NCBI GenBank assembly: GCA_963733675.1
Contig: CAVTET010000004.1
Coordinates: 64,001-128,000, forward strand
DNA from: an uncultured Methanosarcinaceae archaeon
GTDB lineage: Archaea > Halobacteriota > Methanosarcinia > Methanosarcinales > Methanosarcinaceae
Reading direction: 5' to 3'
Length of the DNA: 64,000 nt
Below the pieces are notes generated by a model that was not told the origin of the DNA, did no database searches, and saw only the letters and a program-made list of their open reading frames with translations. Below are positions 1-64,000 of the stretch, piece by piece (position 1 is the first letter of the stretch; every line of letters begins with the position of its first letter). Position numbers and translations under genes: made by a program.

Positions 1-553
1 TTATAGTGGGATACCTGCGACTTGCTTTATCAGATGTCGCTTTTTTCATTTTTAGTCTCCGGATATTTATTTATATATTAATAATGGAAAATAACTACAA
101 AAACATAAATTGATACTACTTCATTTTACGAAGAAAACTTTCTATTCGAAAATTATATTTGTTTGATTAATAAAAATTGATATTATATTCCATTTGGTTT
201 TTAAATTTATATAATTTTTTGTATTATCATCAAAAAGCCATTCTGAATAAAAAATTAACCTAATTTCGATACAAGACCCAAAAAAAGATACTTTAAGGTA
301 GAACATAACTCTATAGAAATAACAATGCACAGTTTTTTTGTGTATAAACCTATGTATTTTCTTATTTTTCAGCCGAAATTTTCGGACATTTTTAACTGAT
401 TGTTCTGAGATAAATAAGTTTCAGTCAAACATATGTTATTGTGGGAAGCAAAAAGTGATTATGTTTATCTCACAAAGAATAAAAATAAATGAAAATTAAG
501 TAACTATTCAATCTACAAATCGGATTTGTTTAACCTATTTAGATAAATTACTT

Positions 554-2518
554 TTATTGTGCCAAGCTTCTGAGTTGCGAGTCAATTTCAATTGCTTTCT
601 CATGTGCTTTTATTGCTTCATTGGACTTACTTAATTTATTTAAAGCAAATCCTTTGCCATCCCATGACATTGAATCCTGCGGGTTAATTTCAATTGCTTT
701 GTCAAATGCTTTTATTGCTTCATCGTATTTGCTTGATAGACCTAAAACAGCTCCTTTACCGTACCAAGCTTTTGAATCCTGCGGGTTAATTTCAATTGCT
801 TTATCATACGCTTTTATCGCATCATCGTATTTGCCTAATTTCGCTAAAGATGCACCTTTTCCATCCCAAGCATCTGAATTCTGCGGGTTAATTTCGATTG
901 CTTTGTCAAATGCTTTTATTGCTTCATCGGATCTATTTAGTCCAATTAGAGCAAGTCCTTTATAGTCCAAAGCTATTGAATTCTGCGGGTCAATTTCAAT
1001 TGCTTTTTCATTTGCTTTCAGTGCTTCATCGGATTTATCTAATTTAGTTAGAGCAAGTCCTTTACAGTCCCAACCATTTGAATTATGTGGATTAATTTCA
1101 ATTGCTTTGTCAAATGCTATTATTGCTTCATCAAGCTTGTTTAAATTACCAAAAGCAGCTCCTTTATTGCTCCAAGCATCTGAATTATGCGGGTTGATTT
1201 CAATTACTTTATCATATGCTTTTATTGCTTCATCGAATTTGTTTAATCGAGCTAAAACAGCTCCTTTATTGCTCCAAGCATCTGAATCCTGCGGGTTAAT
1301 TTCAATCGCTTTATCATACGCTTTTATTGCTTCATCATATTTATTTGATTTATATAGAGCAATTCCTTTATTGTTCCAAGCATTTGAATATTGCGGATTA
1401 ATTTCAATTGCGTTGTCATATGCTTTTATTGCTTCATCGTATTTATTTGATTTATATAGAGCAACTCCTTTATTGTTCCAAGCCAATAAATTATGCGGGT
1501 TAATTTCAATTGCTTTGTCATATGCTTTTATTGCTTCATCGAATTTGTTTAAATTACCAAAAGCAGCTCCTTTATTGCTCCAAGCATATGAATTATGCGG
1601 GTTAATTTTAATTGCTTCTTCAAATGCTGCCATTGCTTCATCATATTTATTTGATTTATATAGAGCAACTCCTTTATTGGTCCAAATCATTGAATTGTAT
1701 GAGTCAATTTTAATTGCTTTGTCAAATGCTTTTATTGCTTCATCGAATTTATTTAATTTAAATAAAGCATTTCCTTTATCTTCCCAAGCCATTGAATTCT
1801 GCGGGTTAATTTCAATTGCTTTGTCATAGGCTTTTATGGCTTCATCGGATTTATTTAATTTATTTAGAGTATCCCCTTTCCCATCCCAAGCTAATGAATC
1901 CTGCGGGTTAATTTCAATTGCTTTGTCATATACTGTTATTGCTTCATCGGATTTATTTAATTTATTTAGAATCGTGCCTTTGAATGTCCAACCTAATGGA
2001 CCATGTGGGTCAATTTCAATTGCTTTGTCAAATGCTTTTATTGCTTCATCGTATTTGCCTAATTCCCCTAAAGCTATGCCTTTTCCATCCCAAGCATATG
2101 AATCCTGCGGGTTAATTTCAATTGCTTTGTCAAATGCTTTTATTGCTTCATCGTATTTGCCTAATCCCCCTAAAGCTATGCCTTTTCCATCCCAAGCATA
2201 TGAATCCTGCGGGTTAATTTCAATTGCTTTGTCAAATGCTCTTATTGCTTCATCGTATTTATTCAAGTTATCCAGAGCAAGTCCTTTGCCTGTCCAAGCG
2301 TCTGAATCCTGCGGGTTAATTTCAATTGCTTTGTCATAGGCTTTTATTGCTTCGCTGGATTTATTTAAATTATCTAGAGCAAGTCCTTTATTGAACCAAC
2401 CTACTGAATCCTGCAGGTTGTCTGATGTAGCAGCAGCACTTCCTAGCGTAAGAATAAAGATTATGACAGTTGTCAATGCAAATTGATTAAGGGTAATTTT
2501 TGTCATGCTTTTCTCCAT
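554..2518 (-). CDS. Secreted or membrane-anchored tetratricopeptide repeat protein
   Basis: Hydrophobic N-terminal signal, then about 18 34-aa TPR units (AWxxKGxALxxLxKxDEAIKAxDKAIEINP). Confidence 0.9.
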   Translation of the reverse strand: MEKSMTKITLNQFALTTVIIFILTLGSAAATSDNLQDSVGWFNKGLALDNLNKSSEAIKAYDKAIEINPQDSDAWTGKGLALDNLNKYDEAIRAFDKAIEINPQDSYAWDGKGIALGGLGKYDEAIKAFDKAIEINPQDSYAWDGKGIALGELGKYDEAIKAFDKAIEIDPHGPLGWTFKGTILNKLNKSDEAITVYDKAIEINPQDSLAWDGKGDTLNKLNKSDEAIKAYDKAIEINPQNSMAWEDKGNALFKLNKFDEAIKAFDKAIKIDSYNSMIWTNKGVALYKSNKYDEAMAAFEEAIKINPHNSYAWSNKGAAFGNLNKFDEAIKAYDKAIEINPHNLLAWNNKGVALYKSNKYDEAIKAYDNAIEINPQYSNAWNNKGIALYKSNKYDEAIKAYDKAIEINPQDSDAWSNKGAVLARLNKFDEAIKAYDKVIEINPHNSDAWSNKGAAFGNLNKLDEAIIAFDKAIEINPHNSNGWDCKGLALTKLDKSDEALKANEKAIEIDPQNSIALDYKGLALIGLNRSDEAIKAFDKAIEINPQNSDAWDGKGASLAKLGKYDDAIKAYDKAIEINPQDSKAWYGKGAVLGLSSKYDEAIKAFDKAIEINPQDSMSWDGKGFALNKLSKSNEAIKAHEKAIEIDSQLRSLAQ

Positions 2519-2648
2519 CTTTTCCCATTTTAATTTGTATTGATATCATTATTTGTTTTCAGTTCATTAATTGTCAAGAATCCATATTGTAAGTGGTAAG
2601 CGGATAATCTTCTGAAAAAGTTTCACTGAAGCATTTTTTTCATTTACT

Positions 2649-3402
2649 TTACACTTTGTGATTTTTTCCCCTGCTGAGGTAGTTGGAGTTCTTTTTTTGC
2701 TTATGTTTACTCAACGACGCTTTAGATTTAGAACGACTCAATTTAGCCTTGGAACCTTTGGCCGAAGAAACCTTAGCTTTCAGCTATGAGAGTCTGAATT
2801 TGATACTTCTGTTGTTCCAGAAGGTTCACTGCCATACCAATAAAGGTATACTTTTATACTACAGGTACAAAAGCACCGCCATAACAGCCACTGTTGGGTC
2901 CGCAATGATTAGGTCTAAAATTCCTGCCATGGGTTGGACGGCCATGAATAACATTGATCGAAACACTCGCTGATGCATTGCTGTAATTTTTAATATCCTT
3001 AGGTGTGAAATATGCCTGTAATATCTGCACACCTACGCTCAGTACAGTTCCTAGGGATGGGGTATATACAAAGGTTCCATGTACTGAAGCTCTAGATACT
3101 GGATCTGAAGCACTTGCATTCAGCTGAGTGCTGCTCAATGGTGTTCCATAGACTATGTTAGCGGGTTTACTCCAGGTAATTGTAGGGGCTGTTTTTCCTA
3201 TAAACTGGCCTACTGCTATAGGACTGTTCCCTACATTCACAGTGGATGCAACCGTTTTTGTGGCTGTGTCAATTACAGAGACATTGTTGCTGCCCAGGTT
3301 TGTAATATAAGCAAATTGCGCTGCACCTGCAATACTTATCAGCCCTAAAATAATAGCTACTGAAACTAAGGCTATATATTGCAACCTTTGTTTATTGATC
3401 AT
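2649..3402 (-). pseudogene. Secreted YVTN-repeat plus Ig/MBG-like surface protein, probably degraded, with an out-of-frame Lys/Ser-rich tail
   Basis: Signal peptide, AYITNLGSNNVSVIDTAT repeat and PTITWSKPANIVYGTPLS domain. The ORF stops at 2854; KAKVSSAKGSKAKLSRSK...NHKV* lies downstream in another frame, ending at 2649. Confidence 0.6.
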
Positions 3403-4225
3403 GCATGTTAACTCTTTGACCTATGTTATTAATAAGAATAATTCGAAGATCGTTCCATTTTATGAGGGAATTAAGTGAAAGTTAAGTATAATATATTTAT
3501 GACAGATAATTATAAAATATTTAAAACTATCATTGATTTAGTTACTATTATTCATTGTATATTGCTACTGGCACTACTTGTGGGGGTAATAAATATCCTT
3601 CTGAGTATCAAATCAGTTTTATTGGTACTCTTGGGGAGGTTTGGGTCAAATAGTACCCAGCATAATAACTATTTTTTAGTCTGATAAATCTTTTCAAGAT
3701 TTTTGCTCATTTTCACGAACATGAAGAAATAAAATTTACATATATAAGCTAGTAAAAGGTTGCTACTATACTGCTGTAAGGCATAAAGCAGCATGAGATT
3801 CACACTATCATCTATTCACCTAGTATCTCCTAGATAAGGTCTTGAAATTGTTACATTAGTTTTATTTAATTAAATATCTCCAATATAATACAGAAAACTA
3901 GATTGTGATTTTACAGAAATTATACTACACTGAACGCTGGATCCAGATTAATTAAATAAAAAATGAATGATTTTAGGGCGTTTTATGGCATTTTCTTGAG
4001 TTGGATAAGATAATCACGAAGTGGGAATCTAAAAGAATTATCGGGGCTGAGATTAAGTCATTTATTGACTAATGGGAAAAGACGTACATCTTTTGTAATT
4101 CATGAAGTCAGAACCAAATAAGTTTCATAACATTTAGTTTGAGTTAGGAATATTTAGACTATGTATAAGATATATATAATAAATTAAGTCTAATTATTAT
4201 TTAAAGGTATTCTGGTGCCTAATAG

Positions 4226-5078
4226 GGTTCCATTGCAAAAAATTCAAAAAAATATGTAAATCTATAGGTAATGAATAAAAATCAGAATATTCAAAGAAAA
4301 TGCACTAACATTATAAAACTATACCAAACAATTGATTAATGTATTTGACTTCATTAAGAACAGAGTAATTTAAATCATTTACTTATCTTTTTTGATCATA
4401 TTCATAGCTTCAATTCCTTTTAAAGTCTTATTAGCAGATTGAAAAGACTGAAATCCTAACATTGGATTAACGATTCGCTTTATAGATCTGTGATCTTGTT
4501 CTATAATGTTATTCAAATACTTGATTTGTCGAATGCCTACGTTTTTAGGTAGTATTTTATCATTTTTCAGTTTACCTATAGCAGGTGGATAAGCTGGATT
4601 CTTATCAACTGTTATTACTCTTGGAATTTGATTATGATTAGAACTCAAAGCTTTCTTAAAAAATCTCTTCGCTGCATTTAGATTTCGTTTTGCACTTAAC
4701 ATGAAATCAATTGTATCTCCATTTGAGTCAACTGCTCGGTAAAGATATTTCCATTTACCTTTAATTTTGATATAGGTTTCATCAACTTTCCACGAATAGT
4801 TTGTTAGTCTTAAATGTCTTCTTATCTTTTTTTCTAGTTCAGGAGAATATTGATGTACCCATCTCATTATAGTACTGGGATCAACTTGAATTTCTCTTTC
4901 TATCATCATTTCCTTTAAATTTCTACAGCTCAATGGATATTTTAAGTACCATCTTACATTCAATAGGATAATTTCTCCTTCATAATGCTTCCATTTAAAG
5001 GAATTAGATAGCATATTACTATCTTTGGTTTTCTTTTTATTCTATTGTATCATTAGAAAGGATTTTTGCAACGGAACC
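4226..5078 (-). mobile_element. IS6-family insertion sequence, copy 1
   Basis: TIRs GGTTCCATTGCAAAAA (4226) and TTTTTGCAACGGAACC (5063-5078) flank a DDE transposase. Confidence 0.92.
4379..5014 (-). CDS. IS6-family transposase, frameshifted near the C-terminus
   Basis: WKVDETYIKIKGKWKYLYRAVD, TVDKNPAYP and NNIIEQDHR motifs. The expected tail NYSVLNEVKYINQLFGIVL is out of frame. Confidence 0.9.
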   Translation of the reverse strand: MLSNSFKWKHYEGEIILLNVRWYLKYPLSCRNLKEMMIEREIQVDPSTIMRWVHQYSPELEKKIRRHLRLTNYSWKVDETYIKIKGKWKYLYRAVDSNGDTIDFMLSAKRNLNAAKRFFKKALSSNHNQIPRVITVDKNPAYPPAIGKLKNDKILPKNVGIRQIKYLNNIIEQDHRSIKRIVNPMLGFQSFQSANKTLKGIEAMNMIKKDK

Positions 5079-5178
5079 GTTTATTGTACTTAATTTTACA
5101 TCTCAAGTGTGTAGGTCCAAATAAGTATATTTCAACGACATGAAATTCCACTGCAAAAATGAAAATCTCATAATTTAT

Positions 5179-5237
5179 GGTTGTGGTGCAAAAATAATAT
5201 TTCTGCAGTTTGATACTATAATTTTTGCAACGGAACC
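5179..5237. mobile_element. 59-bp IS6-type miniature element
   Basis: GGTTGTGGTGCAAAAA ... TTTTTGCAACGGAACC. The internal sequence recurs at 22248-22293. Confidence 0.6.
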
Positions 5238-5647
5238 CTAAAACTTACCATTAATTTCACTGGCAATTGACCAAAATCAATCAAAAACCAAAAAATGATA
5301 AAAAGTTTCAAGATTTGAGATTCAAAAAATAGAACAGTCATTAAATAATTTGAAGCAAAGTTGAGCATTAAAAGAAATGCTTTTAATCAATTTCTAAAAA
5401 AGCCAAAGTATTTCTTAGTATAAAATTGTCGAAACCCAACAGTTGACTGCAAATCAGTCAACTACATAAGTTCTAAGATCAAAAGATAGTTCTCGGATTC
5501 AAGATGTATAAGAACCGATCCAATCTCGTACTTATTGAATTACAGGGCTATATAGATATCTACAGCATTATATACCATAGGGATTTTAAATAATATCAAT
5601 TATTATAGAAGTAATTCACTACTCCTCTGACTGCAGGTGAGATTAAA

Positions 5648-6139
5648 ATGGCTATATTTGACACGATAAAGGACAGAAGAAGCATAAGGATTTATAAAGA
5701 CGAGTGCATACCGAAGGACAAGCTCGAGAAACTACTGGAGGCTGCAAGATTCGCGCCATCTGCTGGGAACCGGCAGAACTGGAAGTTCATTGTTGTCGAG
5801 AATGAGCAAATAAAAAACCAGCTTGTTACTGCTTCCAATAACCAAGCCTTCGTAGGTACCGCCTCTCATGTCATCGCAGGTATAGGTGACTCCGCTCAAA
5901 AGTGGCACCAGGTAGACCTTGCCATTGCCCTAGAACACATTGCTCTGGAAGCTGTCGAGCTAGGACTGGGCACCTGTTGGATTGGCGCTTTCAACGAAGA
6001 AGAAGTCAAAAAAATACTCAAGATACCGCAGGACAAAAAAGTCGTCGCTTTACTGACTGTGGGATTCCCTGCCGAGTCTCCCGTTTCCAAGCCAAGGAAA
6101 GCTCTTGAAGAAATCGTAGCTTACAACGAATATACATAA
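5648..6139 (+). CDS. Nitroreductase family protein
   Basis: RRSIRxY, APSAGNRQNW and LGLGTCWIGAF motifs; SD GGTGAG upstream. Confidence 0.92.
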   Translation: MAIFDTIKDRRSIRIYKDECIPKDKLEKLLEAARFAPSAGNRQNWKFIVVENEQIKNQLVTASNNQAFVGTASHVIAGIGDSAQKWHQVDLAIALEHIALEAVELGLGTCWIGAFNEEEVKKILKIPQDKKVVALLTVGFPAESPVSKPRKALEEIVAYNEYT

Positions 6140-6163
6140 AGACCGATATCTTATTTTACTCTC

Positions 6164-6284
6164 TTAGAACTTACGCATTTCTGATGCAAAACCAAGTACA
6201 TTAAACAGAATATTTAAAATTTGAATTGTAGAAAGGTATTCTCTTAATGTAGTTGATTCTGTACTTCTAGTGCTTAAGTCCTAA
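6164..6284. mobile_element. About 120-bp MITE (TTAGGACTTACGCA-type ends)
   Basis: TTAGAACTTACGCA...GTGCTTAAGTCCTAA; related copies at 17085-17203 and 46935-47051. Confidence 0.65.
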
Positions 6285-6309
6285 ACTTAAATTATTTACT
6301 AAATACAAT

Positions 6310-6372
6310 AGTGAACTACCAATCAGCTGAAGACTAAGTGGCTTGTTGGTTCATTCCTTTCTCTTTTGAAAA
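6310..6372 (-). mobile_element. Orphan IS200/IS605 (tnpB) right-end remnant
   Basis: Minus strand reads AAAGGAATGAACCAACAAGCCACTTAGTCTTCAGCTGATTGGTAGTTCAC, resembling a tnpB 3'-end hairpin; homologous to 38700-38731 plus 39604-39628. Confidence 0.6.
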
Positions 6373-7013
6373 TTCGAAAATTAAAATCGTGCATAAATCC
6401 TAAAAGATCAGCGTCGCCATACTACCAACACGTTGAATTTACATTCATCGATATAACATGTTCCAATGCAGAAGAGAAAGATCCAGAGACGATTAAGCAT
6501 TCGCTAGTTATTTTGAACATCTGATCTATCTTGACAAACTTCAAGATATCTATCATCTATCGATTCTCTTAATTTTTGTTTAATATATTTATAGTAATTA
6601 CATTATTTTAAATTTAAGTATGTTTGATTATGGAACAGTAAGTATTTTTTTCATAATTTCTAAAATCGATCAAGGCATCCAAAATAGCTATATTCATTCA
6701 TAAAGATATTTGTTGTTCCTTATTATTCAGTCTTGGAGGGCCTTAAAAGTCTTGCAGACGCAGAGATCCAGCAAATAAATATGTTTTCACACTTTCGATA
6801 AACATCTGCTTTTCACGAATCTTTTGTGTATCATTCATAATCATATGGCGAAATTAAGGGGTTTCTCGAAATCCTCTTACACATGTTGCTATTTCCCGGG
6901 AAATCAAGGCCTGAAATTTTTTTAGTAATTTAGTGAGAGGATAGTAACACTTTAAAGTTAAAAAATAACAACTGATTTTGTAGTTGTTGAGAAACAAGCT
7001 CAAACTCGAAAGA

Positions 7014-7730
7014 TCACTCTTTTTCCAGCTCTCGGACTTGCTCTTCCAGACTATTGAGCGCCTCATGTTTTCTGGCAATATCTTCTTTCAGCTTCTGTAA
7101 TTTCTCTTCCTTTTCCAGAACTTTCTCTGTTTTTTTAACTTTCAATATGCCTTTAGTAAATATGTCAATAAAATTTTCAACTTCCTTGTAGTTATAGCTC
7201 AAAGCGTAGTCAACAAATATTCCTCTTAAGAAAGCTGAGCAGCTGAAATAACTGACAAAAGTTAATGCTGCTGATTGAGCATTGATATTACGTATTTTTC
7301 CATTTTTCATTTGTAGCTCAAAATATTCGCTCAGCCGCTCTATATTTGTTTTAAAAACATATTCTAGAATTTCAGCGAGTTCGGGTCTTCGTCGTCCTTC
7401 TTCGAACAGCATGAACATAAACATATAAGATATACTATCCTTTTTTTCATCCTGCATATCTTTTGCAATTTCTTTGCCTAGGATACAAAGATCTCTTTCA
7501 ATGTCTGCATTTTTATTTACGTTTAATAACTGATTCAGTGTTGAAATAGCATTCCGATGTTTGATAAGGACCTCTTTCAACAGGTTCTCTTTTGATTGGA
7601 ATTTTCGGAACAGCGTCACTTCGGTAACATTTGCTTCCTGTGCAATTTTGCGGGTAGTTGCGCCAGCGTATCCATCGCTGGAGAATACCTTTACAGCTGC
7701 ATCCAATATTTTTTGTTCCGTATTTTTCAT
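7014..7730 (-). CDS. TetR/AcrR family transcriptional regulator with a C-terminal coiled-coil extension
   Basis: ILDAAVKVFSSDGYAGATTRKIAQEANVTEVTLFRKF HTH; charged heptad-like tail. Confidence 0.9.
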   Translation of the reverse strand: MKNTEQKILDAAVKVFSSDGYAGATTRKIAQEANVTEVTLFRKFQSKENLLKEVLIKHRNAISTLNQLLNVNKNADIERDLCILGKEIAKDMQDEKKDSISYMFMFMLFEEGRRRPELAEILEYVFKTNIERLSEYFELQMKNGKIRNINAQSAALTFVSYFSCSAFLRGIFVDYALSYNYKEVENFIDIFTKGILKVKKTEKVLEKEEKLQKLKEDIARKHEALNSLEEQVRELEKE

Positions 7731-7734
7731 AATA

Positions 7735-7750
7735 TTAAGTCGTTACTCAC
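7735..7750 (-). promoter_or_regulatory. Candidate TetR operator 1 (GTGAGT-AACG-ACTTAA), between a TATA-like box and the tetR ATG
   Basis: Imperfect palindrome; similar copies at 8110-8125 and 8430-8445. Confidence 0.5.
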
Positions 7751-8095
7751 ATATATTTAAGGTTTTTGCGCAACTTGGCTTTGAGTATAAATAAATGCAT
7801 GTGTAAAACGAGCATTTAAACAATTTAGTTATTTGTCATGTTAATAAGCTTGAATCCATTTACACCATACATCTTACAGATATACACAGATGTAGAATTT
7901 GTTTGCCTAGATACTACTATTATATTGTGAATTATAGGTATAAAGGCAAATTAAATCTCTCTGAAACATATATTTTATTTTTTGGTTGCTGGAAAAAACG
8001 CAGCTATGTTATATCTAATTGCTAAATAAAACTAAAAAGATTCGATCTGGTTTTGAAATTATCGCTTACGAGTTAGTGAAGTCCAAAAAAGGCTC

Positions 8096-8700
8096 AAAAA
8101 CTATATATATTATGTAACAACTAACTTTCATTTAAGTAGCTCTAAATATGAACGAGGTAATCATTCGGCCTATATATACAGTTGCATAGCATCTATGTCG
8201 ATGTAATTCATATTTCTGATTACCGACTTCTAACAAATAAAAAACTTGGTGATAGTTAATAATTGAATAAAGTAAGCCCACTAAAATTTTCTCCTTAAAT
8301 CTTAATAAAGATGGCTAAATATATTGTTTTCTCTAAGCTGGATCGTTACTAAAAAAAGTAAGTATTTCATACATAAAAAGTGAAGTACTACATCAACTCA
8401 AAAATTATATATACACCTAATAACATATAGTATGTAACCACTAACTTATAATTATAGTGGATCTGGAATAAAAGAAATAACTATTCAGCCTACACAAAAT
8501 CAGTTGAATAATAACGATTTAGATACAATAAATGCTTATGATTTCCAACTGATTAAAAAATAAAAAACTTATTGATAGCCGATTATTACATAATATAAAC
8601 CCACTGAAATTTTGCTCCGTGAATCTTCGTGCATCAGTGGATTTTTGTAAAGATGGTTATTAATATTGTTTTTCCCAGGGTGAATTGGTACTAAAAAAAT
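8096..8700 (+). repeat. Diverged tandem duplication (period about 320 bp) of a promoter/leader module, each copy with a TATA-like run and a candidate operator
   Basis: Colinear shared blocks TATGTAACMACTAACTT, ATAAAAAACTT, CCCACTRAAATTTT, TAAAGATGG, ATATTGTTTT and TACTAAAAAAA in both halves. Confidence 0.65.
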
Positions 8701-8748
8701 TCAATGTATTAATTTAAATAATAAAAACTGATCAATAAAAGGAGATTT

Positions 8749-8979
8749 TTGAACATGAATCATTTCACAGACTTCGGTCCAGCAATGCAAACTGCAATGA
8801 CTGAGACATGGGGACTTCTGACTGAAGAACAGAAAAAGAAAGTTACACACATGAGGATGGATACAGCAATAAAAGGTATCGAACTGAAAATAAGTGATAT
8901 GGAGCAGAGGATTTTGATAGCGAAAGGGCTTATTGAAAATATTCAAAAATTTAAGGAAATGATCAAACTAGGTAAATAA
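8749..8979 (+). CDS. Small helical/coiled-coil protein, paralogue 1
   Basis: SD AAGGAG upstream; FGPAMQTAMTETWGLLTEEQKKK...AIKGIELKI aligns with the next ORF. Confidence 0.75.
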   Translation: MNMNHFTDFGPAMQTAMTETWGLLTEEQKKKVTHMRMDTAIKGIELKISDMEQRILIAKGLIENIQKFKEMIKLGK

Positions 8980-9070
8980 GTTCGACAGATGAACACTATC
9001 TAAATTTGTTGTTATCCGGATTTGTTATTAGGATATAATAAATAAAATAGATGGAAGGAGACATTTAAAC

Positions 9071-9295
9071 ATGAATGATGATATTTGTTTTGCAAACCTA
9101 GGGCCAGTTGTGCAGACTGCACTGGCTGAGACATTGGAACTTATGACTGAAGAACAGAAAAGGAAATTTACAGAAAGAAAGCTGGATAGGGCAATAGAAT
9201 TTATCGAACTAAAAATAATTGACATGGAAAAGAGGGTATCGATAGCGAAAGAGTCTATAGCAGATATTCGAAAAGATAAAGAACTGATAAGATAA
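9071..9295 (+). CDS. Small helical/coiled-coil protein, paralogue 2
   Basis: SD GAAGGAG upstream; LGPVVQTALAETLELMTEEQKRK...AIEFIELKI. Confidence 0.75.
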   Translation: MNDDICFANLGPVVQTALAETLELMTEEQKRKFTERKLDRAIEFIELKIIDMEKRVSIAKESIADIRKDKELIR

Positions 9296-9402
9296 TGAAC
9301 TGATTAAACTAGACAAGTATCCACATCGATAACTTACAAAATATACTTCTTTAAATATCACAATGGATATCACCATAGATATCCCAAAGAACTTAGCAAC
9401 AA

Positions 9403-9494
9403 AGAGGATTTCGAGAAACTCCAATTTTTGGCTGGTTGTTTATAAAGCTTATATATGTAATTTGTTGAACTCGGGTGTTTATCGAAATTCTCTA
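9403..9494. mobile_element. About 92-bp MITE with AGAGGATTTCGAKAAAC-type TIRs
   Basis: Inverted ends; full-length homologue at 19255-19349. Confidence 0.7.
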
Positions 9495-9541
9495 TATTTT
9501 AATGTGTTATTAATTTGAACAATATAAACAAAGTGAAATAA

Positions 9542-9863
9542 ATGTTGAAACAAACATCTAGTAGAATGAAAAAAGTACTTGCTATTTCGTTAGCAGCCCT
9601 TTTCGTAGCATCTTTGACAGCAGTGTCAGTTAGTGCACATCGCTGGGGTGGCCACGGTGGCGGCTGGGGTTGGGGAGGCGGGGAGCTGGCCTGTTAATGG
9701 CTATGGGCTCTTGGCCTTGGAGGAGGCTATCCCTACTACGGATACGGTGTTGGCATTGGTTACCCGTATGATCTTGGATACAGTCTTGGATATCCATACT
9801 GGGGGTGGCTACGGCGGCTGGGGTAGACATGGCAGACACGGCGGAATAGGGGATAATCAGTAA
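9542..9863 (+). pseudogene. Secreted Gly/Tyr/Trp-rich low-complexity protein, disrupted
   Basis: MLKQTSSRMKKVLAISLAALFVASLTAVSVSA-HRWGGHGGGWGWGG, TAA near 9697, then GLGGGYPYYGYGVGIGYPYDLGYSLGYPYW, then a shift in a G-run to GGYGGWGRHGRHGG. Confidence 0.7.
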
Positions 9864-9978
9864 CGTCGGTGTCAACCCTCCAATAGATTATTCGGAAACT
9901 ACGAATCAAATTGCTGAGCTGCGGTAACAACAAGACCCGAAGTCTTTAGTTGGGGTATTTGACTTATATAATCTACAA

Positions 9979-10015
<37 letters not shown>

Positions 10016-10031
10016 TGTCGAAGTGTTTTTT

Positions 10032-10987
10032 ATGATAGAAGTAGAAAAAGGACGGTTAAGCTTCGCGGATTGTCTTACATTTAACGTGGAAAAAGCCAGG
10101 CAGGACATCGTGGAGTTCGTGCGGAACGAGAATTAATTTTGGTAAGGACGGCGTGCTGGTGGGCTGGACTCGTCTACGGTTGCGTACCTGTACTTCGAGG
10201 CACTAGGCAAGGACAAGGTTATGGGCCTGATGCTGCCCGAGCGGGATCCAACCCGAAGAAAATCGATGACGCCATGAACTTGGCTAAGAGCCTCGACATA
10301 CCCCACCAGAAGATCGATATCTAGCACATTATAAAAGATATGGGCGCTTATGACCTCATGTCCCAAGAGGCGTCGGACAGGACGGCCATAGAGCGGAACG
10401 CGCTCGAGTAATTACTGGGAAGGAGTTGCCTTCCACCGAGCACCTGAGCCCAAGATTGTCCCCGGGTCATCCTTGTCGATCATGGATCCGTTAGTTGCTT
10501 TTGGGACAGCCAAAACACGCACGCGGATGATGGTGTTGTACTTTCACTCCCCCCTCAAGAGTTACCTGTTGGTGGGCACCGGCGACAGGTCTGAGTTCAG
10601 CATCGGCGTGTACGACCGTTACGGCGACGGCGCCAACGACATTATCATCCTGAAGCAGCTATACAAAACACAGATAAAGCAGCTGGCAAAATATATTGGG
10701 GTACCCGATCACATCGCAAACAAGCCATCTTCCGGTGACCTGTTTGGGATGGCATACCCAACGAAGCATTCATCGGTTTATCTTATCTAAAGTTGGATGA
10801 CATCTTTTACGGCATCTGTAGCGGTTTTGAAAATAATGTTATTGCCAGCAAGTCGGGCGTGCAACCGTATGTAGTGGAATCTGTTAGGAAGGCAATGAAA
10901 GATGCCAGTTTTGTCGCAAATTTGCCGCTATTGCTGCCTCTGCGTAGATGCACGGGCGGATTGCCACACTGCACGGCCCTGAATTGA
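10032..10987 (+). pseudogene. nadE: NH3-dependent NAD+ synthetase, multiple frameshifts and stops
   Basis: ALGKDKVMGLMLPE, KTRTRMMVLY, VGTGDRSEFSIG..RYGDGANDI, LYKTQIKQLAKYIGVP and KPSSGDL in different frames. Confidence 0.85.
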
Positions 10988-11876
10988 TCGCCGAGGATAT
11001 TGTAGAGGGAATACCTGCAGTTTTGAGAGAAATTTTGGACTTGCAGCATTCCAGATTCAAATCAGATGAAAAGAACAATGGCCTGGAAATTTAAAATAAC
11101 AGAAGTTTTGCCATGGGGATGGAACAAGGCGGAATATAATGCCATGTTCGCTTTCTCAACAGCTACTGTATATAAACCAAGCGCTGCCAGGGTGTGTAAT
11201 CGCTCAAGAAAATATTCAACAGTAACTAAATCTTGGACGAGTATTGTCATTTGAATTATGAATGTGAGGCGAGAATTAGGAGTACTCTTTTTGGGATAGG
11301 CTCATAGTCAAGAGAATTCCGATTTATCTTGGATTTTTTCTTTGCAGAAATCTTACCCAAATTTTTCCTGCGAATTTTTGTATTTGATCTTAGTTTTTCT
11401 CTTCCCGTTCATGATCCTTTGATTTCAAATATAGCTCCTGTTATTCTTAAAATATTTATTTTGTTTTCATTATTATCAACTGATAGCATTTATTGTAGTA
11501 TGATATGTGCTTTTTCCTTTAAATAAGTGTACAAATGCTTTCAAATTTTGGCTGAAACTAAAAAAATATGTAGGTGTATTGTAGCTATAAATCCTAAAAT
11601 ATATTAAAAAATATATAATAATCTAAAACCAGAAAAAAGAAGTTTTGGAAGCATAAAATTTAACTTTTCGTCTTATATTTTACAGATCCTTCGGTAAGAT
11701 GCCTTAATCTGTTTTAGATGTGTGCTTTTCATTATCTGTATTACTTTCTATTAAGACTATAGTTGATTTTAATGTTGATGCTTTTCATTTTGTGTTTTAA
11801 CATACAAATTTATTATAAGATAACTATCATACAAGATTTAGGATTAGGCAAAACAGTATCTTTTCGGGAATAGATT

Positions 11877-12353
11877 ATGGAAAAAATTCTTAAAGTAAAT
11901 GAGAAAGAAAGTTCAACGAAATATATCACCGATGAGGAGCGAAGGCAGTTGCTTACAGCTTTACATTCGCGCCTTTTCTGGGTAGGACAATACGTCCCAA
12001 ATAATATAGAAATCGGGGGAAAAAATTTTCATCTGCACGATTATGTATGGGAATTGATCCAGAAAGAAACGATTACTCAGACAGAGAAGGCGAGTATAGA
12101 TAAATGTATTGAAATAATTTCGACAAAGGAAAAGGAAGATGAGAAGAAGCTGGAAGGACAATCCCTTACACAAGATGAAGCAAAGGCTTTATATCACGAA
12201 ACTGCAGGCCTGCTGCGTGCAATAATGGATCTAAAGGAAATAGAGGACGGAACCCTTAGGGAAAATACAAAACATTTTCAAGAGCAGTTTGGTGAACAAA
12301 GAGTCAAAGATGCTAAGCTCTGGCTTGAATTTATCAAAAAGGTATCCAAGTGA
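11877..12353 (+). CDS. Conserved euryarchaeal hypothetical protein (DUF5788-like)
   Basis: ERRQLLTALHSRLFWVGQYVP...AGLLRAIMDLKE...DAKLWLEF. Confidence 0.75.
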   Translation: MEKILKVNEKESSTKYITDEERRQLLTALHSRLFWVGQYVPNNIEIGGKNFHLHDYVWELIQKETITQTEKASIDKCIEIISTKEKEDEKKLEGQSLTQDEAKALYHETAGLLRAIMDLKEIEDGTLRENTKHFQEQFGEQRVKDAKLWLEFIKKVSK

Positions 12354-12553
12354 AGTGTTGCCAATGAGTAATAATAGGTTTTAATTTACGCTTTACTTAC
12401 ACAGATTTTGTCAAAAATTCTAAAGCTGTTTTACTCACATGGATAAGTGGTCTCTATTACGGCAACTGATGCAACAGAATTTATGAGTTCCTATGCAAGT
12501 TATATCACAGATTTCTGTCGTTATCTATGGAAACATAATCTGTATCTGATTAT

Positions 12554-12760
12554 TTAGTAACTGCACATACAAAGTGCCTATGTTCATATACGTGATATCC
12601 ATCCGAGCTCCTTTGAAATAACGTTCTTCGACGTTTTCTGGGCTCAATTATCTTGGAGACTAAATCCTAAACTTGCGAGTTCTTCGGCCAAACTTGACGG
12701 ATTGAAGCCATGATTTTACATTTGTTCACCAATTTTTTGCAAAAACTCCAATGATTTTTG
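12554..12760 (-). pseudogene. C-terminal remnant of a SAM-dependent methyltransferase (LCM-like)
   Basis: GFNPSSLAEELASLGFSLQDN / ERYFKG / DGYHVYEHRHFVCAV, broken across frames. Confidence 0.5.
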
Positions 12761-12779
12761 CATTTGTGGAGATACTTTC

Positions 12780-14078
12780 TCAGGTTTTTGATCTTTCTAC
12801 AAGTTCTTCTGCAGCTTTTTGCGCATCTTCCATTACTTTTTGCTCATCAAGAACCAGCACCTTGTAATTATCCATTAGTACTTTTCCGTTCACAATTGTT
12901 GTCCTTACATCGCTCCCTTTTGCTGAATACACAATATGGGATCGAACATCGAAGCAGGGGGTAAGGTGTGGCTTTTTCATGTCAAGGATTATCAGGTCCG
13001 CCTTTTTACCAACTGTTAGTATACCTGTTTCCGGATCAAGAGCCTTTGCTCCATTTACTGTCCCCATCTCAATTACCTGCCTGGCAGGAAGGATAATCGG
13101 ATTTAAAGTATTTACTTTATGTAGAAGAGCAGTGGTTTTCATCTCCTCGAAGAGATCGAGGTTATTGTTTGAGGCGCAGCCATCAGTGCCAAGGCTTACA
13201 TTTACACCTTTTTCGAGCATCTTATGTACAGGTGCAATTCCAGAAGCCATTTTCATATTACTCACAACATTGTGGGAAACATTGACTCCTCTTTTTCTCA
13301 AAATCTCTATATCTTTGTCCGAAAGCCATATACAGTGAGCTGCAAGTACGTCAGGGCCAAAAAATCCGATATCATCCAGGAGGTGTACAGAACATTTCCC
13401 ATACTTTTCCTTCATTAATACAAGTTCTGCCTCTGTTTCAAGTACATGGATATGAATTCCAGCTCCATCCTTAGTGGCTTCTTCTCTAACCTTTGCAAGA
13501 AACTCCTCAGAGCAGGTATTAGGGGCATGAGGCCCATACATTGTTTTTATCCTGCCGTCTGCTGCTCCCTGCCATCTTCGGACAAAGCGTTTTCCTTCTT
13601 TAAGGTCCATCTCTCCTTTTTCTTTGTTCCAGAGCTCTATTAGGCCGTGGGAAAGCGAGGCCCGAAGTCCGGATAGCTCAACAGCTTTTGAGGTTTCGTC
13701 CATAAAAAAGTACATATCTGCAAAAAAAGTAGTTCCTGACTTTATCATTTCCAGGCATGCAAGTAGGCTGCCTTGGTAGACATTTTCTGGTGTGAGCCTG
13801 GCTTCAGCAGGCCATATATGTCCATCAAGCCATTCTGAAAGTTGCAGGTCGTCAGCATAACCTCGTAAAAGAGTCATTGCTGCATGAGTATGTGTATTTA
13901 TAAGGCCTGGCATTACTACAGAATTTTTTGCGTCAATTACTGTCTCTGCCCTTTCATTTGTCTTTTCCCCAACTTCCGTAATTCTACCGTCTTCAATAAC
14001 AATGGTTCCATTTTTGAGATCACCAAGATCTAGATCCATCGTTAAAACATAAGCATTTTTTATGATTATGTCAGCCAT
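12780..14078 (-). CDS. mtaD: 5-methylthioadenosine/S-adenosylhomocysteine deaminase (amidohydrolase)
   Basis: PGLINTHTHAAM, GPHAPNTCS, HIHVLET and SLGTDGCASNN motifs. Start placed at MADIIIKN because the longer ORF runs into a MITE. Confidence 0.88.
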   Translation of the reverse strand: MADIIIKNAYVLTMDLDLGDLKNGTIVIEDGRITEVGEKTNERAETVIDAKNSVVMPGLINTHTHAAMTLLRGYADDLQLSEWLDGHIWPAEARLTPENVYQGSLLACLEMIKSGTTFFADMYFFMDETSKAVELSGLRASLSHGLIELWNKEKGEMDLKEGKRFVRRWQGAADGRIKTMYGPHAPNTCSEEFLAKVREEATKDGAGIHIHVLETEAELVLMKEKYGKCSVHLLDDIGFFGPDVLAAHCIWLSDKDIEILRKRGVNVSHNVVSNMKMASGIAPVHKMLEKGVNVSLGTDGCASNNNLDLFEEMKTTALLHKVNTLNPIILPARQVIEMGTVNGAKALDPETGILTVGKKADLIILDMKKPHLTPCFDVRSHIVYSAKGSDVRTTIVNGKVLMDNYKVLVLDEQKVMEDAQKAAEELVERSKT

Positions 14079-14113
14079 ATGATCATTTCCATCAGGTATT
14101 GAGCTAAAGCTTA

Positions 14114-14208
14114 TAAGAGGGGATTTTGATAAATCCCTAAATTTGTCATATGCCCATTTATGGCATATCAATGACCCTTGAAAATCAAAAGTTTATCGAA
14201 ATTCTCTA
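14114..14208. mobile_element. About 95-bp MITE, second subfamily of the AGAG-TTTCGATAAAC type
   Basis: GAGGGGATTTTGATAAATCCC...GTTTATCGAAATTCTCTA; homologous to 40171, 43722 and 52119. Confidence 0.65.
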
Positions 14209-14251
14209 TATTAAATGACTATTATCGATATATGCTCATCGCTGTTTTGTA

Positions 14252-15103
14252 GGTCCCGTTGCAAAAAATTCAAAAAAATATGTAAATCTATAGGTAATTA
14301 ATAAAAATCAGAATATTCAAAGAAAATGCACTAACATTATAAAACTATACCAAACAATTGATTAATGTATTTGACTTCATTAAGAACAGAGTAATTTAAA
14401 TTATTGACTTGTTTTTTTGATCATATTCATAGCTTCAATTCCTTTTAAAGTCTTATTAGCAGATTGAAAAGACTGAAATCCTAACATTGGATTAACGATT
14501 CGCTTTATGGATCTATGATCTTGTTCTATAATGTTATTCAAATACTTGATTTGTCGAATGCCTACGTTTTTAGGTAGTATTTTATCATTTTTCAGTTTAC
14601 CTATAGCAGGTGGATAAGCTGGATTCTTATCAACTGTTATTACTCTTGGAATTTGATTATGATTAGAACTCAAAGCTTTCTTAAAAAATCTCTTCGCTGC
14701 ATTTAGATTTCGTTTTGCACTTAACATGAAATCAATTGTATCTCCATTTGAGTCAACTGCTCGGTAAAAATATTTCCATTTACCTTTTATTTTGATATAG
14801 GTTTCATCAACTTTCCACGAATAGTTTGTTAGTCTTAAATGTCTTCTTATCTTCTTTTCTAGTTCAGGAGAATATTGATGTACCCATCTCATTATAGTAC
14901 TGGGATCAACTTGAATTTCTCTTTCTATCATCATTTCCTTTAAATTTCTACAGCTCAATGGATATTTTAAGTACCATCTTACATTCAATAGGATAATTTC
15001 TCCTTCATAATGCTTCCATTTAAAGGAATTAGATAGCATATTACTATCTTTGGTTTTCTTTTTATTCTATTGTATCATTAGAAAGGATTTTTGCAACGGA
15101 ACC
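14252..15103 (-). mobile_element. IS6-family insertion sequence, copy 2
   Basis: TIRs GGTCCCGTTGCAAAAA and TTTTTGCAACGGAACC; near-identical to copy 1 and in the same orientation. Confidence 0.92.
14401..15039 (-). CDS. IS6-family transposase, frameshifted near the C-terminus
   Basis: Near-identical to 4379-5014. Confidence 0.9.
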   Translation of the reverse strand: MLSNSFKWKHYEGEIILLNVRWYLKYPLSCRNLKEMMIEREIQVDPSTIMRWVHQYSPELEKKIRRHLRLTNYSWKVDETYIKIKGKWKYFYRAVDSNGDTIDFMLSAKRNLNAAKRFFKKALSSNHNQIPRVITVDKNPAYPPAIGKLKNDKILPKNVGIRQIKYLNNIIEQDHRSIKRIVNPMLGFQSFQSANKTLKGIEAMNMIKKTSQ

Positions 15104-15239
15104 AATTCATTAATTTAAGAGGGTATATTTTCAAAAATAGTGAAGTTTACGAGAACCACAAGTCTTTTCCTGTATTCCTCTGGTGAGAAAATCTGATCGG
15201 AAACAACATTTATTATGCAATCACCTGAAAATGATTTGC

Positions 15240-15617
15240 TTACTTCCAATAGGGTTGAATCCCACAGCGCTTATAAACAGATACTAATTCATCACGAGTC
15301 AGATTCCATGCTTCTTCGTCGAAACCTTCTGCTTTTTCTAGGATAGATTTGTCCAACCTCAGAATATAATCACCGCGGTTATACTCAAGAGATTCCCAAG
15401 GGATAGCAAACAATTTGTTACCCATACCTAGCAAGCCGCCAAAAGAAAGTACAACGTATGCTATTCTTCCCTGTTCAGAGTCAATCATGACTTCTTCAAT
15501 CTTTCCGAGGTTTTCCTCTTTGACGTTGACAACCCTATATCCCTTTATTTCAGTTGTCGGCATGAAAGCCATGTTCTTCGAAGCTTGTGTTTCTTCAACT
15601 ATTCCCATACACCTCAA
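15240..15617 (-). CDS. PRC-barrel domain protein
   Basis: EENLGKIEEVMID..GRIAYVVLSFGGLLGMGNKLFAIPW motif. Confidence 0.85.
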   Translation of the reverse strand: MRCMGIVEETQASKNMAFMPTTEIKGYRVVNVKEENLGKIEEVMIDSEQGRIAYVVLSFGGLLGMGNKLFAIPWESLEYNRGDYILRLDKSILEKAEGFDEEAWNLTRDELVSVYKRCGIQPYWK

Positions 15618-15761
15618 CTACTAATTTAAATTAAGGGAAATTTGAGAAAATTGTTTTATAAAATTTGGGATATAAATCCTTCATCCAAAGGTCAAGTATT
15701 AAAATTCTCTCTTCAACTACGTAAGTCCTAAATTTAGATCTATACTTTATAGAAGTTTCTG

Positions 15762-15920
15762 TCACTTGAAGAAAAACGTGATAATTGCAAGTACAATAAA
15801 AATTATGACAAGCCACTTCGCAATCTCCATAGAGAAACCAGCAATTCCCCGTGCGCCTAATATAAATGCAATCAGCGCTAATACTAAAAATGTAACCGCA
15901 AGTCCTATCAAATCCGCCAT
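15762..15920 (-). CDS. DUF1328 (UPF0391) small membrane protein, 52 aa
   Basis: [52 protein letters not shown]; SD AAGGAG; below the ORF-track cutoff. Confidence 0.85.
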
Positions 15921-16489
15921 ATTTTACTCTCCTTATTGTAACTAGACTTTGTCATATCAGACAGTTACTCCAGTTATGATCATCGATTTTACTATGAATA
16001 ACATATTTGGCATTCAAAATCAATAGATTTTGTTTTCAAATTCACTTTTAAGACAGTTTGAGGTTTGAAGCTTATCTATTTCTCAGTTCAACCGCGTATA
16101 ATCCTGTATATATCTTCGAATTCTATTATCTCGAATGTGATGCAATCGTTAATATTGCAATGTGTAAAAAATCTTCATGCTTCTGTTTTCTTCGTAATAT
16201 TCAAAGTTATATCTTGTTTTATGGACTATGTTAAATCCTTTTAAATTAGGGATATCCATTAATTTGAGCTGAACGGTCTGATAAATATTTACTTACCTAT
16301 TTTTAGCCTCATGAAGCTGATTTAGATTGGTTCTCTGTAATGTCGGTTTTTTACAATTTCGTTGTTTGAATATAGATTGGGGCGTGGGAGCAAGTTACTG
16401 AAAATAGTAAGCATAAGAATTTCTCAAAATTATCCTAAAAAGGGTAATGTCCTTTTTATCAATGACCCACCTACACTACCCAAGCCTAC

Positions 16490-17050
16490 CTACTTGCAGG
16501 TATCCAAAAGGCCTCTCTTTTTACCTCCCCTATTTTCAGAGGGGTGTATGGGCTCAACTTTACCTTCTTCTACATCTTCTTTTTTTGGTTCTGCCTTCTT
16601 TTCTGTCTGGGCCGTCTTTTCTGATCCTATCTCTACAGGTCTCTCTTTTTCTGTTTGCTCTAAAACCCCTGTCTGCCAGTAAGGCTTGCACCCGTAGCAA
16701 GTATAAATATTGGCGAGCCACTCACGAGTTGAAGTGGCGAGCTGCTCACAAGTTACAGGCCAGTCGTCCTTATCAAAGCCTTCTGCTTTTTCCAGGGTTT
16801 CCTTGCTAACGTTAAGGACGAAAGCGTGCTCATGAGGTCTCACTGTAAGAGCTTCCCAGGGTACAGCAAACAGTTTATTTCCAAGACCCAGGAACCCGCC
16901 AAAAGAGAGTACTGCATATGCTATTCTACCATTTTCTAGATCAATCATTAGGTCTTCAATCTTTCCCAGATGTTCTTTAGCCGTATTGATGACTTTGTCT
17001 CCGTTTATCGTTCTTGCTGTCAAAAATAAAGGAATATTTGCAGTTACCAT
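16490..17050 (-). CDS. PRC-barrel domain protein with a charged C-terminal tail
   Basis: HLGKIEDLMIDLENGRIAYAVLSFGGFLGLGNKLFAVPW. Confidence 0.85.
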   Translation of the reverse strand: MVTANIPLFLTARTINGDKVINTAKEHLGKIEDLMIDLENGRIAYAVLSFGGFLGLGNKLFAVPWEALTVRPHEHAFVLNVSKETLEKAEGFDKDDWPVTCEQLATSTREWLANIYTCYGCKPYWQTGVLEQTEKERPVEIGSEKTAQTEKKAEPKKEDVEEGKVEPIHPSENRGGKKRGLLDTCK

Positions 17051-17084
17051 AATTTTAACTCCCGATACTTAGCTCTATATATGA

Positions 17085-17203
17085 TAGAACTTACGTACTT
17101 GATGATTAAAATAAAGTGCATAAGACAATGTGGTCAAATTTACTATTTTGATAGTTTGAGATCTTTAAGCTTATTGATTTCTCAGTCCAATCGATCAAGT
17201 CCT
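17085..17203. mobile_element. About 120-bp MITE (TTAGGACTTACGCA type), degenerate
   Basis: TAGAACTTACGTACTTG...CAAGTCCT. Confidence 0.5.
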
Positions 17204-17226
17204 TTCGGATCCCTATATTTTTGATT

Positions 17227-18606
17227 TTATTTCAAATTAAAATCACCTTTTTTCGGATCACTGGAAAACCCTCTGATCCCATCATCAGTGCTGTACCCAT
17301 GATGGAGAGTCGACACATCCAGATAGGTGCGTTGTATAATGGCCACATTATCATTCAATAGCTTAAGGTGGTCAACTTTTACTTCAGGCAACTTATTTGG
17401 AAGGAAATTAACGATGTTTCGTATTTTGGGATAGGTAGTGTAGTTGTTTAAAGCTTCATGGAAGACAGTAGTATATTCGTTACCTACATTTCTCCATATC
17501 ATTTTTCTGCCAAAATCATATACATTTTGACGCATAATATTACATTTTTCTGGATTTTCAATTAAGTATAAGAGAGATTTTTTAAAGCCTTCAGTGTCTC
17601 CAAAATCTACAAGTAACCCACGATTATCGGAAAGCATTTCCTCAGCATACCAATAAGGAGTGGAGATGATCGCTTTTCCCATGCCTATGGCATAGGTCAG
17701 AGTCCCGCTTACGATCTGTTCTCTGGAAAGGTAGGGAGATGCATAAATATCACTTGCAAGAATATAATTGCAGAGTTCTTCTTTTTCAACAAACTTATCA
17801 TGGAATACTACATTATTCTCAATCTCAAGTTCGGAAACAATACTCTTAAGATATTGCCTGTATACTTCTCCCTCTTTCTTTTTGATCATAGGATGCGTGG
17901 CGCCCAGAATAAGGTAAACAAGGCCAGGATATTGAGTTATAACATCAGGAAGGGCTTTGAGCAAACTTTCGATACCTTTGTTTTGGCTCAGCAAACCGAA
18001 AGTGAGGATAAGTGGAGACCCTTTGAGATTCAACATCTTTTTATATCTAACACAATTGCTAAACGGATAGTCCGGCATCCCATGGAAGATAACTTGGATT
18101 TTGTCTTTAGAAACTCCATAACTATCTTTTAGTATGTCGACTGCAATCTGGCTCATTACAACAAGTTTGTCGGAATACCTTGCGAGCTTTTCAGTGGATA
18201 CTCGATACTCATCAAGTTCAGGCTCCCGGGTTACAGTGTGCATTGTTGTTATTACAGGCTTGCTTATTCCTGATAGGAGAGCGAAAATGTAATCTCCTGC
18301 GTCCCCCCCAAAAAGACCGAATTCGTGTTGAAGACAGATAACGTCTGCATCGGAATGATTTATAAAATCTGCAGCTCGGTAGTAATCTTCGAGCTTGTTC
18401 CTTTCAATTTGAAAAACAACTTCTTCTGGATAATTACAATTTTCAGAAGGATCGCTCACAGCAATAACTTCACAATGAATGTCGTTATTTTCTACAGAAA
18501 TCGAATTTAAAAGATCAGAAGTAAATGTAGCAATCCCACATTCCTTTGGAACATAGGTTCCTATAAACAATACTCGCAATTTCCTATCCAATCGATCCCT
18601 CCACAC
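17227..18606 (-). CDS. GT4 glycosyltransferase, C-terminal domain apparently truncated
   Basis: GTYVPKECGIATFT, LQHEFGLFGG, QIVSGTLTYA and STPYWYA motifs; ends shortly after HHGYSTDD. Confidence 0.8.
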   Translation of the reverse strand: MWRDRLDRKLRVLFIGTYVPKECGIATFTSDLLNSISVENNDIHCEVIAVSDPSENCNYPEEVVFQIERNKLEDYYRAADFINHSDADVICLQHEFGLFGGDAGDYIFALLSGISKPVITTMHTVTREPELDEYRVSTEKLARYSDKLVVMSQIAVDILKDSYGVSKDKIQVIFHGMPDYPFSNCVRYKKMLNLKGSPLILTFGLLSQNKGIESLLKALPDVITQYPGLVYLILGATHPMIKKKEGEVYRQYLKSIVSELEIENNVVFHDKFVEKEELCNYILASDIYASPYLSREQIVSGTLTYAIGMGKAIISTPYWYAEEMLSDNRGLLVDFGDTEGFKKSLLYLIENPEKCNIMRQNVYDFGRKMIWRNVGNEYTTVFHEALNNYTTYPKIRNIVNFLPNKLPEVKVDHLKLLNDNVAIIQRTYLDVSTLHHGYSTDDGIRGFSSDPKKGDFNLK

Positions 18607-19254
18607 TTATATAATTGTAATTTTACTCCCCATTTTAGCCTTAGATTTTTTATAATAAATTTAGAATACCGTTTAATAATTCACTGGTAAGTTCTACTCA
18701 CACATTCATCACACATTATACGATCAAGATACAATTTGTAAAAAATGGGTTACTTTTGCTGCGTTTTTTGTAAACCTATTTTTGTAAATCTATATCCGGA
18801 TGGATTGATAATTTCAGTAGTCATTTTAACGTTTACAGTATTACCTTATTCAGACACAACTGAAAAACGATTGGAAGAAAGCCCGGAAATTATATTCCTT
18901 ATCCCAATTCCAAAGGTATATTCTCTGAACAACAATATTTCCTGAACATCATCTCGGGGCAATCATTTCTTTTTATCCGCTAGCTCATAATTTATTAGAT
19001 ATAACCTACAAAATAGAATATCCATCTACTTTATTTCTAATTTTTTATATGAAAAAATGTTTATGAACACAAATTATGTTCACGTAGCTAATTATAAAGA
19101 GAAACAATATTTTGATATTAATTATATAATCTTTCATTGTTTTTGGTAATTTTTATAATTTAGTACCAAGTCCATCCCTAAAATGATCTCTACTTTAACA
19201 ACAATGTTTAAAATGATAAAAAAATCCAGAAAATAATAAAAAATCTCAAATTAA

Positions 19255-19349
19255 TAGAGGGTATTTCGATAAACCCTAATTTTTGGCTTGTTGATTATAA
19301 AGCATATCTAAGTAATTTGTTGAAATCGGAAGTTTATCGAAATTATCTA
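19255..19349. mobile_element. About 95-bp MITE
   Basis: Aligns end to end with 9403-9494. Confidence 0.7.
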
Positions 19350-19699
19350 TTAATACAATAGCAAATAATGGATATGGAAATTGAACTAGACAATCACGAT
19401 CTATTTCGAAACACTGAGATTTTTGAAAAAAGTCTTAATTTCGCAAAAGAGCATAGAAAAAGTTTCTCCAATCGTTAGTCGACACTTTTGGAAAAAAATT
19501 TATTGACTGATTCTCAATTCTGAAAAAACTAAAAGTGGTTTCCAGAGAGTTTACACCCTGTTAAAATCCGGTTTCATTTCGGTGGAGTGTTCTTCTGCAA
19601 AGGCTGCACGCCTCTTATCTTCGTCTTCCTTTGACAGGTTAGAACCAATGAGTTCAAACTTCAGATTCTTGAAAATCCTGTTTGTTCCACCCTACTTGT

Positions 19700-20061
19700 C
19701 TAGTAAGGCTCATAGCCATAGTGATTATATACTTTAAATAGCTCCTCATGAGTTAGAGGCAATTTATCCTTATCAAAGCCTTCAGCTTTTTTTAGGACTT
19801 CCTTATCGACATTAAAAGTGATTATCAATATGTGCTCGTAGAGCTTCAATTCAATGACTTGCCAAGGAATAGCAAAAAATTTATTGCCCATACCTAGGAA
19901 CCCACCAAAAGAAAGTACTGCATATGAAGTACTGCATATGATATTCTATCATTTTCCAAATCAATTATTAGGTCTTCAATCTTTCCTAGCCCCTCTCTAG
20001 CCACATTAACAACATCATGTCCTTTGAGCGTGTTTACTGATAAAAATATTGGATTAGTCAT
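19700..20061 (-). pseudogene. PRC-barrel protein, third paralogue, frameshifted
   Basis: A 14-bp tandem duplication AAGTACTGCATATG (19913-19940) breaks the frame; a TAG sits where the paralogues have Trp (PYW). Confidence 0.8.
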
Positions 20062-20111
20062 ATTTCCAACTCCCTAAATAATTTATTTATAATTTGGTTA
20101 CAACCCTTTAA

Positions 20112-20460
20112 TTATTCACCAGCATCAAAACTGGCTTTAAGTTTTTCATCATCTTCATATGAAAGATATGCAGATATTATCATTGCTTTGCACTTGTTTA
20201 GTCTCTCTAGACTAATCTCTAGTCCTATCTAGTACTTTGTCTTCTGTCCATTTCTGACTATTTACCTGTAATTGTCCCTGTAATGACACCAATTGTCATC
20301 TCCAGCCAAGGTCCCCAGAAAACTATTCCTATTAACATGCCCAAAAATGAATCGCCAATCATGCATGTACCCACAAGATATGATGCCTACTTCACCTTGA
20401 TTTTGCCATTGGGATTGTGAATAGGAACCGCTGTATCGTCGAGGTCATCACCCCCTTCTT
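20112..20460 (-). pseudogene. DUF1269-family membrane protein remnant
   Basis: LDDTAV...NGKIKVK*...FLGMLIGIVFWGPWLEMTIGVITG and C-terminal LSYEDDEKLKASF. Confidence 0.6.
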
Positions 20461-20672
20461 TTTAAGCTGATGGATAGTATATGCAAAAGTAAAGATTTGT
20501 TTATATTTTCTGAGTTTTTGATTAATTGCAGTCGATTGCCAGCTGAATTAATGGTAAGTTTTGACGATCTCATAATATATCAAATCGACATCAACAAACT
20601 GATTCTCAGTAGACATAATAGTTACAGTGCATTCATATTTAGGAATTTTAAACATCAATAGTATAATAGCGG

Positions 20673-21539
20673 ATGACCCAATTGATAAAGGGCATAAAAT
20701 TCGTGGTAAAGGAAAGGGATTATGACATGTCTGACCTCAAAGAAAATAATTTTAAAGTGGTTAACCTTGAAAAACCTAACCTTGAAAAACCTAACCTTGA
20801 AAAACCTAACCTTGAAGGGGCTAACCTTGAAGAGGCCAACCTTGAAGGAGCCAACCTTGAAGGGGCTAACCTTGAAAGGGCTAACCTTGAGTGAGCTAAC
20901 CTTAAGTGGGCTAACCTTGTGGGTGCTAACCTTGAGTGGGCTAACCTTAGAGTAACTGGCCTTAAAAGAGTTAACTTTAAAGGAGCTGACCTTAAAAGGG
21001 CTAACCTTGAGTGGGCTAACCTTGAGGGAGCCAACCTTGAAAAAGCTAATCTTGAAGAGACTCACCTTGAAAGCACTCATCTTATAGGAGCTAGCCTTAA
21101 AGAAGCTAATCTTGGAAAGGCTAACCTTCAAAAAGCTAACCTTGAAGGTACAGACCTTGAAGTGGTTGATCTTAAAAAAGCTGACCTTACAGGAGCTGAT
21201 CTCAAAGGAGCGAACCTCAAAGAAGCTGATCTTGGAAGAGCTAACCTTGAAGGAGCTAATCTTATAGAGGCTCACCTTGAAGGAACTAACCTCATCGGAG
21301 CTTACCTTCGAGGAGCTGATCTTAAAGGAGCTAACCTTAGAAGGGCTCATCTTGAAGGTTCAGACTTTGAAGGGGTTGACCTTAAAGGAACTGATCTTCA
21401 AGGAGCTAACCTTGAAGGAGTTCGCAATTTATCATTTGACCAGCTCTCTAGGGTTAAAACACTTTATTATACAAAATTAGACGAAGAGCTCCTTAGATCA
21501 CTAAAAGAAAAATACCCTGCCCTTTTCGAAGTACCATAG
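20673..21539 (+). pseudogene. Pentapeptide repeat protein interrupted by one in-frame TGA (20892-20894)
   Basis: A(N/D)LxG repeats; the two track ORFs are in the same frame; tail LSFDQLSRVKTLY..LKEKYPALF. Confidence 0.85.
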
Positions 21540-22247
21540 CTGCGGTCCTTAAAGATCGATATCTTTAGAGCGTGTAGAATCAGAGAACTGGAAGACCTCA
21601 AAGATCAAGACTTTCCAGTACTTCAAGAATCAGGAATGACAACAAATCTTCACCCTATAAAGTTGTTAGCCTATACAATTCTTTAAGTGTGAAATTTTCT
21701 ACTTAATTCCTTTCTGAGATTTTTGATTTTACAGACAAATTAGTACTCTGCCTGATGCGGCAATGTACATAGTTTTCTGTAAAATTAAAAAAGTCATAGA
21801 TCCAATGCAGTCAATAACCAAAACGCTTGGATAAGGATACGGTCACTATGCTGAAGTGAAATTTTTCTATGCACAGTTTTTGTGCTAAAAGCTTTGAATT
21901 TTCAAAGTTCCACCCAAAATAAGAAAACATTATTACTATTACTCATGGAGTTTATGGGACTCTTAGAGCATATGAAGCTCCTGGAACACTTGGAACTAAT
22001 TAACCCAAACAACCATTGTAAATAGAATATTATGAAAAAAATAATTAGATAGTGCTCTAACCAAAATTAAGAATATGAATAAACTGAATTAAAAACTCAT
22101 TTTTTCAATATCATAGTCTCAATTAATAAATTTCGAATAAATTTCTCAATCTTTTTATTTTCAATAATAAATAAATTTTTAATATGTTTTACTATGCCGT
22201 TTACGTTTATATATCTGGATATCAGTGGATATGAATAAACTGAATCA

Positions 22248-22397
22248 GGTTGTGGTGCAAAAATAATATTTCTGCATTTTGACACTATAATTTTCACCTT
22301 TATGTATCATTTTCTTTCTAATGAAAATGATTAACTTTCCTAATTGTGAAGGTTTTTTCTGATTTTGCAAGAAAACCAGATTTTTTGCAACGGAACC
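22248..22397. mobile_element. IS6-type miniature element(s)
   Basis: GGTTGTGGTGCAAAAA ... TTTTGCAAGAAAACC followed by TTTTTGCAACGGAACC. Confidence 0.55.
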
Positions 22398-22930
22398 AGA
22401 TTTTTTGACGAAACTTGTAAATCGATGTTTAATCTCCTTGAATCCTTATATCGTTATTTCTATGAATAATTGAGCAATAAAGGCTAAGAGAATAGCCCAA
22501 TAAATGCTGCTTATTTTACCATACTCTCTATGACTTAATCTGATTTTTTTCAACGAGTTGAATACTTTCTCAAAAAAGATTTTTTCCTACATATTTGCAA
22601 TCCCCTTAAGAATGTAAAATCCTTGTAGTCTAACAAAATCAAATTTAGTTAGACTATAAAGATCACATTTCAGATATTATGTAGTCTCTGATAACTATTT
22701 ATATTCATTTGCAATTTTCCCTTTAAAATGAACAAATAAAAACTTCATCTATAAATCTTAATCCATTCTCACCAATGTACTTCCCACAAATTTCTCAATT
22801 TTTCGGTTGGATTTAGCTGCAATTACAAATTAAGCTCTTCCTCATACATTTTTGAGATAACTTCCAAGTTGAAAAATTTTCTATCCATTTATATAAGGTT
22901 CCCAATTTTTCTCCCATTATTTAAATCCTA
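22398..22930 (-). pseudogene. IS1634-like transposase remnant
   Basis: FEKVFNSLKK...SIYWAILLAFIAQLFIE...KEIKHRFTSFVKK; truncated at the IS6 end. Confidence 0.5.
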
Positions 22931-22949
22931 TCGAATAATTATTTTGTAA

Positions 22950-23730
22950 GGGTTGAATATTCTTTGCTTAGCTCATTTATGTGAATAAAATTAAGTATTA
23001 TTTTAGGGCAACTGAGACTTTTAGATATTCTAATTGGATATGACGGACTGAATAGATTTTTACTATCACTTTTTGGGACAAAAACTGGACGAAACGCTCC
23101 AAGCACTTCTAAGTTTATGTTTAGGCCTGCAATATGGCTTAGAAACCTTATCAAACCTGAAAAACGAAAAGTTCTGGCTTCATTGATTATTATCGATAAG
23201 AATTTATGATAGAGCTGCTTTTTCAAATGATCCAGAAATGAAAGCCGCATATTTCACAGGTGATCCTTATCTAGCGTTTGCAAAACAGGCGGGAGCAGGG
23301 CCACTGAATGCGACAAAATCAATTCATTAAGCTGCAAGAGAGCTTTTTAAAACGTTTGTATTGGGCGTTCGATATGGTATGCTGTCAGATAATTTGGCTT
23401 TGCGTATAGGCAAATCTACTCCATACGCGAAAGAACTACTAAGGTACCATAAACGGATTTATAAAACATATTGGAACTGATGCGAGCACGTATTAGACAC
23501 AACCCTGTTGTTTAAACGCATCACGACCTGTTTTCGTTGGCAAATGCATATTTTTGGCGGGGAAAAGAAAGAAGACAGAACTATCACAAATCTCCCTTGT
23601 CAAGCAACAGGTGCAGAAATTCTCAGAGTTGCCTGTATCCTCTTGTAGAGAATAATATCAAAATCATTGCTCCTATACGTGACACAATTCTTATCGAATG
23701 CGACGAAGAAGAGGCAGATGAGATTAAAGA
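22950..23730 (+). pseudogene. Family A DNA polymerase, polymerase-domain relic
   Basis: FGTKTGRNAPS, WLRNLIKP, SNDPEMKAAYFTGDPYLAFAKQAG, motif B RELFK..VLGVRYGM, NLPCQATGAEILR and degraded motif C APIRD. Confidence 0.75.
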
Positions 23731-24058
23731 GGTTTATCCCGATGCCTAGGTCATTGATCGCACGACTGTAAACGCGTGGGAGGATAGCAGCATCATAGCC
23801 CACATCAATAAATACGGGGAAGGCAAAATAGTTATGGTTGGACCGTGAACCTCAGTTTGCGTTGTGGATCCTGCGCTTTCGGCAATCGATCAAGGTTTCG
23901 AAGTGTATGTAGTAACCGATACCTGTGGTGATATCACCGACAAAACGTATGAGCTGGCTATGGAACGTATGATCCAATGCGGCATAAGGCCGATGACATC
24001 GATGCAATATTTGCTAGAGTTACAGCGGAATTGGGCACACGTTGATACTTACGAAACC
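23731..24058 (+). pseudogene. YcaC-like isochorismatase (cysteine hydrolase) C-terminal fragment
   Basis: IDRTTVNAWED, TSVCVVDPALSAIDQGFEVYVVTDTCGD, MERMIQ and LLELQRNW. Confidence 0.75.
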
Positions 24059-24224
24059 TTTAAAGGAGTTGTTGCCATTTGCGGCAAACAGATACGTGGG
24101 GTGCAACAGGCCGGCAGCCATGAGACAGCACTGCAAGTTATTTCTGCCTATGCTAATGAAGCAGGATCGGTTATCTATCAGCGCTGTGTTGATGGAAAAA
24201 AACAATGAAATCGAGATAACCTGA
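24059..24224 (+). pseudogene. ISAs1-like transposase fragment
   Basis: GVVAICGKQIRG...LQVISAYANEAG...VDGK/NEI resembles the ISAs1 AIDGK...KSNEI region. Confidence 0.55.
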
Positions 24225-25735
24225 ATCTGGTTTTTGCACCCCAAATTGCGTCCTAAATGTATGAGACCTCCTGATTTAATATGAGACCATAAGAATTAGA
24301 AGATTTAGAACACTGGCGTAAAATCGGGGCTTCTGCTAATGTCTAGAGCAAGATATCGGGACATTGAATCGAAATAGAATTCCCAAAGGGGCTGGAGTGT
24401 GATTCAAACTACTGACTGGGATGGGAGCCAGCAAGGATGCAGCCCTATTCAACAGATTTTTATCTTCATAAGATGATACAATAATTTAGAATATCTATCA
24501 TGAGGGATAAACTGATAGTTTTCAGAATAGGTTGCTGAAGCTAAAATATTAGTACCATAATGGATTGGATATTTCATCGATTCAGGAAAAGCAGCTTTAT
24601 TAAATATTCTACAATAAAAAAAGGTTTTCATAAAACTTTGAGCTTATCCTCTTGTTTCTTAATATATCACTCATTTCCAGGAAATGTTCTTTTACTGTTA
24701 TTTCATTGTTCCATTATAACTTCTTGATTTTGCTCCATAGTATCCTTTGTCTATTAAAAACACTTTATTTTTGCTGATAAATCTACCTGCGAATCATGAA
24801 GTGACGTAGTTGTTGTTTTGAACCTTCTGATTGGCTTATAATCTCTGGCAATTATTCTATGAAGTTTTTATCCGAAGTGTGACTGATCACCCTTTTTTAT
24901 TCAGGTTCCGTCTCTGCTTCTCTATCTTTTTGCTTCGTTTTCTCGAGGTTCAGCAGCTTTTGAAGGTCCAGGATCTAAATGGATAAAAGTAGCGTTCTGA
25001 ATCATTCTCGGTTTTATTTTAAAACCAAGGCAATAAAGTTGAATTTAAAAACTGTCCCTATATTTAATTTTCTAAACCAAAAATTACCTGAAAAAAATCA
25101 ATAAAATTGTTTTTCAAGTTCAAGATCTGAAAGACCATGCCTTTGCTTTAAAAAAATCATTTTAAAAATAATGATTACTTTAGCTCTGTGTCTTTCTCAA
25201 AAAAATTTCCTATTTAATATATGGCTCAAAAATGATGTGAAAAGGTTTCTAATAAATTAAGGAATCAATTTCAGCAAGTTTGTCACCAACTTACTTGAGA
25301 TTTATTTATTTTCCTATAAAAGTAAAACAAGTAAAAGTCTTCATGAGTAAATATTATTGTTCGGGATTTAAACTATTCAATAATCAAATGCAAAGGTTTT
25401 TTATAGAAATTCTCTTAAGTCTCTAGTGTAACCCAAGTTTGGGTTTTCATGCACTGAGATATATCTTATCCAAATAGTCTCAATGAAGTGAAAACAAAAG
25501 AACTGGAACATGACACCAAGTACATTTTGGAAATAAAATAAACCAAATGATAGAAAGCGATCAAAAACTAAGAACTTTTTTTATTTTACTAATGCGCAAT
25601 ATATTTCTAGATAGTCCTTTATTAGTAGCAATACTCATTGATCCTTCGCCTTATAATATTATTGTTCATATGCTTGGTTTATACTTACGAGTTTGAAGTA
25701 TGATAAAGTCCCTCTATTTATCAGGTGGAATAAGC

Positions 25736-26563
25736 ATGCTTGAAGTATACTGCGATTCTTCTTATTACGAAAATGAGGACTCATATATTGGCTGTACGGT
25801 GCTTCGAAACGGGAGGCAGATCCATCAATCCACCACTAAAGCCAAGAATTGCCTTGGAAGCAATCTTAATTGCGAACTTGAAGCCCTTGATTTCGCAGTC
25901 ACCCTGGCTAACATTTTTTCTGAAAATGACAAGGAGATAATTATTTATAACGATTCCACAGAGGCTGTAAAGTTTTTTCAGGCTAAAAGGGAAGAAGTTG
26001 AAAAGAAGTTTTTGGGATTCAGTGTCAGCTTTGAATACATACCCAGAGAAAAAGTAAATCAGGTAATTGCTGATAGCCTTTCTAAAAAGTTTCCTATCTT
26101 TTTCCTGAATGTTCCTACCTTTAAAGTTGAATCTTTTTCACGGCGCGTAGACATTCTATCAGATATTGCCAAAAACAGACGTAGTGTTCTTTATCTAGAA
26201 AAAGATGAGGAATTGTCTACGAAAAAAAAGATCTGCTACAGGCTAGTAATCCGCACAGTGGATAAAATCCTATCAGATGAACTACTTTATATTGTAAAAA
26301 AGGGGGGCTTAGGCGCTCAGGTCAAAGTTGGAGAGGAAATAAAGAGAAATCTATCTGATCCAATGGTCATTTCTGTCCTGAAAGCAAAGGGTATAAGTCT
26401 TGAAGATTCTTATTTCCTGATAACAGATGATACATGGGGTCTACGAGGTACCGATAATCAGGCATACTCCATCTTGCCCTTTTCTGTTCCTCACAGAATT
26501 ATCTGTGATGAAGTTGACAGATCTTCTCAAAATCTTTTTAGGCGAGTCGAGCGCTTTAAATAA
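25736..26563 (+). CDS. RNase H-like domain protein with an uncharacterised C-terminal domain
   Basis: EVYCDSSY, CELEAL, IYNDS and IPREKVNQVIADSLS match the RNase HI acidic-residue layout; SD GGTGG before ATG 25736. Confidence 0.75.
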   Translation: MLEVYCDSSYYENEDSYIGCTVLRNGRQIHQSTTKAKNCLGSNLNCELEALDFAVTLANIFSENDKEIIIYNDSTEAVKFFQAKREEVEKKFLGFSVSFEYIPREKVNQVIADSLSKKFPIFFLNVPTFKVESFSRRVDILSDIAKNRRSVLYLEKDEELSTKKKICYRLVIRTVDKILSDELLYIVKKGGLGAQVKVGEEIKRNLSDPMVISVLKAKGISLEDSYFLITDDTWGLRGTDNQAYSILPFSVPHRIICDEVDRSSQNLFRRVERFK

Positions 26564-27480
26564 TTTTCCTTTCCGACGTCGTCTACTTTCCTTATCAAGA
26601 CATTTTTGACTTGATAATTCTTTTTGTTATTTTGTTCACTACATAAAATTTCTATGAATAAAATATACTCCGCTATAGACGTGAGAAGTAAATGTGACAA
26701 AGTCAAGGTAATTGTAATGATAATATAAGATAGTGTACCGATTTTTCTGTAAAATCATAAATCTTAATAATTTAGGGGGATGGAAATCTCACATCAAGAA
26801 AACCAAATTATATCTATTATGTATAAATTTTACATGCTATTTAAGGCAAATTTGCGACACTGCTGAATTTCCACATATTAAGTACATTCAAAAATGTAGG
26901 ACTTCTTCGGATCTAGATCCCCTTCGTACAGATTAAGAATGTCGTACATATATGTCTATTATTCGGAGTCAATAGTCTGAATGCACCACAAGCTTCTCAA
27001 AAAGGACTTAATTTTGCGTTTTTTAGAATAAGCTTGATGTTATCATTGTTTGTTGCTTCAATCTTTTTTCCTCAGTTTTTCAATAAATAGTGTAATCTAT
27101 CACTTCTTGATCCTATCGGACGGACTTATATATTTTTTAGCTACTGTTTCTGTAACCTGCTTCTCAGTGTATTTTCTAGGTTTATTAGATATTTGTTAGT
27201 TCAAAAAGCACTTTAGATTCCTTCTTCCAAGTGTCTTTTAGATTATCAAAACAGAATTCCTACAAAAACCTGATGTTTTCTTTATCTTTTTGTTCCATTT
27301 TTGCTGCTTTTTCAGTATTTAAGATACTTATTCTTGTGAGTTCTTTTGGTTTTTTGTCGCTTTTTTACAAAGTCCATAAGAAAATTTATTTCATCATCTT
27401 CAAGTTTTGTTTATGAAATGAAGATGTGAAGGGATTCATAGATTAGTGTGACAATTAATTAAATTGTTGAGACAATAGGC

Positions 27481-29355
27481 TCAAAGCTTCTTAACGTGCC
27501 GAATATCCACAGCAACTCCTCTATTGGACTGTATCATTTCATTTCCGTTCATAAGTGACCTGCCTACGCAGAGGGCTCGATCTCCAAGAACAATCACTTC
27601 ATCATTAGGTCTTATTTGCGGATCTGCTTTCAGTATTCCCGGAGCAAGAATGGAATTGCATGGGACAAAATCATCTATATTTACCACGTATTTCCCATTT
27701 TTTGACATAAGTTCCCCTCCATCAAGCGAAAGAGCAAGCATACCATACTGTGGAACTAAAGTTGCAAATTGTTTTTTCCCAACAAAGAGCTGGTACTTTG
27801 GGAAATGGCCTTTGATAACAAGCTTTTCTGCTTTTTCATCGAAGAGAAGTCGGCTAGCTTCTCCGAACTGATAAGTTGCAATTGCCTTCATAATATTCTT
27901 CTTTTTCTCTTCTGCATTCAAGCTTTTCTTGCTAAAATCTCCAGCTGTGCAAAAAGATTCAACAACATTTTTTAGATTTGAAAGAGCTTCTATCGACACA
28001 AGGTTTTCTTTAGCTGTGTAGATGATTTTAATTTCAAGTTTATTTGCTACCCTCTCGCAAATTTCTTTGTATGCCCCTTCTACATGTGCTATCACTTTTT
28101 TATAACTATATTTTGAGAGATAAGTTTCAAGACAGCCGGAAACCCAACTTTTTTCGCCTTCGTCCCAATGTCCCGTAACCGCAGTATCGTAATGGGCTGC
28201 AGGGTAGGTTAATTCTAGTTCTCTGGGCACTATTCCAAGGGGTGAGGTTAATATTACTTCATGAATAAACTTGCGATGATTTCCAAGGGCCAAAATGAAT
28301 TTCTGATGGGATTGAGAGGTTGAATAGGGTTTTTTGGCTGCACATGGGAGAATCAGGAGGATATCAAGATCTGGAGGGTTATATCTTTCATGTACACGCT
28401 TTGCGAACCTTGTCACTTCTATTCGAGATAGCGCTTCCGAAGTATTTGCAAGGAGCTGGTTTTGCCGGAAAGCAGGAACTTTTTCCTCAAGATAATAATA
28501 TTCAAAATCTCCAAGGCGTAGCAGGGCTGTGAGCCAGGGCCTGACCCTACACTGGCCTTCAACATATTCCCGCAGTGTTCCTGTTCGTATTCTTTCACGG
28601 ATAAGGGAAAGCTCTGACTCAAGGGCAGTTCTATTGTGCGCGATTAAGAATTTTGCTCTATCATTTTTCGGAAGATTTCTTAGCTCTGCTGGCCTTGTGT
28701 GAGCACATACCCTGCATCTACAGGGAAATTCGGTCAGGTTTTCAAGATGAAAACTGCCTGAAGTTATGAGATAAATGTCTGAATAGGCTGCAATTACTGT
28801 CCGGGTATCGTCTAGAATATCGATTCCAAAATAGATCAGCATTGCTACATTTTCAGGAAGTGCTAGGTTTGGAGCATATAATGCCGTATCTGGGGGAATG
28901 CGGTCTTTCAGCTTAAAAAGGATTTCGAGAAACTTTCGAGCATTGTTTTCAAAGATACCTGCACCTTCCATTATATAAAGATCACTTTTCAGAGTATCTC
29001 CTTTTGTCCTGAGAAGGGAACCTATGGGGCCTTCAGTTTTTTTCCCACAGTCAGTGGTTAATGTTCTGATCTTTCCCCTTGATTCGGTTGAGATGGAAAG
29101 GGGGTAAACCTGATGTGGTAGGATTATAAGAGTTCCATTTTTTGTTTTTTCCCGGATTTGTTTTACGCGTTCTTCAAGCTTTACATCGGATTCAACACCC
29201 CAAAAGCTACCTACATCTATAATGGAGCCAGGATTTTTAATGTTCCCGAGCTCTGAAGTATTTATAATGCAGGGAGTACGAAGTTCTGGTACTAACATAA
29301 GTTTCCCGATTCTGGCTGCTCCATCTCTTTTTTCTATCTCAAAGTACTGTGTCAT
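27481..29355 (-). CDS. arcS: Archaeosine synthase subunit alpha (ArcS/TgtA2)
   Basis: FEIEKRDGAARIGK, LPCAAKKPYSTSQSH, TSPLGIVPRELELTYPAAHYD and a C-terminal PUA domain. Confidence 0.9.
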   Translation of the reverse strand: MTQYFEIEKRDGAARIGKLMLVPELRTPCIINTSELGNIKNPGSIIDVGSFWGVESDVKLEERVKQIREKTKNGTLIILPHQVYPLSISTESRGKIRTLTTDCGKKTEGPIGSLLRTKGDTLKSDLYIMEGAGIFENNARKFLEILFKLKDRIPPDTALYAPNLALPENVAMLIYFGIDILDDTRTVIAAYSDIYLITSGSFHLENLTEFPCRCRVCAHTRPAELRNLPKNDRAKFLIAHNRTALESELSLIRERIRTGTLREYVEGQCRVRPWLTALLRLGDFEYYYLEEKVPAFRQNQLLANTSEALSRIEVTRFAKRVHERYNPPDLDILLILPCAAKKPYSTSQSHQKFILALGNHRKFIHEVILTSPLGIVPRELELTYPAAHYDTAVTGHWDEGEKSWVSGCLETYLSKYSYKKVIAHVEGAYKEICERVANKLEIKIIYTAKENLVSIEALSNLKNVVESFCTAGDFSKKSLNAEEKKKNIMKAIATYQFGEASRLLFDEKAEKLVIKGHFPKYQLFVGKKQFATLVPQYGMLALSLDGGELMSKNGKYVVNIDDFVPCNSILAPGILKADPQIRPNDEVIVLGDRALCVGRSLMNGNEMIQSNRGVAVDIRHVKKL

Positions 29356-30487
29356 GTTTGTCCTCTTATGTCTATTATGATGTAAAGGTTTATCATCTTC
29401 TAATTCTGGAAATTTGTTCATTCAGTGTGATTTTGTTTTAAATTTGAAAGCTCTCTTGCATATTTTTCTTTCTCCAGATCATTTAAGTTCCTACATTTGC
29501 ACTATTGGGGCATGATAGCTCACAATGCAAGTTGAATACACTGTGCTAAATACTGTACTGCTATAAACTATGTTAGCGACCTGAAAATGGTTCCTGCGGA
29601 TGGGGCAATAATCTACACAGGCTCAATAATGCTGAAATCTGCTGCATGCTATTATCTGATGCATTTTATTATAGGGATTGAATGTATTCTCGGAATTGTC
29701 ACAAAAGCTGCCTAAAGGTTGCTCCTATCCTTAAAACTCGCAAACTAGTTATCTCCCCTCCTTTGAAAATGCAAAAATTATAGGACAGGCAGTGTTAAAA
29801 GACTTTTTCAAATTGGGTTCTTCTCTAAGCCTGCGGGGTCCTGAACATAGTTTCCCTGCAGGTTCTCAAAAGCTGCTACCAAAGATTGTGCTTCCTCCAG
29901 ACGAATATATTTTTCTCTTCGAGTTGAAAAACACTGAAAATTCAGCACTTGGAGCTAACGAGCAAATAATACATGTACGTTCTTCTCTTGCTCCAAAAAT
30001 TTATTATTATTTTCTAACATTTAGACTGATTTGAAAACCAAAATTAGAACAAACTTCTTGCTCAAAATAACAATTGAGTTAATGTTCAAAAAAAGTAAGG
30101 TGGATAAAACTTTCATTTATTTGAGCCTTTTATTCAAAAAATTTCATAGCTGTTTTTAAAAATGGTTTAGAGTTGATGAGATTCGGAAATACTGGCTGAA
30201 AAATATTTTTTCTTTTGTCTGATCTCACAATAGTAATTCTCTCTAATACCAACCTACATCCTGCAGCTGTACACGGATGTATAATTTGTTTGCCTATTTG
30301 CCCACTATTTTCATTGAAAGTTGAATTAATTTTGAAGCTACTGTAATATTGAGAAAATAGATGGTATTTTTGTGTGCATCTATGAAAGTGGATGCCAACA
30401 TAATGTTTTTATTTTCGAAAAACTACTTTTGTTTACTGAACTCTAAGTAGGGTATAAATCTTAGATGTAAGTTAGGAGAAGCGAATT

Positions 30488-30747
30488 GTGAGTTGTAAAC
30501 CTATTACTTTTTGTAACGTTTCGCTTGACATTTTTAAGTACATGAAGAAAAAGCTTCCGGATACAGAGATACATATACCACCTGGAAATAAAGGAGAGCC
30601 TTCATGGGCTGGAATTGTGGCAGATTTTGAATGGGATGGGGAGTCTCTAAGCTTACCATCAAAATCACGAAAAAACCCCTTTTCATCAGTTGTGATGTCG
30701 CAGCTTATAAAATAAAAAAATTCGTGATAGAACGCCAGGGTTCATGA
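30488..30747 (+). pseudogene. Small Cys-containing hypothetical protein, paralogue 1, frameshifted after FEWDGES
   Basis: The shifted frame continues LTIKITKKPLFISCDVAAYKIKKFVIERQGS*, aligning with the paralogue 2 C-terminus. Confidence 0.65.
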
Positions 30748-30769
30748 AGAAAGATTTAGGATTGAGAGC

Positions 30770-31051
30770 ATGAGTGGTAGGAAACTGGATAGTGAAGGTT
30801 GTCAGGGCATTAAGCTTAATAATGTTACTCTGGAAGTGTTTTCCTGTGTGAAGAAAAAACTTAGTAGCTACGGGCTCGTAGTTTTATCTGGAAATTCCGG
30901 AGTATTTAAAGGAGATGGAATAGTTGCTCACTTTATTTGGGATGGTGAGTCAAATTTTGTGATTGAAATTAAAGAACGTTCTCTTAATACTTACTGTGGG
31001 CAGGTAAGCAGAAAACTGAGGTCTTTAGTGCGTGAATGTCAGGGATTATGA
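30770..31051 (+). CDS. Small Cys-containing hypothetical protein, paralogue 2
   Basis: NNVTLEVFSCVKKKL...GIVAHFIWDGES...VRECQG. Confidence 0.7.
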   Translation: MSGRKLDSEGCQGIKLNNVTLEVFSCVKKKLSSYGLVVLSGNSGVFKGDGIVAHFIWDGESNFVIEIKERSLNTYCGQVSRKLRSLVRECQGL

Positions 31052-31151
31052 AAGAAAATCCGACTCAGGGATCAAGAAGATATATATTGTATAGCACAAT
31101 ATTTCAAAATTTAATCGTGCTTTTCTAAGAATTTGAGCTATTTTAAGTGCT

Positions 31152-33314
31152 TTATCTATTTTTCCTTTTTATCAAACAGTTGTGTGCATTTCCCACAAGA
31201 TCAAATCTTCCTGCTTTTTCAAGAGCTTCATAAACAAGTTCGTAATTATCAGGACTCTTGTAGTGCATAAGGGCCCGCTGCATCACTTTTTCTTTTTTAG
31301 TTCTTGCAACGTACATTTTTTTGCCTGTGAATGGGTCAAGCCCTGTGTAATACATGCAGGTCGCTACTGTCATGGGCGTTGGGGTAAAATCCTGTACATT
31401 TTCTGTATAGCCCCCATGGTCTCGCACATATTCTGCCATTTCGATCATATCTTCAAGGGTGCAGCTAGGATGTCCTGACATCAGATAATTTACTATATAC
31501 TGTTCTTTGCTGTATTTTTTGTTGAGGGTAGCAAATTTATCGGCAAATTTTTCGTATGTTTCTCTACCGGGTTTGCGCATCGAACTCGTGACCCGCTTTG
31601 AGAAATGTTCCGGTGCAATACGAAGTTGTCCGCTTATATGGTGAGCACAGAGTTCTTCAAGATATTCTTCATCCTCAAGAGCCAAGTCGTAGCGCACTCC
31701 ATAGCCGGTAAATACCTTCTTGACTCCTGGAAGTTCGCGTATGTGGCGCATGAGTTCTAGTAACTTTTTGTGGCTAGTATCCAGAGCAGGGCATATGTGT
31801 GGGTAAAGGCATGATTTATCAAGGCAAGCACCTTTTTTCATCCAGATTTTGCACTCCATTCCATACATATTAGCACTTGGACCTCCAACTCCGGTTATAA
31901 TTCCTTTGAAGTCTGGTTTTTCTGTAAGTTTTTTCGCCTCACGCAGGATGGACTCGGTGTTGCGGCTTGAAATCATGCGTCCCTGGTGCTGAGTAATAGC
32001 GCAGAATGCACAGCCTCCAAAGCAACCTCTGTGCGTTGTCAGGGAAAATTTTATCATTTCAAGGGCTGGGATAGGTTTATCATATAAGGGATGAGCTTCG
32101 CCAGTAAATTGTAGCTCATATACATGGTCCATTTCAGTGCCTGTCAGAGGTCTCATAGGCCTATTTTGAATGATAATGGTTTTTGGGTGAGGCTGAGTAA
32201 CACCTTTTCCAATAAAAGGATTCTGTTCCAGGAATTGCATACGAAAAGCCTTTGCAAAGGCTACTTTGTCCTGAGTAACTTCGGAAAAGGAGGGTATCTC
32301 TATATAACCTTTGCAAAATTTTGCAACTTTCTCATATAACTCATCATCTTCTTCTCCAAATACTACAGGTTGTCTCTCCCCCGCCCTGTCACCTTTTTCT
32401 TTAAGCTCTTTCCAGGCTTTAATTTCCATCTTCCAGACTGTGCCTGGAATGTTTCTTATCTCCTTGATATCTTCCCCTACCTGTAATCGTCTTGCAAGCT
32501 CCACAATCTGCAGCTCCCCCATACCATAAATTACTAAATCTGCAGGGGCATCAGCCAAAATTGATTGTCTGACTTTATTCGAAAGGTAGTCGTAATGTGC
32601 AAAACGTCGTAGAGAAGCCTCAATGCCTCCAATTATAATTGGTGTCTTAGGAAAGGCTTCTTTTATCCTGTTAGAGTAAATAATCACTGCACGATTGGGG
32701 CGGAGTCCTGTTTTGCCTCCAGGGGAATAAGCATCCTTATTCCGCGGTTTTAGACCTGGGGTTAGATTGTTGATCATGGAATCTGTGTTTCCAGCGCTTA
32801 TGGAAAAGAAAAGCTTTGGCATTCCAAGTTTCTTGAAATCCTCTGAGTTATCCCATCTTGGCTGGGCAATGATTCCTACTCGGAAACCAGCGTCTTCAAG
32901 AACCCTTCCAATAATTGCGGTTCCAAAACTAGAATGGTCCACATAAGCATCTCCAGTGACAAGGATAATGTCAAGTTCTTTCCAGCCACAGGCTTTTACC
33001 TCTTCAGAGCTCATCGGAAGAAATTTTGATGTAGGTATACGTGAAAAAATATATTTTTCAGACTTATTTTCTTTTTTTGTCATTTTTTTCTTTTTATTTT
33101 CGGATCCTTTCTCAGGTTTTTTTTCTATTTTTTCTGAAAATTTGATTTTCAGCATTTCGGATTTAAGTCTTGGCTTCGATCTCGATTTTAAGTCTGCTCT
33201 TATTTTGACTCCCATGGGGACAAATAAATCCGTTTTCCCTAATAATCTTACTTTATCCGATTTTTCTATGATATATTTTTTATTTTCTTTAGTAAATGGT
33301 TTGTTTGTCGGCAT
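31152..33314 (-). CDS. YgiQ-family (UPF0313) radical SAM protein
   Basis: VTGDAYVDHSSFG, GGIEASLRRFAHYDY, CFGGCAFC and QDFTPTP; exact start uncertain. Confidence 0.9.
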   Translation of the reverse strand: MPTNKPFTKENKKYIIEKSDKVRLLGKTDLFVPMGVKIRADLKSRSKPRLKSEMLKIKFSEKIEKKPEKGSENKKKKMTKKENKSEKYIFSRIPTSKFLPMSSEEVKACGWKELDIILVTGDAYVDHSSFGTAIIGRVLEDAGFRVGIIAQPRWDNSEDFKKLGMPKLFFSISAGNTDSMINNLTPGLKPRNKDAYSPGGKTGLRPNRAVIIYSNRIKEAFPKTPIIIGGIEASLRRFAHYDYLSNKVRQSILADAPADLVIYGMGELQIVELARRLQVGEDIKEIRNIPGTVWKMEIKAWKELKEKGDRAGERQPVVFGEEDDELYEKVAKFCKGYIEIPSFSEVTQDKVAFAKAFRMQFLEQNPFIGKGVTQPHPKTIIIQNRPMRPLTGTEMDHVYELQFTGEAHPLYDKPIPALEMIKFSLTTHRGCFGGCAFCAITQHQGRMISSRNTESILREAKKLTEKPDFKGIITGVGGPSANMYGMECKIWMKKGACLDKSCLYPHICPALDTSHKKLLELMRHIRELPGVKKVFTGYGVRYDLALEDEEYLEELCAHHISGQLRIAPEHFSKRVTSSMRKPGRETYEKFADKFATLNKKYSKEQYIVNYLMSGHPSCTLEDMIEMAEYVRDHGGYTENVQDFTPTPMTVATCMYYTGLDPFTGKKMYVARTKKEKVMQRALMHYKSPDNYELVYEALEKAGRFDLVGNAHNCLIKRKNR

Positions 33315-33521
33315 AATCTGTTTCCGAACTACTCATTTTCTTCGATTTCCAGGTACACATATGCTAAAGTTATTTCCATACTTAAGTTTTTTTAGTGTCA
33401 TAGCAATTTAATTATATAAACTGATAATTAGATAGCTTCTTATCAGCATACTAAAATTCAAGATTTTATTTAGGTAATTAATGGTTAAATTGTTTGGACA
33501 CTAGGTTTCTCTGGATCTTCT

Positions 33522-34163
33522 TTATGCTTTCATCATCATTTTTAGCATGGTGTATGAGGCCATAATCTGGTTGTTTCCGTCTTTGTCCGTAGGAGCTCCA
33601 TGCCCAGAATATAGGTTTTTCACATCTAGTTTTATGAGTTTTTCAATTGATCCAAGCATCTTGTCAGGTTCTGAACCTTCAAAGTCCATCCTTCCGAAAC
33701 CTCCACTCGCAAATACAGTGTCCCCAGAAAAGAGACTTTTTGAAACCGGTTCGTAGAGGCAAATGCTCCCCTTTGAATGACCAGGTGTGTGAATTACTTC
33801 TAGATATTCTCCATTTCCTATTTCAATTTTGTCTCCTTCTTTATACGTAATTGTAGGTTTGACAACAGGTGCGCGGTCTCCGAAAAGTATAGATACACTC
33901 AAATATTTATCGTTTGCACCTTCCAGGTCATCTTCGTGCACTCCGACTTTTGCCCCGCTATTTTCTGCAATTGCTGCTGCTGCTGCTGTATGATCATAAT
34001 GGCAGTGAGTAAGGATAATGAGTTCCAAATCTGTAAGCTTGATATATTTTTCCAGTTGTTTAATGATCAGGTCACTATTAATGCCTGCATCTATCAGAAC
34101 TTTTCTGTTTACTAGGTAGACACTGGAATCGTAGGCTGTGGGACAAATGTACCGGACTTCGAT
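33522..34163 (-). CDS. MBL-fold metallo-hydrolase, probable ATC start
   Basis: THCHYDH, TPGHS and LFSGD motifs. The frame is open to ATC at 34163 (EVRYICPTAYDSSVYLVNRKVLIDAG), with GGAGG 7 nt upstream. Confidence 0.85.
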   Translation of the reverse strand: MEVRYICPTAYDSSVYLVNRKVLIDAGINSDLIIKQLEKYIKLTDLELIILTHCHYDHTAAAAAIAENSGAKVGVHEDDLEGANDKYLSVSILFGDRAPVVKPTITYKEGDKIEIGNGEYLEVIHTPGHSKGSICLYEPVSKSLFSGDTVFASGGFGRMDFEGSEPDKMLGSIEKLIKLDVKNLYSGHGAPTDKDGNNQIMASYTMLKMMMKA

Positions 34164-35212
34164 CTTTTTTCCTCCTTTAGTTTTATTTTACTCTATTCTT
34201 TTTCATATCTTTACTCATTTTTCTTAAATTTTTTTTGCACTACTCCCTCTAAGTTTTTTTACTTTCAATGCGTAAGTCTAAATTTCTACATTAAAACCCT
34301 ATGCGCATTTTCAGTCTCTAATTTTGTGATCTCTATAGTTCCCATATCTTTAATTTGCGGTACTATGAATTGAATCAATTGTAAATACATGTTGTTTCTG
34401 CTTTTGCGTGAAGAAAAATAGAGATTGTTGGTTTCAAGAGGCAGGGGTTCAAGTGATACTTCTACTGCAAGAAGTTGATGATGTTCTAAAAAATATACAC
34501 GATTTGTCGGAAAAATGTGATATCTTATATCCACTATTACTTGTATTGTTCAATAGAGCAGACGTGGCAATGATAAATAACTATACATATATATCTAAAA
34601 AGTTTCGGAATTTATGCTTCATCCACTGCATGTGTGTCTAGAAGAGATTTCCAATGTATTTTCGAATGTTTATCAATTTTGTGAACTAATTTGTCTGCCT
34701 CCCAAGATCAGCATTTTTTGCATTCCTGAAAGTATAGGCCTGCTTTTCCGATACTTACCTTATTTCCTGAGTTAGCTTCATCTGGGCAAAAATCAGATTC
34801 GTTTCTTCATAATAGCCTTTAATATCTATATAAAAAATTAGGTTAAATGTGAAATAAATTGGTTCCTAATCTTTCGCAAGTCAAAGGTTCATGCTTTTGT
34901 CCGTCAGACAAATTTCTGAATTGATCTTTTCTACAATTTCCATCTCCCTAGCTCAAAAATAATTTCTTCTCGATTGCTGTTGAATTTAAGAAAATCAACA
35001 TGACAGCGAGAATCACTATATTTGATAATGGCAGATCTTTTTTAGTCAATCTCGTTTTATTTCACTTTTTACACCGAGTTTTGGAATACAAATCTGAAAA
35101 AGAATAGGTACAGTCTTTATCCAATTTCTTTGCCTTTTGGCTGTTCTTCGAATTATACCTCGATCTAAACTCTGAACTAAAGTTTTCTAGCTTTTAGTTA
35201 ATTTTGGAAGTT

Positions 35213-36767
35213 TTAGCGTTTGCCCTTATTTTTGTAGAGCAAATTCATTGCATTCACGAGGGCTTCTACAGAAGCCATAACTATGTCTGGATTTGCAGAT
35301 CTAGCAGTTACAATTCTTCCTTTTTCGTTTTCAAGACCTATATATACGTCTGCAAGAGCATCTGCTCCTCCAGTGATGGCATCAATTCTGAACTCCTGAA
35401 GTTTGAAGTGGTTATTCTCTCCCAGGATATCTCTTACTGCATTGAGGGCAGCATCTACAGGGCCAACCCCAACTCTTGCAGCAATAACCTCTTTGCCTTC
35501 GATGTCTGCTTTGACAACGGCGGTGGGCGTAATGATATTTCCGGTCATCACAGAGACCTCTTTTAGCTTGATAAGTTCTTCTTCGGAGCTTGCTTTCCCG
35601 AGTACTGCAGAAGCAACAGCATAAAGGTCAACATCTGTGATCTGTTTGCCCTTATTTGCAATCTCCTTGATCCGGGATACTATTTCATCGAGTTGCTTAT
35701 CATTGGTTATTATTCCTGCAGATTCAAGGGACTGTTTAACTGCATGTTTGCCTGTATGTTTTCCAAGAACAATACGTCTTTTGTGACCTACCATTTCCGG
35801 AGTCATTATCCCAGGTTCGAAAGTATCGGATTTCTCAAGAACTCCCTGGCTGTGTATCCCAGATTCGTGGGAAAAAGCATTTTGGCCTACCACAGGAGTG
35901 TTGGGAGGAAGCCTGATTCCAGTATAGTTTTCAACCATTTTTGAAGTTTCTACAAGGTATTCGGTCCTAATATTTGTTTTTATCCCATAAATTGCCTTCA
36001 GACTCATAACTGTCTGTGGAAGGTCGGCATTTCCTGCTCTCTCTCCAATGCCATTTATCGTGACCTGGACCTGGGATGCTCCGGCTTCGATAGCCATGAG
36101 GCTGTTTGCTACCGCAAGCCCAAAATCATTATGGCAGTGCACATCTATAGGAATTGTTATTTCAGCTGCAATGTCTTTTATCTGCCTATACATTGCGGAT
36201 GGAACCATAATGCCAACAGTATCTGGCACGTTGATTATATCGCATCCCACTTCTTGGACCGCCTTGAAAACATCTATTAGGTACTCAGGATCAGTCCTAG
36301 TTGCGTCCATCGCAGAAAACATGCACTTCAGACCATGGTCTTTGATATATTGGACAGCTTCTACAGCCAGTTGGATAACTTCTTCCTGGCTTTTTTTGAT
36401 AGTATATGTCCTTTGAACATCTGAGGTGGGAACGAAAGTATGTACAAGGCCAACGTCGCTTTCAAAACATGCATTTATATCTTTCTTCAATACACGAGCA
36501 AGTCCACAGACTACAGCATCCAGCCCGGTATTAGAGATTGATTTTATGGATTCCTTGTCGCTTTCTGAAGAGGCGGGAAATCCAGCTTCTATTATGTCTA
36601 CCCCGAGTTTGTCAAGTTGATGGGCAATTTCCAGCTTCTGAGCAGAATTAAGGGATACTCCAGGAGTTTGTTCTCCGTCGCGCAGTGTTGTGTCAAAAAC
36701 AGTTACCGTTTTATTCTGTAGGGATTCGATGTAAAAATCGATCCCTTCTTTGAGTTCTTACATTCAT
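35213..36767 (-). CDS. leuA: 2-isopropylmalate synthase (LeuA/CimA family); N-terminus reachable only by a +1 frameshift or a non-canonical start
   Basis: FDTTLRDGEQTPG, HCHNDFGLAVAN, GERAGNA, HESGIH and GVGPVDA allosteric domain. The frame is open from 36757 but the first ATG/GTG/TTG is at 36490. Confidence 0.85.
36711..36767 (-). other. 18-codon leader ORF MNVRTQRRDRFLHRIPTE* overlapping leuA in another frame
   Basis: First ATG after the TATA box TTTATATA (about 36799-36806) and SD-like AAGTGA; contains AGAAGGGAT-CGA-TTT-TTA-C. Confidence 0.6.
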
Positions 36768-36924
36768 GGTAATCACTTAAAAGGATGCACATTCCTGGTA
36801 TATAAATTTCATGTGTGTTTGTGAATTTTTTGATAAATTCATTTTTTGTTCTTTATTAAGGAGTTTTCAGAGATGAACTCCCAGTGGTCTATACTCAAAA
36901 GTGAATAGATATGCAGTCACTCCG

Positions 36925-37381
36925 TCAGTAAATCTGCTCCACCAGATAGTTTCCGACACACATCTGTTTGATCTGATCGAGTTGAGCTTCGATCCAGTCG
37001 ATCTGTTCCTCCTCTTCCTTCAGGATTGATTCGAGAAGTACTTTTGTGTAATTATCCACCACCTCAGCTGCTACATTGATGTTAGCAGTGTAACTGTGAA
37101 TAACTAAATCTTCAGTTAGATATCCATGCTAGAGTATATTTAGCAATTGTGCGCCGATGATTATTTTATTCAGTTTGCTGACGATTTGGTTCCCTTCGAG
37201 GAAGAGGATGCGTGCGATCAGTTTTTCTGCGTGTATCATCTCGGCGATGGCTCGCTTCTGGATCATTGCTTCCAGTTGCTTGCAATTCCAATTTTCACAA
37301 TCTCGGCATTGGCAATGTACTGGTTTGTAGAGTTCAGTTACTCAGCTAATCGCTTGTTCATATGTTAAATAATATTCTCAT
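36925..37381 (-). pseudogene. bfr: Bacterioferritin
   Basis: NQYI, RAIAEMIHAEKLIARILFLEG and LLESILKEEEEQIDWIEAQLDQIKQM..NYLVEQI, with stops and frameshifts. Confidence 0.8.
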
Positions 37382-37389
37382 TTCCTCTC

Positions 37390-37888
37390 CTAAATAAATG
37401 TCCTATTGCATCGAAAAGTATCAATCGATTCTTGAAGATTATTCGATTTGTATTTTTTTGCTGGCTCTTCCATCTTCATTTTCGGAAGTGTTATACTCAG
37501 AACACCATTTTCTATTTTTGCAGTACTCACCTCCTCTTTAACGCTGGTAGGTAGGCGGATAGCTCGGAAAAAGCCAATAGATTCTTTTTCCTTATGAATA
37601 TATCCTTCCTCTTCTGTTTCTTTTTCCTCCCCGGTCTTTGCACTTATCTCAAGCATGTCTTCTTTAAGGTTTATCTCAATATTCTCTTTATTGATTCCTG
37701 GAAGGTCGGTAGTTACCACAAGCTTATTTTCTTCGTCCTTGATGTCAACTGCAGAAGTAAATACATTTTCACCTAGGCATTAAGTCTCCAAAAACAAATT
37801 CAGGCGTTCTTGTGTCTTCCTAATCTCTTCAAAAAACTGAGAAGAAGTAGTTTCTAAAATATAAGTTGAAGAGCATCTTGAATTTCAT
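37390..37888 (-). pseudogene. Hsp20 small heat-shock protein, frameshifted
   Basis: VDIKDEENKLVVTTDLPGINKENI...AKIENGVLSITLPK; the N-terminus is broken. Confidence 0.8.
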
Positions 37889-37899
37889 CCTTACTTTAA

Positions 37900-38567
37900 G
37901 AAAATGGAGCCGTATAACCTGCGAGAGACTCCTCTATTGCAAAGCTTTCCAACTCCAGAGTTTCTTTCGCCAGAAAAATTCAAAGAAGAGGTAGAAAAAG
38001 GAACTTAGTTGTGGATACAAGCATGCCCTATTCTTTTAGTGAAGTACATATAAAATACAGTATCTGGCTAGGAGGTGTACCTTCCTTTGCCGGTTGGGTG
38101 CTTCCTTATGATAAACCCATACTTCTAGTTCTGGAAGAAAAAAAGCAGCTTGAAACTCATTGAGATATTTCATTAGATTGGGTTATGATAATATTGTAGG
38201 TATACTAGACGGTGGAATTGCAGCCTGATATATTAAAACTCTAGCGATATATAATTTTAATCTCATATCCGTTCATGATTTGAAAGGCAAATTGGATAAA
38301 GGAGAGAAAATAGTAATTCTTGATGTGAGAGACAAGAGAAAATGGGATAAAGGACATATAAATGGAGCTAAACACATCTACGTTGGTTATTTGGAGGAGA
38401 AACGGGATGAAATTCCAAAAGATTGGCCTATAATTGTTTATTGTGGCACTGCTCGGAGTGCTAGTTTAGCGGCTCCAATTTTGAAAAAGAATGGTTATTG
38501 TAAAGTATACAATATCCTTGGAGGTATGACTGCATGGAAGAACGCTGGATATGATGTGGTAAAATGA
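37900..38567 (+). pseudogene. Tandem rhodanese domains (C-terminal part of an MBL-fold/rhodanese protein)
   Basis: SIWLGGVPSFAGWVLPYDKPILLV, RLGYDNIVGILDGGIAA*Y, ILDVRD..W..GHINGA and VYCGTARS. Confidence 0.75.
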
Positions 38568-38731
38568 GCAAAATTTACTTCAGAATGTTTAATTGTAGTC
38601 TTTAACTCAATGAATTTTACTTTTTTATCACTGATTGATGCGTTTTCACTCATCCGACACCCATGGAATGCGGGAAATGTACTTGGAAACTTGTTCTCAA
38701 AAAAGAAAGGAATGAACCAAGAAGCCACTTA

Positions 38732-39603
38732 GAGCCTATCCGAAAAATAATATGCTTCCAATTTAAGATCATGTGTGGTAATGACAAAACGGAAAATTGT
38801 TCAGGACTACGAAATTTCTGAAGATTATTGGAAAAAAATAGAACCTTTACTACCTATACCTAAGCCAAAAAAGAAGTCTGGAAGACCTAGAAAGGGTTAT
38901 AGGAAAATAATGAGTGGCATTTTCTATCTCCTTGTTACTAGTTGCCAATGGAAAGCATTGCCACGATTTTATGGAGCTGCAAGCACTGTACATGATCGAT
39001 TTTAGGAATGGCAACTATCAGGCTTATTTGAGAGCATGTGGATGGCTGGTCTTGTTGAGTATGATTTCGAAAAAGGATTAGAATGGGAATGACAATCAAT
39101 TGATGGTGCTATGACAAAAGCACCATTAGATGGGGCTGGAACAGGAGCCAATCCTACTGATCGCGGCAAAAAAGGTACAAAAAGGAGTGTTTTAACTGAT
39201 GGTAAAGACATATCACTTTCTGTTGTCGTTGATGGAGCCAATCGTCACGATAAAAAGCTTGTAAAAAGGACTTTAGACGCCATATTCTTTGAAAGACCTT
39301 CTCCAGAAGACATAATTCAGAATATAAGCATGGATAAAGGTTATGATTTCACCGATATCAGAAAATTGGTTGAAGAATATGGTTATACTGCGCATATCAA
39401 AAGTCGTGGAGAAGAAAATATAAGAAGAGACATACCTGGTTTTAGGGCAAGAAGGTGAGTTGTAGAAAGGACACATTCTTAGCTAAATAGATTCAGAAGA
39501 CTTCTTATAAGATGGGAAAAGAAAATTGAAAATTACCTTGCTATCCTACATTTAGTATGCGCATTGATAACATTCAGATCAGCAGGACTCTTCAGATAGC
39601 CTC
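38732..39603 (+). mobile_element. IS5-family element (IS1031-like) with a TTA target duplication and an inactivated transposase
   Basis: TIRs GAGCCTATCCGAA / TTCAGATAGCCTC, flanked by TTA at 38729-38731 and 39604-39606; GRPRK, CQWKALP, IDGAMTKAP and DKGYD motifs with four in-frame stops. Confidence 0.9.
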
Positions 39604-39891
39604 TTAGTCTTATTTGAGTGCTAGTTAACTTACGTTAAGGTCATGATACAATTACTTCTTTTCAGCATTATCAGTCATTATCGTTTGTTGATTCTGAGAT
39701 AAGAGGAAGTGACTGGTCAAGTGAAGTGTGTTATAAGAGATATGAGACTCAGTTACTACGATAAGCATAAGCTGATCAAACTGAAGACTTTTGTTGAAAT
39801 ATTTCCCACAGTCACAACCAACACACAGGCGTGTTAGTTATGTTTCTCCAATTATAACATTAAGTATATATACAGTTAAATCAGTTGGTTT

Positions 39892-40071
39892 TTAGTCCTG
39901 TACTTCTATTTTATGTGATACAGTTGCACCAGTTGATTTTTTGTCTTCTACTTTTATTTTATGCCAACCACACAAACAGCAATTCTCTTTGTAATGCATG
40001 ATGTGTTTCATAACACAAGCAAGTCCTATTATTGCTAAGATACAACCCACTATTTTCATACCTTTATGCAT
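39892..40071 (-). CDS. Small membrane protein with a His/Cys-rich motif
   Basis: SD GGAGGG; MHKGMKIVGCILAIIGLACVMKHIMHYKENCCLCGWH... Confidence 0.55.
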   Translation of the reverse strand: MHKGMKIVGCILAIIGLACVMKHIMHYKENCCLCGWHKIKVEDKKSTGATVSHKIEVQD

Positions 40072-40170
40072 AGTTATTCCCTCCAAGCTATTTATTGTAC
40101 TTTATCGTTTATTAAGATACGTAAATAATCCGAAAGTCATTATCAATACAGCAAATGTATGATATATATA

Positions 40171-40263
40171 TGAGAGTATTTCGATAAACCTTTGATTTCC
40201 ATGAGTCATATATATACCATTTGTATATATATGATGAAATTTAGAGGTTTATAGAAATCCTTA
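40171..40263. mobile_element. About 93-bp MITE, inverted relative to 43722
   Basis: GAGAGTATTTCGATAAACC...GGTTTATAGAAATCCTT. Confidence 0.65.
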
Positions 40264-40583
40264 TGAATGAAAGCTGAGGGTACTTAAAAAATGTCAACAG
40301 CAGTTTACTTTTGCCCACTTTGGTTTATTTGAAATTTTGCTTTAGCCCACTGAAGTATGGGACAGAACACGAATAGGGACAGCATTAAGGATATTTTGGG
40401 GATAAGATCAATCAAATAATGAAAGTAATTTGACAGAAAACTATATTTTAGAATGTACAAAAGAGCTTTATACTTTTCTTTTTTCATACGATTCAAAGTT
40501 CTATCTTGTTTTTTGATTTATGGCAGTTTTCGTTTTTCCAAAAGATTTTGTTCCAATGAAATACGTTTTTTGGAAGAAAATGC

Positions 40584-41420
40584 TTAATAATTAGTAGAAT
40601 CTATCACATTAGGGATACAGTAAACCATCTGGATTTTCAGGCCATTAATGTCTGTCTCAGGTTCTCGAGGCACAAATTCGAATCCGTATCTATACCCCAT
40701 TTTTGCTGTAATTGCTGCTACAAGTGCATCTAGAATATCATCTTTTGCAACTTCCTTTCGCCTGTATTCTAAAAGTGCAGCTTCGATAATTTTGTCTGTA
40801 AACAAGTAGATGTTTTTGAGTGTTTCTTTCCGCTCAAGAAAACCATCGTGATTTTTTTTAGAATATTTCATTGGAAAACCTTTAAATATCTGGAAACATA
40901 CTTCAGGCCCCACTTCTTTTATTTTTTTCTGAATAATTTTGTTTTCAACAAGAAAACTATCCACATCTCGGATTTTAGGGACTATATTCCAGGCTTGTTT
41001 TGAGATGCGTTTTCCTGTAATCTTTTCGTTAACTTCGCATGCTTTTTTATAGCTCCCCACATATACAGCTTCTCTACAGGGTATTGGAAATATACTGGAT
41101 TTTCTGGCTTTTAAAATTCTGCGTGCTCCAAGGTCGGAAAGTCGTTCACCATGGACTCCGTTTTTCAAGCCAATAGGGATGTCGATAAGAATGAGGGGGT
41201 CTATTTGTTCATATTTATTTATCAAAAAATCAATAAGAAACTGAAATTTTGGAAAAAGTCCTATTTCCCACTCATAGTTTTTTTCGGCTTCTGTAGCCAG
41301 GAAAACTGCAAACCAACCCGCACTGCAACCATCAACTCCAACAAAAACCTTTTTGTCAGCGTACCTACAGTTATGTAATATCTGATTGATTCTGTATCCT
41401 CTCCGATTAGAGCTCGTCAA
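40584..41420 (-). CDS. DUF429 family protein (predicted RNase H-like nuclease)
   Basis: VGVDGCSAGW, IDIPIGL, EVGPEVCF and DDILDALVAA. Confidence 0.85.
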   Translation of the reverse strand: MTSSNRRGYRINQILHNCRYADKKVFVGVDGCSAGWFAVFLATEAEKNYEWEIGLFPKFQFLIDFLINKYEQIDPLILIDIPIGLKNGVHGERLSDLGARRILKARKSSIFPIPCREAVYVGSYKKACEVNEKITGKRISKQAWNIVPKIRDVDSFLVENKIIQKKIKEVGPEVCFQIFKGFPMKYSKKNHDGFLERKETLKNIYLFTDKIIEAALLEYRRKEVAKDDILDALVAAITAKMGYRYGFEFVPREPETDINGLKIQMVYCIPNVIDSTNY

Positions 41421-41449
41421 AATGTCTTATTAACTCAAGAGTTAGTTAT

Positions 41450-42172
41450 ACTTGTAACCTATCCACCCTGTCGGGTGATACCCTCCAAGGAAGGGACTTC
41501 CTTTGAGTAATTCCTTCATCTGTCCTCAAATTTGATATCCATTAGGAATTATGTATTATCGAAGATTATCAACAAATTGTTGATAGCCCGTCCAGAAGGC
41601 ATTTTGTGATAGGAAACATAACATAATATTGATAGAATCATTTCGATCCCTAATAATATTGTTCCCGCAATCACAAATCATAACACGCTTCAAAAAGGCA
41701 CATCATGTAGTTTTCCACAAAACAAAGTTTAGTTGTGTGTTTTTCGTCAATTCTGATTACACTTTTACCTACAAGTTTTGCTTATCGGTCATGAATTGAA
41801 CAAATCTACATACTTTACCTAGAGCCTCAATCGAATGATTTTGACCTTTCTTTTGTTTGGTTTTCTTTTCCTTTTTACCGTCTTTTACTTTAGGTTGAGC
41901 CATTTGTGCACACTAAGGTCATAGTATAATAGTATTAGCTTTAGTGTTTTCAATCATAGTTTTGGAAAGTTTGTGTTGCAAATCTTTAACTTAATTTGCT
42001 GTCTTTCAACTCATTTTTGTAACTGGTTTAGCTACTCTCAGGTATCTCTTATTTTTTGTAGAAGCTTTTTTAACACCAATAAAATGATCTCTTCTTGATT
42101 TAGCTATGTCAATCTTAGGATTCCAATAATTATCAGATCTAGGTGATTTTACTTCGAAAAATTTACCATCAG
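41450..42172 (-). pseudogene. tnpB: tnpB C-terminal half and right end of an IS605-type element
   Basis: DGKFFEVKSPRSDNYWN, KDLQHKLSKTMIENTKANTII, RFVQF, IRIDEKHTTKLC, VMICDCGNN and RDRNDSINIM; end hairpin near 41455-41505. Confidence 0.75.
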
Positions 42173-43520
42173 CAGCTCGGATTTTATTTTTGCTTTTTGT
42201 TTCATCTACGTCACCGACAGCTACTGCACAAATTACCGAACTCACGATCACTGAAACTAGGATCAGCAACACAGATACGGCCAAAGAATTTATCGCAAAT
42301 AGAAAAAAATAACTGGTCACACTGAAGTTACAGTCTATAAAGAGGGTCTGGATCTCGTGAAATAAAAAATAGGGGTTTATTTTAAGAATGGAATCAGTAG
42401 TTTTGACTATACAAATGTGACCTATAGCATTTATTCTACCTCAGTCTGGGGGGAAGATCCCACAAATAATAAAACTGTTGTGCTAGAACAACAATATGAA
42501 TACGATCTTTTTAGTAGCTCGAATATCCTTAACAAATACTTGGAAAAGAGAATTCCTGAAACTGACTTTGCAGGCACAAACTATAATGGAAAACTGCTCA
42601 TACACTACGAAAATGGTGTTGTTCTTAAAAGAGATGAGTGAAGCGTTGTGGATCTGGCTGCCATAAAAATGGAATTTCCAGATTCTTTGGGGCTCCCTAC
42701 AAAACCAACACTTGTTTGGAATATTTAAACACCAACTTTCGGAAAACGGGACCTTATTAATTCTTATATGACTGGAAGTCTGAGTTGGAGTGCAAATTAG
42801 ATCATACAAACGAATGCCAATTCTACAAATGCAGATCTCAGATCTTCGGTCAGGATTAGCAATAAAGCAGTTTCTTTGATAATAAAAGGCTAATACTGGT
42901 GATAGGAGATCCCCGTAGTATCTACGAGTTATGGTCTCTTCTAAAGGTATTTCCGAAATGCCTCTATTTGAGTACCACCTCTATACCCTAGAAAAGCCAG
43001 TAACCCTCATAAATAATCAGGTAAAACATATCTCTTTTTTTTCTGTGGATCAGTGCCTGTGCAAAAGGAAGTTAGTTTTGATATCTCGAAGGGTGATCAG
43101 ATACATGCTGTCCTTAACATCGATAACTCAAAGGCAGAATACCTTATAATACCTCTTCATGGAGAAATTGTAAGGGTCTATTAGCCCGGTTCAGAAGGGC
43201 AGCTTCACTTTATAGGGGATATAGGCAAAAAAATGAAAGTGACTATAGACAATTCATCCGATATCATCGGCAAAAGGACATGACAGATTTTGAGCAGGTC
43301 AATAACAATGTCAGCATGACCATCTATGAAATCTAACTTCACAACAGCAAGTCTGAAGATCAGAACATTATACTTGTAGAAAATTGTAATGGGGGATTGA
43401 AAAATAATCAAAAACTCTGATAAATAAAAAAACCGATGCTTTTACTGTAGAATTAATGGCATCAATCTCAGCAAAAGGCACTAAATCCATTTTTTTACAC
43501 TGACGGGGCGAAAACAAGTT
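42173..43520 (+). pseudogene. DUF4139 domain protein, degraded
   Basis: VLEQQYEYDL, PTKPTLVW, SYMTGSLSWSAN and LFEYHLYTLEKPVTLINNQVKHIS. Confidence 0.7.
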
Positions 43521-43721
43521 TAGTGTTCCTATTGAAATTGTTGGGAATACACAATAGGGAATTATATCATCGAAATACAACTATTAGAATTCAATTTCAT
43601 GAAAAAAACTACTATAGGAAACACAGCCATTGAGAATTCAACTGGAGGGCATCAGTAGAAACTTATACATTGCAATAAAACCATGGAGTAATAGAACTAT
43701 CAAAAATATGAACAACAATTA

Positions 43722-43812
43722 AAAAATATTGAGAAACCCCTATGATTTCATCACATCATTATGAATTATATACAAATGACTCGTAAAAATCAGAGGTTTA
43801 TCGAAATTCTCC
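43722..43812. mobile_element. About 90-bp MITE
   Basis: GAGAAACCCC...AATGACTCGTAAAAATCAGAGGTTTATCGAAATTCTC. Confidence 0.6.
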
Positions 43813-43823
43813 AAAGGGTACAT

Positions 43824-44326
43824 TTAGATCCCATTTCTGTTACCACTATTAAAGTCACGGTTGTTGCCGTTATTGAAGGCTAAGTTATTGTTGCTTAAAT
43901 TATCGTTGTTGAAGTTATAGTTGCCGATGTTGACGTTACCGATGTTGAAGTTGACGTTTTCTGTGTTCTTAGTGTAGTTTTCTATGTTCCAATAGTCGTT
44001 TCCGAAGTTCATGTTTCCGTTATTGTTCCCGTTTCCAGAACCTAAATTATTGTTTCCGTCATTATTCCCGTTTCTGGAACCTAAATTATTGTTTCCGTCA
44101 TTGTTCCCATTTCGAGAACCTAAATTATTGTTTCCGTCGTTGTTTCCATTAACAGAATCATGATTTGCATTTCCATTACAATTTCCGTTTAAAATATCTG
44201 TATTAAATCCCCATTTCCCATTACAGTTACTAGCTGAACTTACTGTAGTCATCATGGATGCTAAAAAAAAGCTACCAATAAAACACTCAGTATTGTTTTT
44301 GCTCTGTCAAATATTTGTTTTCCCAT
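43824..44326 (-). pseudogene. Secreted Asn/Gly-rich repeat protein; signal peptide out of frame at a T8 run
   Basis: MGKQIFDRAKTILSVLLVAFF|ASMMTTVSSA; three GNNDGNNNLGS(R/G)N repeats (39-bp unit). Confidence 0.7.
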
Positions 44327-44699
44327 TAAAAACATTCCCCAAATTTATATGCAGTTTAATGTTACTAGAAATAAGTAGAATGTAAGTGAATACAATCTCA
44401 TGATAGTCAATTTTCCATCCCGCTTCCAAGTGATAGATATACTACGTAGATTCATCCCAAAAATGGAAAATTTTACAATTGGATTAAAAGACGAATATAA
44501 ATATGTATAGTTAATCTACTATATATATTCAAATTCCAGTTATTGTATACTAATATCAGTGTATTCCTCGTCTTGTAATATAATATATTGAGAAATATAT
44601 GTACTAATTTTTATTTAGTAATTTATAAATGAAAATTAATAATAAATGAAACTAATGAAAAATAGTTATATTGACCAAACAAATGTCAATAGTCATCTT

Positions 44700-45194
44700 T
44701 ACCAAGTTTCAATGAGCAATTTTCTTTGGTTTATTTTCTTCAATTGTTGGCCATTGATCATTTTTTATTTTTCCAGATCAAAGGTCAATTTAGTATCATT
44801 TGCCTTATGAGAAAAAGAAATATATCCTAACATATGGAATCCACTTTAATTATAAGAAATAGTTATGAATATTCTTTACTTTGAAACTTTGGGGATCTGA
44901 CGTTCTTATAACAATTTTCTAAAGAGCAAAAAAGGATTTAGAATTAGCATCAAGTTTTTTAAGAACCTATTGAAGTACCGTAGAATATACCCTTTTGAGT
45001 TCAGAATTATTTTTTTTGGATCTAGGAAGTTTTATCTGTTGCTCAATTTATTTTACACTTTTTTGAGATTTCACTGGCTCTTTTCTATCAGTGGGAACAA
45101 GGATTATGGAGGTATCTACATTGATTTGATGTACCCCATAAAACACCTTTTGTTCTCCAGTTGGATGTATTTTAAAGTTCACAGTTAGATTCAT
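44700..45194 (-). pseudogene. tnpB: tnpB N-terminal fragment
   Basis: MNLTVNFKIHPTGEQK, IEQQIKLP, VYSTVLQ.VLKKLDANSKSFFAL; overlaps the tnpA end. Confidence 0.7.
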
Positions 45195-45590
45195 TTTGAC
45201 TATCTACGTATTTTTTTAAAGTATCTAAAGTCACTTGACCTGTTGTAGCTATGAAATATGATCTTGACCAGAAGGTATCTTCCCATAATAGTAATTTAAT
45301 TCCAGGGAATTCTTTTCTTATTTCTCTTGAAGTTATAGTTTTTAAAGTATTGATATATTTTGGAATATCTAATGTTGGTTTTGAAGTGAAAATCATATGA
45401 AAATGATCTTTGCCACATTCTATGTTAAGTACCTCAACATCATACGTTTTACTTATATTATGAATTTTTTTTTTAAGAAGTCAATTAGTAATGAATTACA
45501 AAATACCTTTCTCCGATATTTTATACACTGTACGAAATGATAATGGAGTGAGTACACTGAATGGCTTTTATGATCAGGATTATATTGCAT
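45172..45590 (-). pseudogene. tnpA: IS200/IS605 Y1 transposase, frameshifted
   Basis: HSVYSLHYHFVQCIKYRRKVF, HUH motif DHFHMIF, FWSRSYFIATTG and KKYVDSQ; left-end hairpin near 45670-45715. Confidence 0.85.
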
Positions 45591-46934
45591 AGTGATCTAT
45601 ATAATGAGATAACTATCTATATAAATAAATTTTCGTATTTAAAAAAGACTAACAGTTAAAAAGTTGAAAGCTTTCATCCCTCACCTGTTGAACTGATGCC
45701 CTCCAAGTAATAGGACTTACGTTTTATGGTTTAAAGCAAAAATAATAATATCGACAATCAAATAATCTTAATCAATTGGCTTAATTTTATTGCTTTCGGT
45801 TATTTTTGTAGTTAACCTATATGGATCTTCACCAGAGAACTCTCATAAAAAACTGTATTACAGTTACTTTTTATAAGTTTGATTCAGGGAGTTTTTTAAC
45901 TATCTCCGATTAACAGTTAAAGTTTATTGAATTCATTGTATCTAGTTGATTCCAAAACTTATTTCATTCAAAATGAGCTGATTTCATAACTCCAAATTTA
46001 CTCATCAAATCTTATATTTCAAATAATCGATCAAATTTGGATCATAAATACAATTTGGAAATTTTTAAGATCGTGTGAAGAATATCTAAGGAGGATTAGC
46101 TTGCTTGGCAGTATTTATTACTTATTGTATTGCCTATTAGATTGTGGGATGAAATAGGTTTTGAATTCAAATAAGAAAATAATTACAAGCAAAAAATAAC
46201 CCTTTTCCTTGTTATTGTATCTATATTCTTCTGAATATTGGACCTTTTCCCAAAAGTAGCTTCCTGGACGAAATTTGTAAAGAATATCAAGATCTTTAAA
46301 TAAATATGTGATTATGTCATTTATATCTCATTCTGTGTCAGCCAAAGGATTTTGCGGGGATTCTAATCAAACTAAACAAAGCTCTTTATTATTTAGACTG
46401 GACGATTCAAAATCACCTCCTTAAATGTGATATAACCCGTATAATACTTGAAAACATTTTGTGTGAAAAATAACATTCTGAATCGGTAATTTCTCTTTAG
46501 TTTAGTTACTTTAAATGAGAAATTATTTTCAAACCACACAAAACAGTGAAAAGCAGTATTCTGCACGCATATCACTTAGATATTCACGGTAAACTATATA
46601 TTTGTCATTTGTGATTTGCATCTAACTAAAGCTAAATCTTTTTCCACCTAGCTTTCCTATCCTGGCTTTCATCCTCCTAAGCCCAAAATAATTTAGTTCA
46701 TAGAACATTTACGGTTTACAATTAAACTCTATGCAAGTTTTATTCATAGTACCAAAATCCGACATGTTAATGCGCCAGAATAACTTGGGTTAAAAGAGGG
46801 TAATTAAAGATGATTTAGATAAACATTTGACTTTCACGAATTAATTATGTACATTGATTGGCGATTTACTCAATTTAAGAATTTATTGAAATCTTCCAAA
46901 AAAAGCAAATTTTGAGCTTTGTGATTGGTTATAT

Positions 46935-47051
46935 TTAGAACTTAAGCACTGGATGTTCACAACAAGTGAAATAGACTATTGTTTAAGTTTATATTTGGGT
47001 AGTTAAGGGCTTAATTTCCCTGATATTTCAGTTCAATTGCGTTAGTCCTAA
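46935..47051. mobile_element. About 120-bp MITE
   Basis: TTAGAACTTAAGCACT...TTGCGTTAGTCCTAA. Confidence 0.6.
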
Positions 47052-48147
47052 TATTTTCATGTATTCTATATTCAAAAGTGTACATGGACAAATAATTTAT
47101 TTGACGATTTGCTCAACATTTCTATCAAAGGGGTAGCTGCGTTTTTAAAATATAATCTTATTAGCAATTATATGGCATAATCTATGTACTTTTTGGAAAA
47201 TGATATTTAATGGAGAACAAAGTATGTATCATGTAATCACAGTACGCTTTCCGATTGCTGTCTATAGAGCATAGAATAAATTTCAAACTAATGCAATAGC
47301 TATAAGCTATGGTTTATAAACCAAACGTTTTACTTTCTTTATTCAAGGTTCAATAACCACAGAAAATCCAGACGAAAGAAAATACAATTAATAGTTTTCC
47401 ATATTCTGTTTCCAGCAGTTCATATTTTGGTTAAAGATTAGTAAATAAATTTAGGTACTTGATTCAAAATGACAACACCATATATACTCTCAGATAGTGT
47501 AATGCTGATTCTTTTTTGGTTCTCGTTACCATGGTGACATTTCCTTTCAGCAGTTTCCCATTGTTCATGTTTTTGACGGAAGTTTGTCCAGAGGAATCCT
47601 GGGATACTTTGAACGGGTAATATACAGATTAATAGATACTGATCCTGATAAAGAAGAAGGATGGCAAGGCTACTCGCGAGATATGCTCATTTTCAACGGA
47701 ACAGTCCGACATAGTGATACTAAAAGCCTGGAACAATATCAATAAGGGCATGTTTCACCCTCATGCTCTTGATCCCAATGGGCACATATGTGACAATGAG
47801 ACCCAAGGAAAATTTTAATTACCCAGTCAATGATTTTAATAAGGAATTATGCTTCGTCATGACCTCCACCTTGCTCAGTTACGGTTGCATTTCAAATCGT
47901 TTATGACATTCTCAAAGAGAAATATGTTTAGGGCCTCAATGATCAGGCAGTGGGCAAAAAATATCAGGCTGATCAAATTAAAATAGAAAAATATAATTAA
48001 CAAAATCTTCCATAGAATTAAAGCCTAAATTTTTAAAGCCTAAATTTTTACAACAATAGAAAGTTTTTTGACGTCATAGAGGGTATTTTTGCGGCATTAA
48101 AATAAGCACCGCTAGCTATACCCTTTATAAAGATAGCAAAAATATAA

Positions 48148-49764
<1,617 letters not shown>

Positions 49765-49845
49765 TCACCTTGATTGAGATCAAATGTTTTCTTTAGTTAA
49801 TTCGAGTATATCCGAATTCATTACATTCTTCAGAGTATACTTTGT

Positions 49846-50130
49846 TCAACATTTATTATCCACAACTGTTGCAAGTATATCCTTAAAGTCCACAAAAACA
49901 TATTTTTCGTCATCTAGTTCAATATCATCGGATTGGTATCCCCCGTAAAATACATGATCATCTTTCATTAGAGGTAGCTCCTTCCCATCTTCAAAGGTCC
50001 CCACAGCTATAATAATTCCTTCTTTTTTTTCCTTCTGTGCAGAGTCAGGGATATAAATTCCTCCTTTTGTCACTTCTGCTTTCTTCAGATGTTTAAGCAA
50101 CACTCGTTCACCAATAGGTTTGATAATCAC
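49846..50130 (-). CDS. groES: Co-chaperonin GroES
   Basis: IKPIGERVL, TKGGIYIPDSA and DILA; directly upstream of groEL. Confidence 0.95.
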   Translation of the reverse strand: MIIKPIGERVLLKHLKKAEVTKGGIYIPDSAQKEKKEGIIIAVGTFEDGKELPLMKDDHVFYGGYQSDDIELDDEKYVFVDFKDILATVVDNKC

Positions 50131-50341
50131 TATTTAGTTCCTCCTTATTGTCAAGTGGTTATTTATTAGGCCGTTCAATGAATTGTTAAATTTCATAAAC
50201 AAAGGATTCTCTACATTTTCCAAAAGATGGGAGAATACTCATTTATCAAATTTGATCAATGACTCAAGGACACAATCCTATATTAGTTGAACATTGATGA
50301 TCATTTAAAGTCAATATGGAATTAATGAATATATTGAGCCA

Positions 50342-50354
50342 TGGGATAATCCCA
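50342..50354. promoter_or_regulatory. Perfect inverted repeat TGGGAT-A-ATCCCA near the predicted groES transcription start
   Basis: About 25 nt downstream of a minus-strand TTTAAATA box (about 50379-50386). Confidence 0.45.
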
Positions 50355-50490
50355 CTATTTGCTTATAATACCAAACTTATATTTAAAAATTGCCGAGAAA
50401 AATGATATAATAATTAAAAAATAGGAATGATATCTACAAATTCAAAGAAAATATATATATATATATTTTAAACTCCAGAATATTACCCAA

Positions 50491-50898
50491 ATGGTTCGAG
50501 AGATTATTCTAAGAAATATTGAAAAACCACATATAAAAAGTTTTGAGGAGTATCTCATATGGTTTTGCGACAGCTTTGGCTTCTCTTCTGGCCGAGATAT
50601 CGAAAAAACTGCTACTAAAATAATTTTTAGCCTGGTTGATAAACTTTCTAATGACAAAGTAGCATCATCGAAAGATCTTGCTGACGACCTTAATATAACG
50701 ATATCAAGGGTAAACCATCATATAAGGAATCTCATCGATTCTGGCCTACTTTACAGGAAAAAACGTCTGCTCTATCTGCGGGGTGGTAGCTTAAAAGCTG
50801 CAGTAAGAAAAATGCGAAAAGACTCGGAAAGTATTTTTGATGAACTTGAAAATATAGCTGAAGAAATAGATTCCATAAAAGGAATAAAAAACATATAA
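50491..50898 (+). CDS. ArsR-like winged-helix regulator divergent from groESL
   Basis: SSKDLADDLNITISRVNHHIRNLIDSGLL HTH. Confidence 0.8.
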   Translation: MVREIILRNIEKPHIKSFEEYLIWFCDSFGFSSGRDIEKTATKIIFSLVDKLSNDKVASSKDLADDLNITISRVNHHIRNLIDSGLLYRKKRLLYLRGGSLKAAVRKMRKDSESIFDELENIAEEIDSIKGIKNI

Positions 50899-51671
50899 AA
50901 AAATTGAGGAAAAGATTTTAAGAAACAAATATAATGAACTCGGACCTGAAAAAATGTAACAATGAGCTCATTCATATTAAGACTCAGCACTCTATGCACA
51001 AAATCAACTACATTAGACATCATAGTTCAAATTCGCATTTATATGTTTAACAGTTTAATGTTACCATTTTTCTGTTCAAATGCCAAGTCTTTTTGGCGAA
51101 TGAACTTTCAAGTTTGAGTAACATCAACTAAGTAGTACTTTTTTCTTGTCGATTAGAAAATACGTCAATGAGATTAATCTTTTAGACAAAACAGTGCCAT
51201 AAAGGTGCATAAATTCAAAATATTGGTGATTCTGATCTCTATTTCTCTGAGATATCTTAATGTAATAACTTTGTGGCAACTAACTTTTTTGGTAATAGCG
51301 CCTGTGGCACAGGCCCTAAGTTGTAACAGTTATGCAACACGATTTGGGTTCTAATTTAGTTTTCCAGGCATACAATCTTTCCGTATAATAAAAATCGCAT
51401 TACTGAACTAATAAATACAAATGGAATACATGTGGAAAACAAGTACAGTAAACTATAGAATCTTTGGCTAATGACCGTTACAAAAGATTTTACTTTTCGC
51501 ACTCAAATACAAATTTATCAAAATTTTCAATATCTTCAAAGAAAATAGACTTTTGCTTCATTCTTCGATTCGTTTGTTCAATGAATTTGTATCTGAATAT
51601 TTTCGTGGTCATAGTGGAATCTCAATCTGCCTTTTAATTGTTCTTTTTAATGTAGTTATGTTAACAGCAAC

Positions 51672-52070
51672 CTAGTGATTGAGCAAACCAGCTAATAAAT
51701 AAGTGCCTAACATAAAGTTTATAAACCACAAAGCTTCAAGAATTTGCATATTTTTTTTATTTTTCCATTCTCTGTTGATTTCCCAGTTTCCTTTATTTAT
51801 TACAAATACAAATCCCATAACTAAAACCACAATTCCTATTAAGCCATGGATTAAAATCAAAGGAGAAATTCTGTGAAAAATTATGGCAAAGTACGCAGAA
51901 TTTATCATGGGTGGTAGAGATAAAATTACTAATAAATAAGCAAGTGTGAATATTACATCATGTATTTTCAATTTATATTTCTTTAATGTACCTAGTCTCA
52001 TTATCATAGCAATGAATCCAATTATCGCAAAAACCAAAGCTGCTCTTTGCAAATCATATGAAATAAACAT
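51672..52070 (-). CDS. Four-TM membrane protein with His residues in predicted helices
   Basis: Hydrophobic segments; LKIHDVIF and LIHGLIG. Confidence 0.6.
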   Translation of the reverse strand: MFISYDLQRAALVFAIIGFIAMIMRLGTLKKYKLKIHDVIFTLAYLLVILSLPPMINSAYFAIIFHRISPLILIHGLIGIVVLVMGFVFVINKGNWEINREWKNKKNMQILEALWFINFMLGTYLLAGLLNH

Positions 52071-52118
52071 TGATTCAAATATGTTTATATCAGGTATTCA
52101 TACCACCCCCATAGATAA

Positions 52119-52209
52119 TAGATGATTTCGACAAACTCATCTATTTATCATATTCTTAGAATTGATATATAAATGACTCGTGAAAATCAGATTTCTATCA
52201 AATCCTCAA
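52119..52209. mobile_element. About 90-bp MITE
   Basis: TAGATGATTTCGACAAAC...AAATGACTCGTGAAAATCAG...AAATCCTC. Confidence 0.55.
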
Positions 52210-52753
52210 TAGCAATATGGTACATAAATCATACCTAAGGATCGTTCATAGTAAATTCGATAATTTGTAAGGGAACAAGCAAAACCTGATTTGTGGCCAA
52301 TTTATAATTATCTATTTCTTTAATATACAGTTCTAAAAGTTTATCCTGCGACTTTAACTAAATACAAAATACGGTAATAATAGCACTAGAATCTACTTTT
52401 CATGAGCTAAAAACTATCTTTCTTACAGGGTATAACGCTAGAGCCCTAATCCAATTTGACAGGAGGAATTGAGAGAATAGATCATTGATCAATAAAATGT
52501 AGGAAGATTTGGGAGAAAGCTATGCAAAAATGGAATATAAACTAAGTTTCCGATACAATAATTTAAGAATATTACAGGTTAAAATATACATAAGAAATCA
52601 AAACTTCATAGAAAGTCCATTCAAAGACTTAAAGAGCTGAATGAGAAAAGACACATAGCTATATTAAGGATATCATAACTTTTGATAAAACGCCGTCGAA
52701 ATCTACGTAAGGAAAAAACATTGGAAGGGTTTTTCTTTGCCCATCTATTTTAT

Positions 52754-52879
52754 TCATTGATCTCTTACATTATCTGAATTTTGAATATGCAGTTTTTCAC
52801 TCTTTCTGTGTTTTCCCTCTTCAATTTCTTTTCTGAATTCTATGTAATCTCTCTCGACTTCTTCAAGCCCATTTCCCAT
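52754..52879 (-). CDS. 41-aa small charged protein
   Basis: SD GGAGGG 5 nt upstream; MGNGLEEVERDYIEFRKEIEEGKHRKSEKLHIQNSDNVRDQ. Confidence 0.45.
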   Translation of the reverse strand: MGNGLEEVERDYIEFRKEIEEGKHRKSEKLHIQNSDNVRDQ

Positions 52880-53605
52880 TTATGCCCTCCATAAAATATT
52901 AATAGTGCCCACTGTATTTATATATTTAGCAACTGAGTCTTATTAAGCTTATACGCTTTGAAATTCAAAATTGAAGATATGAATATTCTTCATCTCTAAT
53001 AGGAAACCCACAGTTTAGCAATAAAAGTAAATCATCCGATACCATAATAAGGTATCTACTCAATAAAGCATATGAATAAATAAAAAAATTTGATATCTAT
53101 TTTGAAAAGTTAAAATAATTTTAAAAGTTGACATAACTACTCCAAAGATTGCTTATTTTTAACAATTTAAGTTTTTAGTTTTCAGTGTTTCCTACAAATG
53201 ATGACTATGTCTAAATTAAACCTGAGTACATTTATACATTAAATGATAGCTATACTGCATATGTTGAAAAATATTTAATTTCCTATTTATGAATATCCAA
53301 TATTTTTAAAAAATAATACCTGTTGAAGCCAATAAATTGAATTAATCTTAGAGATATAAAGCAGATTAAGTATTGGATGAAGGAATCACAAAGAAGTAAA
53401 ACGAAAATTTTAAGCTCCTTCCTTCGATCAAAGGAAAAATAAAGTCTGCAATTTCATAGACAGCAAAGATAATCACAATTACTTCAAACTACAGTTTTAA
53501 ATAATTCAACCGTTTTGTGCACAAAATATGATTTTTCTAAAATTTATTTATTTATCCGATTTAATGCTTCATAGTATTTTGAGGAACGTACATAATTTGA
53601 GCTAC

Positions 53606-54763
53606 TCAACTAGTTTTACCAAATATATATTTACCATATGGGATTTGTTCAAAAGTTTTCACTGAAAATAGACTCAAAATCAATGTCAAAACAAATACAC
53701 ATGGATAGAATAACAAGTTATTCCAAGTAAATCCAATTTTAGATAACAATAGAACAATCAAGTTTAATAGTATTGCATGTACTAAATAAATTTGGAATGA
53801 ATATGAGCCTAATTTGTCGAAAATTTGTAAGCGATTTGACTTAAATAAAAATATTGAAATATATAACAAACCTATGAAAATTATGGTAAAATATAATCGT
53901 GAAACAATAATGTCAAATACTTTCCAAATTTGTTCATACCCGGGACCAAAACTAAATAAGCTGTAAAAAAAGTGCTCTTTTGCAGAATCCACAATAGTTA
54001 AAAATGTCCCGAGTAACAGAAAAATAAATATACACAAATAATTATTTTTTGAAAATGATTTCATTTTAATGAATTCATAGTTACTTCTCATGAACATACC
54101 AAATATAAAATAAAATAAATAACTAATAAACTTAATATTTGTTGAAAATAAAATATGATTCTTCAAAAGAATGTCGTATGCTATCCCGAATATAAATGCT
54201 AATAATAGAAATAATGAAACCCAATTTTTATTTTCAAAATAAATATATATTTTTACTATTAAAGGATAGAGAATATATAGTTGAATTATCAGAGCAAAAA
54301 ACCATAAATGGTAATAAGCTCCGCCTGTAAGAAGCTTAATTACAAAATCTGATAAATTCAAATTAAGTGGTTTATTTATTATCATTAAATGATGGATTTT
54401 GGAATCATAAATACTATATAAGATAGAAAAGATAAAATATGGAGGTAGAATGTATTTAAATCTCTTTAAATAGAAATGTCCGATTTGAAAGTTTACATTG
54501 TAACTATTATATAATACAAACCCAGAAATAAATACAAAAGCTGGAACTGCAACACAAGAAAGAGCATTAATTGCCATATACAGTACTGTTAATAAATTAA
54601 TATGAGTCATTTCTGCAAAATTACCAGAAACGTGAACACTAATCGCAGATAATATTGCAAAACCTCTCAAATAATTTATTTCTGGATAGTAATTAGTTTT
54701 TTGTTTAGCCACCTTCGTAGAATCACCGATAATTCCTAAGCTAGTTTCTTTGAAATCAGACAT
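53606..54763 (-). CDS. Acyltransferase-3 family membrane O-acyltransferase
   Basis: EINYLRGFAILSAISVH, AVPAFVFISG, YYHLWFF and YSFQIYLVH. Confidence 0.88.
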   Translation of the reverse strand: MSDFKETSLGIIGDSTKVAKQKTNYYPEINYLRGFAILSAISVHVSGNFAEMTHINLLTVLYMAINALSCVAVPAFVFISGFVLYNSYNVNFQIGHFYLKRFKYILPPYFIFSILYSIYDSKIHHLMIINKPLNLNLSDFVIKLLTGGAYYHLWFFALIIQLYILYPLIVKIYIYFENKNWVSLFLLLAFIFGIAYDILLKNHILFSTNIKFISYLFYFIFGMFMRSNYEFIKMKSFSKNNYLCIFIFLLLGTFLTIVDSAKEHFFYSLFSFGPGYEQIWKVFDIIVSRLYFTIIFIGLLYISIFLFKSNRLQIFDKLGSYSFQIYLVHAILLNLIVLLLSKIGFTWNNLLFYPCVFVLTLILSLFSVKTFEQIPYGKYIFGKTS

Positions 54764-55149
54764 ACGATACCTACTTTCTTTGAATCTAAACTTTGAGCGT
54801 GTCTTTGAGTTATTGAAATTGGAACACAAAGCCCTTCAAATTTCCTAAAAATGGGAAAGTTATTCTTTTTTCATCTTTGATCAATGACTGATGGATAAGA
54901 CCTAAATTTTATTTGTCTGTTATATACTGTGGACTATAATAAATATTACTATGTTAGAAGGATATCTATTGCATTTCTGAATTTTATTTGTAAAATGATG
55001 TTGATTTAAAGTTTGTACCCTTCGAGTCCCCAAAAAGTAACGTGAACTTTATGGGCCAGGATGTCACTTTTTCTGAGCTACACATTTATCTCAGTCATGT
55101 AAATGATTTTTCAGGGCAGTACAGGACTAAATAAATTACTTTTTTTTGA

Positions 55150-55420
55150 ACTCCCCCTCCATGTCAGAAGTATGTATCGGATATTGTTCCCGAAATAAGA
55201 GATAATCTTGCAATCAAACTTGTAAATAAAGGAAAATTACAGGCAACTTCTGCAAAGTTGCTGGAGATTGCTCCATCGGCAGTTTCCCAGTATATCTTGA
55301 GAAAAAGATGTGACAAGATCGAATATAAGAGCGAGACGAAGGAATTGATCGAAAAACTTGCTCTAATTGATCGACAATAAAATAGACGACTTTTAGCGAG
55401 GATATTTAAAATTCACATAA
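55150..55420 (+). pseudogene. Archaeal HTH transcriptional regulator remnant (COG2522-like)
   Basis: PCQKYVSDIVPEIRDNLAIKLV...SAKLLEIAPSAVSQYI..KR; no valid start, frameshifted end. Confidence 0.6.
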
Positions 55421-55549
55421 AAGCAAGAAAGATTAGAAGTGACTACAATAGCAGTTTTGGGCCAGAAGGGCTCGATAATACATTAGAGAACTTGAAAAAT
55501 AAAGGCTCATTCCAGTCTAATAACCCCACATATTTCTTAAAAGCAGAAA

Positions 55550-56115
55550 TTTCCACGAGAACAGTTGCTAAATAACGACTTTATATTTTTAGCTACTTTA
55601 GATGTAAATGAAACTGATGAATGTGAATCATTGTATACATAAAATAAAGCACGATATAGTTTTTTTTGTATCATAATACTGTATACACTTTCTTTTAGCC
55701 ACATAAATAATCAACTTTTTGAAAAACGTAAGATTTGGAATTTATGAACGGTGTTGTTTTGAATTTGATGCAGTTTATACTGATGGTGATCATATTCATC
55801 TTTTCGTTGGTGCTTAACAAAAATTTTATCCTTCAAAAATTATGCAGAACATAAAAAGCATTGGAGCGAGGCAGATTTTTGCAGAACACCCCTAGATTAA
55901 AAAGTAGCTTCGTTGTGGCGAACTATAGCGAGGTGGGGGATACATTGGAAAACTTGAAGATGAAACAACTTCCGATGTTATCAAAATTTATGTTGAAAAT
56001 AAGGGAAGCAAGGAAAAACAAGCATATAACCGAATAAGGATACTTGATTTTGAATAATTCATATATTATACATTACTGTGCAAGAACATACCCAGTTACT
56101 TGAAGCGGGGCGCTC
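55550..56115 (+). mobile_element. IS200-type element with a decayed tnpA
   Basis: FEFDAVYTDGDHIHLFVGA, PSKIMQNIKSIGARQIF and GGYIG..TTSDVIKIYVENKG; hairpin-like end near 56088-56113. Confidence 0.7.
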
Positions 56116-56154
56116 AACAGCAAAGTTGATATATTTCAAAACTTACCTTCTCCC

Positions 56155-56364
56155 ATGAACAGCAGTAGTACTAGAGCAAACATTAAAGAAGGAATGAATG
56201 TTGGGATTGTCTTAAAAAAAGACCAGAGGAGTGGTAAAATAACTCAAGGCATTGTGAAGCGAATTTTGACCAATTCTTCAAATCATCAGCATGGAATAAA
56301 AGTCCAATTAACAAATGGTCAGATTGGAAGGGTTAAAGAAATCTATTCACAAATTACAGAATAG
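56155..56364 (+). CDS. YwbE family (DUF2196) protein
   Basis: VLKKDQRSGKITQGIVKRILTNSSNHQHGIKVQLTNGQIGRV. Confidence 0.88.
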   Translation: MNSSSTRANIKEGMNVGIVLKKDQRSGKITQGIVKRILTNSSNHQHGIKVQLTNGQIGRVKEIYSQITE

Positions 56365-57339
56365 GTCATTTTTTAAGATTGCTTGATACTAACTGCTGAC
56401 CAGATGACCAGCTCTGAGTACTAATAATCTTATGCTTGAGCCTGCATCTATAAATCAAATCTTTTATTTGATGCGATTATATTTTTTTGTGCATCCTTGA
56501 TTAAGTAAGACTCTAAAATTGAGTACCTCAAACATTTAATATTCTTTACATATAGAGTGTTTATCAGTAGTTCAGAGAATACCCGAAAAGCTGGAAAATG
56601 ATTAAATTTTTCGTTATACTTCTAGATATTTGAGCACTAGTTAACGAGTTTAGTGAGCGAAAACTCAAAGGAATCTTCGCTTTTCCCTAATATAAGCCAT
56701 GGTTGATTAAAGTTTCACCATTCTTTAACTTGTCCATGCATTTGAAAGAGATTCAGCTTGCTTCAAAAGTGAATATTTATATAGCTTAGAGCCTATCCGA
56801 AAAGTCATTAATAGCATGTTGGGAAGTATTCAGACAGAGAGCGCGAAATAAAAATAAACTCTGCGAGCTTATTAGATGACCAGTATGAAGCTTAAATCAT
56901 AGAGTTGATTTATTAATTAATTTATTACAAATTATGCTTTAAACTAATTATAAGAACTCATTTTTATAATTTATTTTCATCCCTAAAAGTATTTTCAAAA
57001 TATCAAAGATGAGATTTTTAGATGCCAAGATTAGTATTCTTGAGTCAGAAAAATTATAGAGGATTTTGATTTACCTCTGATTTTTTTCTTCGCAAAAATC
57101 ATTTTTAAATCTTTCCCACGAATTTCTGTATTTGACCCGATCAGAGTTTTCATAAGTAGAAATTATTGTCAAGAGATTTAAAACCTTTAATGTTCAAATT
57201 CATAGGAGTTTATCGAAATTCTCAATATTCTTTTCAGCAAAAACACGATTAACTAAAAATGTTACGAAAAAAAATAAGTTTCCTGTCGAAAGTTGGATGT
57301 AGTATTATAGTAGATTCTATGTATATTGTGAGGCTTTAT

Positions 57340-57888
57340 ATGAGTGAGTATATCGTTTTAGGCGTCCTGTTGTTACTTGTGCTAGTCTTTGTGTATTATT
57401 TCAACAGACTTAATGTGCTTTCCAACACAATAGATAATTCCTGGGCTCAGATTGATGTTCAGCTGAAAAAAAGGGCTGACCTTGTGCCAAACCTTGTTGA
57501 GACTGTGAAGGGTTATGCAGCGCATGAAAAATCAATTTTTGAGGATGTGTCTGATGCAAGAGCAAGGATGATAGGAGCAAAGACAATTGAAGAAAAGGAT
57601 CAAGCTGGAAATATGCTTGCTGGGACTCTTAAGTCGCTTTTTGCAATAGCTGAGAATTATCCAGAACTTAAGGCAAATCAGAATTTCCTTATGCTTCAGG
57701 AAGAACTTACTGGAATTGAGAATAAAGTTGCTTATTCAAGGCAACACTATAATGACAGTGTGCTTGTATTCAACAATCTTGTGACTACTTTACCGGGCTC
57801 AATTTTCGCCGGAATACTTGGTAAGAAGATAAGGACTTATCTTGAGATTGCGACCGCTGAAAGAGAGCCTGTCAAGGTTCAGTTTTAA
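57340..57888 (+). CDS. lemA: LemA family protein
   Basis: WAQIDVQLKKRADLVPNLVETVKGYA and AENYPELKANQNF; start placed at MSEY after GTGAGG. Confidence 0.92.
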   Translation: MSEYIVLGVLLLLVLVFVYYFNRLNVLSNTIDNSWAQIDVQLKKRADLVPNLVETVKGYAAHEKSIFEDVSDARARMIGAKTIEEKDQAGNMLAGTLKSLFAIAENYPELKANQNFLMLQEELTGIENKVAYSRQHYNDSVLVFNNLVTTLPGSIFAGILGKKIRTYLEIATAEREPVKVQF

Positions 57889-57927
57889 GATAACGTGTTT
57901 TTTCTATTTATTTTAAGGTGATATCTT

Positions 57928-58818
57928 TTGAGAACTATGGAAGAGCAAATAGCAGCGAATAAAAGAGATTCGATCATCCTTGTAGGGATTGTAAGCGCTG
58001 CCCTTGTTATTTTATTTTATCTGTTTGCGCAGGTTTATGACCCTTCGCTTGTTTTTCTCTTTATCATCATCGCTGTGATTCTTTCTACGCTTGGTACAAT
58101 TGCTTCTTACTGGTATTCAGATAAGATTGTACTTTCGATTACAAAGACTCGTGAGCCCACGCCACTTGAAAATGCGCATCTCTCGAATGTGGTTGAGGGA
58201 CTCGCTATTGCAGCAGGAATCCCTGCACCACGTTTTGTGATTATTAATGACGAAGTTAACCTAAATGCTTTTGCTACTGGGAGGGATCCTGAGCATGCTG
58301 TTCTTGCTGTAACATCTGCACTTCTTAAGACCATGAACAGAGAGGAGCTTGAGGGCGTAGTTGCACATGAGATGTCGCATATCAAGAATTATGATATCAG
58401 ATTCGCTTCTATGGTTGCAGTACTTGTAGGTATTGTTGTGATTGCTTCACAGATTTTCCTTAGAAGCATGTGGTTCTCTGGCGGAGGCAACAGAGACAGA
58501 AGAGATGGAAATGTCATATATTTAGTGATTGGTATTATACTTGCTATACTTGCGCCGATTTTCACACAATTGATTCAGCTTGCAGTTTCACGACAGAGAG
58601 AGTATCTTGCTGATTCAAGTGGAGCGTACCTTACGCGTAATCCTATGGGACTTGCTTCTGCACTTGAGAAGATTAAGGATAATAATGTCAATACAAAGGT
58701 GAATGGGGCTGTTTCGCATCTTTATTTTACTAACCCATTACTTTTTAAGAATGCAAATTCTCTATTTGCCACACATCCACCCATTGATGAGAGAATTAAG
58801 AGACTAAAAGAGATGTAA
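57928..58818 (+). CDS. htpX: HtpX-like M48 membrane metalloprotease
   Basis: NAFATG, HEMSH zinc motif, SRQREYLAD and ATHPP. Confidence 0.9.
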   Translation: MRTMEEQIAANKRDSIILVGIVSAALVILFYLFAQVYDPSLVFLFIIIAVILSTLGTIASYWYSDKIVLSITKTREPTPLENAHLSNVVEGLAIAAGIPAPRFVIINDEVNLNAFATGRDPEHAVLAVTSALLKTMNREELEGVVAHEMSHIKNYDIRFASMVAVLVGIVVIASQIFLRSMWFSGGGNRDRRDGNVIYLVIGIILAILAPIFTQLIQLAVSRQREYLADSSGAYLTRNPMGLASALEKIKDNNVNTKVNGAVSHLYFTNPLLFKNANSLFATHPPIDERIKRLKEM

Positions 58819-59851
58819 GCTTTATGAGTTTTGAATTTAGTACGAGTATTTGGGAAATAAACTCAAAAAGAACAATGTGTTTCATATATATATATTTCTG
58901 CAAAAACGCTGTCAATAAAGTATTGCGAAAAAACAAGTTATCTGCTGAAAGTAGACTATATGATGTTGTAGATCCAAGTACTTAAGTACTAACGATTAAA
59001 GACACTTCCATGCTAATGTCGTTTGTGAGATAGAGAAGAAATTAGAAGTCACCTAATTTAAGAATCACAACACCAACTTTGCCAAATACTGTATAATTAT
59101 CAGCATAATCACTAAGGATAGTCCTTTAAAGATTTATCTAAATTCTCTAAATTAATCCACTTTTCAGTTTAATATGAACTAAAATAAATATCTATACTGT
59201 TTACAGCTTTTGTTTATTTTTACTTGAAAATATAATAGTATGTATCGAGTAAAATAATATATATGTATTATTTTGTGACTTTGCAAGACTGCAAGTAACA
59301 TCTACCTATTCAATATATCTCTGAGTTCTGAATTTCTGTTTGACCGCATGTACTGATTACAGTCTGGTTACGGTTTCTGATAACAAAACTATAGGATTGA
59401 TTTCATTATTATCTCCGGGTGAGGAAATATATCTAACTATTTACTCAGGCACGTGAATTCAGATGTCGGTATCCAATCTTATGCTTTAAATATAACCAAA
59501 GGATAGGACACTGATCGGCCCAAAGTAAGTTTCTCATTCGATGGACATGGGGAAAAGTATGCTAGCCCCCACAAACTCAAATATATTATAGGTGTATATA
59601 CTTCCCGGTTAACAAGTTCATATCCACTAGTTCGTGTAATGGTTCCATATCCAGTCACATGTTGAGTAGTAATGGTCAGGTAGTAGTAGTGAATACTTGC
59701 ATCTATTGATTAATAAATTCGGAGAAATCTATTTTCAAACCCGAAGGCACTTTCATTATGCAAGCTATTTGCTGTAACTTTGCCGCTTCAGCTAGCTATG
59801 GTCATATATGTATCAGTTTAGCTATTCATCTCCAAGAAACTTCATAATCAT

Positions 59852-60197
59852 CTATATATCAGCCTGATCAACACCAATTTCTCTATTAATGACCATTCCT
59901 TTCGCAGCTTTTATCTCTCCAGTTTCTTTATTAACAGCCACTCCTTTCGCAGTTTTTATTCCTCCATTTGCATTACCTATGGCCATTCCTTTCGTAGCTA
60001 TCATTTGTCCATTTTCAGTATCTACTACTTCTCCTTTCGCAGCTATCGTCTATCCATTTTCAGTATCCATTGCCACTCCTTTTGCAGCTTTTACCACAAC
60101 AGGTTCTGGCTTACTGCTACAGCTGTTACTGATACTACAAAAAGCTACCAGCAAACTAGCCGTACTTTTTTATTCTACTGGATGATTGTTTCAACAT
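59852..60197 (-). pseudogene. Secreted protein with five 15-aa repeats (AAKGxAxxxxNGxIK)
   Basis: Leader MLKQSSSRIKSTASLLVAFVVSVTAVAVS, a frameshift, then 45-bp repeats with one in-frame TAG. Confidence 0.65.
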
Positions 60198-60773
60198 TCG
60201 TGTCACTCCATTTTATTAATTTAGATACAATTTTAATCGGTTAGGACTTATGCAGTTAAATTGAAAAAATATACTATTGACAAAATTGTGATTGGCCTTC
60301 CAAATAGTGTTTATCTTTCACTCATTTATCGACATTAAGTCATTAGTATGTGATTTTTAATATAACTATATAAATTCAGAATTAATATTAATGATTGGAT
60401 ATATACATATATATTAATTAGTATATATTATTAGATATTTAAATTTTTAGAGTGTTACTTCTATTTTACACATCCTAAGTTTTACAGAAATTATACAATA
60501 TGGAAAGAAAATATCATATTTAAGAAGCAGAGTGGTTTTGGTATCACCTAACTAGAAACCAGTATTAAGACTAGTAGTCTCAATACTCATTGATATAAAT
60601 GAAGACTGAATAAAAGGAAACAAGTAGGTTAATTAATTCCAAATGTTCCATGATACCCATTTTGCTCTATGAGTCCCATAAGCTCCAGAAGTCGTAGATC
60701 AGTAACCTTTTCTTATTTCGAATGGAACTTAGGAAATTCAGAGATTTAAATACAAAGAACTATCTAACCTATA

Positions 60774-63700
60774 TTAGATGATGCTTTTTTCTTTTTCTGT
60801 TAGTATGAACCTAATAGTAAATTCCGTCCCATTACCCCTTTTCAGCTTAAGTTCTCCATCTAATTGATCTACTAGGATGGTTACCAACTGCATACCAAGA
60901 CTGTTGGGATTTTCTAAATCGATACTTTTAGGTATACCTATCCCATCATCTGAAACTTTCAACATGAAACTATTACTCTTAAAGCCTTTATATTTGCTTT
61001 CTTCTCTGCTATTTATGAATTCTCCGTCTTCTCCCCTACATAGTTTGATATAAATTTTCCCTTCCCCCCTCCCTGAAAATGCATGTTTAAGAGAGTTTGA
61101 AACCAGTTCATTGACAATTATTCCAAAAGGAACAGCATCATCAATATTTAAGAGTGCATTTTCTTCCAGATCCATGTGCAGATGAATGTTTTTGTCATTT
61201 AGTCTGTAAGTCTGGAAAAGTTTTTCAACCAATTCTCGAATGTATGTCGAAAAATCCAGCGTCTCTAATTTTTTGCCTTTATATAGTTCCTCGTGGATCA
61301 GAGCCATAGATATAACTCTATCTCTGCTTTCTCTGAAAGCTTCCAAAACTTCCGAATCTTTAATATACTCTCGATTTTTAAACTTCTCAGCCTGAAGATC
61401 TAGTAGGGAAGAAATCACTTGCAAATTATTTTTGATTCTGTGATGGAGTTCTTGCTTTCTAGTTATTTCAGCTTTTAATACAGATTTTTCGGCATCAATT
61501 TTCTGAGTAATATCTCTAGAAATAGCTGAGATAGCCACAAGCTCTCTAGATGCATCAAAAACCGGAGAAAGAACTATTGAAACATATATTAACTTATTAC
61601 CTTTTCTTAACCTTGAAGTTATGTAGTGCTGGATTTTTTCTCCCAGCTTAACCTTTTCAACTAACTTTTTTGTTTCACCTTTGAGATCAGCTGGTGCGAG
61701 TATCGCTACGCCTTTTCCTAAAATTTCTTCAGATGAATAACCATAAATCCGCTCTGCACCCTTATTCCAGCTAGTAATAATACCATCAAGGGATAAAGTA
61801 ATGATGGCATCATTTGACGATTCCACAATATTCGCTAATCTCTGAATTTTCTCTTCAGCTTTTTTACGTTCAGTAATATCCTGAACTATTCCCTTTATTC
61901 CAATGGGGATCTTTTTTTCATCAAAAATAGATTCGGCTTGTATATGGACTGTGCGTTCTTCCCCATTATCTAAGATAATCCTATGATCAATGCTATAAGG
62001 TTCCCCATTTATAGCTTCCTTAAAGGCATTATCCACATAGTCTCGATCTTTGGGATGCACATAACTTAAATATTCAATGTAAGATGGATCTAATTCTCGC
62101 GAACCACGTCTAAAAATACGACGCAATTCATCAGACCAATGTGCTTTATCAGTTACAATATCCCACTCCCAACTCCCAATATGAGACATTTTTTGGGCTT
62201 CAGCACGCCTACTTTCACTTTCCTTTAACTAGTTATAAGCTTTCTCGAGCTGGTTTGTTTGCATTTCAACTAGTTTTTCTAAATTATCACGTGCTGTTTT
62301 TAAAATTTCCTCTGTTTCTTTGCGCTCGGTGATGTCTATGAATGCAGCAACAGAACCGCGCGGGTTACCCTGCTCGTCCACGCAAGGATCTAGCATTACC
62401 CAACAAATGTCGCAGCTCACCATGAGGATAGACCATGTCGAACTCGTAGTCATGTACCTCTGTGCCTGTAGCCGCCATCCTCAAGGGCATCTGCACAGAC
62501 TGGTTATCCGCTATATTCTTGGAAAAGCTAACCTCCTCAGTCCCTCCCCCTTCCGGTGCAGATTTAAATTCGTGGACATCATTCGAAATATGAAACAATT
62601 CATAGGAAAGCTTGTTCCCAGTTATATAAAGCGCCTTGGGATCGTGCGCTATCAATACTGCGGCGGGCACTGCATCCAATACTGCTGTTAATTCCCCCAA
62701 GCGAGCGCATTCCCTTTTTTCGCTCTCTTTCAGCGCACTCACCAAGAGATCTCGTTCCACAAGCAACTGAGCCAGCTTGAAATTGCTATAGCTTAGTTGT
62801 GAGAGTGTATTGGCAAATGCCATGAGGAAGGACATACCCGTTTCCACAATTTTTCTACTCAACCGGAGAACTTTATTAAGCGCTGCCATGTATTCTACTT
62901 CATTGAAGCCGTATTTTCTAGCTTGGGATCTAAAAAATTCATAGTCCAGAGGCTCATCATCAAAAAAAAACTGTCCTGAGAAGATATAGCCGACATGCTG
63001 GTCATCCGACATGATAGGAGTTACTATATCCCACATATCGTTCTTACACTTGTACATCTTAAGTTCTCTAGGGGTAGCGACCGAGACTAGTTTTGTATCA
63101 CTTTCTACGCAGTACTTGAAAGCTTGTGGATGAACCCTATGGAATTTAGTGCAGATATCCCTGCCATCCAGCGCTTACCAGAACATTGCCTTTGAGGTCG
63201 TTTATGCCTATAGGCATGTTAGCAAGCTTATAGAAATCATTCATGAGAGACTGAATAACCTGGATATCAATTATATCAGCAAGCACCAGATTTTCTATCT
63301 TCCTAGCAGGTGAGAGAATATTTCCCAATTTCATCTTGATTTGTTTCTCATTCCGGCGAAGCTCCATTTCAACTCTTCTGCGCTCGTTGATATTACGGGC
63401 GACATGAATACAACCTGTGAGTTTTCCCTCAGAATCATAAAGTGGAGAGGCACTTACTATAAAATAACCACCGAGAAAATCCTCACAAATCTCCACAGTG
63501 TGTTCAAGGCAATCATTAAGCAACTGCCTGTGCGGACAAAAAAAGGGAGGCTCATCCGTTCCATGTACAATCCTATAGCAAGTCAATCCAATGCACTGTT
63601 CTGGTGTCATCCCCAAACTTGCTGCCATGGCATTGTTTGCACGAACAATTCGAAATTCAGTATCTAATATGGCTATCAGATCTGGCACAGCATCAAAGGT

Positions 63701-64000
63701 ATATTTCCAATCCTTTGTGGCGTGAATAACTGCTTCCTCAGCTTTTTGTCTCCCGAAATTAATTATCTTCTCCCATTTTCCTTCCTTTTTGCTCAAAGAA
63801 AATTGATGGTTGGAGACCACTTCAACAATATCGATTGTGCTATACTTGTCGACAAGGTATGAGCCCAAAGCTATCATTCTGTATTTACCGATAATATCAT
63901 CCAATTTTCCAATATAATCAACAAAATAACCCCAATCCCTTTTTTCCACCCAAGAAACATTCCCACTTAACCTCAGCCCGCTGTAGCCATTTTCAAGAGC
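60774..64000 (-). pseudogene. Multi-sensor histidine kinase (MEDS-like, PAS, PocR, PAS, HisKA_2/HATPase) with several frameshifts and a TAG; runs off the window
   Basis: ELHHRIKNNLQVISSLL, NELVSNSLKHAF, SDDGIG, the PocR GWQ/CK motifs and PAS DITERK repeats split across four ORFs. Confidence 0.85.

What the first reader, a model, noticed from the sequence alone, without database searches (positions are those of the whole stretch)
36490..36810. Candidate leucine-sensing +1 programmed ribosomal frameshift controlling leuA
Seen: TATA box, short UTR with AAGTGA, then ATG (36767) AAT GTA AGA ACT CAA AGA AGG GAT CGA TTT TTA CAT ... TAA (36711). The LeuA frame is +1 to this ORF, is closed upstream by TAA (36758-36760), and has no ATG/GTG/TTG before the essential DTTLRDGEQ motif. 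The rest of the gene has no lesion. Known: peptidyl-tRNA slips +1 at hungry A-site codons, and an SD just upstream stimulates this in prfB. Inferred: tRNA-Phe on UUU can re-pair with the overlapping UUU when the next codon UUA, the first Leu codon of the message, is starved, giving MNVRTQRRDRF-YIESLQNKTVTVFDTTLRDGEQ. GAAGGGAT lies one codon before the site. The first committed enzyme of leucine synthesis would then be made only under leucine limitation, a feedback loop replacing attenuation. Alternatives are initiation at an in-frame ATC (36742 or 36730) or a recent indel.
Basis: partly seen in the sequence, partly recalled or inferred. Interest (0 to 1): 0.9.

Follow-up and report, generated by a model that had tools for sequence, protein, structure and literature searches.

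The report
Leucine-sensing frameshift leader on leuA
The leucine-pathway gene leuA of this Methanosarcina has no start codon of its own and sits one base out of frame behind a short, strongly conserved mini-gene that ends at a leucine codon, so ribosomes most likely slip into leuA when leucine is scarce, a control not described in the literature I searched.

Summary
leuA (35213-36757, minus strand) is intact but has no in-frame ATG/GTG/TTG before DTTLRDGEQ. A start codon with its own ribosome-binding site (ATG 36767) lies one base out of frame.

It is not an assembly error. Contigs from three further runs (three other studies), one an RNA library, show the same letters.

The layout is ancient. 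I read 155 leuA 5' regions across the phylum. 131 of them (46 of 59 genera, 21 of 28 families) keep four things:
- a -1-frame ATG;
- usually a block complementary to the 16S rRNA 3' end, one codon upstream of the slip site;
- a slippery NUU codon;
- then a leucine codon (131 of 131).

54 of the 131 have no canonical in-frame start at all.

The paralogous citramalate synthase gene (isoleucine pathway) carries the same cassette in 58 of 68 genomes. There the codon at that position is isoleucine in 58 of 58.

Best reading (about 0.65): a prfB-like +1 programmed frameshift that senses charged tRNA. The main rival is initiation at the conserved AUC codon.

No experiment exists. My literature searches found no report of it. 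The scan noted the same idea before on other DNA (e1-3199125).

The parts
36799..36806 (-). TATA-box-like TTTATATA of the leuA promoter
   Evidence: Read. It is kept at the same distance in the 30 sequences of the genus and its sister genus. That a transcript starts about 10 bases before the ATG is inferred from the usual archaeal TATA-to-start distance (my own knowledge), not measured.
36772..36776 (-). Shine-Dalgarno GTGAT serving the leader ATG (4 bases before it)
   Evidence: The aligned spacing to the ATG is 4, inside the 3-5 peak of 338 ORFs with a strong upstream duplex in this genome. The 16S 3' end is read from the genome.
36711..36767 (-). Leader mini-ORF (zero frame): ATG ... AGG GAT CGA TTT TTA ... 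TAA, MNVRTQRRDRFLHRIPTE*
   Evidence: A homologous -1-frame ATG ORF is present in 131 of 155 genomes.
36758..36760 (-). TAA that closes the LeuA frame upstream. It is preceded by ATG 36763-36761, forming a start-stop pair in that frame.
36740..36748 (-). Internal Shine-Dalgarno-like block GAAGGGATC. Its last base is the first base of the E-site codon CGA.
   Evidence: The predicted duplex with this genome's 16S tail is -9.0 kcal/mol, the 4.2nd percentile of 6000 in-gene windows. The aligned spacing to the P-site codon is 3.
36732..36737 (-). Proposed shift site: P-site TTT (36737-36735) and A-site Leu codon TTA (36734-36732). After a +1 slip the codons read TTT (36736-34) and TAC (36733-31).
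   Evidence: Read with one four-base step the product is MNVRTQRRDRF-YIESLQNKTVTVFDTTLRDGEQ.
35213..36736 (-). leuA coding sequence in the +1 frame (2-isopropylmalate synthase), from the F-Y codons to stop TAA at 35213-35215. DTTLRDGEQ lies at 36694-36668.
36719..36721 (-). CTA (Leu) at the position where 25 of 25 other species of the genus and 4 of 4 of the sister genus have an in-frame ATG
   Evidence: The same letters appear in independent runs.
36721..36745 (-). Local hairpin GGGATCGAT / ATCGAATCCC with the T-run in its loop. It is lineage-specific and of uncertain role.
   Evidence: this 80-base segment has z = -2.6, but most other genera lie near z = 0. Compensatory A-U to C-G changes between genera of the family were seen by eye.

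Best explanation
leuA is expressed through a programmed +1 ribosomal frameshift that reports the supply of charged leucine tRNA.

Proposed steps:
1. Ribosomes start at the well-placed ATG 36767 and translate the leader MNVRTQRRDRF.
2. With UUU in the P site, the block GAAGGGAUC pairs with the 3' end of 16S rRNA. That pairing reaches into the E-site codon.
3. The A site then holds UUA, the first leucine codon of the message, read by a single-copy tRNA-Leu(UAA).
4. If Leu-tRNA arrives quickly, the ribosome stays in frame and terminates after a few codons, releasing a small peptide.
5. If it is slow, peptidyl-tRNA-Phe re-pairs one base downstream (UUU to UUU), UAC is read next, and full-length LeuA is made with a short N-terminal leader.

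The output therefore rises as leucine falls. The citramalate synthase gene is controlled in the same way by an isoleucine codon.

Shown here: the sequence anatomy, its conservation, the fixed spacing of the SD-like block, and the pathway-matched codon.

Inferred: that the shift happens, where exactly it happens, how efficient it is, and that it depends on leucine.
For: (1) There is no other obvious way into the frame. G000 has no in-frame ATG/GTG/TTG. The same holds for 54 of the 131 cassette-bearing genomes. In 32 of 131 a canonical start lies upstream of the F codon, but only sporadically within genera: 8 of 26, 2 of 11 and 1 of 7.

(2) The -1-frame ATG, a slippery NUU codon (TTT 90, CTT 36, GTT 5) followed by C or U, and a short zero-frame tail are kept in 46 of 59 genera and 21 of 28 families.

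(3) The zero-frame A-site codon is Leu in 131 of 131 sequences, using five different codons (TTA 88, CTT 21, CTA 19, CTC 2, TTG 1). The enzyme-frame residue at that place varies (Y 107, F 20, S 2, W 1, L 1).

(4) The paralog named (R)-citramalate synthase by NCBI, UniRef and JGI has the same cassette in 58 of 68 genomes. The codon there is Ile in 58 of 58 (ATT 57, ATC 1). Its enzyme-frame Leu codon is always TTA, even where TTA makes up 1% of Leu codons (G173, G259, G248). The constraint therefore lies on the zero frame.

(5) In 31 of 46 genera the block upstream of the site is in the lowest 5% of in-gene duplex energies with the 16S tail, and in 23 of 46 in the lowest 1%. In 33 of 33 genera with a strong duplex, the aligned spacing to the P-site codon is exactly 3.

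(6) The three known promoters of +1 shifting are a hungry A-site codon, a slippery P-site codon such as CUU U, and an upstream SD-like block at critical spacing that displaces E-site tRNA. They are described in PMC2377451 (passages read).

(7) Canonical LeuA proteins of other archaea begin M-F-Y (P0054, P0080, P0092). Homology therefore starts exactly at the junction.

(8) Downstream of the site, substitutions within the genus are synonymous in the LeuA frame (TAC/TAT, GAA/GAG, CCC/CCT) and change the residue in the zero frame (read by eye).

(9) The gene is under purifying selection on the G000 branch: 30 synonymous against 18 non-synonymous unique codons. The other 18 species pooled give 136 against 85.

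(10) Models based on stalling or occlusion would lower enzyme output during starvation. That is the wrong direction (inference).
Against: - There is no protein, Ribo-seq or reporter evidence.
- +1 shifting at a sense codon is usually inefficient, yet LeuA is needed by an autotroph.
- The A-site Leu codon is not consistently rare. Its share of Leu codons is 0.01-0.04 in three families, but 0.13 in G000, 0.28 in f18 and 0.34 in f29.
- The SD-like block is weak or absent in several families (f8 at the 85th percentile; f18, f20, f27 and f29 between the 10th and 25th).
- Spacing 3 is also a normal initiation spacing in this genome, so no 'strain' argument can be made from it.
- In the GTT variant (5 sequences) and in the citramalate synthase cassette (UUU to UUA, or AUU to UUA) re-pairing after the slip is imperfect.
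- The conserved enzyme-frame AUC/AUU/AUA codon, which is ATG in two genomes, could itself be a start.
- Four genomes of family f6 and one of g11 (G143) lack the upstream ATG but keep the block.
- The genome is reported to be decaying (earlier notes e1-6367839 and e1-6367820; low ORF density).
Confidence: 0.65

Rival explanations
1. LeuA starts at the conserved near-cognate codon AUC (36742-36740; AUU or AUA in other lineages), read as Met to give M-D-F-Y-I-E. The overlapping mini-ORF is a separate regulatory or incidental leader.
For: An AUC, AUU, AUA or ATG codon stands at this position in 119 of 131 cassettes (derived from the hexamer and spacer counts). It is ATG in G038 and G182. NCBI annotators placed the start there for proteins named Methanocella paludicola and Methanoperedens (MVFY...). 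In G143, and in G085 and G075, an AUU lies one codon further on at a workable distance. An earlier scan note on another phylum reached an AUU-start reading (e1-4872245, not tested here).
Against: - The conserved SD-like block ends inside or directly against this codon (aligned spacing about -3), so it cannot serve it.
- A strong ATG with its own SD lies 4-24 codons upstream, and its ribosomes run over the AUC.
- Family f8 has ACT at this position and no canonical start in 6 of 7 genomes, yet keeps the leader.
- This reading does not explain why the zero-frame codon is always Leu for LeuA and always Ile for citramalate synthase, nor the frozen TTA.
- A ribosome stalled at the Leu codon would cover the AUC, giving less enzyme in starvation.
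Confidence: 0.17
2. The mini-ORF is an amino-acid-sensing leader peptide that controls leuA without a frameshift. Examples would be termination-reinitiation at a nearby codon, or an effect on mRNA stability or structure, as in classical leader-peptide control.
For: The pathway-matched Leu and Ile codons fit any ribosome-based sensor. In the genus the leader stop lies 7 bases after the in-frame ATG, a geometry that suits reinitiation. A local hairpin exists in one family.
Against: - Most lineages offer no canonical codon at which to reinitiate (54 of 131 have none), and G000 has none.
- No Rfam family matched at E up to 1.
- There is no shared RNA structure (z near 0 in most of 46 genera).
- Only one or two sensing codons are present, and no terminator was looked for or seen.
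- This model does not require the strict -1 frame relation between leader and enzyme.
Confidence: 0.1
3. In this particular organism leuA has recently died: the ATG became CTA in an eroding genome, and the upstream cassette is a relic.
For: 25 of 25 other species of the genus keep the ATG. Earlier notes report pervasive gene decay in this genome (e1-6367839, e1-6367820). ORFs of at least 150 aa cover about 38% of the window (my sum), and there are only 784 ORFs of at least 300 aa in 3.9 Mb.
Against: - There is no other lesion in 514 codons.
- The unique-codon ratio of 30 synonymous to 18 non-synonymous matches that of intact relatives.
- The same state is present in a strain about 2.4% diverged and in three further runs from three other studies.
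- 24 of 46 cassette-bearing genera have at least one genome with no canonical in-frame start at all.
- No second leuA ortholog is present in the genome.
Confidence: 0.05

Closest known systems
prfB (release factor 2) autoregulatory +1 frameshift of bacteria
   Same: Both have a short zero-frame ORF from a good start, an SD-like block one codon upstream of a slippery xUU-U P-site codon (CUU U in prfB; PMC2377451), and a slowly decoded A-site codon whose decoder is tied to the gene's own product. In both, the full-length protein lies in the +1 frame. The exact prfB sequence AGG GGG UAU CUU UGA is recalled, not seen in a call.
   Different: Here the A-site codon is a sense codon (Leu; Ile in the paralog), not UGA. 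The sensor is aminoacyl-tRNA supply, not a release factor. The host is an archaeon. The shift lies 11 codons into the message, so nearly the whole protein is trans-frame.
Hungry-codon +1 frameshifting: yeast Ty1 (a rare tRNA at the AGG codon) and laboratory constructs in E. coli
   Same: P-site slippage is favoured when the zero-frame A-site tRNA is scarce (PMC2377451, passages; the Ty1 details are recalled).
   Different: The known cases are retroelements or artificial constructs. None is a biosynthetic gene that senses its own pathway's end product.
Antizyme (OAZ1) +1 frameshift sensing polyamines
   Same: A frameshift acts as both the sensor and the effector of a metabolic feedback loop (review PMC8211752, passages).
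   Different: That system is eukaryotic, its A-site codon is a stop, its ligand is a small molecule, and the feedback has the opposite sign.
Leader-peptide attenuation of the enterobacterial leu operon (Rfam Leu_leader)
   Same: It has the same logic: a ribosome reading leucine codons in a short leader sets the expression of leucine-pathway genes.
   Different: That system uses a run of Leu codons plus alternative terminator and antiterminator hairpins, and acts on transcription. Here there are one or two codons, no Rfam match, no conserved structure, and the read-out is proposed to be the reading frame.
fucA1 -1 programmed frameshift of Saccharolobus solfataricus
   Same: It is the only cellular archaeal frameshift listed as demonstrated in the reviews I read (PMC8211752; PMC5009743).
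   Different: It runs in the -1 direction, has a different site type, has no known sensing role, and is confined to a narrow lineage.

Membership tests
2-isopropylmalate synthase (LeuA; NCBIfam NF002085 subfamily) | Full-length match above the curated cut-off, with the catalytic DTTLRDGEQ region and the C-terminal regulatory domain | tested here: met
   767.5 bits against a cut-off of 517, profile positions 9-502 of 504. Database relatives carry PF00682 and PF08502.
prfB-type SD-stimulated +1 programmed frameshift | Translated zero-frame ORF from a genuine start, ending shortly after the site, with the main product in the +1 frame | tested here: met
   The ATG has an SD at spacing 4. The zero-frame stop comes 0-9 codons after the A-site codon (2 codons in 72 of 131). 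The +1 frame is open for 507 codons from the F codon.
prfB-type SD-stimulated +1 programmed frameshift | Slippery P-site codon that can re-pair in the +1 frame | tested here: met
   In G000 UUU re-pairs on UUU. Across the survey the P-site codon is TTT in 90, CTT in 36 and GTT in 5 of 131, always followed by C or T. GTT re-pairs at only two of three positions.
prfB-type SD-stimulated +1 programmed frameshift | SD-like element at a fixed short distance upstream of the shift codon | tested here: met
   G000 has -9.0 kcal/mol at the 4.2nd percentile. 31 of 46 genera lie within the lowest 5%. The spacing is 3 in 33 of 33 genera with a strong duplex. The feature is not met in f8 and is weak in f18, f20, f27 and f29.
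prfB-type SD-stimulated +1 programmed frameshift | A-site codon is the stop codon UGA, read by the gene's own product | tested here: not met
   The A-site codon is a Leu sense codon in 131 of 131. This is therefore an analogue of the prfB system, not a member.
prfB-type SD-stimulated +1 programmed frameshift | Trans-frame protein demonstrated | not testable with these tools
   No proteomic or Ribo-seq data could be laid. The main text of the M. mazei Ribo-seq paper (PMC11456600) mentions neither leuA nor frameshift, and its supplements are closed.
Classical leader-peptide transcription attenuator (Leu_leader type) | Run of regulatory codons plus conserved terminator and antiterminator RNA | tested here: not met
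   There are one or two Leu codons. No Rfam match was found at E up to 1. There is no shared fold.
Non-AUG (AUU/AUC) initiated gene, infC type | Conserved near-cognate start codon at a working distance from an SD | tested here: inconclusive
   The codon is conserved (119 of 131), but the only SD-like block abuts it (spacing about -3). SD-independent initiation cannot be excluded.
Pseudogene | Disabling lesions and relaxed selection | tested here: not met
   There is no stop or frameshift in 514 codons. Unique codons are 30 synonymous to 18 non-synonymous, as in relatives.

The most novel reading that the evidence does not exclude
Most methanogens and methane-oxidisers of this phylum (Methanosarcinales, plus the lineages whose database proteins are named Methanocella, Methanosaeta and Methanoculleus) would make LeuA and citramalate synthase only through an ancient +1 ribosomal frameshift gated by aminoacyl-tRNA. 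If so, this would be the first cellular +1 recoding event in archaea. It would also be the first natural frameshift that senses an amino acid to control that amino acid's own biosynthesis, with sensor specificity set by a single codon (Leu versus Ile).
Probability: 0.55. Interest if true: 0.93.

Novelty: new variant of a known kind. Interest (0 to 1): 0.9.

Why it matters
If true, this adds a third way, besides attenuation and T-box or riboswitch control, by which cells couple amino-acid supply to biosynthetic gene expression. It would do so in archaea, where such control is almost unknown.

It would also be a natural sense-codon counterpart of the prfB frameshift. It shows how one codon can set sensor specificity, which is directly testable by swapping UUA and AUU.

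On the practical side, it explains why leuA and cimA of these organisms are annotated with arbitrary, inconsistent or truncated starts. Examples are MQNK..., MVFY..., MRNRK... and MFDTT... for LeuA, and 482-aa citramalate synthases that are 14 residues shorter than the enzyme frame and so cannot contain the DTT of the motif. Such calls can make metabolic reconstructions report false gaps.

Tried and rejected
Assembly or sequencing error. Rejected: one search shows identical letters in another study's DNA contig, no change at the key codons in a diverged strain (one DNA run and one RNA run), and no insertion or deletion.

Transcriptional slippage on the T-run. Rejected as the general mechanism. 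The run is 5 T here, but in other lineages only 4 T (f2, f4, f5) or 2 T (GGGTTCTA, CCTTCTTC). The RNA contig carries no indel, although contigs drop rare variants.

Known RNA family or conserved RNA switch. There was no Rfam match and no consistent fold.

Rare-codon hypothesis. The test gave a mixed result, so I do not use it as support.

SD spacing one base too short, relieved by the slip. I considered this and dropped it, because spacing 3 is as common as 4 and 5 at real starts in this genome.

Further cassette-bearing genes in this genome. The strict motif occurs only at leuA. A looser scan gave 106 hits, of which only leuA and cimA combine the cassette with a start-less long +1 ORF of a recognisable pathway enzyme. 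I did not follow the other start-less hits (C1:636090, C5:185842, C6:94397, C6:171996, C7:33157, C12:88850, C1:101146, C1:616348).

Population SNPs as a selection test. Too few were available in the strain that spans the site (1 synonymous, 2 non-synonymous).

Literature. Six full-text searches and keyword look-ups in two reviews, the M. mazei Ribo-seq paper and GapMind 2026 found no report of a leuA frameshift or leader in archaea. Supplementary tables (transcript starts, Ribo-seq ORF lists) were closed and may bear on this.

Halobacteria-like families. Families f14, f24-f26, f31 and f33 had no match at my E-value threshold, so I did not examine them.

Rows reclassified. Seven loci (L062, L063, L100, L108, L129, L146, L147) met my automatic site rule only through chance -1 ORFs at non-homologous places, and I counted them as 'no cassette'. 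In one search the script mis-sited L234 and L235 and skipped L237 and L238. I read these four by eye (all TTT ATT). L226 was a false hit, because it has a normal ATG.
Full report
**What is in the window.** On the minus strand an intact 2-isopropylmalate synthase gene runs from 36757 to 35213. It is 514 codons from stop to stop and matches NCBIfam NF002085 at 767 bits over profile positions 9-502 of 504.
- The frame is closed upstream by TAA 36760-36758. It holds no ATG, GTG or TTG before the catalytic DTTLRDGEQ at 36694-36668.
- One base out of frame, an ATG at 36767 follows a TATA-like box (36806-36799) and a GTGAT ribosome-binding site four bases upstream. It opens MNVRTQRRDRFLHRIPTE*.
- The zero-frame codons around the proposed site are AGG GAT CGA TTT TTA.
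- Read with a single four-base step at TTTT, the product is MNVRTQRRDRF-YIESLQNKTVTVFDTTLRDGEQ.

**It is not an artefact.** The window belongs to a 3.9-Mb, 15-contig genome whose 801 bases around the site are held by soil and peat metagenome runs. I laid four runs.
- The probable source run was identical.
- A DNA contig from another study was identical over 36300-36939.
- A strain variant seen in a third study's DNA (15 differences) and in an RNA library (8 differences) had no change between 36651 and 36768.
- No run showed an insertion or deletion.

The CTA codon, the T-run, the ATG and the TAA are therefore properties of the population. An RNA contig without an indel also argues against a predominant transcript-level correction, though contigs hide rare forms.

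**Close relatives.** In 25 of 25 other species of the genus and 4 of 4 of a sister genus, the LeuA frame has an ATG nine codons before the motif, where G000 has CTA. Database proteins named Methanosarcina start there (MQNK...). By itself that would suggest a dead start codon in G000. Three observations say otherwise.
- All 30 sequences share the out-of-frame ATG and a 20-base invariant run across the cassette. In the gene body the longest invariant run is 8 bases, and 337 of 400 third positions vary.
- Between the T-run and that ATG, the substitutions are synonymous in the LeuA frame and non-synonymous in the leader frame. Translation therefore enters the LeuA frame upstream of the annotated start.
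- On its own branch G000 shows 30 synonymous against 18 non-synonymous unique codons, like its relatives pooled (136 against 85).

**The wider survey.** I collected leuA 5' regions from 155 genomes, covering 59 genera and 28 families of the phylum.
- 131 of them, in 46 genera and 21 families, keep the same architecture. It consists of an ATG in the -1 frame 4-24 codons upstream, a six-base purine-rich block, one spacer codon (CGN in 103, TGY in 22), a codon NUU (TTT 90, CTT 36, GTT 5), and then a leucine codon.
- The zero frame stops 0-9 codons later.
- 54 of the 131 have no canonical in-frame start at all. 45 have one only downstream of the junction. 32 have one upstream, scattered within genera in a way that looks like drift.
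- Seven families and one genus lack the cassette. Most of them have ordinary in-frame ATG starts. Family f6 lacks the leader ATG but keeps the block, and three of its four genomes have no canonical in-frame start.
- Canonical LeuA proteins of other archaea begin M-F-Y. That is exactly where the junction falls.
- Public annotations of cassette-bearing species start at ATC, ATT, ATA, TTG or internal codons in an inconsistent way. None that I saw uses slippage.

**The codon that matters.** The zero-frame codon after NUU is leucine in 131 of 131, encoded five ways. The overlapping enzyme-frame residue varies among Y, F, S, W and L.

The decisive control came from outside the window. G000's paralog on another contig also lacks any in-frame start, and reads ...TTG AGG GAT TAT ATT ATT... 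in the -1 frame. Sources name its orthologs (R)-citramalate synthase, the first enzyme of the isoleucine branch in methanogens. NCBIfam cannot separate the two paralogs.

In 68 genomes, 58 carry the cassette (typically M-x-R-R-D-R-F-I-C-stop), and the codon at the homologous position is isoleucine in 58 of 58. The enzyme-frame leucine that overlaps it is always TTA, even in genomes where TTA is 1% of leucine codons. Selection therefore acts on the leader frame. A third paralog (homocitrate-synthase-like) has normal ATGs.

So the position reads Leu for LeuA and Ile for citramalate synthase, across about twenty families. This is hard to explain unless a ribosome reads that codon to sense the matching charged tRNA.

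**The stimulator.** The 16S rRNA of this genome ends ...CUGGAUCACCUCCU.
- The 14 bases before the P-site codon pair with it at -9.0 kcal/mol in G000, the 4.2nd percentile of 6000 in-gene windows.
- 31 of 46 genera fall within the lowest 5%, and 23 within the lowest 1%.
- The families whose proteins sources name Methanoculleus or Methanoregulaceae are weak or lack the block.
- Wherever the duplex is strong, its aligned distance to the P-site codon is exactly 3 (33 of 33 genera). The last paired base is the first base of the E-site codon.
- That is the geometry described for prfB, where the SD-like pairing is thought to displace E-site tRNA. In that model a slippery P-site codon and a hungry A-site codon act together (PMC2377451, passages).
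- The same spacing rules the block out as a ribosome-binding site for the conserved AUC codon, which it abuts.

**Mechanism and rivals.** The best-supported model is a +1 frameshift at NUU with a leucine codon waiting in the A site. It gives LeuA a short N-terminal leader, and output rises as Leu-tRNA falls. tRNA-Leu(UAA) is single-copy, and TTA is 13% of Leu codons in G000. I put this at about 0.65.

The main rival is initiation at AUC/AUU/AUA. That codon is conserved in 119 of 131 and is ATG in two genomes. However, it has no usable SD, is overrun by leader ribosomes, is missing in family f8, and does not explain the matched codons.

Leader-peptide models without a frameshift have two problems. 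They would need a start codon that most lineages lack. They also tend to predict less enzyme in starvation.

Gene death in G000 is unlikely for the reasons given under close relatives.

Weak points of the favoured model are the lack of any experiment, imperfect re-pairing in the GTT and citramalate-synthase variants, the absence of a consistent rare-codon signal, and lineages without the SD-like block.

**Known or new.** Two reviews of recoding (PMC5009743 from 2016 and PMC8211752 from 2021; passages) list three kinds of archaeal case: the fucA1 -1 frameshift, viral cases, and a suggested magnesium chelatase case. Neither mentions leuA. Six full-text searches found nothing further.

Earlier notes of this scan describe the same idea for a hyperthermophilic archaeon (e1-3199125) and a -1 version with matched codons in Pyrobaculum relatives (e1-5719208). 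These are unverified AI notes. I tested the first idea independently on this phylum.

I class the finding as a new variant of a known kind: an autoregulatory +1 frameshift whose sensor is an aminoacyl-tRNA.

Noticed in passing
G000 contig C6, 27354-28842 (+ strand), outside the window; loci L196 and L199. Relatives in L176-L195 and L200-L248.: The citramalate-synthase paralog also lacks any in-frame start. It sits +1 of a leader carrying AGG GAT TAT ATT ATT, so it has Ile codons where leuA has Phe-Leu. 58 of 68 genomes keep this, and the codon is Ile in 58 of 58.
   Followed up: yes
whole window and genome: Open reading frames are sparse. ORFs of at least 150 aa cover about 38% of the window by my sum, and the 3.9-Mb genome has only 784 ORFs of at least 300 aa. 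This fits earlier notes of pervasive gene decay in this genome. I did not test whether that decay is real or an assembly effect beyond the 801 bases laid.
   Followed up: partly
window 36721-36745 (-); homologous places in L032-L049: In Methanosarcinaceae genera a hairpin encloses the T-run: UCGAU/AUCGA in the genus, UCGCU/AGCGA or GGCGA in others. These are compensatory changes between the spacer codon's third base and the codon after the Leu codon. The hairpin is not seen in other families, and its role is unknown.
   Followed up: partly
window 36758-36763 (-): In the LeuA frame an ATG is followed at once by TAA (a start-stop pair), 4 bases after the leader ATG. In 8 of 26 species of the genus the TAA is TAC, which gives an in-frame ATG 23 codons before the motif (MYTLKEGIDFY...). 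A database cluster of 287 members is called that way (P0002).
   Followed up: partly
window 36925-37100 (-): The gene upstream ends with a bacterioferritin-like C-terminus (...IDWIEAQLDQIKQM...; the name is my recollection of the family). Its longest ORF there is only 45 aa, so it looks truncated. A 32-base piece (36968-36999) is also held by high-depth contigs that run on into unlike sequence.
   Followed up: no
L192-L194 (cimA 5' regions of family f3): These three keep AGAGGGATTCGCAT but no NUU-Ile site. The -1 frame is His-rich (RDSHHRHHRH...), the enzyme frame is Thr-rich (RGIRITDTTGT...), and there is no canonical start. This is unexplained.
   Followed up: no
L030, L031, L071, L083 (leuA of family f6) and L033 (G143): These keep the SD-like block and F-Y but have no upstream ATG. 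One has ATG at the AUC position; the others have only ATA, ATC or ATT nearby. How LeuA starts there is unclear. The cimA gene of the one f6 genome examined (G027, L191) does have the full leader.
   Followed up: partly
G000 contigs C1:636090, C5:185842, C6:94397, C6:171996, C7:33157, C12:88850: These are further places where a purine-rich block, a spacer and an NUU codon precede a long +1 ORF without a canonical start. They could be decayed genes or further recoding candidates.
   Followed up: no
database proteins P0124-P0150 and P0044-P0097: Public gene calls for these two enzymes are systematically off. The Methanosarcina citramalate synthases are 482 aa, 14 residues shorter than the 496-aa enzyme frame, so by length they cannot contain the DTT of the motif (I did not read their sequences). 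LeuA starts are placed at five or more different codons.
   Followed up: partly
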